Assembly (NCBI GenBank): GCA_973895155.1 | Contig: OZ316898.1 | Span: 1,401,927 to 1,465,926, forward strand | DNA length: 64,000 nt | Reading direction: 5' to 3' | Origin: Marsupella aquatica | Lineage: Eukaryota > Plantae > Marchantiophyta | Shown here: in pieces, positions 1 through 64,000 of the stretch | How the letters are laid out: each line of letters starts with the position of its first letter | Numbering within the stretch: position 1 is the first letter of the stretch | The notes under the pieces: generated by a model | What the model saw: the letters and a program-made list of their open reading frames with translations, nothing else | Told to the model about the DNA's origin: nothing | Databases searched by the model: none | Made by a program: the position numbers and the translations under genes

Positions 1-510
1 TACTGCCCCCATGGTTGTGTAAAGATACGAATGGATCTACACTCTGCACCACAAAGGTACACTCTCTCCCAACCCGAGGATGAGGTTTGCATTAATATAC
101 TGTCATTATGCAGGTTGAGGGTTTGTTGAGAATGTCACACTAGTATCCCCGTCCCATTGTTGTATCTTAAAGATTATGCATTTATTTTATTTTTTTGCAA
201 AATGGCCCTACTAATTCTATAGAACGAAACAACCATGAATGGAACCAAAGGGCAGACCACTAGAAGGGGAAGTGGCCCCTAAATCGTCTTCCATCATCGC
301 TAAACACCTATTTTGATCCCACCATAGAGAACTTTTAAGCAGGTTGCTTACACTGATCCCCGTCATCAAAATCACCAATGCAATAATCTGCGGCAAGGTG
401 GAAACAATGTCTGAGGAGCTCGTTGAACTTAAACCTTCGAACAAATTGCGACTACTGGAAGAGAAAAACAGCCATGCCATTTACAGTGGTTTCTTTCCTT
501 CCCAATATTT

Positions 511-674
511 GGTTACAAAATTCCTAGTATCTTTTGCCTCCAACTTGTTTCAAGCCCTGAAATTATTATAGACATTGCGAAACCTTAAAACGGGTTACAA
601 AATTCCTAGTATCCTTTGCCTCCAAGTTGTTTCAAGCCCTGAAATTATTATAGACATTACGAAACCTTAAAACG
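511..674. repeat. Tandem duplication, 2 x 82 bp
   Basis: GGTTACAAAATTCCTAGTATC...GAAACCTTAAAACG at 511 and 593. Confidence 0.92.
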
Positions 675-2549
675 GCCATCAGGCATACACTACTGTAGGT
701 GATGGTGGCCCTCGTGAGATACACATGGGGACAACCACTGCCCATCAGGATCCACCACATTTGAGCATCGATAAGAGTTCTTTCCTGAAGTAATGGAGGC
801 TGGCATGGTAGAGGAGGGAGTGGCTGGACTGTGCCATACAGGAGAAGTTTTGGACACGTTCCCCTTATGTAGTTCAGGGCCAGTGATGGTTTGAGGCCGT
901 TGTTTTCTCAACCATACCACCCGTTCGGAGAGGGACCTTATCATGCAAGATGTGTTTTAGGAGGTCATACAAAACCTCTACAATGTCATGTCCCACCTTG
1001 AAAGAAAACAATAAAGCTTCAGGTCTTGTTGAGAGACAATTGTGAATAAATCAGCATCTCTCGTTAGGGTAAGCCTTGTCAAGAGTCTTTCCAGCAATGG
1101 GGAATAAAACTACAGACTTGCAAGACGCAAAGGACGACGGAAATTTTAGTCCCGGCATCGAGACCAACTTCTCCTTTAAGCCCCCTTGTGAGCATGCTCA
1201 TAAGCCACTTGCCAGTAAGAGGTGCTACGAAGTCCCAGTGATGCCAGTAAAGATTAAGAAATATAAAATCTTGATCATACTATGCAACAGAGACAAGATT
1301 GCAAGAACCATACTTCAAGAGCAGTGGCGAGCAATTACTCCCTTTTGGGATTTTGGGACGGAGAAGACGTTTACTCGACTGGGAATGAAGAACGAATACC
1401 TGCTTCTGATCCATCCTAAGCTAACCTTCTAAAATCATATCGAATTACGTTTATTTCGCACGACCAGCAGACAAGAGATTTCATGAACTGGTCTTGCTAA
1501 TGAGAGATAAAAATCAGGACACGCAGGATCTCGTCCTAGACTTAATTTAGCTCTGTTGATCCTATGTTGTCTTAAGTAGCACTTCGAGTGGAGCTGCTGA
1601 CGATAAAAATGATGAACTTGGTCATATTTGTTTTCCTCCTCAGTAGTGAGGCCCACCAAGACACGTCCAATGGAGCTACTTACCCTAGTGCTTGGGCTCT
1701 GCCTGGTGTAGTGAAACTCTTCATTGTGCTAAGTGCAACACCTGTACTCGTGCCGCAGGGTCCTAACCATGCATGTCAACACTTGTCAACATCAGCTCCT
1801 GAAAAAACAACTCCTTCAAAACCATACAATTTCCACCGAGGGCCCCAGTATTGTGTCCGAATTAAAATCTGCCTCCATCCCGCAGAACAGAGGCTGATAA
1901 AACATCAGTCTTCAGCAGCAATTTTGCGGGTCATCCACCCAAAACTTGCATAACACACAAATGACAGTTCTGACTGCATTGACACCATACAAATTACTTG
2001 CACGTGCGGACTCCAAAAGCTTCTTACCTAACAGATGGTATCTGTTGATGGCGCTCCTCCAGAAAACTCCACCACGTCCTTTAAGCCTTAATTACTATAA
2101 CTATCCAGAAGTACAAACTGTGCAACCAGATTACACACCATGCTCCATGACATACGAGACACTGCTTTGATAAATTGGATTAAAACAGATATTTTAGCAA
2201 CATGCCACAAACTTCGGAGGCTTCAAGGTATTGCTTGATCTCAGCATGTTCCTGCTTTAATTGAATGTGAGATCCTGACCATAACAATATGTATGGAAAC
2301 TATACGTGATCTCCAGCACATCCTTGCAACTGTCGACAAGATCAGATCTAGGTTGGTCAAAAGGAGGGCTATCTCAGCGCTTTCCATCAGCTGACATCTG
2401 CATCCTCCTAAGACCTATCTGTGTGCTGGCTGGTACCTAGCACCACTGGATGTGGGATAACGATACAAAATCTCTTAGCAGAAGGATGACTTGACCTAGA
2501 CAACAACTGGAAATATGAACAAGATTACACTCAACTTTGTTGTGCACAG

Positions 2550-5500
2550 CTAATGAAAGAGTCGAACGGTCCGTGGACTCTGCCAACTACAACCCACAGC
2601 CCAATTGATAACACCTCCAATGTTTTGAAGGCTAGCGCATGCATTCACCTGTTGCAAAAGTAGATTAAAAGCCATTATGAGACGTTGCTACCGTCATTGC
2701 AAACTGAGCAGAATTTCTTACAAAAATTCTTCAGATAGGCAATCATTTGACAGCTTCTCTCTGAAAAGCAATGAGATCGTACCAGACTGTCAAGATCTCC
2801 TTCGATGTCGAAAATCATTATCCCCAGCCCCCTACTCTGATCAGTTTCAGCCTGCAAAAGAAATTTGTGTCAGTGACTATGAGATTCAATCCAAATAAAG
2901 ATTCCGCAGTCTGCAGTAAGGATATGAAAGTCGAGAGTTACGGGGAAAAAAGGGGTGGTAGATATGATTACTTACAGCACAAGCACAGATAAGCATTCCA
3001 GAGGCTCCCAAAAGTGCTGTGACCTCTGCAAGCATACCTGATCCAATCATATTCAGACCAACGTCAATACACCTCCCAAGGAGTTTCACCAATCCAATAA
3101 ATGAAGTATGCGGCTGTAAACTCATCTACCATGATTTCACACAGGCAATCCATTACAAGATTTTATGACAAAAAATTCTCATAAGCAAGCGACTTCATTT
3201 AGTGTCCCAAAAGCGCTAGGGAATGAACGGACTTATGAGAGTGCGGATATCATACGTTTTCGATCTACACAGCAGATACTTAGCCACTGGACCGAACGAT
3301 CTCCACTTCCATGCCACATTGCCACCCGTCCAATTTGCCATGCTTCAAATTTGGCCATGACCTCATCTTCAATGGTCATCCGCAAACTGGCTGTACTGGA
3401 ACTTATTCGAGCTGTTCCGTTGATGTATCCTCTACCTTGCTCTCCAAAGATCTCATCTATCAATTTACTGTGTTTCCCATTGACTGGTGTGCCATTGACA
3501 GGTGTGCCATTGACGGGTACCCCATTGACCGGTGTGCCATTGACCGGTGTGCCATTGATTCGTATACCATGAACTGACGTGCCATTGACTGCTGTTCCAT
3601 TTACTGCTACTATGGGTCCAGGAAAAGGATCAGCTGTCTTTATCCTTCCAGAACCTGAACCATTTGATGGGTACTCAATTCTACTTCTGCCATTCAGAAC
3701 CTCTTGAGCTCTGAGATTAGAAGACTTGTGAAGGATCTCTGAACCCGGATATGAGTCTGATTCATCATCATCAAAATCTGCCTCACAACCTGACTTAACC
3801 GCTGTGGTCCAGGACGCGAAATCCTCATCCGACTCTGAGAATTCGGAGACAAAGTCTTTCACACAGACCGCTGTAAGTTCCTCTGCTGACAATGTAGCTT
3901 GATCTTTTAAGAGCTGCGCTTGGTCTTTCAAGAACTGCACACACGAGCCAACAACTGGACTTGCATTAGCATGAACATCTTCAGAAACATGGACCGCAGT
4001 AGAAGAGCTAGATAAAAATCTAGATATGAAACACCCCGAGGGTAGTGAGATACTGAGAGGTGATCATGAATGGTACGTGTCAGATAGAATGACTAACGAC
4101 GTAGAAGGATGAGGAAAACAGCCAGCTCAGCTCCAACCACACATTGTCAAGCGCGCCTGGATTTGTCCTAGGTCGCTTATTTGGTTATCTAACTTCAAAA
4201 ACATCAAAATGAAAGTGCAGCAAAATGAAACAAATCATGCGGTGTGTAAGAAAGATATCTAAGGTTAACGTACCTTTGTGAGTTTATGGCGTGCACTGCG
4301 TGTCCTGGCAAACTGGAGCCACTGTCGGTGCAGCTCAAATAATTTCCTTTCGGAAGCTCCCTGCAATTAAATGTCGAGGATACGATCAAGATAACTTTCA
4401 AAGACAATTGTTCTGCATAACGATATTGAGCTTCTTATAATACCAAGTTCGTCACCCGGCTTGCTAGTGAGGAAAGAAATACAGGGAAGCCTAAATTTGC
4501 AAGCCTCGGGAAGCCACAATCTGCATGGTGGTTTTAGTCCACAGAACCCCAGCAATGCAATTTAAATCCAAGTGATCCTAATAGATTTGGGCAAGAACTC
4601 ACTTCATAAGTTACAACTTCAACGACTTCAGCATTTGCTAAAGTATGTGTTGGAGAGACAAGGTTGCCATTCACCTGCCAACATAGCATGAAATTGAGTA
4701 GTGGATTTCCTGTCAACATCCGCAGCAATGCAGTCTGAAAAGAAAGCATATCACAAAAAGTTGACTTTCTCACCTGGTCCAGTATGTCTTACGAACCCTA
4801 TACCATGGCGCTATTGTACAGGTTATTTTGGGGAGCAATTTTTGCAAAAAACTGCAAAGCCTGTCGAGGAAATCTGCTATTCAGGCAAAGAACGACATGT
4901 TATGACTCACCTTCGCTGCCACCATCTTGTTACCAACATCTGTGTGTATTTGGTAGGCGTAATCAACAACAGTTGCACCTTTGGGGAGGTTCTTGATCTG
5001 CAAGCAGCCGGTCAAGTACGGGAATGAATTCTTCCGAAGAGAACACCAACGAATCTTCAAACACTCAACCATAAGCAACAAGTTAATTAGGCAGAACTCT
5101 TCCATGTGATGTACACAGGATTGCATTCGACTTACCTCTCCTTTCGGTGTAAAAACAAAGACGCGACTGCCTAGTAAGTCACCAGTGATTGTGTCAACAA
5201 ATTCCCGGGATGTCATGTTACCGACAAACTCCTCCTGCCACTCTCGAATGGAATTCAACCAGCTCACCTGGAGAAGCTCCATCGTTAACAGGGGATAAGC
5301 GCAACAAAATAACAAGCTGCCCAATATAAATAAAGAAGAACGAAAGGGGTTGAGCAACAGAGGCAGCCAGTCCAATCGAGATAAAATACAGAAGCACCAC
5401 TGGACAGCTTACCCTGCGAGCAATCTCCGCATCGTTCAAATTGTTACTCCATCCACGACGAGCAGCCTCATTTGTCACACTCAAACTGTTTCCCGCAAAT

Positions 5501-8500
5501 GCTCCAATAAGGTCTGGATCAGACCCCCAGACCCCCTTTCCGCTATGGTGTGCAGCAATCCCCCATTCAGCAAGTTTATCCATCTCCTCTGTCCTAATCT
5601 ACATCATGGAAGACACCAGATGGAAGACACCACACTCTTTAGGCTCCAATCTCTTGAAATTTCTGTGTTTCACAAATAGACCTGTAGCATAATATCCAAG
5701 TACCTGAATCTCCAGAGGAAAATATGTTGCCGATCCAAATGGTATGACTGTCGTGTGAAGACTCTGATATCCATTTGGCTTTGGTGTGGCGATATAATCC
5801 TTTACCTGAGATAAACAAGATCCCAAAGATATTACGTCAACACCAAAAGGTCCTCCATAGTTAGTAAAGAACCATTAAGCCTGCTCTATACACTCTGTCA
5901 AATGCTGTAAGAGAAAACACACGTCACCTAATGAAGCTGAAGGGCTCTAAAGATACATAAAATTTAAAATTGTAACATTACCATTCCAGGGACAGGTGGC
6001 CACATCGCATGGACTAAACCAAGCACGTGATAGCAAACCTGCAATCGCAGCCATTCGGAAACAATTAGAAGCAGACAGTCTTCTCTACTCAGTCGAATCT
6101 GCCTGCGCTGGACCAGGCCTTGATTGCCACATCAGTCATCACAAGGAGTCTAGCGCTTAATTTAATAATTATTGACATGCACAGATGAAGAAATACCTGC
6201 TGAGCAGTACACAGTTTTCCCGTCGTGGCCCCTGGCTGTAATTTCAAGATCACTCTTAACTGCGAGGAATAACATTGTTATCAGACAAGCTAACCTATTC
6301 CAAAATCTTGGCAATATAAAATAGTATCATTTGTGATCCACCACAGACATCAAGTCCCTGATCGTAGACTGAAAAACTCAAATATCCACACCTGGTAATT
6401 CGAGAGTTGGCCATCAGAAGATTTAACATCGACTTTTGGCTCTGACAGGTCTGAACATGGAGCTACTAACAAAACTTTGAAACTTTGTGGAGAATGTCTA
6501 GACCAGCAAATGTCTAGTAGGAATTGTACCTGTGCAATATTTCGAATCTCGTCCATTGAGCATTTGGTGTCCCGCATCTTCTTATACAAACTGTACGCAA
6601 AAGCAAGGATTGATAATCCATGTAGAAGAAGTCATTAAATATTTTACAATACAGAAGTATCACTGGGGCTATATACAGATCTTCAGATCTGATAAATATC
6701 TCCACAAGATCTCTGTAGAAGAAGCCAAGGGCCTGAAAGACTGATTCCAAAATCATAACCTAGCAAACTTCGATACCTACCCAAAGCAAGAAGATAGAGA
6801 AAACTGGAGCTCGACCGTAAGAAATCCATCTGCTAGAACTCAGGTGGCGTCACAACTTTCCAGTACCTCTCGATGACACTTTAAGAGCCCTTAAAGAGTA
6901 GACAATGATCCAGCAATCTCTAAGTGGCTCTAAGTACCCATTACATTTGTGCTTATTTATACATACCTGTACAATTCTTTATAATGAGTACGGACTTTCA
7001 CGTCCACTGTAATGAAACCAAGAAACTGGTCCTTGTCTATTGTCTCCATTATCACTCTCCTGGCCTGAATTGCAAAACAAAGAAAAACATTATATCAACC
7101 TCATTAGTTATCAGGTAGAGTTCGAGGGACTATCTATCTAAGAAAAGACATGCATCACTCCTGCACTTCAATGGCAAAACCATGTATCTAACCATTAGAA
7201 TGAAAACCCGTATTTATATATTTGACGGTTGGGCATTAGTTGAATTGTGCCTGTATTACCTCTATCAAAACATCTTCTTGTTCTTTGCACAATATAGCAA
7301 CACGCTGCTTGAGGTTTGTGTAATCTTCCGCATTCGAATACAGGAATGATAGATCCTCCAGTTCCGACTGATACAAAAGAATAAAACCACAACAGTTCAG
7401 TGCTTGGTGATCGTCTCCACAACAGAATCTCACAAAAGGCATTCAAACCGAAAATCTATCTCGATTTTCTGCAAAGTCTTCAAAGCCTACTTCAAGACCA
7501 CACACCTTGATTCGATACATGCCCAGCAACTTTGCTAGGGGCGCAAATACTTGTAGGGTCTCTTCAGCTATGTATTGCTGCAAAAGTGATGAGGATCACG
7601 CAATCAAAACAGAAATCATGACATATTCATGAGAGGCCATCTAAAGAAAACACTCCATGAGAACAAGTCTTCACTGACTTATAAACATATCCAGAAAATC
7701 AACCTAAACTCATGGCAGAACCCGCCAAAACAATTCATGGCCTCGTGCATGCTCCATTTGAGTACCTGCTTGTGTGGAGGCATATGAGCTAATGTTCTCA
7801 TGTTATGCAATCGATCTGCGAGCTTCACAATGATTACACGAACCTGTTCACAGAGAACATTGAATCATCAAGCAGGTTGCCTAGTAACCAAGACTTTCCC
7901 TGGAGCGCTGACAATAATCAGCTGTCCTTTTCAGACCATGTCAAAAGCTGAAACACCTCCTGCTATTGAAGATTTCTCACCTAAGTCAGCAGACAGAATA
8001 GCCAGGGAGCTCTATCAAAATATCAAAAACCTTAGGAGCTCCACGCAGCACACAATGTCCACCGATATGCAGAAAGAATTTGTACCTCTTCAGTCATGGC
8101 AAGAAACATTTGCCTCAGATCATCAGCCTTCACATCTTGGCTCTTCGACCCACAGCTCGGACGTTGCATCTTCCCAAGTTTGGACACCTGCTTGGTAGCA
8201 AATTCCACTACTTATCAGATGACCTAGCAAGAAATTCTCTGATAGCGACCACTTAGAAAATAGATGTAAGTTTCAAGAGAAACTTCCACACGTGCCTTGG
8301 TTTCACCCTCCACTATGCGCCTCACAACCGATCCAAACTGTTGCTCGATCCTCTCGAATGTCACATGTTCTGTATCCTCGACGGTGTCGTGTAAAAGACC
8401 AGCAACAATAGTTTCCCAATCCATTTCCTGTGAGGTCAACAAACACGTCAGGCCGAAGTCCAAACCGCGAGTATGAACCTAAGGGCTTCAAGCTGAAGCA

Positions 8501-11117
8501 ACTGCATCCTAATGTTGTATATTTTCCCAGAGACACACGTGCCTCATACTAATACAGGTGCCCATTTGTTCACCTACAGTAAAGTTATCCCAGAAAATCT
8601 AAAAACAAGCCAGAAACCGAAAACAGAATAGTATGCAACAAGACTGATCCGGCAAAAAGGTGGGGAATCAGCTTACAAGTTCTCCCAGAATGTTTGCGAC
8701 TGCTACGGGATGGATGATAAATGGCTCTCCACTACGGCGCCTTTGCCCATCATGAGCTTCAAAAGCCAGCTGCATTTGACAACAAAGTACACTTGAGCTT
8801 GCACTTCGTACTCCGAGAACACATCCATTTCAGTTTTTAGGTAATTAGAAGAAGACAAGATATGGTAGACGCATACCTGCAAAGCATCATTGACCATGCA
8901 CAACTGAGCACCTGAAAGATAATTGATGGTGGGCTTCAAGGTCTGGACATCAAACATTTCACCAGATTCAGTCTCATGGCAACACTTCATGCAATATTAT
9001 AGATATGAAACTTCCTATTTTCGTCTTCTTCTGAATTTCGTTAAGGACTGCCCTTGCTACTTCCGCTTTGCTTTTGTGGGGTGAAGTCTAAGATTTGACT
9101 TCACCTTCTTCGGTTTTCCAGCTAAAATTCCAGAATTCAGGAAATATTCTCCAAGTAACGTGTACTCGATCAAAACCTCATTCATGAACACGTCAATGAA
9201 TTTCGGCAAATGTGTCTCCCCTTAGACAAAAGGACTAGTATACAGGAGACTTGTTGGGATGATAGGACCAGACATACACGTGTTTTGACATACAAGTACT
9301 CTAGCGTTGGATGTCACCTTTCAACAATCTCAAGTACAAAAAACAGCCATGAGATGTTCGTCACGAATCTTGAAGTTTGCATCTCACCTCCCACAAGGTT
9401 ACTGGAGTCACAATGCTTTCAAAGGATGTCTGTGCTTCTTTCCGTGAACCACTTTCAGGGGACGTCTGTGCTTCATTCCGAGAAACGCATTCAACTGTGA
9501 CTTGATATCTCGACTGCGATTTCTTTCCCTGGTCACATCCTGTTGAAGACTGGAATTGACCTCTTCGGTTCTCGGTACCCCAGATCAGCCCAGCTGAGGC
9601 CTTCCAGCTACACTCATCATGCTGCAGTAGAAATAATCATAGAGACAAAACGTTAAGGGACGAACAAGACATATAATATTTCCCTACAAATACATTAGAC
9701 GGAATTTCTAATGATAGTGCTCATGCAGTTTGATGTCCACTACAAATTCATTAAACGTGCTGCACATTTGCTAAACGTTATCTCTTACCCATAAGATAGA
9801 GAAATCTAGAAAGCACCAAGATTATACAAAGGAGAGTTCTTTCTTACATTGACATTGAGACGTGTTCTATCCTGTTTCAGCCATCTTCTGCTGTTACTGC
9901 AAACAGCAGATTGACTCGTACTTGTCAAACCACCACTTAAACAGCGAGCTACACAGCCCGGATCTACATGTTCTACTCTAACTACATGAGGTTGCGAGAA
10001 GTTCCGAAAGGGAGCAGGATCCGGACACCCTGCAAAACAATCGGTTGAGCGTCAGTAAGACTCCCGTAAGTTGGTAAAATGCAGCATGACGACACGGCCA
10101 AGGCACTTTACTGTTTCTCAAAAAGCTGCAGTGGAAACAAAGTCCCATCCCTATTAAGCAATAGTTTCCCGTGACCCATTCGTATTATAATACACTATTG
10201 AACACAGAAGCTTATTGTCTACATAATTTCAGGCCTGGCCCATGTATAAGCCCCCAATAGTGTACTCATGTGGTGAGTGAGTGTGCCCAAGAAATTTTCA
10301 AAATCCAAAGATACTTTGGGATTCAAATGACCACAAGAAATTCAGCATGCAAGAACAACCATAGCCACAGACCTACTTCAGCCAGGGCTGCTTAGAGCCG
10401 TAAAAATTGAAAAACAAGAGGCATTAATGGGACAGAGAATGCACCCGGTCAGGTACCAATTAGGTCTCAGTATAGCCAACAAGCGGGATTGAGACAAAGT
10501 ATTAAATTCCCTCCATCACATTCAGAATTAAGTACATAGAAACTATAAAATGAGGAGAGACAGAGGTGATACCGATAAATCCAAAATCTTAAACAGGTAG
10601 GACAGGTTGTGCCACGAGTTCATAGATTAGACTGAGAAAGAACTCATGGTTCTAGTGAGCGGCTCGAGGTAGCAAGGGCACTAAACCCTCCGTTATGTGA
10701 AGGCCTGCCGAATAGAGCTGCTAGGCTCTAAAATTACTTATGGTGACATGACAAGCCGGAAAGATGGATAATTCACTGACCTGACCCAAGTCCAGGGTGT
10801 CATGATTTAAAAAGCTCATGCATCCCAGAAAAGTATGAATCTATGGGTCCAATACACAGAGGAGTGGAACTGAGAATGGAAACTGACCAGAAAATCGGAT
10901 GGGCCGGGCCATGTCTCAAGATTAAGGCAGTCAAGACCACAAAACTTGACAACGACTCCGACAAGAAAATGAGGAGCGCAGCTTCAACATGCCAAAACTG
11001 ATGAGGGTGTCCCTGTCACCATTATTCCATCCCATACTCACAGCTGCCCGCTCGATACCATACGACGTCTAACAACCTGTGAGTAGCCTCCAAATATCCC
11101 CTGCTTAGATACCTCAT
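2550..11117 (-). CDS. RSH1: RelA/SpoT homolog, plant RSH1 clade ((p)ppGpp hydrolase; HD, synthetase-like, TGS and ACT domains), 24 coding exons, ~998 aa
   Basis: Hand-spliced exons (minus strand): 11117-11042 (tentative first exon), 10029-9848, 9621-9388, 8942-8877, 8769-8677, 8427-8296, 8187-8086, 7843-7766, 7577-7506, 7367-7260, 7064-6967, 6590-6530, 6259-6197, 6038-5982, 5805-5704, 5598-5413, 5267-5136, 4997-4911, 4674-4603, 4360-4274, 3934-3256, 3037-2976, 2851-2783, 2648-2550. The total is 2997 nt and stays in frame. Motifs: AHDGQRRRSGEPFIIHP, AGLLHDTVED, KLADRLHNMRTL, KDYIATPKPNGYQSLHT, EIQIRT, TGS (VFVFTPKGE..LPKGATVVDYAYQIHT..AKVNG) and ACT (DRKRMLAEVT...). The start codon is less certain than the rest. 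Confidence 0.93.
3477..3609 (-). repeat. In-frame 15-bp coding minisatellite (~9 units, (V/I)NGTP) within RSH1 exon 21
   Basis: CCATTGAC(C/T)GGTGTG units, translated as VNGTAVNGTSVHGIRINGTPVNGTPVNGVPVNGTPVNGTPVNG. Confidence 0.92.
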
Positions 11118-11842
11118 TCAAATTCGTTCCTTCCTCTTGACCCTGCCTTGGCGTTCCTTGTCCTACCGTTACAAGTAACCAGGTTCAATCTTTATCTTAG
11201 AAGGCCTCCAACTCTCAACCAAGGTGACCAACAATATAAGCTGTCGTTCTCCCTTCACCCCTGTGAACCGTTGACCGTCAATTGGAACTCCGCTCAGCCT
11301 CATCCTGCCGTGCGAGTATCTCCTCCGCAACTGTTTACCTTCCCCAACCACAATCTACCGTCTGCCTGCTTTCTCGCGCTTCGAAACATTGCAATTCCCA
11401 ATCCAACTCCTACGTAGTGTTCTCTGTCTACCTCCACCTCTGTCTCTTTCCATATCCGAGACTGAGGGTATCGTTAACACCAACGGAAAAAGATCTCGGC
11501 TACAAGGTGAATCGCTTGTGCACTTTCCGCCACAGTCAAACACCAGTCTCGCTTCTGCTTCCTAGGTCAGAATTACTACTGGAAGTCCCTGCTTTCAATC
11601 TTCCACCGCCTGTTCCTCTTCGACCCCTCACTCCCTCTAGTTTATCAACGAAGTCCCTCTGCTTTCAGTCTGCCATCACCGAGAACTCCTCTTTGATTCT
11701 CCTCAACCGTCAATCCAGCTGGAGATTCATGGTCTGTTCTCTCGTTTAGTATGCTTCGCCTCCTTTCTCGTCCTTTGACAGCTAGCCTGAACAATAGAGC
11801 AAACAAGCCATAGATGCTGTTTGCTCCGTATATCGAAGACCT

Positions 11843-11889
11843 CACCTCACCTCAACTCAACTCAACTCAACTCAACTCAACTCAACTCA
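11843..11889. repeat. (CTCAA)n microsatellite
   Basis: Directly visible pentamer run. Confidence 0.9.
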
Positions 11890-12179
11890 CAAACCGTGCT
11901 CTGATCCAGATTCCGGATTCCTCCTCTTTGCCCGTCGCCTTTCCTCTTGGTTGCAACTCCTAATTCAGCTCATCAGCAGCCTCGCCATGGACAAAGGACC
12001 TGCTGCTGCTCTCCTCCTCCTCGGGTCGACACTCCTTCGCCTGCTCGACCAATTCCCTATCAGCTGGCTCTATCTACCTCTCCTTCCTTCCGCCTAATTT
12101 CGACAGACTGGTACCCTTCAGCAGTAGTGTTGGCAGCTCCTGCTACGTCTCCCTGCTGTGCTTCCTCCGGGCATGGCCC

Positions 12180-12645
12180 ACTCTCTCACTCACTCTCTCA
12201 CTCACTCACTCACTCACGCACTCACTCTCCCGTTCGAACGTCTTCCCTAGAGCAACAATCACTCGCGGTACACGCTCTCTGCGCGGATTGTGTGGATTGC
12301 AAGGTGTGAACGAGCGACTGAAATTCCACACGAATTACGAGGGAGTCAGTCGCTCCGGCATGCAATTAACCTGAAGCCCTAATACACACAGACTAGCACG
12401 CAGGCACAGGAGAAGCAATCCCTGTCGAAAGCCGAGCGTAGCAAAGCAGCAGCAGCCAGGCGAGCGAGTGCTGTGCTGTGCTGTGCTGTGCTTTTCACTC
12501 ATCACTCTTCTTCTCTCTCCTCTGTTCTCGTCTTTTTGCTCGCTCTTGTTTCTCTGGCTTTGCCGGAGTTTCCGCGTCTCTCTTTCTCTCTCTCGTCTCT
12601 CTCCCTCTCTCTCTCTCTCTGTCTCTCGCACACCTTCTCTCGCTC
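12180..12645. repeat. Cluster of simple repeats: (CTCA)n 12180-12228, (TGCTG)n 12468-12491, (CT)n 12575-12625; upstream of RSH1
   Basis: Directly visible. Confidence 0.85.
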
Positions 12646-12838
12646 TTTCGCCCAATCCCGATCGACAAGCGAGAAACTCACGGACGGATTTATCAAACGT
12701 GGACTTCTTGGACGGAATTCTCTGTGACTAACGGACCGGAGAGGCTGCGAGACCTACGGTACTCGTCTACACTCTCCAGTATTAGTCTGAACAGTAGTGT
12801 AGTGTACAGAAGCCCTTCTGTGGTGTTGACAGAGGCTC

Positions 12839-13320
12839 GGATGGATGGATGGATGGATGGATGGAAGGGATGGGTAGAAGGGATGGATGGATGGATGGAT
12901 GGATGGATGGATAAAAGGGATGGGTAGAAGGGATGGATGGATGGATAGCAGGGATGGATGGATGGAGGGATGGGCGGATATATGGATGGACGGATGGATA
13001 GCAGGGATGGATGGATGGAGGGATGGGCGGATATATGGATGGACGGATGGATAGAAGGATGGATGGATGGATGGACGGAGGGATAGGTGGATGGATAGAG
13101 GGAGGGATAGGTGGATGGAGGGATGGAGGGATGGATGGAGGGATGGAGGGATGGATGGACTAATAGATGGATGGTATTGGATAGAAGTATGGATGGATGG
13201 GAAAGTAATGGATGGGTGGAAGAAGGATGGATGGGAAAGTAATGGATGGGTTGAAGAAAGATGGATGGGAAAGTAATGGATGGGTGGAAGAAGGATGGAT
13301 GGATGGACGGAGAATGGACG
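12839..13320. repeat. Degenerate (GGAT)n microsatellite, ~480 bp, purine-rich
   Basis: Long run of GGAT/GGAA/GGGA variants with higher-order duplicated blocks. Confidence 0.95.
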
Positions 13321-14123
13321 GGCGGGATGTTGAGGATATGCTCCGAATTTTCTTAGTTTGAGTACCTTTGTAATGTAATATTACGCAGAAGATATTTGTG
13401 GTGTTGAGCCATTATAGGAATCTGAGGCTCACGATATTCGGATGAATTGTTGGAAGACTCATGGACCATTTTGAAGCGTTGGTTTTTACCCAAATGGCAC
13501 CTTTTCTTTGTGTAGATGCTGACAGTTCAAGGTATCAAAGGTTACCTGGTCTACTGGAGTGGTGAGATCAAACCTTACGATCTATCAGACCATCAGCTTC
13601 AGAGAAGTGTGCTTGGATGGGGATCTTCATCCAGTCTTTGAACTCTGATAGTACCAAATCCAAACTGGGTGCTCATCATGGTGTTCACATTAATGTACTT
13701 CTGACTTCATAAAATTTAGTTTTACAAGTCAACTAGGAAAAACCCACCTGCTGCCAACAAAGTGGATCTTGCTTATGGCAGACACCGACATTGAATCGAG
13801 GGTAGATAGTGGCAGATTGTGGAAAGAGATTGAGAAACTCCCCACAACAGGCATTTGCATTCATCAAGGATCTTTCATGTGTGCATCCCATTGGTACACG
13901 TTGACTGAACGAAATCTAGAACATAATTACATACTGGTTGTATAATTAAAAAATCAAAAGGGAAACCCTGCCCCGGCACAACTTGCAAAGAGTCTTGAGC
14001 ATGGGAAACCCCTCAACTTTACAAAAGAATACGACACACATTAAGGATGAAACACTCAAAATCAGTCAGCACCATGCACCAAAAGGGCCAACAAATGTTC
14101 CTGGAAAGGGATAATCTCAAATA

Positions 14124-14576
14124 CCTGTGATTTACTATTTTGACGCTTTTATTGTCGTAAAATAGTACCTTGCCATGTTTTTGATATTATTTACTAGAAT
14201 GTCACCTTTTGTTAGCAATGGTCAAGTCAACAACCTATGATTAACTTATAACCATTCACCTGTAATTTCCAAACAACAAGAGATTAATTTGGAAATCTCT
14301 TCATGGCGTAATTTCCAACAGCAAGAGACGGTGGGCAACGCAACTGGTTACTCCTTCAGTTGGGGCAGAGCAGGTTGGATAAGGATTTTTTTAGGGAAAT
14401 CCCTACCATTGGATGCAGACATGTGGCATGATTTCAGGCGTCAGATGCTTATGAATTAACGACAGGTTGTTAACTTGACCATTGCTAGAAAAAGGTGATA
14501 TTCTAGTAGATGATACAAAAAACATGGCAAGGTAGTAATTTCACACAGAAAAGGTGGCAAAGTAATCAATCTCAGG
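14124..14576. mobile_element. MITE-like fold-back with ~130-bp imperfect terminal inverted repeats
   Basis: TACCTTGCCATGTTTTT...TACTAGAATGTCACCTTTT..TAGCAATGGTCAAGT is mirrored by ACTTGACCATTGCTAG..AAAAGGTGATATTCTAGTA...AAAAACATGGCAAGGTA. ATA flanks both ends. Confidence 0.75.
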
Positions 14577-16192
14577 ATACAAAGATATGTTTGAGATACC
14601 TTATTTATTTCACACCAATAGAAAATCTTGCACCTGGCTTGTTCAGTTCTTTGAGCAAAAATGCCTTATTCCAAGTGTGACTTCAAACCCCAGGTTTGTC
14701 TTTGGATGGCTCTTGGCGCTATCTCAAAGGGCACAGCACCCAGAAATTTGAAGGTGGAGATTATATTCAAAGATGGTTGGGAGGTCTGGGAGTTGGGAGT
14801 CAGTGCACTTGGAAGGAGGCCCTAAGGGCTCTAAAGTGACCACTTGCAAGAGACCCCAAGAATTCATTGAAGTTTGGCTAATTGGATCATGTCTTGTTTT
14901 TTAGTGGCTACTTATATGGAGGACTGGCTAATTTAATTGAGCATGCATAATTGGATGGAAATGCATTGGACAACTTACTGTGAATCAATTCTCAAGTTCA
15001 GCTCCAGCGTGGCGATGGTTTTGCGCCAAACTGTGGCAGGTTTTAATGTGTTATGCTCATAGACACTTTTACAGTTCATATAAAAAATAATTAAATTTTA
15101 AAAAAAATGCTCATGGGCGGTTCCCCTTTTTTTATTTTTAAAAAAAGGCTGTGGATATATGTGTAGGCTCCTGCTGTAGACAAGTGGCAAGACATTATGG
15201 CCAAAGAGAGAGCGAGAAATATCTGAGAAGGTAAGGATGATATGAAGGCCAACAAGCTATGGACTGATGGATGTCCTTGACAAACGGAAAAAAAAGGTCC
15301 TTAACAAACGGAAGAATTGTTCTAAGCATATTTGAATGCTATGATGATTACCCCATTTGGAGGGAGTAGGCCATGATGACGACACACCTCGATCAAGCAT
15401 GAAATGAAAGGAGAGTGAGCGTAAAAATAAATTACCATTTTGAGAATGCAAAGAGATTTTATTTTATAATGTAGAAATGAAATGAGTAACTGTAGCTATT
15501 ACCGTGTATACCCAAACTTGACAGACAATGGTCAAAGGTTTCTTTTCTAAGGGACAAAGAGTTAGCTCCATTATCTAAGTTTTGAAAATTGTAAACATTT
15601 CAATCCTTAAGCTAGGACAGGATTACTCAGTACTTTCTATGGGATCCTTGGAAACATCCATTTGAACCAGGATAAATGAATTGAGTGTAAAATACCTTTC
15701 CTTTCATACAAAGAGAATTTTGTCATTCCCACGGGATATCACAGGTTTGGATGGAAAGCCCATCCGAGCTTACCAGAGGCAAAATTCATTAGCTCCAAAA
15801 TTAATTTATTTTTAACTCCATAATTCTGCTCACTAGTCCTTATTGTGAGGTGTTTTTTCCTTTTTTGTTATGACAATCCCCATGAGTGATGGTGAGATAA
15901 AGGGGGCAGAGGGAAGCAGGGCATTCTGGAGGTGTACGTAGACAAAGGAAAATGAGAAACGGGGATTTACAAAGTGCTCCACTGCCAATGAACCCATAAT
16001 TGTGCTCCAATAGCCCTCCTATAAAGTTAGGGGCCCAGGCAGGGCATAAGCCCATCATCAGCAGGCATTATGTGTGGTCATGTCCAACATTATGTGTGGA
16101 TAGAAGGCCCTGGGAGATGCGGTCGTTGGTGATCTTCATTGGCGGGGCCATATTTTGCAATTACTGTCCATGTAGCTCAGGAAGGAGGCATA

Positions 16193-16442
16193 TGTTGCTC
16201 ACTACCCTGGGTAGTTGTTTTACCTGCTTGCTCTTGCGTTATTTGGGCTTTTACACCTACTTTTGACCTTTTCTTGCAAGCATCCCCCAGTTTCTATCCT
16301 AGTTGCCTTCTCTAGACTGTTGCTCACTACCCTGGGTAGTTGTTTTACCTGCTTGCTCTAGAGTTCTTTAGGCTTTTACACCTACTTTTGACCGTTTCTT
16401 GCAAGCTTTCCCTAGTTCTATCCTAGTTGCCTTCTCTAGACA
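16193..16442. repeat. Tandem duplication, 2 x 125 bp
   Basis: TGTTGCTCACTACCCTGGGTAGTTG...CTTCTCTAGAC at 16193 and 16318. Confidence 0.9.
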
Positions 16443-19400
16443 ATAAGTGTTTTTCTGTTGCTCATGCATTCAGTGTTCTTTAAAGGCCCAAGGCTGTCGG
16501 TTTTGCAGCCTCTAGATAAATTCTTCTTGGTGACCTTCCTGTCCAGGTGTACCAGGCTTTCCATTAGCGGCTTAGTAGGGGATTATTGGGCTTTTAGGCT
16601 CTTTGGACATCCAGGGGGTTTCCTCTTGTTTGCTTCTCTTTATTGGGTCTCTTGCCTTTGGGATCCTGTCTCCCAAAGGCTTTTTGCTCTTGGGCAGTTT
16701 TTGAGGAACCTCAGCACATCACATAGGCCTCAAATATAGCCAACATAAAGCAATTAAAACTTTTCACTATGTGAGTACAGTGTTGTTGACATGAAAAGGC
16801 ACCTACCGTAGCATTCTTCACTAGCAACTCACAATGTCACCTATATCGTGATAGCTAATGTTCACCGTACATGTGTTTTATGCACTGCACAAGCCCTATG
16901 CCCGTGCGTTGCACAGTGCAAGGAGGGCCAGCCCATAGGGAGTTGGGCCAGGGCATTTATGGGGCAGCGGGAAACACATATGTGTCAGGGCTGCACATTT
17001 CTTCCATCAATGGTCAGGGAAAACAGCCAATCTAATCCAATGGTTGTGGATCTTTCCCGCCCATGAGCTTCTTTTGTATTGGGACGAAAGACAAAACAAG
17101 ACGGGATCCCTTATTATAGTTGTAAATGTCTCTGCAAAATCTCTCAAATTTTAAAATATTAGAGATCTATGTGAATTACACAACCTTGGTCCAATCAACC
17201 ATTAGTAAAGGTTATAGTCTTCAACAATTAACCAGGGTTCACTGGCCAAACCAAATAATAACTCTACATTCCAAACTTGTCTGAAAATTTTTGTCATGGG
17301 AAGGTCATCATGGGTTTATCATTAATGAGTGTAAGGTTCAAAGAGACGATCACAGAGACGAGAAGGTAAGAGTACAATCATGTCAACTCAAAGGTCCAAG
17401 CTTAGAAATAATTCTGTGAGGGGACAATTTAGAGGACACAATGGAGTTTTTGAAAATGACAAAAAACAGTGAAAGATGTTTTGAGCCTCTGGTGAACTAC
17501 TTGCCCATGTAGTAGACGTTCAAATTTTAACTTGTTCACTTCAAGATCTTCGATCAATTTTTAAAGATATTCCTGCACCAAATTTGGGCTTAAAATGGCT
17601 CTTGATCTGAACCGAAAGTCTGCTACAAGCCTGGAAAATCAATGCAGAAAAACTGCCAGACTTCCAATAAATACTCCCAAGGGAAAAGCATCCAATACAA
17701 TAATGAAACAATGCCAAGAGGTGAAACAAATATTTCATCTTTCTATATTGAAAACAATACTTTAGACAGGTTTCTCCCCCATTATTGCCATGAAAGAGAA
17801 ATTCATGGGCTCCTTTCATTTGCAATTGTACCCCATTGTTCAGCTCCCCATGGCTGATTAGATCCATCTACATTCTTTGAGAGTCCGTCTATTATGATCA
17901 GAGATGTGTACCATTTCTATGAGCTAAGAGTTGTATTGAGGGAATCATTTGATCACATTAGGTTGAGTTGCTAGTCCAGGATAGTACTCTCAAAAGCACC
18001 AAGCCTTCCTACATTTTGGCCCGCAGGTACATTCTTCAATGAAACCAGTGGAGAATGGAGTCAATTATTGTAATGCATGCTCACATTGACAATGTGGAAC
18101 TTTTGTGCAGCCTAATGGTTGGCATTGTACAGACCCATCTCATGACTACTGCTACCCAAAGAAGCAAGACATGGGAAGTAGCCATCTCAAAAAGTTGGTC
18201 TAAAGGTAGATTCCATACTCTAGAGATGAGCACACCATTGACCTAATTGTAACGCATGTCACAACTCTTTAAAGTGGAGGACCTTTGAGGCAAAATGTCT
18301 GGACCAGGCTCCTTGCAGTGACATCGTCTTAGGTGTTGGTCATGCTTTGCGCGTGGACTGTCATTGCACAGATACTTAGTCCAAATTGTGGCTGTTGAGC
18401 CAAGATTGGTGTGTGTTGTGTATGGAGTTGCGATACAGGCTGTGCCTGGAATAGTCGGCCCTAAAAGTTATGTCATCGGCCGCATCTAGACCTCTGAGCC
18501 TGGGTACTGTATAGTGGGGCATAACTATATGGCTTTGAACTATATAAGACAGTGCAGTTGTCTCGTTCACATAACTTGTGTCTCCTATGAATGCGTAGCC
18601 AAGAGAGCCCCAGAAAGCAAAGCTCCAAGAACTGTTGGGCAGAAGTGGCATCCTGGCTCATAGTTGAAACCCTCCAAAAGGCGAGCAGAAGAACGACAGC
18701 ATCTTGATGCAGTGAAGTGTGGCTAGGGTACATAGTACATAAAGGAGACCAACATCACTAGTCACTTATCAAATGTCAGGGACTTTGGGGACTGCATAGC
18801 AGTTTTAGGTTTGTGAGTGATGGGTCAAGACCCACCAGGTAGATAGTTCATTTAGGAGACCAACGTTACCAATTAAATGTCAAGAACTTTGGGAGTTGCA
18901 TACCAGGTTCAGCTTTGCTAGTGACAGGTAAAACCCCACCGAAGTTGCAGATAGAGAGGTGGGCTTTTGGAGTCGAATCAATCCCAAATCTTAGGTCTAT
19001 ATCGAAGGGAGAAAATACGAGCTTCAGGAATACTAGAAAGTGTTTGGCCTCATGCAAGATCACTCAGATCTTAGGCCGAGATGCCACTCAAACTTCACCG
19101 GAACATATGTAAGTAAATTGTAAAGTATTTAGTGTATCAGTGATCACCTACCGTAGAATTCATGGTGAGATGCCATTGCGAAGAAGAAAGACCGGTATCA
19201 GAACCAGTTTCATCTCTGGGAATGCTATGGAACCAGAGCATGACTGTTCTCTTCGGACCCAAGGGGACAAGGAACACTTGCAATTCGTTTTGACGACTTA
19301 AAAAGTTTTGGCAGCCGATGGGTATTTTCGAATAAGGTGGTGGGATGTAATTCGCAACTCGGTACGAAGAAGGACAGAGTTGCCACACATTCAAACAGCA

Positions 19401-20161
19401 TAGCAGCATCTAAATCAGTGAGAAGGGCAGCTAAATCACAACTCACCAAGGATACTAGACTCGACAATTAGTCCCGTTCAATGCAGCTCGCTAGGCTAAT
19501 CCGGAAAAGCTGCATCGTCCAATGTTTCTACTTTTCTTCAAGCATCCATTGCTTTAACCACAGGTGAACATTTACTCCCAACATTCTCCAGGCACACTCA
19601 ACATTTCATTTCGCAGACTAAGCGATACTGCAGAGGTCCATAAAGCTACACGAACATGAAAACCTAACCCACCGAAGAACATGGCGGGAAAATGAGGATC
19701 TCTACCACGTTCATCGAATCCTCATCTTAGAAGCAATCAGATGTAGCACGGGAGTAATCAGTCTCTACAGAACACAACACATCATAATACAGAAAATTAT
19801 ACTTGATAAATGATCCCATCTCAGGGACTCCTTCCGATCAGCTGTATTTACAAGGAAGGCATGGCCATCCTTTGAGTAGGGCCAACATCCGTTGGAATGA
19901 TCAATTGACTGCTATACAAAAATTCGGGCTCCTGCAATGTGCATTGACCCAAAAATCGCCCTCGGGTAAAGAATATCTAAAATGCTCAATTCCTTCCTAG
20001 AATTGTAGTATCGCTGTCATATCTTCTATCAAGAATTATATACAAATGTACAACAGAACTGGCCGTACTCATCGTCTTCAACTAATTGCTACCCGGTGGG
20101 AAAAGGGGAGGATGAGTAACGTTACAAAATTGAAGGAGCCTCGCTGAATTCTCATTCCTAA

Positions 20162-23100
20162 TTAAGACAAGCTTGCTACACTGGTGTTCGTTTCTTGAGG
20201 CGAAGCAGGACCTCTTTCGGTATCTTGATTACTCCCGCCATCTCTGTACAATCGTTTGAGCTGCTCTCGTTGGAATTCGAGAGCTATCTTACCACAGGGT
20301 TTGTCGTCAGGTAACAAAGAAACTATTTGCGCCTGGGTTAGTTCAGATTTTCTGTAAGACAGGGGTACCATCTCGGTTTCAAGTACAAAAGTCAGCTCCA
20401 CCAGATCCCCCATCCTCAGCTTCTGCTGTAAATTGTCAACAAATTGGTGATTTACTTTTGGTTTCCCGAACTTTTGAGATGATCGTCTGCCAGAAGCAAA
20501 TATTGAATCTCGCTCACATGAACTCTGAATGAGTAATTGCGCAGCTGTAGACCCAGGAGCCAATTCCTGTACAGTCATCTGCGAAAGGAAAAATAGATGA
20601 GTAACAATCCAGACTTGACACGAGCCGCAAATCCATTTTCCCTTCCCACACCTACAGCTACCATTACAAGAAACTCAATGATCGTCTAACATGATCGAGT
20701 CAATGACCTCTACAAGAGAAAGACTCGAATGTCATTGCTATGAGGCCTTCTCAGAGTACACAGACAAGGCTCGGTGCTTACATTGTCGTTCTTGAGCATG
20801 ATGACAAACAACGGATCATCTTCGTTATGTGGCGGTAGTGAGCAGAAATCCGCGTTGGGGCAATCATCGTCGTGATATGGAAAAGGACATGGCGGTTTCA
20901 GATCTGCTCTCATAGGTGTCAGCCGTAACTTGGTGTCCAGAATTTCACTATGCCACGTGAGAACCCATCTTGCCCATTCCACCTTTTGAAGTACAAAAGA
21001 GGAAAGTTTGCTACTGCTGCTCTCTTTATACCTCCAGTGGGCAGCCATGCCATACTCAGCCTGATGATGCATTTCCATTGTTCGAATTTGCACCTCCAAG
21101 GGATGACCGTCCTCGCCCCATATCACGGTATGAAGCGATTGATAGCTGCATAAATCAGGCAACTTAGTTAGATTAAGTTCCATTAAATCCTTTGAAAATG
21201 AACAGATTGAGAAGGTAGCAGACACACATCAACTTCAGGGTATGAAGCAAAACTCACCCATTGGCCTTCGGACTCGCGATATAGTCTTTGAATTTTCTAG
21301 GACTGTGGGACCATAGCCGATGAACCACCTCAAGAGCAGCATAGCAACTCTCCTTATCTTTAACAATCAGTCGCAAGCCCCGAACATCAAAAATTTCATC
21401 AATCTTGCGCCCTTTCCTGGAGAAAACAGCCAGAGTCGAGTTCAGTATTCGACTCGAGTATACAAGAGAGCTTGCTTCGGGATAAACAGGCAACTTGGAA
21501 ACGCACTTTAAGCACCAATCTCCCAGATTTTACTGCCAGTAGAGCCATTGCTAAAAGTTGCTTACCTAACCATCTTCGAGTAGATGCTGTACAAGTTTTT
21601 GGGCCGGCCACAAATGTCACTGAATTCCACACCCTCCTTCCTCAAAGCGGACTCCAGCTCTTGGATGGTGGACATAACAACCCCTTCATGCCAGCCGGCG
21701 TTCATCTTCGAAGTCAACTCTTTATGCTCTTGAGGCTGGAGATGCCTAAAACAGATGTCTTCCATCTCCGCTTTCCAGCTCCATATGCCCAGCTTATTGG
21801 CCAACGGTGCAAGAATTTCCCGAGTCTCCTGCGCTACACCTATCTGCTTCTCAAGAGGAAGAGCCTCCAAAGTCCGCAAATTGTGCAGACGGTCTGCGAG
21901 CTTGATGAGAACTACACGCACGTCCACCATGGCAAGGAACATTGTCCTCAGGCGATCAGCTTCAACTGGATTGTCGGCGGTTTCATTGTCCCGGGCTAAT
22001 TGACTGAAGGTACTGAGCTTCGAGACCTGCAAAATCATTTCGAGCGAAGTGTAAGTCACAACTGCAACCCTTTGCTTCGGCCTGCCTAGATTCCTTCCAG
22101 AAACCATTACTTAATTACTTAAAAAGTCATTAATTCAACGGTGCAGAGATAGAAAACTCACTCCTGACACGAGGTGCTCGATTTCGTCTCCCATCAAGAC
22201 TCGGAGTCGCGCTCGATCCATAGTTGAGTCATCTAATGTATCATGGAGTAACCCGGCTGCGACTACAGTACTGTCTGCTCCAGTGTTTGCAAGAAGTATC
22301 GCGGTCTCTACGCAGTGAGACAAGTATAGACCACCACTCCGTCGGACCTGCATGAAACGATAGTTAGGTCGTCTATTACCGAATTTATCCACTAAAGATT
22401 AACACCAAATTCGGTCATGACAGCGTCTCTCGTAGCGAAGACCGGCCACGAAACATGACACTGAACAACGAACAAATCTACTGCCTACAGAGACGCACCA
22501 AATCTTCTCAGGAGGCTCTCATCTCTGATACATGGAACTTACAATTTACTAACTCTGTCGCGTAAAGCAAAACACCGATACGGTAACAACGATTGATAAC
22601 TAAGAGAAGACCCGTCTCTGGACACTAAATCGAAATATTGCCAGAACTAACACTCTTAAGGAACACAAAACTCTGACGAAGACCACACCATCACCAAACA
22701 CTAAACTGTCTGCACGTGTCTCTGTGAATGAATATAAATCCTCACCATCTACCCTCGAAAGGAACACCAAGCTCAATCATGCAAGCCCGGGAGGGCAGAC
22801 CCATGTGTGTAATCTTCACTCTAAACACTAACGAAACATATTGCGAGGTACAGGGAGCTTACTTGGCCTCTGTGAGCCTCCTCAGCAATGTCGAAAGCCT
22901 TGATGACGAGAGGATGAAAGAACATTTTATGTCGCTCCTGAGCATCTATGAGCAGTTCCTCAGCGGACAGAGGCAAATTAGAGGTCCGTGAGGTCACCGC
23001 CGTTTCTGAAGCCAACCTTGCCAAACGCCTCCTTGTTTCCTGGAGTTCGTGTGATTCCGCACTGATACTGATGTCACTCACAAGCCCCTGAGGAGACTCA

Positions 23101-23810
23101 CGAAGCCCATCCTTCCTCAGAAAGTACTGGCTCAAATTTTCAACGTCGACCTCCGGGGAACTGGAGGTGCTGCATGCTGCCGAGGAGTCTGCGCTCAGCG
23201 ATAGCCGAGACTGGGAACCCACGAGGCTGCCATCGCTCCAGACCTCAAACCCCACGCTGGATGTGAGACACCGTTCATCCGCAGACAATAGATCTCTCTT
23301 TCTCGAGGGACGGTCCAAAGGAGGGAGACCAGATGTGCTCACGGTGCTATCCCAACCGACCGAGGAGTGGACCGAGTTCGAGTGGCTGCTCCGGGAAGCA
23401 ACAGGACCCTGTAGGACAGAGACAGGGCTCCGGCCACTCCTGAGCTTGAGGGAAGAAGCCCCATTGGGAACACTGATGGAGGACCCTCCTCTGTGGCTGT
23501 CAGTATTGCAATCCCAATGGATCAAATTCTCGTTTGGATTGCTGCGGACCATTCCCGAATTGCTGCAGTCCAATACATCACTCGCCACTGAAGAAGCCGA
23601 CCTGTTGCCCTTAAAGAGTCCAGAGAGGCCACCTACAACTGACAGGGGGCCTGCTGAGTTGTGGTGATGATGGTGGTGATGGTGATGGTGGACATGAGCA
23701 GGTCGGAAGTGCGAGTCATTGTCAAAATGTGCACCAGATGAATTTGTAAATGAAGACCAGGCAGCCGCCGGTGGCGAACTGGAGTACAGGACTATGGCAG
23801 CCATCTGCAT
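20162..23810 (-). CDS. RSH2: RelA/SpoT homolog, plant RSH2/RSH3 clade ((p)ppGpp synthetase/hydrolase), 6 exons, 844 aa
   Basis: Exons 23810-22863, 22347-22162, 22026-21566, 21416-21258, 21145-20782, 20578-20162 (2535 nt, in frame, all GT-AG). It has a Ser-rich N-terminus (MAAIVLYSSSPP, SPVSVLQGP), AHRGQVRRSG, AAGLLHDTLDD, EADRLRTMFLAM, GRPKNLYSIYSKM, IFDVRGLR, FKDYIASPKANGYQSLHT, EVQIRT, AAHWRYKE, and the RSH2/3-specific VEWARWVLTWH and KPPCPFPYH motifs. Confidence 0.95.
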
Positions 23811-26800
23811 GCTCTACCCCCCTTTCTCCTTAACAAATGCTATAATCCTCGCCCGTTTCTTGAGGTTCAAAGTTTTCCTTTTTTCCTTCCAGAAAGCTGA
23901 CGCTAAAGAATTTTTCAATTATTTACAAGGAATCCTGTTCCAATCTCCGTTTCCCCTCGAGCCCAGCAATCAGCCGTATGCGGTAATACTCTTGCACGTT
24001 TCCTTTCCCAGAGATCAATTCCCGAGTCCGATTACAAGTGATCAAAAACGGCAGTTGTAATCACAAAACTTATATATCCCCTCTAGACTAATGTCGATGG
24101 CGTTGATAACACGGGACGTCGTTTGTATCCTGCGTGAGTAACGAAAACCTGGTCACGCTGTAATTCAATCCAATCGTCCTCCATACTCAATCTTTCCTCC
24201 ACAGCGTCACACCAAGAAACGTGAATCAGAGCGTCATAATGCCACACAAGCGACCGATCGACGGCATGCAAGAAAAGCTTCTACTGTGCAACAATTCCCC
24301 GCCTCCAGCACCAGCTTCCTGCCTCCCTTCCCTCCCCTCTCCAAGCTCCGCACCGTATCACGAGAAGAGAAGACTCCACCACAACCCCAATTGGAGTCAC
24401 CGTCTGAAACACAATTATATCCAGATTCCTGGTACGGGCTTCAGAACTAAAAGGTCACCACTCGGTTGCGTCAGCAACAGGTACAACAATACAAACAACT
24501 GATCGGAAACTCTGGCCTCCTCCACCAAAGCTCGAGAAAATGACAAGCCACGCCCCAAATTTGACACAGGACTCTGCCTGATCTAGGACTAGAACAACCG
24601 GAGCGAGCGAGCGAGCACAAGGGAGAGAAGTAGTGCTGCGACTAAAGCACCAGCAAGAAGTCCGGCTCCGTGGTCCGAGATCAGAACTTATGGGCCACCC
24701 AACAACACGCACGAGCGAGGGAAGTGAGATGGGGGCGCGAGGGAGACAGAGGTCGAGCTTCACGCCACTTGGAGCCGACTCGATTTCGCGTGTGTCCACG
24801 ACAAGCGAAGCGTCTCCTCCCGAGCTCGAGCTCGAGCATGCGCGTCGTGTAAGTACGCGACGCAGTAATGACGGAATTGCGCGCGAGGGAGGGCAGAAGG
24901 TCTGGGGCCTCGGGGGGCCAGGAAGAGGGGCTGTGGCAGCGCCATGGCGGGGCCGGGGCCGGGCTTGGCGTCTCTCTGCCGCAGACGGGACACCGTCCTG
25001 GAGGCACGTGTACGGGTACCGAAAGAGGTGTACGGGTATCGTAAGAGGGGTACGGCACGGGAGAAGACTGACGGAACTGCAGCTTTGCCGTGCCGTGATA
25101 CCGTCCCGGGATGCCGTGCCGAGAAGGGGAGAGTTGAGGAAGACGCGGAGGAGAAGCAGTGCACGGAACGGCATTGCAACAACTCGCACGGCATGAGAAC
25201 TACAGTGGTGGTACTACAGTAGTAGTAGTACAGAGGGTGGAGGACAGGAGGAAAAGGAAACAGAAAAGATCGAGCGCAGGGATATTGGCAGGAGGTTAAA
25301 AATTACATATCCGCAACACTTTTTGATGTAAAGTTTAGATATTCTTGTGTAATTACCTTAGCTTACAAGGGTAGCACAATTATCTGGAAGATTGATGGGG
25401 TTTGAGAGAAAACAGATTGAATCCTTACAGAACATCTGCCACCATATATAGAAATTTAACTATGCAAAAGCCTTGGCCTTATGCAGTGTCATCATCAAGC
25501 ACTATATATATGAGGATGATGAACACAGGTCAAGAGAAGAGGTGTTCTGGCTTATTGTAATCTATTGAGTGTGCCACGTGATCCTGAAACAGAACACCCT
25601 ATTTGACTGGTGTTAACACACCTACATCATTGAGAAAAGTGTCAAATTACTATTTCAAAAGTATTTACTTTTCTGTCATGGTGACAATTCCAATGTCTTA
25701 TTTTCCTGGAACACCCTACAACCCAGTACCGACTCAATTCTTTTTCCACTCAACCCACTCAAAAGTCGAGTTCATTTATAGCTGGACACACTCGAAAATA
25801 ACATTGGAGGACACTAATTAGATCCTATCATCCTAGTCACATTACACTAGTAGTGGCGAGTGATGTATAGACAAGTTTCATTTTTCAAAGACAAGAACTA
25901 AACACGGTGCAGACACATGGAGACTTAGTTATGCAGCACCTCACGATGACAACCCGTCTGAACACGTGTCAGTACGCCGAATGCTGTAAAGCTCAATAAA
26001 CTTTATAAGAGGCCTTTAGTCCTTTACGGCCCCTTATAATAAAGCGCTCATCTGTGACTGTACCGCCGTCAATCTCTATCGGCGTGGTCAGCTCGCACGA
26101 GAATCGACTCCTAAACACTGATAAATCAAAACTCCGGGGTGGGATCAATTGGTGATATATATCGGCTGTGCCGTTACCGGCACACTAGATGACAAAATCC
26201 AGACGAGTCGGTCAAAAACTAATTAGAAACTCTGATTAATCATCGATGACAATCACGTGAGTCACAGTAAACACAGATATATCGTAGATGTGTAAATGTT
26301 TTGTAAAACGGTTCAGAAAACTACAAGTTTTCTTGTTGCATAATAGAATTCTTATTTACAAGTTACATAATGTGCATTTAGGGTGGTTTAGGTTTCACTT
26401 CATTCTTATTATTTTCTTCGAGGTTAGATTTGGACTCCGTCGTGGATGTGAAGTGCAATTGGCTTTACAAGAACCCAAGGCTCATTCATTCATTGGGATA
26501 TGGTGTTTACCTGTCCTACATGGAAAACAATGAATTTGAGTAAATTTTGATGTGGAATGTTAATTTTGTTTAAAATTTTAGATCACCTCCCCAGTTTCCA
26601 GCACATTTCCAAACATTGGCTCCTTTATGTAAGGGATTTCTATTTATTTGAAGAAGTGGCTCTCCAGTTTGATTCGTGATAGAAAGTCACAAGTGCCCCA
26701 CGGGACTTGTGAATCCACCCTCCAAAAAACTGTGTACTTGTCACTAGTCGTTGGGATGCACTGAATATAGGATCAGGCAAAACTCAGGGTTTCTCCCACC

Positions 26801-29745
26801 ATCCTCCTCAAGTGGCAAACAGCTTGGATGAAATTGCACTGAAATTGAGAGGTTTTTGTGCCGTCATATTTGTAAATCCAGTCTAAGTCTCTACTATTAT
26901 AGTGAAATAGCAAGCACTGATTAATCTGAATTATTTTTGTGTGTCAAACTACATTGCCTTACTTATCAAGGGTGAAATGGATTCCAGTATGAGTTCACTG
27001 GTTGAATTTTGGTTTTTGCTTTGTACTGTTCCATAAAGTTTGCATTTTGAAACACACAAAATGAAGCTAATATAAGCCCTCCCCCGTGAATATGCTCCCT
27101 ATGCTCAGAGTGCATGGTAAGCTCTCTCTCCCTCACCAGTGCACCTAATTTTACTTTCCCGTACACACAATATGTTATATTATATCCACCAAATATGTGT
27201 ACAGGGGGAAGAGAGCATTGTATCAGCATATAAGCACTCGTGGTTACAACAAAACAGGTTTGTTGATTGCATTGGAAGCATCCTAACCTTGTTGGAAGGG
27301 GCCAATCTACTGGGTCTTATTCGTATGCTACCAGACAGCCAATATAACAAGCACTCCTAAGTTCTAGAGATTCTGTTACTCACACAATAATGGAAGCTAC
27401 TCCCTACAATCACAGTGAGAAATTTTACAAAGTGTAACCATCTGAATTACAGAAAAGTTGTGTAAACACAACTAGAAAGTTGTTAGTAGTAAACAGCATA
27501 AGGAACATGATGATTGTCGCTTCCCCTTACACAAACGCCAATGACACACTATCACCTCTACTGTCTTGCATCCATTTCTTGCATCTTCATATTACATGGA
27601 AAACCAACAACCATGTTCAAACTGCTTACAAAACCTGAAGTGAGATAGAAGCCCCTTATGTGCTAGTCAATTTTTCGTGGGATATTATCACCTTTGAAAA
27701 TAATACAACCTGTGAATCAACAAAGTAATGACAAAGAAGAAGTGGTCACGGCAACTGAAAATTTCAATCTCATCAAACTTTATTTCCTTGCACAATTAAA
27801 CCACTAAACTAAGATACCAAATTTAAAAACAGTTGATCACTATAAGCCTATGCCATTGCCAGAACAACGTTATCCTTCAGTTGGGTTAGGGCCTCAGGAC
27901 AAGAATATTTCAATATGATCTCTATAATCATCCAAACGACAGAGTATCTAAGTGGAAAGCACCATTCAGTGCTCTATGGTGCATTAAAGGGATGTCCTTG
28001 ACATTCTCAAAGATCAAGTTCATGTCAAGTTCAGCCAAGCCTACCGTGTCCAAATTGTAGTTTTATTCCGAAGGACTGAACAAGCCAAGACCTTAGAAAG
28101 GTTGTTTGTTTTGTTCTTAAAATGATTCATACAAGTAATTAAGACTACAACTGGAGGCCAAAACTTACCTTGCAGCTGAAGATTAGAAATTATGCTAGGA
28201 GTTATATTTCAATAGATGTGCACCCAACTTTTGGCTCCATTTTCTTAGAGACCGCAGTAGAACGGCAAAGGACAACTCAAAACGGGAAATTTGCTTGGAC
28301 TATTTGCAGCACATGAACACTTTTAGTTCCAAGTTTCACAAAGAATCATTATCATGCAATTTCACCTGAGAACTCCTCCGGACGTCCTCCCCTCTGATCT
28401 TTGTTTTGAAAGAAAGCAATTTAATCGCTTTGCATGGCTGGAATTCTTGTTACTAGTAATCCACCCTTGGGTACCACATTTACCAAAGTACCAACCATGG
28501 GTTCCTGATGTATCTGTTAACCAAGGTCACAAGATAACATTAAGGTGTTTTTCTTTATCCTTTGTTCAGGAAGAATCAGGGTCAACTCGGGCAACAAATT
28601 AAGCATAGAGAAATTCCATTGATGAGACTTAGGAGGTAAGTCCTGTAATCAAAACTTTTCACAGGATTTTTTGGTAAGAAAGCAAAGAAGATCTGATTCA
28701 GACAACCCTCTCTTGCAGGACCCGTTGCAGGATTCTGACTTGAAATATTTACCTCTGTGCTATTAGTTTGTGCACATCTGAAGTTCCTACATTTCAAGTT
28801 CCTATATTTGAGAAGTTGGATTCCTGCTCATCCACAAGCAAGTGGGCATCTCAGATAAACATGTAGAACTTTAGCTTAACAGCTGAGAAATAGCGACCAT
28901 ACCATGCACCACTACTCTAGTCATCCCACACTTAGGTAAGATGACAAATTCCAAGTCATTCTACATTCTGAAACCCAGCTTTAATCACAATTGGTTGCCT
29001 ACTCACTCATTTGAAAACCAAAGAAGTCATTACCAATTTCAATGCAGCGTAATAGTCATTTGCTTTAAGCAGTCTTGGTAGTCTATTTTAGTCTTGGTGG
29101 TCATACTCACTCCAAAACCATTTCCTGGTTTTACCTTCACATGAAGTCATTTTATCAGTGCTCACTAGGTTTTTTATTGATTTTTTCCTACTAACGTGTA
29201 CAAATGTGATCACTAGGATATTCACATCCATGAATGGTGAGGTTGGCAGGGTATTAGAAGGAAGGATCAAACCCACATCTATAAATGAGTCCAATCATTC
29301 ATCAAGTTTACTTGAGTCTTCAATCAGAGGAGTTGCTAGACCAGTATCACAAACCAGTCAATTTTGTCTCTCTGCAGATTATCAGTGGCGATAAACACTT
29401 GTCAGCCACAACATATTATGGGACCTCAAGTGTGTCAATCAAGATTTTGCAACAAGTTTGCTGCATTTCTGTTATTCATAGGCTGTCAACCTAAATTTAA
29501 TTCTACTATCTCACCTGAGTGCAAACTTGAAGTATCCTAATATTTTCAACTTTCTAGAAGATACTAGGATGGGAAAATACACCAGTTGCCATATTAATGG
29601 CTGGTGAAAATTATACTGTTTTGCAAATTCATGAAAATTGTTCTAATGCCTGGAAGCAAGAGAATGAACAATCAGTGCCATGTATCTGATATTGACAACA
29701 AAATGCATTGATCAATAATATTACCATTTGGCTTCTCACTTTTTC

Positions 29746-32700
29746 CTATTTTGGTTGTGCATTCTTCCTGCCTTGTTTGTTAGTCCCACTAGACGTCGTT
29801 GCCTTGCAGTTGGTATTCTTAGCATTGGTGCTCCTTGCGGTGTCTAAAATTGGAGGAAGAGGATCAAACTGTCAGCTTGGAAATTCAGGTTTACAGAGAT
29901 AAAATGCTTCACCCAAAGTTAAGGATCCACATGAGCAACATTTACCAGCACCCTGTAGCACTTCTAGAAAAACTAGAGGAGCCACGGCCACGCACAAGTT
30001 TTGCTACATCAGTTGCTACAAGACTACATGGAGAACTCACCAAGTCCTCTTGAAACTTGCATAGAAAAATCTAAACACAACATAATTATAGGAATCAAAA
30101 TAGGAAGCATAGTATCAATGCTTTCCATAAGGTTGTCGGCAAACAAAGACAAAATTGAGAAAACATGCTGGCAAATGTGCATTGAGTACTTGCTCAACAA
30201 TTTTTTAGAAGAATATTTGCAACCCATAGTAGTGATGTTCACAAATTAAACTACTTTGGGCATGCCAAATCCGGAAGTTATGGTTGTCAAATACCAGCTC
30301 AAAGGAACCGCAACACAGATCACAAATGAAGTCTTATACAATCATGACAACTTCTGTAGCGTACCAAAGATCGGGGAGGAAGTGCTGAATATGGAACGAC
30401 TTTCTTTGCAGTCATAGAGAAATTTTCCACAATAGTGCGACGCGGAGATCCCAGGTTTGCAGGAGCTGACTTTGTAGAATACTGCCCTTGAGATATAGCA
30501 GATTCTCGTCCTACATTCATGGGCCTTAAGTTTATGGCTGCAAGTTTCCAATCTAGCCGCTCCAATGAAGCAAAGATCTTTCGTTCCTCCTCAAGAAGAC
30601 TCTGCCTTTGAGATTCCAGGTGGTTTTCCTTGTCTCCAAGGTACTCAACATACCCTCCAACATTCTTATGATTCTTGTTGTTTCCTGGTAGCATTGGTGC
30701 TAGATATCCTGCATTTTGAGTCCAATTTGTGTCTTGGCAGGTGTGTTGATCTTGATGACACTGATAAGATTCTAGGTCTGAAGAAATTTGGACCAACCCT
30801 GAAGTTTCACTAGTAGGGAGATGAGAAGGAAGAGTTGAACCTTCAATTTTCTGGAGAGGATGGTCCTCACCTCCTTGTGTATGTGGACACTTTGGTCTAT
30901 TGTATCCACAGTTGAGAAAAGAAGGAAGCTTCTGCTGTCTAGGTTCGCACACAAGGTGTCGTAGTCGTGATTGATGGGAACTTTGCTCACCACCCATATT
31001 AATGTTAGCAGAATTAGGCATAGAAGAATAGTATTTGGATCTCATGCTTTGAAAGTCTTCCCAATTCTTCTCAGGAAAAACATTGGTGGGTGCATTCCAA
31101 TCAATCTTCCATGCTGCATGGGTTTCCTGCATGCTATCAGCAGAGGTTGCCTCAATTGCCTTATTGTCGCAGGCATTACCTATTGTCTTTAAAGGAGGGT
31201 GGAGGCTCTCCTTCTCAGGCTTTACATTGCCTTGATGAAGCAAGAATTCTCTGCTGCTGTCTTTAGTCATACCACCAGGCAACAAGCTTGAAATTGGCGC
31301 TTCTCGCCCTCCTTCAAATTCATGAAGAGTCGAGGAACATTCTGAATGGTACATCATCTGCTCAGCAAGTCTAATGTTTGTAATCTTATTTTGTTCAAAA
31401 CTTGTGGCTCCCTGATCACTACTCATTGACTTGTTATCAAACCTAGATCCTGCCTTGTTGCCGTACAACTGTTGAAAGGGTTTTGATTCTTCCCTTTCAA
31501 AGTTTCTACCAATTCTATGAGTCATTTCTGCTTGCCCATTTACTAGAGGAGCACCACAAATTGAACCATCAAAAGAAATATAGTTTGAAACCTCAGCGCG
31601 TGGAGATGAAAGGAATAATTGTGTCTTGCTTACATGCTGAGCAAATTGTTGCCTGCCTGATGCTTCTGGGAATACTTCCAAACTTATGGCTTCCTGATCA
31701 TTAGATAGTGACTCTTGGTGAGAAGGAGATATGGCCCCGTTCCCATGTAGCTGTTGGAAGGGTTGGAAATCTTCCCTTTCAAAATTTCCTTGTACCCTCT
31801 GAATAATTTCAGCATGCCCATTTGCAAGTGAAGAATGGGAAACTGTACCCTCAGAAGTAATATCATTTAAAACCTCAACACTTGGAGATGAAAGGAAAAA
31901 TCTTGTCTTGCTTACATGCTGAGCAGATTTTTGCACTTCTGAATTCAAGAAGTCTTGCTCGTCACCCTTGATGCCAATTCCAGAAACTCTACTTGAACTT
32001 TCTTGCCCAATTTCCCTGTTGAATGAAAACTGATGATTTGTGTTACTTGCAACAACGTTCAAGTGGACAGGGTAAACATCAGACCCAGGAATCTGCATTG
32101 GTCCAGCCACTGGAAAAGCCTCAACCTGGTCATCTTGGAGGCAAATAGACTTCCAATTCATGTCACAATCGTCAAGACGAGATTCCATAGCTGTGACCTG
32201 TGCTATGAGCCGGGTTGTTGCAGCTTCATTTACCAAACGAGATTTTAATATCTCTTCCTTGAGGTCAGGGCCAGACCTCCTCATAGTAGATTCTCTTTTC
32301 CTAGACAAAGCTATTTCAAGTGAGGCAAACTCCGGATTTGTGCCTACTGATTCAGCACAACATCCTGCCACTTGTTGGAATACTTGAGGTCTAGCATCCT
32401 CTAAGTTGGAAAGCACTCCTCTATCTGATTGTGATTCATTTAGCTTGTCAAAAATAGTGTTGGCAGCAAAGATACTCCAGTTGTTGATGTCAGTCATGTT
32501 TGGACTATGATGATCCTTGACAAAGTCGGCCTCACTTGGTGTGGCATTCCTACTAAGATTCAACATATCAAAATCAGTGCAAACTCCTAACTTCTAGAAG
32601 CTTATAGTGCTCATGCATACATAGCGTTTCAAGTCCAGTAAATGATAAAGACAAATGAATAGCCCTACAATGTGTGACCATTAATAGTTAAGACGCATTA

Positions 32701-33934
32701 TTTTTAGACCTTGGTATAGATTTCATAGAGAGAAGACACACTGCTTGGGCTTGACTATCACTCTCTAATCTGGGTGATATATTCAAACCTCGATTCAAGT
32801 TACAATGATTGAAGGAGTATCACTTACTGGGCCCATGTTGCAGATGTATTGACAGCAATCTCACATGTGGCAGAACGTGTTTTGGGGGGGTGCAACATTT
32901 CATATGCACTATGACTATCCTTTCCCAAGAGTGGATTTTGAGTGACAGTCTCTCCACAAGTAGGTGTCACTTCCAAGAGTTGAACTAAGTCACAAGGATT
33001 CTTGTCGAGGCACAAGTCTCGTGCACCAGATCTAGAAGGTGACCCTAAAAATTGTGCAGGGAGACCTGAGTCACAACATGCCATTCTGCAGGAATAGTGG
33101 CCTTGCACACCAAGGTCAGGGTTTGAGGAGCCCCTTTTGGAGGGACGGTTGTGCACAACAGCTTTAGCATTCTCCCGCAATTTAAGAATTAGCTCCTGAT
33201 CCCTTAGAAGACATGTCTTCCAGTGCACTCTTTTGTTGTCATTGCCGTAACGCTTTCCATTGGTGGCACACTTCACCGGTGGTTGTGCTGCTGAGTGTAT
33301 GTATGCAGACAGTCTAGCACGTTCTTGTTTCCTCCTCTCCAAAATTTCTGCTTTCTGTCTTTGTTCATCAAGTTCCTTCTGCAATTGAACTTCCTGCCAT
33401 TTCCTGCATAAAGGAGTTAGGAGACACATGATTAATTATTTTTTCACAAACCTTTCATGCACTGAATAAATATTGACAAAACAAACATATACCCTACTGT
33501 CTAAAAGAGAGGTAAGACTACAGAAGAGCAAAGGTTGCATCCCCTTTTTAGTTAAAAAACATCAGCACAACAACCAGAAATAGAGGCGTAAAAACCATGT
33601 TTACCCCATGATGACTACAAAGAAGTTGATTACTCAAAGGGTCAGCTAGCAAACAAACTCATCGTCTCAGTTTCAAAGAAATTCAGAATGTAAAAGACTG
33701 AGGTGAGCTCAATCATGGCACAATATCAGTTTCAAATCAAAAGAAATCCACAAAATAAGTAGTATACAAAACATTTCAATTTCATAACAATGATCCAAGT
33801 GACCTCACAACAGTAGTTACGTACTTTTGTCGCATGACAGTGGTTTTGGCATTAATAAGCCAACGTCTTTCCATGCTTGCCCTCACACCTCCAAACCCCA
33901 AAGTGCCACCGTCCCTAACTCTTTCACACCCCAT
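29746..33934 (-). CDS. Large multi-exon coiled-coil/disordered protein (~1000 aa), function unknown; possible CEP126/K1377-like
   Basis: In-phase exons: 33934-33825 (MGCERV...MRQK), 33403-32828 (KWQEVQLQKELDEQRQKAEILERRKQERARL...) and 32552-30365 (most of the 748-aa ORF). One or two uncertain terminal exons follow, near 30070-29942 and/or 29869-29746. The 3' end is not firmly resolved. Confidence 0.7.
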
Positions 33935-36900
33935 CTTACTTTAGGGCTTCAATCCTGCTCACATGTTCCTTAGGTTTACTGCTCACACAGTATGACTGTA
34001 TGACAGCTGAGGCACTCCTCTGTCTTCAACTCCCTTGAAATTGAAATTAGCCAGGCATCTGTATTGCACCCACTTGGCTTGAAGTCTAGGAGCAGGTCTT
34101 TGTGACTGTTTATGAACCATTAAGTTTATCATGAACCCTGTAAACAGAGAGAAAATTAGGTAGCACTAAATACTCAAATGCCTACATGATATCTTTGAAA
34201 TATTAATTGTGGTGTTTAGGCCAATAATTAAGACCTGGGTGACGTATAGCCTTAAATCAATGTGATGCGATGACCTGACTAAAATCCACCGTTGGCTTTG
34301 TAACGTGACAATGTACTGGTTGGTAAAACTTGTGGGAGTTGATGGAAAAAAAATGATAAAGCTTCATTCTTCATAACCACGATGACTCCTGAATTTTTTT
34401 GCTATTTGTTAAAATTCCATGTCGGAATTCTTGTACAAATATCTGACATTTTTCTTGAGGATTTTCCAAAATGCTCAGCACAATCCAAGCTCAATTGCCT
34501 CTTGCATGGTTTAACTCTTTACAATTCAAGATGGTTAACGAAGAGTTGAAACATGTTCAAGGTTTCAATGCAAATTGGTTGTGGCTGTTGTTTCTATTAA
34601 AGAGTAGGTCAAGTGAGCCTTAGAACAACCAAATTGAACATTCAAGTGAAACATATGATTGTACTGTAGCAGTTTGCAACATCAGACGAAGCCTCAACTG
34701 AATTATTTGCTTGGTAAGGACTTGTTGCTGTCCATTATTACACTCTGACTATTGTGTTGCTGATGAAATTATTCAAGTTTGTCTGGAATTCTTTCTCCCC
34801 CTTCTTTGATTTCTTTAATATGCCTAAGTTTTTATTGTAACCATCGTCAGTTGAACATTCTGGGTTGAAATTATGTGGCTATCATAAAGTTCCCATAGGT
34901 CATATAAGAGGAGAAACAAATTTGGGTGTTGATGGCCTTTTTCTGTAGCCATCCTCGATTGAGCATGCAGCTTTAAGGAGCCACCATCAAAACACCAAAT
35001 TCGATGCAAGTTTGTTGAATATCATTTTATAGCTACTGCCCGCCCCCTTATGAATGGACGCCACTTCTCTATTTTCATTTTCCTGAAGAAAACTTGGAAA
35101 CTGTGGAAAAATTGTCACTGGAGACCAACCACCAAGTGCACATTCAATTAGGTGAAAGTTAAGTCTTGAAGTATGGGCAAAACATTTCATTATAAATTGA
35201 GGTGCCTCTTCATTCATTTCCAACTTCCTCTTATCAGGGTCAGTCCCATTTCTTTAATGGCCACTTTTTCTAAGGTCCTTACTCATGAAATTAATGGAGC
35301 TTGAATTGTATACTCAATTGATTTCACATAAAAGTAGCTCCCTTGTCCCAAAAGAAGATCGTCAGTAGACCCTTTCAATAGAACATTGGGAAGATTCAAA
35401 GATGCTGAGATTCTGGTGGAGTGAGAGTAGGAACCAAACTGCGCAGTTTAGGCAACTAATATAAAGGGTTGAACCTGCAATTGTGACCCTCTTGTTGACT
35501 TTGGAGGAGCCAGAGTTTCTTGCTCGCAATGTGAAGTTCTTGGCCAGAGGATGATCTTCCCGAGCAGTTGACAGTTAACTTTTCAAGCTAGTGGGTTGGC
35601 ATTGATTTACAGCCAGGCAACCCCTGCCCAGAGATCACCAGTAGAGCATACTTGCAGTTCACACTTATCACCAATATAGCATACTGGCAGTTCACACATC
35701 TTGTCCCTGGGAGGTCCAATAGATTTCCCTATAGGCAGGCCAAAACTCCCTGTGGACACATAGTAAAGATTGTACTCTCACCTTATTGTCCTCACAAATT
35801 CTGTTGTAAGGCTTTTTGATCCCACCGCTGCCCCATCCTCTAGAAAAATTGCATTCTCTTTGCCAAAGTGCATTCAAAGGCCAAATCCACCCACCTACAT
35901 TATTCTGCCTTCCTTCTCCATGGCACTGGCAACACGTATTGAGATTAAAGCAGGAATGTAGTACTCCCTCCAGGTGCCCCCAAAAAGTTCCATATATGTG
36001 AGTCAAGAATTGTGTTTCCTGAAATGGACTCTCTAACCTGAAACCCTGAATTTACCACAATTCTTGTGATGGCCACTATCTTGGAGTATACAGGAATTAT
36101 GTAATGGGGAGCTTCAAGGGAGGGTAATCAGGAGAATATTTGTTCTGTCATGGTGACCAAATGCTTCCTGGTCACACACTTGGTCCATGTTACAAACAAG
36201 AAAACTCTGTAGAAGAAGGGACCCTCACTCACCCTGGAACCCGGTAATGAACCTGCCTTGAATCATGGAATCATGTTCAGTCAAATTGATGCACCAATCA
36301 AAACGATTTATACAACACATAGAGCACCACAGCGGATTTGAAATTCAATCCTCATGAATGTATAAGCCATTTACGGTTGAGACCTGCCATAAGGATATGG
36401 CACTACCTTGTCCATTGGATCAGAAGATGAAGAAACTACCATCAGACAAGTCACTGTGAGCTAAGGTCAACATAAGTTCACCTCCACAAGTGCAATTCTC
36501 GGTGCAATTTATAGGATTACCTTTAGAGTTGCACCTCTCAACTCCTTCGAGTCTGGAATTCCCGACAAAATTGCAATTGTAGAGGGATGTGCAATTTGAA
36601 GAGGGTTTTCATAATTTTCCAGCAGACGTGGTGACAAATTCCATCCCAAAATTGTCTGCACTGGATTTTGGATTCCAGCCTGTCTTGTCTGCTAACATTT
36701 TCAAGGCAACTTTGCAGGTTTCAGTGTGGGGAGCACTCACCTCGTGTAGTAAGGAGGGTTATCATGTACACTAGACAATCACTGTCACTTATAAAGCACC
36801 CTGGATATTTGCAATACAAAGGGATTGACAATCACTTGCAGTCATTCCCTAAAATCAGGGCCCTGAAAAGACAAGTGATGCATGCATGGACAAATAAAGG

Positions 36901-37494
36901 GCGACAGAGGTCAAATGTCCCTTGCAAGAACCTGAGGTGACAGGGGAAATGGCCAGGTGAAGCAAAATGTCCACAGAAAAGGATATACAGTTACTCATCA
37001 TAAATGACAAATGAGGTGTACTTTTCACCCAGCCTTGCCAAGATTAACATGTATATATGCAATTTAAGAAACAATTGTCTGTAAGGGCTGTAGATGTGGT
37101 GGATTGTGCTTTATCTGTTTGTCTGTAGTGAATCCTGATCGCACTTATGCAGATGGTGCAATGCTTGAATTCCTGTGTAATGTTTTTGGGAGTACCACAG
37201 ATATTGCAGTAACAATCAAAGATTTCTGTAAAAATAACTTTTTGAGAAAAAAGGAAAAAGAAGAAGCATTGTGCCTATGGAGGTTGCACTTATGGAGGCA
37301 AAATATAGATTCCAATACTTTATGGCTCAAGAGTAGACATGTTAGGGTGCATTCTATTTCACAGGTGATGAACATGAGGTTACTCGCACATGCCACTCAT
37401 ATCCTGGTGCCCAGCCGGTCACCCTTTACATTTGGGAGAGGGCGTCACAGTCAGCAGGTCATGGTAACATTCTGTTCCCAGTCACCCGTCCCCC

Positions 37495-37571
37495 GGGAGG
37501 CCCCCATTGACATCACTGGGACTAGATCAGACTGGGAGGCCCCCATTGACATCACTGGGACTAGATCAGAC
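37495..37571. repeat. Tandem duplication, 2 x 39 bp
   Basis: GGGAGGCCCCCATTGACATCACTGGGACTAGATCAGAC occurs twice. Confidence 0.9.
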
Positions 37572-39889
37572 CAGTGACTGACTGGAACTACAGGTTGTCT
37601 CCTCTTTAAAGTTGTGAGGGTCGAGTGAAACTTTTATTAACAATGTTTTACCAAATGGCCAGCTACTCCAGTGATTTTATGTACTGTACTATGATCCACG
37701 ATCACAATTTATGGTTCAGGACCTAAAGACATAGGCTGTAATTTCTGCGATTACAGAAAATTCTGATATTAAAAATATGCCTATGCCTTGGGACTTGCAC
37801 GGGAGTCTCTCTGGAGGGAGCCCTTCTTGTGCAAAGGCATGGATAAGAGAAATATTAGGACTAGTTGATACAAAGAAAGCATCAACACCCTCATTAACTT
37901 CACATTCACACTTAGCTTTTCTACTCTAATTCACATATGCTAGGGCCACAGATTTTGATGCGGAATCTCCTGGGGCACCCACCTTATTTCCATTGGATGA
38001 CAAACAATTGTTTAAGATGCCTAAGTTCTTTTTATGTAGGTAACACCAATTCATAAGTGTAGGCAGCAATTTCGGTCACTCAAATTAGTGCCAGTAAAAC
38101 TTATTGCAAAGTGAGCACTGTATTTGAGCATATACTTTGCATTCCATGAAAGATTCACTAATTTTAAAGAGCCAATTGGGAATTGATACAGATTGTTTTT
38201 CCATTTCCATAGAGGGTTGGCCAATTGAAGATTCCTTTGACAATTATTTGCCTAACTCTGACAGCGAAGATCTAACCATACAAGATCTGAGGGTGAATAT
38301 AAAACCTTACAATCATGCCTTAAGTATGTACATCCCTGCAAGCATGATCATGGAGCAAAGATTCACCGTTTGTGAGGCTGACATAAAACACAAAAAATTT
38401 GTATTGGATCAGTTTGTTTTTTGGGAGGGACCAGTGTTGTCTGTAAAGCAAAGGAATTTAATTAATTTAAGGCCCCATTTGCAAACGAAAGAATCTTTTG
38501 AAAGCCACTGTAGAATCCATCCACCACGACGTGATTTAATCCATCATAGTTCGATAGTGTCCGGATACCTTGGGATGACTTTTAGACAGAACTCTACAGC
38601 CTATGGAACAAATTGGGATTGGTGCTTCACCACTACTTGCCCGGATACCCGTGCATAATTACAAAGGAGGGGTTCCCTGTACCCAGGTAAGTCCCGACTT
38701 ACAAGCATACGGTAATAGTCATTAGGTTCATGGTTTAAATAATTGATTAAAAACATTTGGACGTATCAACTGGGAAAAATTTGACAATCCAGACGTATCA
38801 ACTGGGAAAAATCTTCTGTCCATTCCATGAAATTGGGAAGAAGTTATAATTCAAAGGTGTCGGCTGGGGAAAATTATGAGGGGCAAAATGCTTTGGACAT
38901 CTTTTGTTTGGCTAGAAATAGGCGCAAATCTATGTTTTTACTGTGTCTTAGAAAAATACCAGAAATGATTTCAAAATAATATTTTGGCTGGGAAAATTTC
39001 TACCCCACAATTGTGGCAGGCAGAAACAACATTTAATTAACTTTTTGCGGTTAAGAACCACTGACCGGCAGTGTAAATGTCAACATTGTCTGCTTCAAAC
39101 TAAATTACCACCTATGGCTTACTCTACCAAGCAGGTCTCAAATGGTGGACTTCGGTTGCAAACTCTACTATAGATGGCACAACATTAGCTCAAAGTTTTG
39201 CACCAACTGAAAAAACAAAATATTTAAGCTTCCAGTGAGGTGTGATGCAGGGCTCGTACCCTCACATGCTAGCTATAACAAACAAAACCAAGTTTTAGAA
39301 AATCTGGCTGCAAGTTGTCTAAGGCCCTACCCAATTTCCCAGGAGGGCATCTCAAAGATAACAGCTCTTGGGCTTATATTTTGGGGAATGCACTCTGGAA
39401 GGGCCTTATTCTACTTTTAATGCTCTGGTTTTACAAGCAATACTTAGACAATAATGCAATACAGCAGGCACCTAGAACTAGGAGGTCATGCCCAATGCCT
39501 AAGTATTAAGCTTCTTTGCCAATAGAAGGTTACTCACCTCATTGAGCAAGATGTCTCATTTTGATCTTTGGCCCAAATTGTGGCACACGGTACACAAATG
39601 TGGTCCCTTGGTGTGATCCAATTCTTCCTCAATCCACACAATCATTGAACTCACAAATCCGCTTGGAGATACAGAATGGTATTCCAAAGCGTATAGTGTG
39701 AGTTCAATCACAGAACTGAAGGTGACACACGGTATACTTGTAGAGGTATTGTATTTCTCACAACACCCTAATTTTCTGTTGGTTTGAGTTCAATAATGCC
39801 ACTATACGAAAACCATGGCATTCTAGTAAGTGGTTTAAAAAACTGCAGCATTTTGAGCATTCTTCAAAATGTGGCAACAAGGAGAACCC

Positions 39890-40185
39890 AACTCTAGATT
39901 TCCGGCTCTACAACAAGTAGAAGGTCCCACTTTTCTTGATACTTACATCACGCCCCACCTTAAACTAGAGAATTCTATCCATATTCTTCAGCATATGGCA
40001 ACATTGTAAGAGATGTAGGTTGGGTGACTTGCCATGTACTGAATGGATAAGAGTTTACTACTGACGGTAATTATTGAACAGATAAGATAAGCATAAGCAT
40101 ATAATTTTTCGAGTTTGAGGAGGGAAATCGAAGTATCAAGAAAAGTGGGACCTTTACCAGTTGGCTGCCGCAAGTCTAGGGTAGT
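39890..40185. repeat. Inverted repeat / decayed MITE
   Basis: Perfect 24-bp inverted pair AAGGTCCCACTTTTCTTGATACTT (39921-44) and AAGTATCAAGAAAAGTGGGACCTT (40131-54), with degenerate extension on both sides. Confidence 0.7.
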
Positions 40186-40808
40186 ATGGGTGGGTTTCTC
40201 TTTCATTCCCAAAACACAAGAAAAGTAGTTCATCTCATTGACTTTCATTCGTGTGGCTTCTTTCTTTTCTTTCATCAATTGTCTTTATGCTCTACACAAC
40301 ACCCCTAAACTAAGCTTGAACCTTTTGCATGGTAATCCAATACTGATCCTTTTGGATATAGTAGGGCGTCTCAAAGTAGGGGACGGCCAAAAAGTTACGG
40401 GAACTGTCTGGGTCCCGTAACTCAAGTTACGGGACAAAATAAAGGCCACAACTTGCGATGGGGTTTCAGCTTTGACCCGAACCGTTAGGCATGACTTACG
40501 GGTTACAGCCCGCTCAAAGTTGAGCGCCCATTCTTTCCCTCGCCCATCACAGATCGTCAGGGGCCTCGTGGAGATGCCACATCAACTACATGTTTAGAGC
40601 GTATGCCTTGAATCCATCCGATGCTCACTACTCCTCATCCAGAACAGTAAGGAGTTCAAATCAAAATTTGAAAGGATTCAAACTCCTGCGTCGTTTATAA
40701 TTCATGAAACCTGAAATTTAGCACTTCTCAGTTGAAGAAATTTATGTCTTCATCGTTGCGCATCCAAGATAAGCAGAGCACACATTCAATTTGGAATTCA
40801 TATTGACA

Positions 40809-42450
40809 ATGAGGACTTCAGACAGCCATGTTGCTCCAACATATAAGAGCGTAAACGACGACTGTGTTCTCCCACAATCTCACAACTCTTCGAAGGCATT
40901 GGCAATCTCACTTGAAATTTTTTATGATTATCAGTCTGAGTTTCCAAGTGCTGAAGTGAATTTGCCAAGGCCCGATCAATTGCAGCAAGCTAACATGGCT
41001 AATTCAGGAAGTGCAGGATTTGTTAGGGGCAGAGGAAGTTTCAATCCTCCACGACCTGTACCAAGCGGAGGGAAGGAGACAGCTGACAAGTTCCGTTTGA
41101 AAGATCAAGACTATGAGTTGATTGTTAGCTATTTGGAAGTGCCAGAAAATTTCAACGCCATTCATGGTGCAGGGAAGAAGACGAGGGTGGGTGGCAAGTA
41201 CCAGAGCAAAGCTACTGTCTTCCGCCAGATGTTGGCTGCACTGCAGCACCATGGATTTCCCAAAGAAATCAGCGCCCCAAATTTGACTAAACGATTTCAG
41301 CGTTTTGTCAAGCGTTACAAAGATGCTAGGGATGTTAAGTACCAGTCTGGTGGAGGTCTCACCGATGACGATTTGAGAATCGGTTTGACATTGGAGGACA
41401 AGCTGAATCGGCTATGCCCATACTTTGAACGAATGCATACGATCTACGGAGAGAGACCCAATGTTGCCCCAAAAGTCCTTGGAGATGTTGGAGTCGAAGA
41501 TAGTGACCTTGTCATGCTTGAAGAGTCGGGAGACACCGAGCAATACTTGCAGTTTGGTGAGGAAAACCACTATCCGAATGTCATCCCACAACATTCCCCA
41601 ACTATTATCCTCGAAGGTATTTAACTCGATCTTTAGCTTGAACCTGTCATGTTGGGTGCAAGGCTATGATGTCATAAGCTTTGTTTGCAACGAGTAGAGA
41701 CGAATAGTAACCAGATTATTCTCTGATTTTGTTCATGCAGATACACCAGCGCACTCCGAAGCTGAATCTCTCCATACGACTCCCCTGGAGGCACCCACGC
41801 CCGACACCCTGAACAAGCCACCGTCCACAGACAACTTTTGGCAACAAATGGAGAACATTGCTGCGCATAACATCCACATCCTTTCTGATTCATGTCAGTG
41901 TCACCAGTGCAAGACCTACGTGAGGCCTGAGACTGGAGATAGTCGACACCTCCCCACTGGTAGTGCAACTGGAGCCTACACCCCCTTGCAGCCTCGCAAG
42001 GACAATGTGCAACCCACCCCACCGAGACCACCACCACCTAGGGCGTCAAAATCAGGATCGCAAGCAGCAAAAGATGGGCAGCAAAATAGGAAGCCATCTT
42101 TCTCAGCTATTTATGCTGACAGGATAAATCAGAAAGCTGATTATCGAAAGGAGCTAATTCAGTCAAGGGACAAGTGGAAAATGCACGGCCTTGAAGAGCG
42201 TCGTGCTGCTAGATTGGAGGCTCGTCAGGAAGCTCTGGTGAAGCACCGCCTGGACCGAAAGCATCAACTTGCTTTAGAGGAACTTGCTCATCAGAATTCG
42301 CTCAAGAAAGTGAAAGCTGAGCAAGAGCATGCAAAGGAGATGCTAAGAGCTACTCAGCGATAGGCTTTGCTCACTACTCTTATTGGCAGCTCCAAGACCC
42401 CAGAGGAGCTCAAGACATTGCTGCCCATTGTTGACGTAGAGTACAAGTAG
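40809..42450 (+). CDS. Harbinger accessory (Myb/SANT-like DNA-binding) ORF, two exons, probable premature stop at 42361
   Basis: ORF 40791..41624 (LKDQDYELIVSYLEVPENFNAIHGAGKKT...KLNRLCPYFERMHTIYGERPNV) splices via GT 41617 / AG 41740 in frame to ORF 41848..42363 (coiled-coil). The frame continues past TAG 42361 to a second stop near 42450. The start could be ATG 40809 or 40995. Confidence 0.75.
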
Positions 42451-43114
42451 TAGATTTCAGATAGCAAAGATTTGTTCTGAGATTGTTACCTATCTGGTTC
42501 CTATCAATATGTAACATTGGCCATTACTGAAATACAAGTAAATTATGTCGAACTCAGAGTCAATCAAACTTCCACATTTAATCCTACTTATTGTATGCTG
42601 CAAGAACTCTTTCACACATTTCAGTGTATAGAATTACATGGCGTTTATGAACTTTCCTTAAGTCCACAAGTTGATGAACACATTTGAAGTCCACCGAAAT
42701 AAATTTAGATCCAAAATCCGGGCCAAAATCACTACAGACTCAAATGGCGCCTTCGCACTTCTACTTGCAACAATGCAGTTGAACACTCTATGCCTAAAGC
42801 CGTATGACGTACTGCAAATCCTCAAATTCAGTTTATTGCTCTTTGGCTCCGAGTTCACGTTGGTGCTAGAACAAAGTTGAACCCTACCATGTTGTACTGA
42901 GGGTTGTAGCAATCGACAATTACCAAACGACAACAAAGTCTTTGGAAACCAACACTCAAAAAATGTGAGTGCTTCAAATTAATGATTAATGTTTATGGGT
43001 CTCCCCAATTACAAATAGAACAGTCATCAAAGATGACGTTTTGACTGTACCTTGTCATTGGCTATGCACTAAACTAACCATATGAAGCGTGACTACTTCC
43101 ATGCTATGGTGGAC

Positions 43115-44601
43115 TTAGCTTGTACGCACATTCAAACAACCACCCGGTTGCTTATGAAATCTCATGGCATATTCCATGACATGGTTTTGCAACATCAACC
43201 AAGATGCTTGACGATTCCTTCTTGGATTTGTTGGCAAGTTACGATGCTCCTCCTGTTCCGCATCACTGTCTGAGTCATGGTCCAGAAGGATTTCTGAATC
43301 CTCTTCAGTCCACAAGTCATTACGTCCAATGACGTAATTGTGCAATCTTGCACACATGATAATCCATCTAATTATCCACTCAATCTCCTTCTTAGACCTC
43401 AATTGGGTACGCATCTCTCTCAGGGAATGCCACCTTGACTTCAAAACACCAATGCAATGCTCATTAGTTACCCTACACTTTGCGATACACATGTTGAAGT
43501 CCTCCCGCTCCTGGCTTGTGTCAGCCCTCTTGTATGCAGACACCATGTGATCCATGGGCTCATATCCACTGTCACCCAACAAATACTGCCCACGACTAAA
43601 CAAATGGCCGTCATTTTGGTTTCGGCATAGTGATGATCTCTTGTAACAGGTGAGATCAGAGACAGACCCTGGCAATCCTGGAAAACACCAAACCAAAAGT
43701 CTGTGAATATAATAATTGGAATATGTAGGATCAAAGATATAAATAGATATAACAGTGCCATTCAAGAAAAATGGATTTATGGAGTCAGTTCATACCAGTG
43801 AATAAGTACAGGATTTTTCGCTTGTAGTCACACACGACCTGGGCATTGATTGAATATCTACACTTTCTATCAAAATAACACTCCCCAGATTGTGCTGGGC
43901 GCTGAGAGAGAGGAATCAAAGTGCCATCAATAAGCCCTACACATCCTGGAAAACCTTTCTTGGAAAACTCATGAGCAATTACTCTGCGCTCAGCCATTTC
44001 TGGCCATTTCAAGTAACCCTTCAATGCATCCTCCAGGGCTCGAATTGCATAGTGAGCCATTAGTTACGCCCCAGGTTGGAATTAAACGATTCAGGCAGGA
44101 TCCATTGCCTTCGTGGCCCAAACGATCCAAGGTAACAGCAAGTTGGCACTCTATAGGAGCCTGTTCGTTCTGTGAGTTGCTATAGAAAACAGGGTGTTGG
44201 TCAATTTGGTGAACCAATGCAAAGAAAGAAGCTTTGTCCATCCGAGTCATCTGCCGAAAAATCAGAGGAGGGAGCTTGTCAAAATACTGTAAAGCAAACT
44301 CTCTTGATTTACTTGTTATTGTCTTGTCAGCAAAAAACCTGGTGCTCTCCATCATGGCATATAACTCCATCAGCCCATGTGGAGCACCCTCCAATTCAAG
44401 TATGTCAGTCTCATCTTCTGAATCGTCTGATGAGTACAAATCATCCTCCGAATCAGAATTACACAGTGTCAGGTCGTCCAACGACTCCACTTCGCTACCT
44501 GATGTGTCAAGGCCATCATCCAAACTTTCTAGAAGGATGTTCAACACCAGCTTATCCCGCACAACCTGCAATTCCTTTTGACGGTATGATAGTCGAGGCA
44601 T
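43115..44601 (-). pseudogene. Harbinger/HARBI1-type DDE transposase, frameshifted
   Basis: Acidic N-terminus, then FRQMTRMDKASF...QLAVTLDRLGHEGNG, a frameshift near 44050, then GFPGCVGLIDGTLIP, YSINAQVVCD, an intron (43795-43678), LPGSVSD, YLLGDSGY, RVTNEHCIGVLKSRWHSL and CARLHN. The D-D-E triad is present. Confidence 0.9.
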
Positions 44602-44918
44602 GTCGTCCCTGCACTGAGTTATTGGAATGACAGGTTCTGTGATGAACACTAGAGAAAGGTCAGATGATGTTAGAGGAATTCATAACAATGCTACAAAATT
44701 GAACTTCCCATGATAATTGAAATTCAAAAGCCTTTTGAAGCAAATACGTTCACATGGGAGGAAGTCGTCACAAACTTTATACAACTTTGTTGTTGCCAAT
44801 TAAAAAAAACCTGGCAACAACTATTTATTACATAAGACATCATTGACGAGATTGCCTGTGGTATGGACACTTGGTTTAGCCACGCACAAGTATAAAAAAT
44901 GAACACATACAAGTTCGC

Positions 44919-45653
44919 CTACTCATCCAGATCAGAGTACTTTAAAGCCCTAACCAGGTCCTCTATAGCTTCCTTCACAGGTTTTCCAACTTTTTTCTTG
45001 GACTGGTTTGATGTGCTGCCATGGCTTTTTCCTGGTGAATGGGGAGTCAGCCGTTCACTGTGCTTCAAACTACACTGTGGAGACCTGAAGCATGTTTCAA
45101 GGGCAGGGGGAATATGCACTGAAGGACGTTCATCAAAGAATGTAAAATGCTGAACTTTGATTTGAAATTCTGAAACAGAAAGCCAAATCTTCACTCTTGG
45201 TGAATCCTGGGTAATGGAATGCAAGTACTCGGTTTGAGCTTGCTCATTGCATGCAAAGAAATCATTTGCAGTGCAGTCTAGGAGAATCTCTCCAGCAGCC
45301 CAAAGTTGGGCAGTGATGGGTCGTGCCTCCCCATGGATTGCATCAACAAGTCGAATGCCAAATCTGAAGGCATACGTCCCTGGGAGGTTGTGATCACACT
45401 TAGGTCCAAATTTAAGAGATTTGGCACACAAGCGTCCAGTTTCGAATCTATGAGGGCATGCAGAGTACAGAAATCTTCGAGGATATGGATTAGGAGCTAC
45501 ATAGTTCACAATCCAAGCTAGAGAAGGAGCAAATACAACACTTGCTCCAGCAGCCCTTCTTTCCTCCACAATGCCAAGTGAGGTCCATGAAACTATTTTC
45601 AACTTCTGCAATCCATTGCCAGAGTACTCAGTTGACGGAGTCGCAACAATCAC
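44919..45653 (-). CDS. Third ORF inside the Harbinger element: RPA1 C-terminal (DBD-C)-like zinc-binding OB-fold protein
   Basis: 244-aa open frame containing FLYSACP...LCAKSL...KCDH...YAFRFGIRLVD...AQLWAAGEILLDCTANDF. This follows the Rep_fac-A_C pattern (YxACP-C-K..C..YR....l.D....F...gE.llG.sA). Recognised by eye; the start codon is unclear (GTG). Confidence 0.6.
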   Translation of the reverse strand: MIVATPSTEYSGNGLQKLKIVSWTSLGIVEERRAAGASVVFAPSLAWIVNYVAPNPYPRRFLYSACPHRFETGRLCAKSLKFGPKCDHNLPGTYAFRFGIRLVDAIHGEARPITAQLWAAGEILLDCTANDFFACNEQAQTEYLHSITQDSPRVKIWLSVSEFQIKVQHFTFFDERPSVHIPPALETCFRSPQCSLKHSERLTPHSPGKSHGSTSNQSKKKVGKPVKEAIEDLVRALKYSDLDE

Positions 45654-48600
45654 ATATTCATTGCACGGTACAACAATTGCAGATGAGAGACCTTCAGATG
45701 TGTCACTTCACCTTGGAAATCTTGAGAGCTGGCTTGTCAGCCGCCGTCGGTGGAGCTCGACCTTGGCTACGCTCAATCTTGGCTACGGTCGATAAATCAA
45801 AATCTTGGAGTCGCCCGATGTTGGCTATGCTCGATCGAAATTCTTGGCTATGCTCGATCAAAAATCATGAGATCGCCCTCTTGGTCATCAAGAAACCGCT
45901 GCACAATGCTCTGGCGAAATGTTACAGCAACTTTCACGACATCGCCCTCTCGGACATCGACAGTCACTCACAATGCAGTTGGGAAGAATGCAGATACACC
46001 TAAGAAGTAAGAGTGCGCATTGGCACCACACTCAAAAGTCACGTACGTACGTCCAAAATGGTGCACAGTGTTCGCGCCAGTGAGGGCATGCCCGTTACCT
46101 ACAGCACACGGGGTATGGGCAGTGGTCACGGCGTCAAATTACGGGAGCCTGTTTTGGGCTCCCGTAAGGGTTACGGGAATGTCCGTAACTTTTTAGTTAC
46201 GGAAGTGTGTTAACGGGCCAAACCTCAGCTCTGAGACGCCCTAGTAGAGACTTAATGCACATCCTGGATAAGGTTTATGTCTTGGCATGAGCTACAGTAG
46301 TTCCAGATGTCTTGTTGGAACATTTCTTCAAGTTTAATTGAATTTTTTTGGCACATGCAACCCCTTGACACTAGGCAAATGAAAAGGTCGTAACTTATCC
46401 TATTTATTCAAAGTGTCTATAATGTTACACCTTTGAATTATCCTGACAACTGCTGATGGTAATCTAACATCAACTATTTTGGATAGGGTTAATGTTTGGG
46501 CATAAAGTAGTTGAAATATCTTGCCGGAACCTTACTTCTAGTCCAAGTTAGAATGTTTCAGGCACATAGCACATCACCTTCACAAGGTTCCAGCAAAATG
46601 GCCTCGATCCTAACTTATTTTGTTTTTATTGAAAACATGCTTTGCTGACAAGTGAAAGGCTATAACAGAAATGAACCGGAACTACAGATGGTCCGTTACG
46701 GCTGAGGGGCCCTCCTACTTCAAGACTCATCCTGAGAGAGGAGAGGGTGGGGCAATCTATCTTAAATCTAAAACGCTATTGTACTATGAAACCCACTCAT
46801 ACCTGGCCATTTGTGAGGTACATTGCTCTGCTAACGTTAAGTTTAATTTTGGGATTCTGATTGTTATTTTGTCTGCTAGTGTTCAATATTCCTTTCCTAG
46901 TGCTTTCCTTTTGATCACCCTGTCGGGCTCCCTTCTTCTTCGTAGCTTCATATAGATATACCTCACTTGTCCCTTCCATATAAGCCTTTGTTTACTGTCT
47001 CCATCACATATTCTTTCTTGACTATGCAACCTCCATCCTTAGTTATCATCAAAGTTCACCAATTGGCTTGCAACTTCAACCTCCACGACAGAGAGAAGAG
47101 ATATAATTGCAAAGAGTCCAACAGACAATGGGCAACAGCATTCAAGAGCCATGGCAACTTCTGGTTTTGCACAAGAAAAATAATTACTAGAGTCTCAGAT
47201 CCGAATGACCAAATTTAAGACAGCTTTTATAGGACAAAGATGTTGATGCGGATGTCAAGAATAAACAAAGCATCTTCATGTGAAAACTGATTATCAATGT
47301 ATATACATTCTTAAGGAAAAAGTCTGGAGTTAACTTTTCTGGCCTTGTGCGATAAATTGGATTGTGCACACCATAAACCCTTCATGACAACTTGGTTCAA
47401 AGCACAACAAAATGAAAAAAAATAATGTTTCATGCTGATGTTTTGCAAAGATGAAAGCCGTTACAGTATTTAAAAAGGAAATATCTTCCTTGTTAATTAA
47501 AATAGGGAGGTGTGCATTGTAGTCTTGGGCACCATTAGGAAAGTGCCCCTCTTATCCACTGACATGCAGATTGAAGTGAGAGATTTGGTGTGATCAGCTT
47601 TGCTTGAGCCACTTGGCTGATCCAAACATGGATGGAACAGGAAGGGGTGCCTTGCCTCAAGACAAGAGGACAAACAGTCATGTAAAGAGTACATCATTCT
47701 TGTGTGGCACTACAGTGTAGTTGAGGGCTTATCCACAATGCCTTCAGATGCTGAGAAAATGGAGGGCTTATCCACTAGGCCTTCAGATGATGAGAAAAGG
47801 GATGAAAACAAGGTGAGATATAGATGGTATTGTCATTTAATGAAACATCACACCTGTTACTCCAGAGAGCTCCCATAAGGTAGCCCCTCAAGCAACCTAC
47901 CAACATTGGACGTGTCTGAACTGAGAGGGCAATTGATCAACAATAGCAGCATGAGTGATGTTGAATGACCATGCCATGCGATAAGAGTGTCAGAAGGCTG
48001 AAGAGCTGCTTTGCCAACATCTACAGTAGCTCACCAAAGAGGAGCAGCCACAAAGCAGGAATAAAAAAGATGGAGGTTGGTTGCATATCTGTATCAAGAG
48101 CAGGCCCTACACCAAGTACAAACATTGTTGGCAGGGCAGGAATTTGTGGCATTACATTGAAAAGGGAATCTGCCAAAGAAGACTGCATTCCATGTCAAAC
48201 ACAGTTTTATACAACTAGCCTGAGTGCATCTCCTTGGGAATGTAAATACAGGTGAGTATAGTCAAGCTCACTATGCCGTTTTCATAGACCACATTGCCCC
48301 CAATCCCAGTATTCCACTTGCACCCCCAACTTCAGTTATGTCCCAAGTAGCAGTCAAGAGGTTTACTCTAGACCACAGGTTTTGAAGGGTACCTTTCAAT
48401 CACAAATGAGTGGTTAGATTTAGAGTTTGGGACAAAGAAAACACAGAAGGCCTCCGATGTCAACCAATGCCAAAACTTATAGAGATTACAGAAATGCCCA
48501 TGCAAACTTTTCTTTTTCACACCATGATGGAGGGTTTGAAAAGGAGTCTTTTCTAGTGTCCCATTCAGTTACAGCGCAGGATACAAACACGTCAAACTTT

Positions 48601-50444
48601 CAGTGTTCACATGGGCTCAGCTGCCAGCATAATGATTTCCTTCGCTACCAAGTTTGGCCTTAATAAAATAACGTAAAGTTTGCTCAATTGAGATGCTGCT
48701 TCGACCTGAAACTTCGCAAAAGATGACATCTGGGTATAGTCTTCCAGCTCGCCAACTTCAGCAGCAGGCACATGGCAGTTCAGCAGGACGCTAGAGTGGT
48801 CTTGTTGCTTTATTAAATCATTCATTCCCAATTAAGGCTTGCCAGGTCTATATATTTTGGGATTTTATATTGTCAAATTAATTTTGCGTTGATGAGACAA
48901 AGAAACTCTCTGCATAGTTGCATGCAGAGTATCGCCATTCTTGGCAAAATTGGCCAAGATTTATTGTCTCGGATTACCAAGTTTCCCACTAGCACTAGAC
49001 CCCATTTGCCAGAATCTGATTATACTTAAATCTAAAATGATTGAACTGTCATAAGTTAATCTAGGAAAATTAGATAAAGTCTATTCTCAACATCTTATCA
49101 TTCACAAGTGCCCTTGGCCAAGACAAGCCTTAAAATTTACGCTGTTTGCCAAGTCTAGGTTTTTTGTTGTCAAATTAATTTTGCCTTGACGAGACAAAAG
49201 AAAAGAAAAGAAAAAACCATCCCGTAATCTGCCTTTACAGCCTTGCATAGTTGCATGCCTTCCTGAATGACACGCTTGCGTCTAATAAGCGCCTCTGTTC
49301 AGCACTTCGGTTGTCAGTATGGTGAGCATGGCCCAAGTCCTGTGCGTCTTGTTCATTTACCTCACCTGTTTGAGCCCGTCAACGGTGGTGGCCGTTGGAC
49401 GGCGGTTTGGAGGTTGGGATGTTGGGATGTTGGGACCAAAAGGGAGGTGACCGAACTTTGTATCAATCTGTATTTAAAAAGAAATATTATTTTGAAGGAA
49501 TAAATAAACAGACAGGTGCTGCAGGCCTCCCTCCGTCAGTCAGTTTTGACACGATGACCACAATTTATCTGCTGAGATTCAGAGTTGTTTTTGAGGTGGG
49601 GGAAGCAGAAGAAAGGGAAACCCCGCCCTAGCAATATTTACGCACCCAACTGCCAGCATGGCTCGGGACAGGGAAGGTCCTTCAAAGTCTTGCCTTATCT
49701 TAAATATATCACACTGCAAACAAAAGGAGCTCATCTGGAGACACTTATCACTGTAGAGACCATCACATTCGTTCAACTATTAAAATGCACTATTATAAGT
49801 GGTTTGATATATGGTCCTAATATCTCAATTTAAATATTAAATATTATTTATGACATCAAACTGTAATTTAAAATCTTATAATATTAAGTTTTCGCACATG
49901 GCGGCCATGAACCTGAGATTCTGTACCATAGTAAAGGACGCAAGATAGAGAAAAGGTTTTTCTTGTTGTCTTCCAACTACAAGGTGCAACCGGCGTTCCT
50001 GTCTTGTTGACATGTGTTATATATATTCCACTGGCAAGAGCACAACGTTTGTTTACTCTAATGTGCAAATTCAGGCAATTTTCTTGGAACATTAGATTAG
50101 GTTGAATAAATAAATAAGCAAGCGAGCAAGAGGAATAAGAAGGCGGGCCAGGTCCCATGTGCAAGGGCACCTCTCCACCCCAAACCCACCTGCTTGCCCA
50201 CGTGGGCCGTGAGAAGAACTCACTACTGTACACATCCATGCCTCTTATTTTGACAACGAAGCCTCCCTCCTCAAATGCACACTACTGTACTACCGGTAGT
50301 GCGTGTCACAGGATTGATGCCTCTAGATATGTATTATAAGAAATAATATGAGCAATATAATATATATTTCCACAGTTGAGTTGAAGCTGACCTGCTAGCT
50401 TGCAACAAAAGACAATGTTAAGTGTTACTAGCCTGATCCGTTCC

Positions 50445-50506
50445 TTGACCATAACTAACGATGAAGACTTTGCAATTGACCATAACTAACGATGAAGACT
50501 TTGCAA
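50445..50506. repeat. Tandem duplication, 2 x 31 bp
   Basis: TTGACCATAACTAACGATGAAGACTTTGCAA occurs twice. Confidence 0.88.
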
Positions 50507-50829
50507 AAACAAATTCGTATTCTATCTCCAGTTTATATCTGTCCCATCCCCAATTTTTTTGCTCACCCTCACGTTGTCTTTATTTAGAGTCCAATTTTGT
50601 CCTTATTCTTGAGCCCAATTTTGTCTTTATGTGGAGTTAGAGTCTAAAGGTTTCATTCTAGACCCTAGCCCTTGAAAGTAGCTTATGTTGGCGATTTATC
50701 TTGCAAAACAAAGAATTCTATGTTATCTTCTGTTTATATTTGCCCCATCCCACTTTTTGTTCACCCTCACTTTGTCCTTATTTAGAGTCAACTTTTGTCC
50801 TTATTTTTCAGTCCAGCTTGGTCTTTATA

Positions 50830-52022
50830 TGCCTGGTTTGGACTTGCCCGGCAAATAGAGCCTTTAGAGGCCGTCAACCGGCAAGTCGGCACCCGGACCG
50901 TCCCGGTCTCCATATCCCGGCCCGGCCCGGCCCGGCCATGACCTACCAGCCCAGCCATGATCTCCCGGCCCCGGCCCGAGTTCCCCCCCTGGCCCGTCCC
51001 CCCGGTCCCAGGTCCGGCCCCATCCCCCGGTCCCGGCCCCGGCCCCGGCCTCCCCCATCTTTCACTCCCCCGGTCCCAGTCCCGGCCTCCCCTGTCTTTC
51101 ACTCCCCCAGTCCCGGCCCCGGCCCCCAGCCCCCGGTCTCCCCTATTAATAGGCCCCGGCCCGGCAGGGAGGAGGGGGAGCCCGGGAGGGGAAGGAGGCA
51201 GTTCGGGAGGAGGGGAGGGGGGGGGAGAAGGTGGGGGGGGTTCGGGAGGAGGGGAAGGGAGGGGGAGGGGGGAAGAAAGGGGGTTCGGGAGGAGGGGAGG
51301 GGAGGGGGAGGAGGCGGGAGCAAGGGAGGAGGGGGGGGAGTGGGGGGGGGGGGGGAGGGGGTTCGGGAGGAGAGGAGCGGGAGGAGAGGAGCGGGAGGAG
51401 AGGAGTGGGTGAGCTCGGGAGGGGAGGAGGTCGGGCCGGCCTGTGGGGAAAAATCAGATCAGGAAAAACACTCCAAACATACACGTGCTCAATAGTTACG
51501 TGGTTCGCCTCAAGGTTGGCTACGTCCACGGGAAGACCAAGCTTTATTAACGGTTATGTGTCTACTCAAGCATCACCATAGCTCTCATCTCTTCAAACTC
51601 TCATCTCTTGCTATATCAGTGTGTTCTCTCTTGAGAACTCTCTTGTGTGTTCTCACACCACATAGAAGTTGAAGAGATAAGGACCAACTCTTCAACTAGG
51701 GTTTACTCTAACCCTAGTTAACATACTAACCATAGTTCAACCCAAGACTGAGTTAACCTCTACACGGCCGGGAGGAGGGCCGGGCCGGGCAGGCAGGGAG
51801 GGAGGGGAGGAGGCCGGGCCGGGCCGGGTCCGGGTGAGGGGGGGGGGCGGGCCGGGTGCCGGGAGGGGAAGGGCGGCAGCGTCCGAGAGGAGGCCGGGAA
51901 GAGTTCAGGCCGGGCCGGGGAATAAGTGCAAATATGCGTCAAATAGAGGCTTTTTAGTCCGGCAAATGCCGAGTTTACGTGCCCGGCAACTCGGCAAGTT
52001 GCCCGTCAGTTCAAACCGGGTT
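50830..52022. mobile_element. GC-rich non-autonomous fold-back/TIR element
   Basis: Imperfect TIRs GCCTGGTTTGGACTTGCCCGGCAA and TTGCCCGTCAGTTCAAACCGGG. C-rich left arm and G-rich right arm. It interrupts one copy of a local duplication (50520-50700 versus 50720-50829 plus 52023-52090). The flanks are AT-rich (TTTATAT on both sides), so the exact target duplication is ambiguous. Confidence 0.7.
51442..51764. mobile_element. Solo LTR (323 bp) nested in the GC-rich element
   Basis: Starts TGT and ends ACA, with an exact 5-bp direct repeat CGGCC on both sides. Composition changes sharply against the G-rich host sequence. Confidence 0.82.
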
Positions 52023-55000
52023 TATATGGTTACAATCTAGAGGCTTCACTCTAGACCCTAGCCCTTGCAAGTAGCTTATGTTTGCCATTTATTAGTAAGA
52101 TGAGTTATGGAAACTTCTTACTGTCTAGGATGCCATTGAATTGGACTTGGAATCTATTCTATTAGTCCACTTGATGATGTGGTGGGCTTTATTGCTCCAA
52201 GGTAGAAAGGAGAGGAAAATGCAGCTGAGAGCGGGAAACTGAACCCTGATGCTACACATCCTGTTTCCTCGTGTGACCCTAGGTGGAATGGGCGATCTAG
52301 GCAATCTGTAACTATATAAGCAAGAAGAGAGAAGCTAGGCTAGGGTTTATGGTCTAGAGCTCCTTTAGACCATGACTCTTGCTAGGGAGGGGCAGAAACT
52401 TATCATCCATGGGGGTGAGAAATGAAATGAGTGTCCGTTTGTTCTCACGAATTATATGACATCCAAACGTCCAAATGGTGGGCATTAGCTAGTATCAATC
52501 AAAAGGGATGGTGGGAGAAGAAGTACAAAGTTTCATTCAGCCAGTAATACTTATAATACACGCGAAGGTTATGTAGAAAAAGGGCCAAACAAACAAAGTA
52601 CATTGAGTAAAGAGCAAAAGCCAGAGACACTTGGTGTCATTTTTGATACGTTAAACTCCTGTACATAGAATCTTGTTATTGAACGGAGATGAGGGAAAGA
52701 GATATGTGATGGCTCTGTTATAAAGTTCCTCTCATAGACTGTGTCACTATGGCTACCAGCCATTGATTCCACCACCATTTGGCACTTTTTTTTTGATTTA
52801 TTTGTTTAAATACTGGGCGCTGTTCTATGGCAACACATCCTACCAAATTTGATGGCCTTTGTTCCACAGCACACCCACACTCCACATGCAAAGCGTCTCT
52901 TGCTTACTAGATACCAGATGTAGTCAATTTGCTTCTATGACTACACATGAGGCCAATGCTACTCGGTGGCTCACGTTGTACCAGCCAGATCATACCAACT
53001 ATATATATATATCATACTAAATCATACTTCCAAGCCTTACAACCTTCTCTCCTTTAGAATCACCTCCTGGAATTATGTTGTACTGTCTACCAGAAAGGCG
53101 TCACAACGTACAACTCATGACTTACGTGATCATGTTAGAATCTTTGATTTGGGTGCCTTACCTTTAGGCAACAACCTCCTACCTGCTCTAAGAAAAAATA
53201 TACAAAGAATATATACACAACTATAGAACAAAAAGCCCCAAGTTTGGAGAAAAGAGACCCAATAAAGGGGAGAACAGAAGGGGAAACCCCAGGCAGTGTT
53301 TTTTTGGTGATCTGACTTGTACTGCAAAATAAGAGTATAGGATTTTTAACTTATGAGTAGAAGCACATTGACTGTCCCCTGTGTACCTCATGTCAAATAT
53401 CAGCCGTTAGATCTTTGTATGATTGAGTCTGGGCTGTTAGATCTTGGAAATCTTTACCCATGGATATTTTCCAGGAAGAGTGCTTGTAGGCAAAGAGAGA
53501 AGACGCCAGAACACTAAATTATTTATTCAGGCATATTATTCCCTTCAATTAAAAAATCTGTACTCTGTATAATTCACAACGTCCTTTCTTGGCTGTTCTT
53601 GGGCAATTTCTTGCTGATACAACGGAGAATGTTGTTATGCTGCATTGGTGCTTTTCTTTTTTGGGAAAACTTAGGGAAACCAAAATCAGAAACCAAATCC
53701 TGTGCAACTAGGGCAGGACATGCAGTGTTGTGTTCACTAGTTTGAATACGCTTGTGTATGTACAACAATGGCTGCCTCCCAATACTAGGCTCCCCATACT
53801 AGACTCTCCATGCCAGTCTATACTACAAACATGATCTAAATTGACTCCCCATGCGAGTCTAAATTGACGGGATAAATGTTGATGGCTCCACTCTACTGAG
53901 TAGGTTTTGAAACGTAGTGTTTGATCCCAAATAGTAGTGTAGATAGATCGATTCTATGGGGAGACCAAATTATAGTATAGATAAAATAGATAGATAGATT
54001 CTATTGTGAGAGGAGCACCACATTAGGGAGGGTTGAGGACAATGAAAGTAAGCAAAACGATTCACGCTTGATGATTCCACGGGAAGGCGTCCAACAGAGG
54101 CTCGATGGGGCACACAGTCTGTTTTGCATCCTACATAGTCGTTCCCACAAGGGAATAAAGGAGCTGACGTTAAGAAGGCGCAACTAGAATCAAGATGACG
54201 TCCTAGCGTCCGAGTATGGACAAGTCTTGGCACGTCAAAGAATCAGGCACTTTGGGATATCATTCCCTTTCTAAAACAAAAGGAGAATCTCAGAAACCAC
54301 CAAAAAGAAAGACAATATTCTCATTCTTACCTTTCGGTTGTGGTCCCTAGCAAGCCTCAGTGTCCAATCAAAATACTCCCAAAGATTCACCACCAAGGGC
54401 AGTCCCCTTTCTTTTTTTCAGTTTCCTTGGCTGTCAATCCTTGCCGCTACTTGATATTTGGTCAGGTTATTGTCTCAGTTTCATGTCCAGGTACATTGAT
54501 CACAATCTTGTACTGAGTCCTAAATAGAAATGACTCGACTAGGAAGCACCCGTGACTCCTTGTGAAGCCCCTACGGGCAAGGGCACTAGTCCATTAGTAG
54601 GTGTCCCACCTAGCCACGGACCCAATTAGCCAGCATCTAACAATCACCCTTAAATCTTGGGAGATCTAATGATCAAGGAAAAATTCAGGAAAACATGTCT
54701 CTTCTCTTTCACACAGGCTGACATTTGCCACACTGGCAAACAAAAACAAACAAACCTCAAAGATCAAGCTGAATAACACCCTGCCAAGAGGGTTTTCTGG
54801 CGTATAATAGCTTGAGGGTGATTCTATGAGCTCTCACAATTTTTGGTGAGGAAAAATGTGGGGGTTATCGATAGGGACCTCCCCAAAAACTGCATAGCGA
54901 AAAAGAGCTGAGAGAGGGTCACGTGGCGGTGACGAGACTGTAGGTTTTGGGAAGCTACAAGAACATTCTGTCGATTATTTTGTCCATTTTCAATTACAGG

Positions 55001-55289
55001 TATAATTGAGTACTGTACAGGTTCACTGTAGGTTTTGGAAAGCTACATGAAGATTCTGTCGAGTATATCAGTATATGTCCACTTCAACTACCCATTCAAT
55101 TGAGTGCTCTACAGGAAGGTTCACCGACTTGATTCCGGACTTGACATTACGTATGCTCCAAGATCTTTGCCCCTTCGCTGCATGATCTCTGCCGATGCTC
55201 TCTGATTTACACTGTAATAACGAGAGAACGAGAGAACGAGAGCACGAAACACAGACTTGAGACTGATGAAATTGCTCACAATCAATGGC

Positions 55290-55450
55290 CACCTTCGTGA
55301 CAAGTAATGGAGTTCGCTCATCATCAATGACCCCAAAACTTCGTGACAAGTAATGGCGTTTTCTCATAATGAACGACTTTCAAACTTCGTGACAAGTAAT
55401 GGGGTTTGGTACTTTGGTCATAATGAATGACCGAATTACTTCGTGACGAG
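55290..55450. repeat. Degenerate ~46-bp tandem repeat (core CTTCGTGACAAGTAATGG), 3-4 copies
   Basis: Core at ~55293, ~55340 and ~55386, with a partial copy at ~55439. Confidence 0.8.
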
Positions 55451-56102
55451 ACTGATGAATGACTTCCCTGCGACCCTGCTGCCGCTTCTGCTCTTGGCTG
55501 GCGGCGAGTCGGCGGCCGGGAGCTAGTGAATGCACTTTGCAGCCGCTGAATTGCAACAGAAGCAGGCGAGCTGCTGAAGACTTTGCAACAGCTGACCAAG
55601 TGATGATTACCAGTAGTCTTGAGTCACCACGCACGAGAGCTGACCCGCGTTTTGAATCAGAGATGTGAAAGTTATTCTGCGCCTTTGACCCCGAGCAGGA
55701 AGTTGCCCGAGGACCCAGGTACTGAATTCAATTCACATTATTTTATGATCATTCTTCGCCTCCGCTCGGAACGGAAGCAAGCTCCTCCGTTCCTTGTCCG
55801 TGTCTCACGGGTCGGGAGGTCTTCTCATCCCTTTTCGTTTGCCGGTCTTCTCTGCGTCGTCCCATGACTCTTTCGTGGGGTAGAGATCGGCGGGTACCGA
55901 ACTTTGTATAACAGAGAAGGAGCGAAGGAAATTGGGAGGAAACCGCCATGAAATTGAGTTTCCCCTTCATACTACTTCGTAGCTAAGAGTTGGAGTTGTC
56001 TGTCCCCAGGTTTGTCAACTAGTCTGTGTTTCTTAAGGCACACGAAAACTAAGAGGGCCGGCAAACATGTCTCCATTTCTGTGTTGCACCAATCCATCTA
56101 CG

Positions 56103-56449
56103 AGGGCGTCTCAAATCATTTTAATTTTATGTTTTGGGGAGCTGCTCCAAGAAATTTATGTTGCCCACCCTGATCTCTAAAACTGAACCCACAAGTTTTT
56201 GGTTTGAGTCAGGTTGCAACACCCCCCGAGAGTGAACTCAATATCATCAATTTCTTGGATTTGGTTGTTTTCTCTGAATGGTGCTGAAGTCATTTGTGAG
56301 AAATATTTTGTTGTGCTTACACCAGTTGCACTGAACTCCCCAGCCTCCCCTAGTTAGGGGCGGTAGAATGTTTTGGGGACCACAAATTTTTGACCCGTGA
56401 CCTGGCCTGCAACATCCCGGGTCAGGGAACAGTTGGTTTGAGACACCCT
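56103..56449. mobile_element. MITE-sized element sharing termini with the 40363..46242 Harbinger
   Basis: AGGGCGTCTCAAA ... TTTGAGACACCCT (12/13 inverted match). The left end is identical to the big element's left TIR. No clean target duplication. Confidence 0.6.
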
Positions 56450-57717
56450 GTTACTGCTGTATGATTGGATTGGATGGTATGACCTAATAGGCAGCAATAA
56501 TTGAGTTGCCCAGGGATGCCCATCCAACATCTTACTAGTAAGTCGCAATTGAAACTTAGTGTTTGAGGCTATGGTCTAGACTGAAGCCTCTAGATTGCGA
56601 CTCTTGGGGCATAACCAAAAATTGGAGTGGGGATAGAAACTGACAAGGGGGCGGTGGGGTGAGTATGGAGTGTTTAAAGATTAAATGCAACTTTGTGAAT
56701 GGCGAACAGGTTGGTATTGACATTCAAACCAGGATATGGAGGAGTAGCTGGTCCTAGGGAGCTGGCTATGGAGCTGCTTGATGGAATTGGCAACCTGAGG
56801 AATGCATGGGAGATGCACTATTTTGTCCTCGCCTCTACTCCAAAATTCAAAGAACAGGTATTTGGGCTAGAGTCCATTACTGCAAGCAATCCACGCTCAC
56901 TCCATAAGGTGTAGACAATGCACTGACGGTGAAGACATGAGGGTGTACGTCCTCACATTTTCAAATGCTACCTAAGGCGTGTGGATCCACATAAACATAG
57001 AGTTTGGTTGTCTGAGCAAGAATAACCCAGCGGTAGTAGTCTTCATTGCAACAAGTGAGATTCCAAAATTCAAGTTTCATAAGTTGACCCTCGGGGGCCT
57101 CAATCCAAGGGGTGTCTCATATCACGCGCGAAGTTTTGAGGGAATAAGCACCCTAAAAGTTAAGTCAATAAAGTTTTTTTTAGGAAATGTTTTATCCCTA
57201 ATTTAATGGAATATTCCAAGAATATTTCCAAGTTTGATTTAAAAAACCCTATGATTCTTATAATTCTTAAAATTAGATTAAAATAACTCTAATGTTGTTC
57301 AACAAAAATTTAAAAATATTTCACTAAACCCAATAAAAAAACCCTATACTTATTCGTGCGTGATGGGTCGGAAGAAAAGAAATGAGGACCCTGGGAGTTG
57401 ACCAGCCTCTACACAAATCCCCATCCCAAAGTGAGATTCACCAAAGCCCTTGCCCACAGAACCCTTGAAGGTTAGAAAACTTGGAGTTCATTTTTTTTAT
57501 CACCTAACTGGAACCAGTATGTGGACAAATGTAAGAGTAACCGCCCTTGCCATGTGACACACAACAAGCTAGGAATGACCTTGGGTTAAGTATAGGAGAC
57601 AGAGTAACCTATGTACAAAATTGTTTGGGGGACAGATTGAGAATATGGGTCAGTTTGGGACACAGGGTAATAACAAACGGTTAGATTGAAATGACTAGAT
57701 GGAGAGCAAGAGCAACT

Positions 57718-58025
57718 TGTTGAAAGCTAGACTACTGTGATCTGCTCTGCAAATGAGGAAACAGTAAAGAACTAAATAGGGCCAGAAGAAGGAGGCGAAG
57801 GCAAGCCAGCACCGGAAGCAGGCCCGAGGTCTAACAACCAGGAGACAGCCGTTAGCACAGCACATGTCGTCAGAGGGACAACGGAACACAGCACCAGGTG
57901 AGGTAACAACTCTCCGTTAGCACAGCACATGTCGTCAGAGGGACAACGGAACACAGCACCAGGTGAGGTAACAACTCTCTGACTCGTAACCAAGTGGAAC
58001 CTGTGAGAGTACACAAGTTCCAACA
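57718..58025 (-). repeat. 3' LTR of copia element (308 bp), containing a 65-bp tandem duplication
   Basis: Near-identical to 63162-63468; abuts the PPT; duplicated unit at 57849-57913 and 57914-57978. Confidence 0.95.
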
Positions 58026-58034
58026 CCCCCTCTT
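58026..58034 (-). promoter_or_regulatory. Polypurine tract
   Basis: The minus strand reads AAGAGGGGG immediately before the 3' LTR. Confidence 0.85.
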
Positions 58035-58086
58035 GAGGAAGAGAGAGGGAAGATGAACCAGAACAGCAGAAGCGCACGCAGAAGCG

Positions 58087-58695
58087 ATGGAGCCGGGACG
58101 ACGACGAGAGCTGAAGCACACGATGGTCAGGGGACTAGCTGTAGTAGTGGAAATGTTGGGATTATGTTTCCAAGTGTGTCATAGTATTTGCATCGGTGTG
58201 GCACAGTGGTTGCGACAAGAGGAGAAACCAGAGAATAAGGACAACCGGAGCTCCCCGGAGCCGCAAAGAGTGAAGACAGTGAAGAACAACAGTGAAAGTG
58301 CCTCCTCTGAAGCAAGAATCCAGCCGGGAGTGTCCACATATGTCACACCAGGTCAAGCGACGGCGGAGGTGAGGGAAGTGGAGAGCATCACGCAATTGAC
58401 GCAGCATGAAATGCGAATTCCCGGAGAAGTGAATCAGCAGCAGTCATGGCGCAGGAGTAGTGAACATCGATTGCAGATCAGGGGAGCAGTAATGTTGAAG
58501 AAGTATTATGCAGTAGCAATAGGACGGGTACCGGGGATATATAGATCGTGGGCAGAGGCGGATAAGCAGGTGACAGGGTACTCAGGGAATTGTCACGAGT
58601 CGTTTAGGACCTTGGCAGAGGCGAAGCAATTTATGTCCGTGTATCATCCAAGGACAGGAGAGGTAGAGGTAGAACAATTGTATGTGGTGAGGTAG
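58087..58695 (+). CDS. Antisense extra ORF of the copia element with a C-terminal RNase H1 N-terminal hybrid-binding domain (Cauli_VI/viroplasmin)
   Basis: 202-aa ATG-to-TAG ORF. KKYYAVAIGRVPGIYRSWAEADKQVTGYSGNCHESFRTLAEAKQFM matches the HBD signature (YAV..GR..GIY.SW.E...QV.G......F....EA..F). Hydrophobic N-terminal segment; AATAAA at 58761. Confidence 0.85.
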   Translation: MEPGRRRELKHTMVRGLAVVVEMLGLCFQVCHSICIGVAQWLRQEEKPENKDNRSSPEPQRVKTVKNNSESASSEARIQPGVSTYVTPGQATAEVREVESITQLTQHEMRIPGEVNQQQSWRRSSEHRLQIRGAVMLKKYYAVAIGRVPGIYRSWAEADKQVTGYSGNCHESFRTLAEAKQFMSVYHPRTGEVEVEQLYVVR

Positions 58696-58827
58696 GAGAC
58701 GAGATAGAGATGGAGAAGAGATTATGTGGCGGCAGATATTTGTGTAACCGAGTTGACTCCAATAAAGGATTTGTGTTTTTCCAACTTGAGTCGCCCGAGA
58801 GGTTTCGTGAATAAATCAGCCGGGTTT

Positions 58828-61800
58828 TCAGAAGAATGAACATATGCGAGGGATATTCCCCCCCTCTAGCACCCGCTCACGAATAAAGTGGTGCTTGCCC
58901 TCGATGTGCTTGGTGCGAGCATGAAAGACTGGATTTTTAGCAAGCTTAATGGAGCCTTGATTATCGCAGTGCAAATGGAGATCGAGAGAGGAAGGGGAAG
59001 AGGCCAGTGAGAGGTCCGAGTGAATAGAAGCACCAGAAAAGGTAAGAGGCACCTGAAGAGGGGAGGTAATGTGAAGCTCGTTAAGTAAGCGGCGGATGTA
59101 GACCCCTTCCTTTGCGCCTTCAGAAAGAGCTTTATATTCTGCTTCAGTGGTGCTATCGGACACGGTGGGTTGCTGTTTGCTGGACCAAGAAATGGGTCCG
59201 GAAGCAAGCTGAAAGCAGTAGGCGCCGATAGAGCGGCGAGTCTCAGGGCAGCCTAGAAAATGAGCGTCGGTGTAGCCTGCAAGGGAAATTCCAGGTGAGC
59301 GTGAGTAGTAAATGCCATGATCGGTGGTATGGCTGAGGTAGCGTAGAATGTGTTTGACAGAGTCCCAATGTCGTTGTTGAGGCCTGGTCATGTAGCGACT
59401 AACGATGCCAACAGCATAGGCAATGTCAGGACGGATGTGAGTGAGGAAAATGAGTTTCCCAACAGCATGGCAATAGTCGGTGATGTCCACAGGAGGTGTG
59501 TTGGTCTCAAAAGTGAGAACATGCCCTTCTGGTAGGGGAATGAACTCAGGTTTAGAATTGACTAAACCAAATTCGCAGACCAGCTTCTGGCAATAGGAAT
59601 GTTGATGAAGAAGAAGTCCGTCATCAGTGCGAAGAAATTCGATGCCTAAGTACTTCTGCACTGGTCCGAGATCTTTCATTTTGTATTGTTGGTGGAGTTG
59701 GTCTTTGACGGCGGCAATTTTGTGAGAGTCTTTTCCTGTCACCAGGAGATCATCAACATAAATCATGATAATGACAATAGAGGTACCTTCGCAGAGAAAG
59801 TAGAGATTGTTGTCCGCCATGCTCCGGGTCCAGCCATTGCGCTGAAGGTAAGCATCGATCTCTTCATACCAGGCCCGTGGAGACTGTTTGAGCCCGTATA
59901 GGGACCGCTTCAGACAGCAAACCAAGTGTTCAAGTCCAGGGACTTCAAAGCCACGAGGTTGTTGCATGTACAATTCTTCAAAGATGGTGCCGTTGAGAAA
60001 AGCTGTTATAACATCCATGTGATGCAGTTCCCATCCAAGAGCCACAGCCAGAGCAATGATAGTGCGAAGAGTGGACCATTTGACCACAGGGGCAAATGTC
60101 TCATAATAGTCAATGCCGTATTTTTGCTCAAGACCACGAGCCACCAGGCGTGCCTTCAAGCGGAATCGGGTAGGATTCAGATCCGGTTTCGACCGGAAGA
60201 TCCATTTAGCAGACAGGGCTCGTTTGCCGACAGGAAGAGGAACAAGCTCCCAGGTACCCATGGGCATGAGAGCCTCAAACTCTTCTTGCATGGCTTCACG
60301 CCACAGGGGTGGCGGAGAGCTTCAATCTCAGAGATTTTGTCTGATTCAGGTTCGGCTGATTCAACGAGAAAGGTGTCCATGTGGTCAGGCCTCCAGCTCA
60401 TGTCATAGTCTTGATGCCAAGGTGGGGGACGCTTTACACGTTGGGAGTGTCGAGCAGCATGAATTGGAGCCGGAATCTGCGGAGATCTAGTGAGAGAAGA
60501 GTTAGCCGTAGGGCAGGCCAAAGTCTCAGTGTCCTCGCCAGGGGGTGTCACATATTCAATATTGCCGTCAGCAGTTGAAGGGTTGTCGACTGCAGTTGCC
60601 CCCTCTTGGGCCGATGGACCAAACTTAGGATCAGTAAGCAACGGAAAGAAGAGACTGGTGACAGCTTCTTGATTTGAAGAGAAGTCGTAAAAGGAACCTT
60701 CAATGATGTTGACGTTGGAGGCAATAAGGACACGTTTACAAATGGGGTCAAAGCACCAATATGCTTTGGACTGTGCGTCGTAGCCGAGTAAAACAGTGCG
60801 TATTGCTTTAGCGCCCAGCTTGGAGCGCAGATGCGGAGGAAGAAGAACGTAGGTAAGACTGCCAAAGATCCGAAGGTGATCCAAGTGTGGTTTCTGACCC
60901 CAAAGAGCTTCGAAGGGGGTCATCAATTTGAGAGCCCGAGCGCCACATCGATTCTGGGTGTAGTTGGCTGTGGCAACTGCTTCTGTCCAAAGATTGATTG
61001 GCACGTTGGAGCTGAGAAGAAGACTACGGGCACCTTCCAAGAGAGTATGGTTTTTGCGCTCAGCCACACCATTTTGATGAGGAGTGCGAGCAACGGTGAG
61101 TTGACGACGGATCCCGTGTTGTCGGCAGAAAGTGAGGAATTCGGAGGAAAGGTACTCGCCACCCCGGTCGGAACGTAAGCAAGAGATTTTCATGGACAAC
61201 TGCTTTTCAATGAGTAACTTGAATTCCTGAAACTTAGAGAAGGTTTCACTTTTGTGAGAGAGAAAGTATACCCAAGTGAAACGTGAAAAATCGTCAATGA
61301 AAGTGAGGATATATCGGTGTGAAGTGGAGGCAGGAAGGGGACCAAAGAGGTCAGAATGAATCAACTCCAGTGGTCGGGAGGCATGGGTTGCAGATGATTT
61401 TGGAACTCGATCGCGGTGGTGTTTGGCCACAATACAAGTCTCACAAGAGCGTTGAACTCATGGGATGGAAGGTAGTCCATGAGCCAAGTTATGATGTGAC
61501 ATATGATGGAGCATCTGAACATTGACATGGTGGAGTCGTTTGTGCCAGAGGTCAATGTCGTCCTCCATGGGAGACGATTCAGCAAGAAGCATTGGTGCCG
61601 GCTGAGCGAGAGAGTGTGGTCAAAGACGAGTGGTGGTGCAGAGAGGAGAAATTGAGGGAAGAGATTGTGGAAGCCGATACAGGTGATTCCTGGGATCTCG
61701 GGTGCCCCGTAGGAAGATCTTCTGAGGGTTATCCTTGTCAAAGACGAGACACGAGTGAGAATTGAAGAAGACATTGTGGCCAGCGTCAGTGAGATTGCCA

Positions 61801-62981
61801 ATGGACATGAGATTTCGTGTCATACCCGAGACGTACAAAACATTGCGGACGGTTTTATTGGGAGCAATATGGACTGAACCGCTTCCAACAACAGGGAGTT
61901 TAGTGCCACTGGCGGTGGCAACGGAGCCGGCACCACTGGAGTGATGCATGCCACCAGAGAAAACAGATTTGTCTCCAAAGACGTGAGTACTAGCGCCTGA
62001 ATCTAAAATCCAATCATTTGTGCTAGTGCTAGGGAGGATCTCAGTGAAATTGGCCTCCAAATCTGCACCGGAGTCGTCGTTCTCATCGGCCGGGTCAGCT
62101 TCTTCTTCTTCATCATACGGAGCTTCGACTTCATGAAATATTTCAGCTACATTGGCCTGAGGACGAAAACGTCGGAGACTGGCAGCTCGAACTTGAAGTT
62201 GCAAGATTTGTTCGTCGACCTTTTTGAGGTCACAGTCAGATTCCCAGTGCCCAGACTTGCCACAATAGTTACAGGAGGTAGGGCGTCGCATGCCGCGTCC
62301 ACCGGTTGCACGCGGATAAGAGTTGACCCGAGGAGGATAGCTGACAGCAAGTCTGGGGGTGAAACGGCCTCTTCCACGCCCTGAGGATAGATTTAACCGA
62401 GACACAAATAGGGCCTCCTCGGTAGGCTCAGAACGTGACTGAATATTGAGCTTCTAGAGCTCTTCGGCCTGCATACGCTCCAGCAGGCTGTTGTACGAAG
62501 GTCGTGGTGTACGGGCAAGGTCAGCGGAGAAGATGGAGACAAAGGTTCCCCAACTCGCAGGTAGTCCACGGAGCACAAGGTGAATGAGCTTGTTGTCATC
62601 GACGACAGCATCCATGCTGGCCAGTAGCTTCTCTTCCAGTATCAGTCTGCGTTGATATAGGTCGCCACCGAATCGTTGTTGGAAATGTGCCCAACATTGA
62701 GCTGGGTCATCAGAGTACTTATCTACAGTGGGCAAGAACTGAGCTTTCACTGTAGCGGCAAGAATAGAGGTGGCCCTCACTTTCTTCTTTGCGATCTCAC
62801 TTTCAGTCAGGTGTGCCCCACCATCTTGAACTTGACCATTGGCATCTGGCTTGACGCCAAAGTTCATTTCCGTGAACAGATCGTCACGCTTCAGGAGATT
62901 CTTCACAAAGATGGTCCATGCTAAATGATTGCTGGCTCCTTCCAGCTTATCTACCTCAGTAAACATCTTCATCATATCCAT
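58828..62981 (-). pseudogene. Copia gag-pol polyprotein, disrupted by several stops/frameshifts
   Basis: Gag (62454-62981, ends in TAG); zinc knuckle CNYCGKSGHWESDC and protease WILDSGASTH (61620-62405); pre-integrase WHKRLHH followed by an in-frame TGA; integrase LELIHSDLFGP...RSDRGGEY...QNGVAER (60177-61430); RT (RLKARLVARG, LYGLKQSPRAW, IYVDD) and RNase H (WSSKQQ, EAEY, CDNQ, HARTKHI) in 58828-60291. The pieces lie in different frames. Confidence 0.93.
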
Positions 62982-63149
62982 GGTCGGATGACAGAGAATG
63001 TCGCAACAGTATTAACCACGAGGAACTTTCACTCAGGACTGTACTGTGACTATTCTAATGCAGGAGTAAGATGCCAAGGAACTTTCGACCTGGGTTACTA
63101 GCCTGTAGCTTGCACTAATTTCTCATCTAGAGAGTGCGTAGAGACTTGC

Positions 63150-63161
63150 GCTCTGATACCA
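63150..63161 (-). promoter_or_regulatory. Primer-binding site complementary to tRNA-iMet
   Basis: The minus strand reads TGGTATCAGAGC immediately after the 5' LTR. Confidence 0.92.
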
Positions 63162-63468
63162 TGTTGAAAGCTAGACTACTGTGATCTGCTCTGCAAATGA
63201 GGAAACAGTAAGAACTAAATAGGGCCAGAAGAAGGAGGCGAAGGCAAGCCAGCACCGGAAGCAGGCCCGAGGTCTAACAACCAGGAGACAGCCGTTAGCA
63301 CAGCACATGTCGTCAGAGGGACAACGGAACACAGCACCAGGTGAGGTAACAACTCTCTGTTAGCACAGCACATGTCGTCAGAGGGACAACGGAACACGGC
63401 ACCAGGTGAGGTAACAACTCTCTGACTCGTAACCAAGTGGAACCTGTGAGAGTACACAAGTTCCAACA
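63162..63468 (-). repeat. 5' LTR of copia element (307 bp)
   Basis: TGTTGAAAG...TTCCAACA on the plus strand; abuts the PBS; about 3 differences from the other LTR. Confidence 0.95.
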
Positions 63469-64000
63469 CAACTCTGCTGGAGAATAATTGGCATGACTGC
63501 CACATGGAATTCAAACCATATCACAAGCGTATATTTTACTTCTCCAGACTGGTTCATTCTTTCTCCAAACGATCAGGTCGATAACTAGAATCAGGAGAGC
63601 CACGTAGATTGCAGAACCTCTCTTTGTTGTTTAGTGTACGGGAAGCGATAGGTTTGATACAAGGAGGTCTAGTAGGTCCACACAGATTTGTTGCTTAGTG
63701 CACATGAATGGGCACCTTTCAAGGGGGGCTTTGGATCTAGCACAAACAATTGTGACTCCACTTCCATTTTGCCTAGGACTTGTAAACTATGTCTCCTATG
63801 CATGACTGGATCACAGGTGGAAATCGCTTTTTGGACATTGATAACTATGACTCGTCTCAAGCCTAGAAGTGCCACGTGCACTTGAGAACGTCCATCTTCG
63901 CAGAGACGGGGATTGATCTCTTCGAATTCGATCAGATTGTCCCTCCTTTATTGGGTCTCTTGCCTCTAGGATCCTGTCTTCTAGTTTGGCGCTTTTGACC

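Follow-up and report, generated by a model that had tools for sequence, protein, structure and literature searches.

Elements of the Pangu group of the PHIS superfamily (Han et al. 2015) have an ANT TSD and a TIR starting with AG, and the published members contain two ORFs and have a mean length of ≈3.5 kb (PMC4482050). PIF/Harbinger-type elements are described as two-gene systems. Accessory proteins of TIR transposons include MURB (MuDR), VANB/VANC (VANDAL) and the Myb-like protein of Harbinger, for which transposase binding, anti-silencing and end recognition have been established (PMC12973397). Within the searchable literature, RPA-like transposon genes are known from Helitrons only, by way of references in PMC3627910, where “RPA70-encoding Helitrons in zebrafish” (Repbase Reports 2007) is cited. 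When the literature was searched for Harbinger, Pangu or MULE elements with an RPA or OB-fold gene, none came up, which is not proof of absence.

The window analyzed here, i.e., the whole stretch of 64,000 nucleotides from the liverwort Marsupella aquatica, contains a transposon of the Pangu type with a third gene, which is predicted to encode a zinc OB protein and is referred to here as the OB gene. The element and its borders, motifs and other two genes are as follows:

40363..46242, minus strand: Pangu-type PHIS DNA transposon of 5,880 bp, recognized by its TIR pair, flanking AGT and DDE_Tnp_4
40360..40362 (left copy) and 46243-46245 (right copy), no strand: TSD, AGT, read directly from the sequence
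40363..40377, plus strand: left TIR, AGGGCGTCTCAAAGT, from a TIR pair search and reading
46228..46242, minus strand: right TIR, AGGGCGTCTCAGAGC, the 5' end for the OB gene and transposase
46170..46202, no strand: three subterminal CCGTAAC/GTTACGG motifs in alternating orientation, with a matching trio at 40394-40432, just internal to the other TIR
43115..44601, minus strand: Pangu DDE transposase gene with its own start, MPRLS, from Pfam (DDE_Tnp_4) and comparison with L003, L010, L011 and L012
40995..42363, plus strand: second canonical gene, weakly Myb/SANT-like, in ORF pieces 40995-41624 and 41848-42363, convergent with the transposase

The element was assigned to the Pangu group by its TSD, TIR and transposase domain. 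The flanking 3-bp duplication has the ANT form (AGT in the window element; ATT in the sister elements L010, L011 and L012), and the TIR consensus, AGGGCGTCTCA(A/G)AG, is present at 40363 on the plus strand and at 46242 on the minus strand, with both ends falling among the 11–40 bp TIRs starting with AG or GG that characterize the group. Two ORF pieces matched DDE_Tnp_4 (E 6.6e-20 and 3.6e-6), as is seen in PIF/Harbinger/IS5-type DDE transposases. The ANT TSD, the AG-start TIR, the DDE_Tnp_4-type transposase and a second ORF without a clear domain are thus all shared with the Pangu group. Compared to the published Pangu elements, however, the liverwort lineage is longer, at 5.9 kb, and has a third gene. 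When the window element is read on the minus strand, the order is TIR, OB gene, transposase gene, Myb-like gene (on the opposite strand) and TIR.

The transposase gene is represented by three ORF pieces on the minus strand (44649-43990, 44060-43785 and 43765-43115). It has a single frameshift near 44035-44045, where L003, L010 and L011 have one continuous frame. A gap of ≈100 bp at about 43685-43790 is also found in L003 and, by this comparison, is likely to be a short intron. The second canonical gene gave a Pfam match to Myb_DNA-bind_4 at E 0.021, under the cut-off, and its two pieces are 56% and 40% identical to their counterparts in L003. (The transposase and Myb-like ORF pieces were searched one by one, without joining of exons.)

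The two subterminal trios account for six of the ten CCGTAAC/GTTACGG matches in the 64-kb window, in the whole of which ≈2 would be expected, and these heptamers are probable binding sites for a protein of the element. Elsewhere in the window, at 56103-56449, there is a unit of ≈347 bp without a long ORF, whose inverted ends, AGGGCGTCTCAAATC and AGGGTGTCTCAAACC, resemble those of Pangu elements and whose flanking triplets, ACG and GTT, differ from each other. This unit is probably a MITE of the Pangu group.

The OB gene itself comprises the following parts:

44919..45653, minus strand: ORF of 244 aa from the ORF listing, flanked by the right TIR and the transposase, whose pieces have the same orientation
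44919..45596, minus strand: homologous coding region of the OB gene, 225 codons plus a stop at 44919-44921, aligned with P0001-P0010 and the loci described below
45597..45653, minus strand: 19 upstream in-frame codons, with no homology to relatives and low pLDDT

The earlier note had quoted three motifs from this ORF (YSACP-x8-CAK-x7-CDH, then YAFRFGIRLVD and AGEILLDCTA), all of which were found with the spacing given. The 244-codon frame opens with GTG and contains zero Met codons. Because the 19 upstream codons lack homology and have low pLDDT in the model, they are probably non-coding. The relatives all start with M-V/A-x-W-T-S-L, and the codon at 45596-45594, which is ATG in the family, is ATA (Ile) in the window. 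The start codon of the window copy has therefore been lost, barring an unseen 5' exon. An AATAAA follows 3' of the OB stop, both in the window and in L001. Since the transposase is frameshifted and the OB start is lost, the window copy is considered to be decayed. The same note had described the core frame as still open and both canonical ORFs as damaged: the frame is open and the transposase is indeed broken, but the OB start is gone, and the Myb-like gene showed no break where it is homologous. A tblastn search found no second copy of the ORF within the window.

The OB frame in the window was scored by the family HMM at E 3.8e-67. A profile search of 1.84 billion representatives yielded 103 cluster representatives at E ≤ 1e-3 and 54 at E ≤ 1e-10; the family members are mostly 200–270 residues long. 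All named members are from liverworts, either Calypogeia fissa or Riccia sorocarpa, and the named relatives of the transposase, Riccia fluitans included, are likewise all from liverworts. A word-index protein search with the 244-aa ORF gave one relative, P0001, with 47% identity, and a 59-sequence profile again gave one. The P0001 gene, on a 939-bp contig, runs from an ATG of its own to its own stop, after which comes AATAAA. The metagenome scan with close alignment confirmed no locus, and the protein-atlas search gave only OB/RPA/POT1/MEIOB-like leads and unnamed fungal clusters.

In 21 pairs of OB genes, pN ranged from 0.28 to 0.51 against a pS of 0.69–0.82, which is saturated, and identity was 49–71% at codon positions 1 and 2 compared to 31–45% at position 3. 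This conservation of replacement sites in the face of saturated pS shows that purifying selection has maintained the frame through a long period of divergence. Judged from these sequence comparisons, the OB ORF family is a real conserved gene family.

The predicted protein has three recognizable parts:

45123..45596, minus strand: RPA70 DBD-C-like OB core, residues 20–177 of the 244-aa frame, from the model, Foldseek and VIA
45390..45458, minus strand: zinc-ribbon insert with putative ligands C66, C76, C86 and H88 (CCCH), aligned on the Cys motif of yeast RPA70
44940..44978, minus strand: C-terminal amphipathic helix, residues 226–238, a helix in the model and conserved

The AlphaFold2 model of the 244-aa ORF, made from a 59-sequence alignment, had a mean pLDDT of 84.8, rising to 92–98 over about residues 20–180. 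When the model was compared to the PDB with Foldseek, the best eight matches were all RPA70 DBD-C (E 1.1e-4 to 9.9e-4, probability 1.00). Superposition with VIA-align gave a Z of 13.0 for 4gop_C (135 residues aligned, rmsd 2.8) and 12.2 for human RPA70C (1l1o_F, 22% identity), and the DBD-C superpositions as a whole had Z scores of 12–13 and rmsd values of 2.3–3.0 over 135–139 residues.

As a single sequence, the 244-aa ORF gave no match to PDB sequences. The family profile, on the other hand, matched the C-domain of yeast RPA70 (E 0.001) in an alignment that covers the Cys motif, Y-R-F strand and next helix region. (The second match of this profile, at E 0.013, was human C18orf21 (UPF0711, 9uh7_K), with the Y-x-F strand running into a Ser/Thr/Pro-rich tail; this match may be compositional.) The window OB frame stayed below the Pfam gathering threshold for Rep_fac-A_C (PF08646), with zero matches at E ≤ 1, whereas among its relatives Rep_fac-A_C was found in 5/59 (E ≤ 0.1, best 3.8e-7) and CDC24_OB3 in 6/59. 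The note's claim of a zinc OB-fold protein of the RPA1 type is borne out by the model, by the Foldseek and VIA matches to RPA70 DBD-C and by the profile match to yeast RPA70. As a prediction from model and alignment, the RPA70 DBD-C-type zinc OB fold of the protein holds.

The putative zinc ligands are kept in most relatives (C66 in 88/91, C76 in 85/95, C86 in 89/94 and H88 in 82/91) and constitute a predicted four-ligand site in a ribbon inserted between strands 1 and 2, of the CCCH and not the C4 type. F98 is invariant. Position 118 is F or W in 82/86 relatives, and the profile alignment sets it on the strand of RPA70C that carries the DNA-stacking Phe; we take it to correspond to human F532. 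Between the OB core and the C-terminal helix is a Ser/Thr/Pro-rich linker that has low confidence in the model. The helix contains an E/D-L-hydrophobic-x2-L motif that recurs across the family.

The protein shares an OB barrel with an inserted zinc ribbon with RPA70 DBD-C (Rep_fac-A_C; 1L1O C/F, 4GOP C and 6I52 C), and common to both is the pattern Y-x2-C ... C-x-K ... C, followed by Y-R-F/Y ... D ... aromatic ... L-L-G-like ... F. The identity to RPA70C structures is only 15–22%, however. The ligand spacing is C-x9-C-x9-C-x-H in the OB family and C-x4-C-x13-C-x2-C in RPA70, and instead of the trimerization helix that is directly attached in RPA70 there is a helix at the far end of a long disordered linker. 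Unlike the multi-OB RPA70 subunit, which trimerizes with RPA32 and RPA14, the OB protein, with about 210–230 aa, has a stand-alone single OB of ≈160 residues, without DBD-F, A and B. The DBD-C-type fold is also found in Teb1 OB-C of Tetrahymena telomerase (3U50; VIA-align Z 12.9) and in POT1 OB3, CTC1 and Cdc13 (Z 8–9 for POT1/TEBP), but these are domains of large host telomere proteins, whereas the OB protein is small and transposon-borne.

As in Helitrons with RPA-like proteins, which are known from plants and zebrafish, the transposon carries its own RPA70-derived OB-fold gene. The two are set apart by the features of the elements: Helitrons, which have Rep/helicase and neither TIRs nor a TSD, move by rolling circle via ssDNA, whereas the OB gene is carried by a cut-and-paste element of the DDE type, which has TIRs and a 3-bp TSD, and a Pfam search of six of its ORFs found no Rep or helicase domain. 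In being an extra, lineage-restricted protein that is encoded by the element next to the transposase and varies between sister elements, the OB protein resembles MURB, VANB/VANC and the Harbinger Myb-like protein (PMC12973397). The main text of that paper ascribes an OB fold to none of these, and their roles are established, whereas the role of the OB protein is proposed. Within the searchable literature, including the references in PMC3627910, RPA-derived genes of this kind were known before in Helitrons, and their occurrence as an accessory gene in a Pangu-type element is new.

Several related elements allowed the distribution of the OB gene to be compared:

L003, Logan contig of 5,965 bp: OB gene present, 45% identical; TIR at 244
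L011, Calypogeia fissa: OB gene at 5973-6559, unannotated; TIR at 5190 with ATT; transposase at 6995-8388
L014, Logan contig: OB gene at 783-1562, with the transposase directly after it
L010, Calypogeia fissa, 5253-14725: OB gene absent; intact TIRs and ATT TSD
L012, Riccia fluitans: OB gene absent; intact TIRs and ATT TSD
L013, Riccia sorocarpa: a family HMM hint of the OB gene, at E about 0.5 only

L003 has all three genes: the OB gene, the transposase gene (60–74% identical) and the Myb-like gene on the opposite strand (40–56%). The OB gene lies upstream of the transposase and co-oriented with it, at a distance of 120–440 bp, in the window element, L003, L011 and L014, and it is located inside the 5' TIR in the window element, L003 and L011. 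The OB proteins of the four Pangu elements, including that of the window, are 36–54% identical to each other. That position and orientation are the same despite this degree of divergence indicates long co-inheritance with the transposase under purifying selection. In L010 and L012, no trace of the OB gene was found between TIR and transposase by tblastn, by the six-frame family HMM (E ≤ 1), in the ORF listing or by blastn/tblastx, and the gene is therefore dispensable, lost or lineage-restricted, and not constant in the family. (L010 is 9.5 kb long, its transposase and Myb-like genes being separated by ≈3.7 kb of additional sequence.) Thus, the description of the element as a three-gene Pangu/Harbinger transposon stands insofar as a conserved third gene recurs in four elements, but does not extend to the sisters L010 and L012, whose TIRs are the same. 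Likewise, the proposed check that the gene would always be present in TIR-bounded copies with dN/dS < 1 fails in its first part, in those two elements, while pN is below the saturated pS.

Members of the OB family are also found outside Pangu elements. In L008, a MULE transposase with a SWIM finger (MULE domain, E 7.8e-9) is followed by an OB member 0.3–0.6 kb further downstream, and the same type of MULE-linked OB unit is found in L006 and L009. In L007, from Riccia sorocarpa, an OB member is located a few kb from a MULE transposase homologous to that in L008. For the MULE-linked elements in L007 and L008, a search for inverted repeats failed to reveal the termini. In a quick tree of 77 family members, from which 27 short rows were left out, the backbone was poorly resolved; the two MULE-linked groups formed separate clades (SH-aLRT 98–99), apart from the Pangu-linked members.

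Other members stand alone. L001 and L005 are ≈930-bp contigs with only the OB gene, and L002 and L004 contain solo OB copies without a nearby transposase. In L002, from Calypogeia fissa, the P0003 OB gene (8001-8681) has no transposase within 8 kb and is located between 66-nt direct repeats at 6449-6514 and 10131-10196, which are 95% identical and lie 3.7 kb apart; tandem repeats are present upstream, and the repeat-flanked stretch may be a separate small unit carrying the OB gene. In L006 (1-6820 and 7333-8930), the OB unit is truncated. Other ORFs on that contig have fibronectin type III domains and one has a weak DSCAM-like match, and the host may be a non-plant.

Taken together, we consider it probable, at roughly three chances in four, that the window ORF is the decayed accessory gene of one liverwort Pangu lineage, encoding a zinc OB protein that is most likely a binder of ssDNA or DNA ends with a docking helix. 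The intact protein would be translated from its own start to its own stop, from a gene between the 5' TIR and the transposase gene, and would have about 210–230 residues, in which a single RPA70 DBD-C-type OB bearing a CCCH zinc ribbon is joined by a disordered Ser/Thr/Pro-rich linker to a short conserved C-terminal helix. As the zinc site and the aromatic residue at the position of the RPA70C stacking strand are retained, the OB cleft most likely serves to bind ssDNA or DNA ends, and the cleft and the zinc ribbon together would hold them. The tethered C-terminal helix would most likely dock to a partner, which could be another protein of the element or a host factor of the RPA32/RPA14 type, and binding and docking together could aid transposition intermediates or the repair of the donor-site gap. 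Since relatives accompany MULE transposases as well, a generic role involving DNA or host factors is likelier than a chemistry specific to Pangu. A complex prediction that combined the N-terminal piece of the L003 transposase, the Myb-like ORF and the OB protein had a score of 0.00 and counts neither way.

DBD-C-like folds are not proof of ssDNA binding, since those of POT1, Cdc13, CTC1 and RMI1 serve protein–protein contacts. We therefore considered the possibility that the OB protein is a protein–protein adaptor and not an ssDNA binder, its OB surface and C-terminal helix joining a host complex (RPA32/RPA14) or the proteins of the element, where it would serve as a decoy or recruiter. By analogy, it might resemble the C-terminal OB folds of POT1, TEBP-alpha, Cdc13 and RMI1, or the trimerization face of RPA70C. 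The conserved tethered helix and the association of the family with two unrelated transposase types would fit such a role, and the structural neighbors that rank below RPA70C are indeed adaptor OB folds (POT1-TPP1, Z 8.9; Pot1-Tpz1, Z 8.6; RMI1, Z 7.4, with the remaining OB folds at Z 7–9). However, the DNA-binding RPA70C and Teb1C lead by 3–4 Z units, and the zinc ribbon and the aromatic at position 118 are conserved. An adaptor is thus possible, but on the unlikely side. We find it harder to regard the OB gene as a selfish passenger cassette of various transposons (Pangu, MULE and others) that plays no part in the transposition of its carrier and promotes its own propagation or has a host-directed effect. 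Such a cassette would explain why sister Pangu elements that otherwise seem complete lack the gene and why L002 and L004 have solo copies, but position and orientation are constant in four Pangu elements whose OB proteins have diverged to 36–54% identity, and no separate ends were seen around the OB gene inside the window element. We consider this reading improbable.

The location of the OB ORF on the same strand as the transposase and 120–440 bp upstream of it, in 4/4 elements, could also mean that it is an exon of the transposase gene, and the earlier note had suggested looking for splicing to a transposase acceptor at 44649. Such splicing need not be invoked: the transposase frame opens with a conserved start of its own, MPR(L/I/V)S, and the OB frame is closed by a conserved stop. 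In every copy this stop comes directly after the conserved C-terminal motif, with AATAAA next in L001 and the window; the Met start of the transposase is conserved also where the OB gene is missing; and the OB gene occurs alone on the ≈930-bp contigs L001 and L005. The exon reading was rejected on the conserved OB stop and the separate transposase start, and we give it very little credence. A neutral fragment of host RPA1 or of a nested Helitron, kept open by chance, is the least credible of the alternatives. RPA-like genes are known as Helitron cargo (Repbase reports cited in PMC3627910), but the TIRs and TSD are present and none of the six scanned ORFs has a Rep/helicase domain, and a nested Helitron was rejected on these grounds. 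Neither does the gene look like a piece of RPA1: it encodes one OB, between a start and a stop of its own, and is only 15–22% identical to RPA70C, and among the 103 relatives there is one protein of RPA70 length, a 675-aa protein from Riccia. Moreover, replacement sites were conserved against saturated synonymous sites, and the locus was kept in four elements. Origin from host RPA1 was rejected because of the low identity, the past selection and the single OB, which is bounded by a separate start and stop.

With the OB ORF taken as an accessory gene of the Pangu lineage, the family accounts for a set of liverwort “hypothetical proteins” as transposon genes, and an RPA70C-like gene in DDE elements would represent a new class of accessory factor. 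The OB gene would offer a handle on how DDE elements manage DNA ends, gap repair or host surveillance, and the small size of the protein makes it suited to purification and to tests of zinc, ssDNA and partner binding. More tentatively, and with more doubt than assent on our part, the stand-alone RPA70C-like zinc OB family might be an accessory module shared by several cut-and-paste superfamilies (Pangu, MULE), binding ssDNA or mimicking RPA and thereby coupling DDE transposition to host replication and repair. If true, this would point to an important ssDNA step in transposons whose movement has been regarded as involving double-stranded DNA only.

Follow-up and report, generated by a model that had tools for sequence, protein, structure and literature searches.

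A putative antisense accessory gene for a hybrid-binding domain protein in a copia retrotransposon lineage, found in the liverwort Marsupella aquatica

The window analysed here, a stretch of 64,000 nucleotides from the liverwort Marsupella aquatica, carries on its minus strand a Ty1/copia LTR retrotransposon (57718-63468), an assignment on which structural marks and domain order agree. A Pfam search gave the order gag-PR-IN-RT-RH with RVT_2. The two LTRs, both with TG...CA ends, measure 308 nt (3' LTR, 57718-58025) and 307 nt (5' LTR, 63162-63468) and differ from each other by two substitutions and one 1-nt gap, and the flanks match as target-site duplications of CAACT (57713-57717 and 63469-63473). 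Gag, zinc knuckle, protease and integrase occupy 60306-62981, the RT and RNase H of pol 58860-60305, and the C-terminal tail of the RNase H 58722-58859, all on the minus strand. Reading the sequence on the same strand, we located a polypurine tract adjoining the 3' LTR (58026-58034) and a primer-binding site (63150-63161), which we take to be of the full tRNA-Met 3'-end type. Both LTRs contain a 65-nt tandem duplication (57849-57979 and 63294-63424), one unit of which is skipped by contigs in two of the runs used below; these contigs may reflect an LTR variant with a single unit or a collapse in assembly. A TAAATA at 57773 in the 3' LTR is a bare motif only.

The element is young yet broken. 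Its gag-pol, which aligns with single-frame polyproteins, contains three in-frame stops in the gag-to-integrase part (62456, 61622 and 61460) and is broken in frame twice, near 60306 and near 58860. The second of these breaks belongs to the window copy, since at that point the copies common in runs X2-X4 have another length. Past it, the RNase H tail of pol is shifted in frame relative to the remainder and is read to a stop at 58722-58724.

In a tree of 43 RT rows (the window element and 42 rows chosen from the 120 matches listed) the element sits in a 15-row clade together with copies from Calypogeia fissa (support 99/97), and these liverwort copies, at 53-55% identity, are also its closest named RT relatives among the matches listed. 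The primer-binding site argues against membership in the Bryco lineage of REXdb, since Bryco is described with a half tRNA-Met site (PMC6317226) and the site here would be of the full type. At about 58950-59060 (minus strand) the RT-RH of the element and its close clade is some 25 residues longer than in relatives of 45-48% identity (476 residues align with about 475 in the close clade and with about 450 in those relatives), a difference in the RNase H region that may mark the clade and whose position is approximate.

Between pol and the 3' LTR, on the opposite strand to the element (plus strand of the window), lies an ORF of 202 aa (58087-58695). Its ATG is found 62 nt from the LTR edge at 58025, and the placement given for it in the preliminary description was borne out to the nucleotide. 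A second in-frame ATG follows at 58123, and the stops of the ORF and of pol are 26 nt apart, the two genes converging. When the 696-nt gap between pol and the LTR was shuffled by base, an ATG ORF of at least 202 codons appeared in 13 of 5000 shuffles. We rejected the idea that the ORF is the shadow of a gene on the other strand, each minus frame having 4-6 stops, and also an identity as an env-like ORF. At 58053, 34 nt ahead of the ORF, an ATG in another frame begins an upstream ORF of 43 codons (58053-58184, plus strand) that overlaps the start of the main one; translation would be lowered or tuned by it if the transcript begins in the LTR.

Three parts can be distinguished along the protein: an N-terminal helix predicted by AlphaFold2 (aa 3-45, 58093-58221), a polar linker that is disordered in the model and fast-evolving in the comparison of copies (58222-58500), and a C-terminal hybrid-binding domain (HBD; PF01693 Cauli_VI, aa 139-182, 58501-58632). 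The Pfam search proposed for the last of these matched the whole model (1-44 of 44, E 8.3e-19) and found no other Pfam family in the ORF. An RNase H catalytic domain is absent by both Pfam and NCBIfam: the NCBIfam RNase H model is matched over positions 4-49 of 211 only, and the ORF stops 20 aa past the HBD. The stand-alone domain lacking its catalytic partner, as originally described, was thus recovered.

Two other observations stood as such and failed as arguments. The ORF had been said to be followed by AATAAA, and such motifs do exist at 58761, 58810 and 58882; they fall within pol, on the strand opposite to its codons (the first two in the RNase H tail), and being the reverse of coding sequence they are no independent sign of polyadenylation, so we rejected them as evidence of a poly(A) site. 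Likewise, the ORF is uninterrupted while gag-pol is damaged. With five lesions in the 4260 nt of gag-pol, a 609-nt ORF would stay intact at that density with P=0.49, and for this reason its intactness in the window copy is uninformative and was rejected as evidence of selection.

For the comparison of related copies we used contigs of four public runs, from two organisms and two studies (the kind of run being unrecorded), one of them possibly from the same source as the window. Four sequence groups of contig pieces hold the ORF or its HBD, so that the ORF is not unique to this copy. In near-identical copies (group a) there are eight differences within the ORF, six non-synonymous and two synonymous, a pattern that would be expected from drift after insertion. 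In a subfamily of about 88% identity (group b), both ATGs (58087 and 58123) are unchanged, and the single indel of the ORF, of 9 nt, is in frame, the frame being open across the 30 letters shown past the gap. Codons 1-52 of this subfamily carry 8 synonymous and 10 non-synonymous changes, equivalent to a dN/dS of 0.31-0.42 with a one-sided p of 0.03-0.08 that varies with the transition bias assumed, a borderline value from only 18 differences; 18 is also the number of ORF differences listed for the subfamily, those near contig ends being left out of the list. A 43-nt stretch in the helix core is identical between groups. Counting nucleotides, the subfamily differs from the window at 34 of 229 positions in the linker, whereas the HBD segment differs at 12 of 167 (Fisher p 0.025) and a pol segment at 11 of 220. 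These counts come from subtraction between the tables of X2 and X4, which were assumed to hold the same subfamily. The linker appears to diverge about twice as fast as the HBD and looks close to neutral.

A more distant family, of about 80% identity (group c), is represented by a contig of 1416 nt (run X3, record 20) with the HBD and pol in the same order and on the same strands as in the window, spaced by 214 nt against 232 nt. Its HBD is 81% identical (25 differences in 131 nt), and its pol pieces 80% and 81% (42 differences in 206 nt and 40 in 213), while helix and linker fall under the 80% match cut-off. The list allowed four of these 25 differences in the HBD to be assigned, and three of the four are synonymous. 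The last group (d) matches at the HBD (58566-58635), and its loose ends, read by eye, give I-Y-G-S-W-A-D-A in frame and a tail that stays open. In the conservation analysis that had been suggested, dN/dS included, the frame is kept, the HBD is as conserved as pol, and the dN/dS stays borderline. At three joints, related families match the polypurine tract and pol/RNase H and do not match across the ORF at 80% (from 58041, 58042 and 58045 to 59357, 58743 and 58860, respectively), and in these families the ORF may have been lost, replaced or far diverged. As a negative control, the HBD profile was run on 80 distant copia loci outside the close clade (32-49% RT-RH identity), 52 of them with at least 400 nt past the RT-RH match and nine further loci ending near the match being unlisted, and was found in none of the 80, from which we take the gene to be restricted to a lineage. 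Taken over the near-identical, 88% and 80% groups of contig pieces, in all of which it is kept, the antisense HBD gene is a real, conserved and lineage-restricted component of copia elements, and very probably a selected accessory gene, in line with the proposal of an accessory ORF made for it earlier.

Homologues beyond these families were sought in several collections. Searched without a filter, a collection of 1.84 billion representatives yielded 2698 matches, and all of the 150 listed were centred on the HBD. The two best single-domain scores among 152 HBD proteins belonged to P0067 (156 aa) and P0106 (163 aa), which have PF01693 alone, at the C-terminus, and are also the top two of 25 matches with a comparable N-terminal part. 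Their identity to the ORF is 28-30%, that between the two is 44%, and the N-terminal motif E-x-L-G-x-x-F-x6-C-x3-A-x-W is common to all three proteins. In shuffle tests, the score of the whole part preceding the HBD was reached in 4 of 5000 (P0067) and 38 of 5000 (P0106) trials, and that of the first 45 residues, a segment picked after the alignment had been seen, in 0 of 5000 and 8 of 5000. Both proteins come from short contigs and may sit in copia elements. In the two homologue clusters, the near-identical members P0274, P0275 and P0276 are set apart by substitutions that include T>M, R>C, R>H and G>R, one of them at an HBD glycine that is invariant otherwise; this fits decaying methylated repeats and gives an indirect hint of transposon origin.

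A whole-ORF homologue search yielded two HBD-only matches among 132 candidates, and residues 1-135 alone matched none of 23 candidates at E<=10. For the ORF in metagenome contigs there were 232 pattern matches, none confirmed. An RT alignment found no locus in viral contigs, and the ORF alignment found two in them, each a complete RNase H1-like gene of the ordinary kind in which the match is confined to the HBD. The best ESM Atlas cluster consisted of small Cauli_VI-only basidiomycete proteins (0.91, a lead only), and nothing was found there with PF01693 left out. Small Cauli_VI-only proteins lacking an RNase H domain are common in fungi (ESM Atlas clusters; P0149, P0024).

The AlphaFold2 model of the protein has one confident helix (aa 3-45, with pLDDT about 85-97 over aa 11-40), followed by a disordered linker and by an HBD modelled with low confidence; the mean pLDDT of the whole model is 51. 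The N-terminus, noted at the outset as a hydrophobic, Cys-containing stretch, is indeed hydrophobic enough in the window copy to resemble a membrane helix (Kyte-Doolittle peak 1.9, with a 20-aa uncharged run); a membrane anchor is made less likely by S33R in the 88% subfamily and by charges within the stretch in the homologues, in which uncharged runs reach only 10 and 13. The conserved residues L24, G25, F28, C35 and A39 lie on one face of the helix, which looks like an amphipathic packing or surface-binding helix and not a membrane-spanning one. Foldseek found no match in PDB at E<=0.001, human and yeast HBD coming first at E about 1. In a viral library the best match was caulimovirus P6 (E 1.6e-4, 210 columns) and P6 proteins led the list, a fold match made with a low-confidence model (mean pLDDT 51) at an rmsd of 28 A and mostly driven by the HBD.

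Within the HBD, the sequence aligns gap-free to the yeast (1QHK) and human (3BSU) domains, W155 corresponding to human W43 and E171/S172 to human K59/K60. These are the residues changed in the standard non-binding mutant, W43A/K59A/K60A (PMC6868509), and HBD is reported to prefer hybrids 25-30-fold over dsRNA (PMC8266564). In sets of related domains biased toward the query, the K59 column is K or R in 82% and E in 3% of 360 domains, and the K60 column is S in 27% of 358. Both P0067 and P0106 have Q at the K59 column, and no difference is listed at the E171 codon in groups a, b and d. Most residues of the core are preserved, and the net charge of +2 is the median value for the family. Because Glu replaces human K59, hybrid binding by this HBD is in doubt; it is plausible, not safe, and nucleic-acid binding may be weak or changed.

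Extra antisense ORFs between pol and the 3' LTR are a known class (aORF-3R or eORF-3'R), with no function assigned in the accounts given of them (PMC7264820, PMC11963269). Examples described there are gene23 of maize Grande, rice RIRE2, the TRP28 ORFs of Retand, PvRetro13 and Boty of Botrytis. Like these, the ORF described here is antisense, located between pol and the 3' LTR, kept across a family and a candidate for an accessory role; it differs from them in its domain, an HBD where the class has TRP28, SMC, PMD or DUF domains, and in sitting in a compact copia element, with about 700 nt from the pol stop to the LTR against 2.9-6.6 kb reported in Retand. REXdb counts extra ORFs only at >=250 codons and names the sense ORF of SIRE as the copia case (PMC6317226), a cut-off that hides genes of this kind. 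We found no HBD among the REXdb eORF domains, as given in its table of domains occurring in at least five elements and in those of its supplements that were searched. The env-like ORF of SIRE (copia eORF-3'F) likewise lies between pol and the 3' LTR and has a hydrophobic stretch. However, it is a sense ORF (PMC6317226), whereas the one found here is antisense, bears an HBD and has an apparently amphipathic helix. A description of an HBD ORF in an LTR retrotransposon was not found in the literature searched, most subscription journals and Repbase being outside it.

The closest functional parallel comes from the caulimoviruses. In CaMV P6 the HBD (dsR) spans aa 138-184 (PMC7102451). It is preceded by a variable region and, at the N-terminus, by a domain for P6-P6 interaction, and the protein holds replication factories together (PMC5902531). 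P6/TAV and the ORF would both be accessory proteins of reverse-transcribing elements with a non-catalytic HBD, at nearly the same position (138-184 in P6, 139-182 in the ORF), and in both the order is an interaction region or helix (predicted in the ORF), a variable region and the HBD. The likeness has its limits: P6/TAV proteins are 420-531 aa long (full-length rows of the viral Foldseek list) against 202 aa, the C-terminal RNA-binding, zinc-finger and eIF3-binding parts of P6 are missing from the ORF, which is moreover antisense, and sequence homology was seen over the HBD only. With eukaryotic RNase H1 the ORF has the HBD in common, including the W43 equivalent, and differs in having no catalytic domain, a C-terminal HBD and E/S in place of K59/K60. 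A PF01693 ORF on a mobile element has been described before, capE of the Helitron helpo1.3 of Pleurotus ostreatus (PMC4289320); the carrier is a DNA transposon, one large copy is reported, the ORF is read as a captured fragment, and that account gives no retroelement context.

Our preferred reading, to which we give a probability of roughly 0.4, is that the antisense protein acts as an accessory scaffold gathering or guarding the RNA and hybrids of its own element. The ORF would be transcribed, probably from the 3' LTR side; the helix would provide self-association or docking on a surface, and the HBD would hold RNA duplexes or RNA:DNA intermediates of the element. Replication intermediates might in this way be concentrated and protected, as they are by caulimovirus P6 in replication factories, if the helix oligomerises and the domain still binds nucleic acid. 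Counting against a scaffold is the fact that reverse transcription occurs inside particles, to which a protein on the outside has limited access. Another possibility is that the HBD fold serves as a protein-binding module that recruits TOR or ribosomal proteins, raising translation of the element RNA or damping autophagy of its particles. The same domain of P6 binds TOR, eL18 and eL13 (PMC5902531), and the K59 column is non-basic in the ORF and its two homologues (E, Q, Q) while the fold residues are kept. We nevertheless regard this as somewhat doubtful, given that W155 and most core residues are preserved with a net charge (+2) at the family median, that the eIF3-, eL24- and RISP-binding parts of P6 lie outside the domain (PMC5902531) with nothing similar in the 202-aa protein, and that reinitiation is not obviously needed by a gag-pol resembling single-frame polyproteins. 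The protein might also coat dsRNA of the element and hide it from Dicer-like enzymes, a role in silencing suppression that the preliminary description had put forward by analogy with P6. The P6 domain binds dsRNA in vitro (PMC5902531), and with genes converging 26 nt apart the transcripts would be expected to overlap and pair. The analogy is nonetheless weakened by the report that P6 suppresses RNAi without needing its HBD, the activity residing in a C-terminal part absent here (PMC5902531); together with the preference of HBD for hybrids over dsRNA (PMC8266564) and the acidic residue at the K59 column of the ORF, this makes suppression improbable.

A role in self-restraint, in which antisense RNA, protein or both would limit copying of the element, for example by holding hybrids or R-loops at the locus, has some points in its favour: antisense transcripts of LTR elements have been proposed as a restraint (PMC7264820), R-loops can be stabilised by a hybrid binder that has lost its catalytic activity (PMC6868509), and the layout is convergent, with 64% purine in the plus strand over the ORF. 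Yet the amino-acid conservation of helix and HBD calls for a protein function and not for RNA alone; we consider it quite improbable. Gene capture by mobile elements is common, and the ORF could on that account be a passenger without function, a captured fragment of a host RNase H1 or a caulimovirus P6. The uninformative intactness (P 0.49), the ratio of 6 non-synonymous to 2 synonymous changes in near-identical copies and the Pleurotus Helitron with its PF01693 ORF (PMC4289320) are all compatible with a passenger. Against it, the HBD evolves as slowly as pol across the 80% and 88% families and the linker about twice as fast, the frame is kept, and the N-terminal motif survives at 29% overall identity, which leaves a passenger very improbable.

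Beyond the scaffold reading, it is conceivable, if unlikely, that the protein is a miniature viroplasmin of a bryophyte copia lineage, the antisense equivalent of the first 185 residues of P6, which would build replication foci and would have been swapped between Caulimoviridae and Pseudoviridae or have evolved twice. If true, this would give an LTR retrotransposon an accessory protein with a defined nucleic-acid-binding job and provide a model for the origin of P6. For some 25 years antisense ORFs have been recognised in LTR retrotransposons of plants, and none has been given a function, largely because the encoded proteins look like nothing that can be tested (PMC7264820). The HBD found here is a domain of 44 residues whose structure has been solved, whose binding residues are known and for which assays are established. 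It makes the question of the antisense ORFs directly testable, and it would extend the HBD as an accessory module from caulimovirus P6 to a second family of reverse-transcribing elements.

Elsewhere in the window, an intron-rich gene for a RelA/SpoT homologue, with HD_4 and RelA_SpoT exons as in land plants, lies on the minus strand at 3233-23813; like the Calypogeia relatives of the RT, it fits a liverwort or other bryophyte host. Pieces of a DDE_Tnp_4 transposase (E 7e-20, minus strand) face a broken pair of plus-strand ORFs with no Pfam match at 40773-44679, a layout that we presume to be that of a PIF/Harbinger-type transposon. A very G/C-rich low-complexity block with imperfect inverted arms is found at 50893-51874, and an inverted pair of 31 nt (94%) at 52033-52063 and 56567-56597, 4.5 kb apart.
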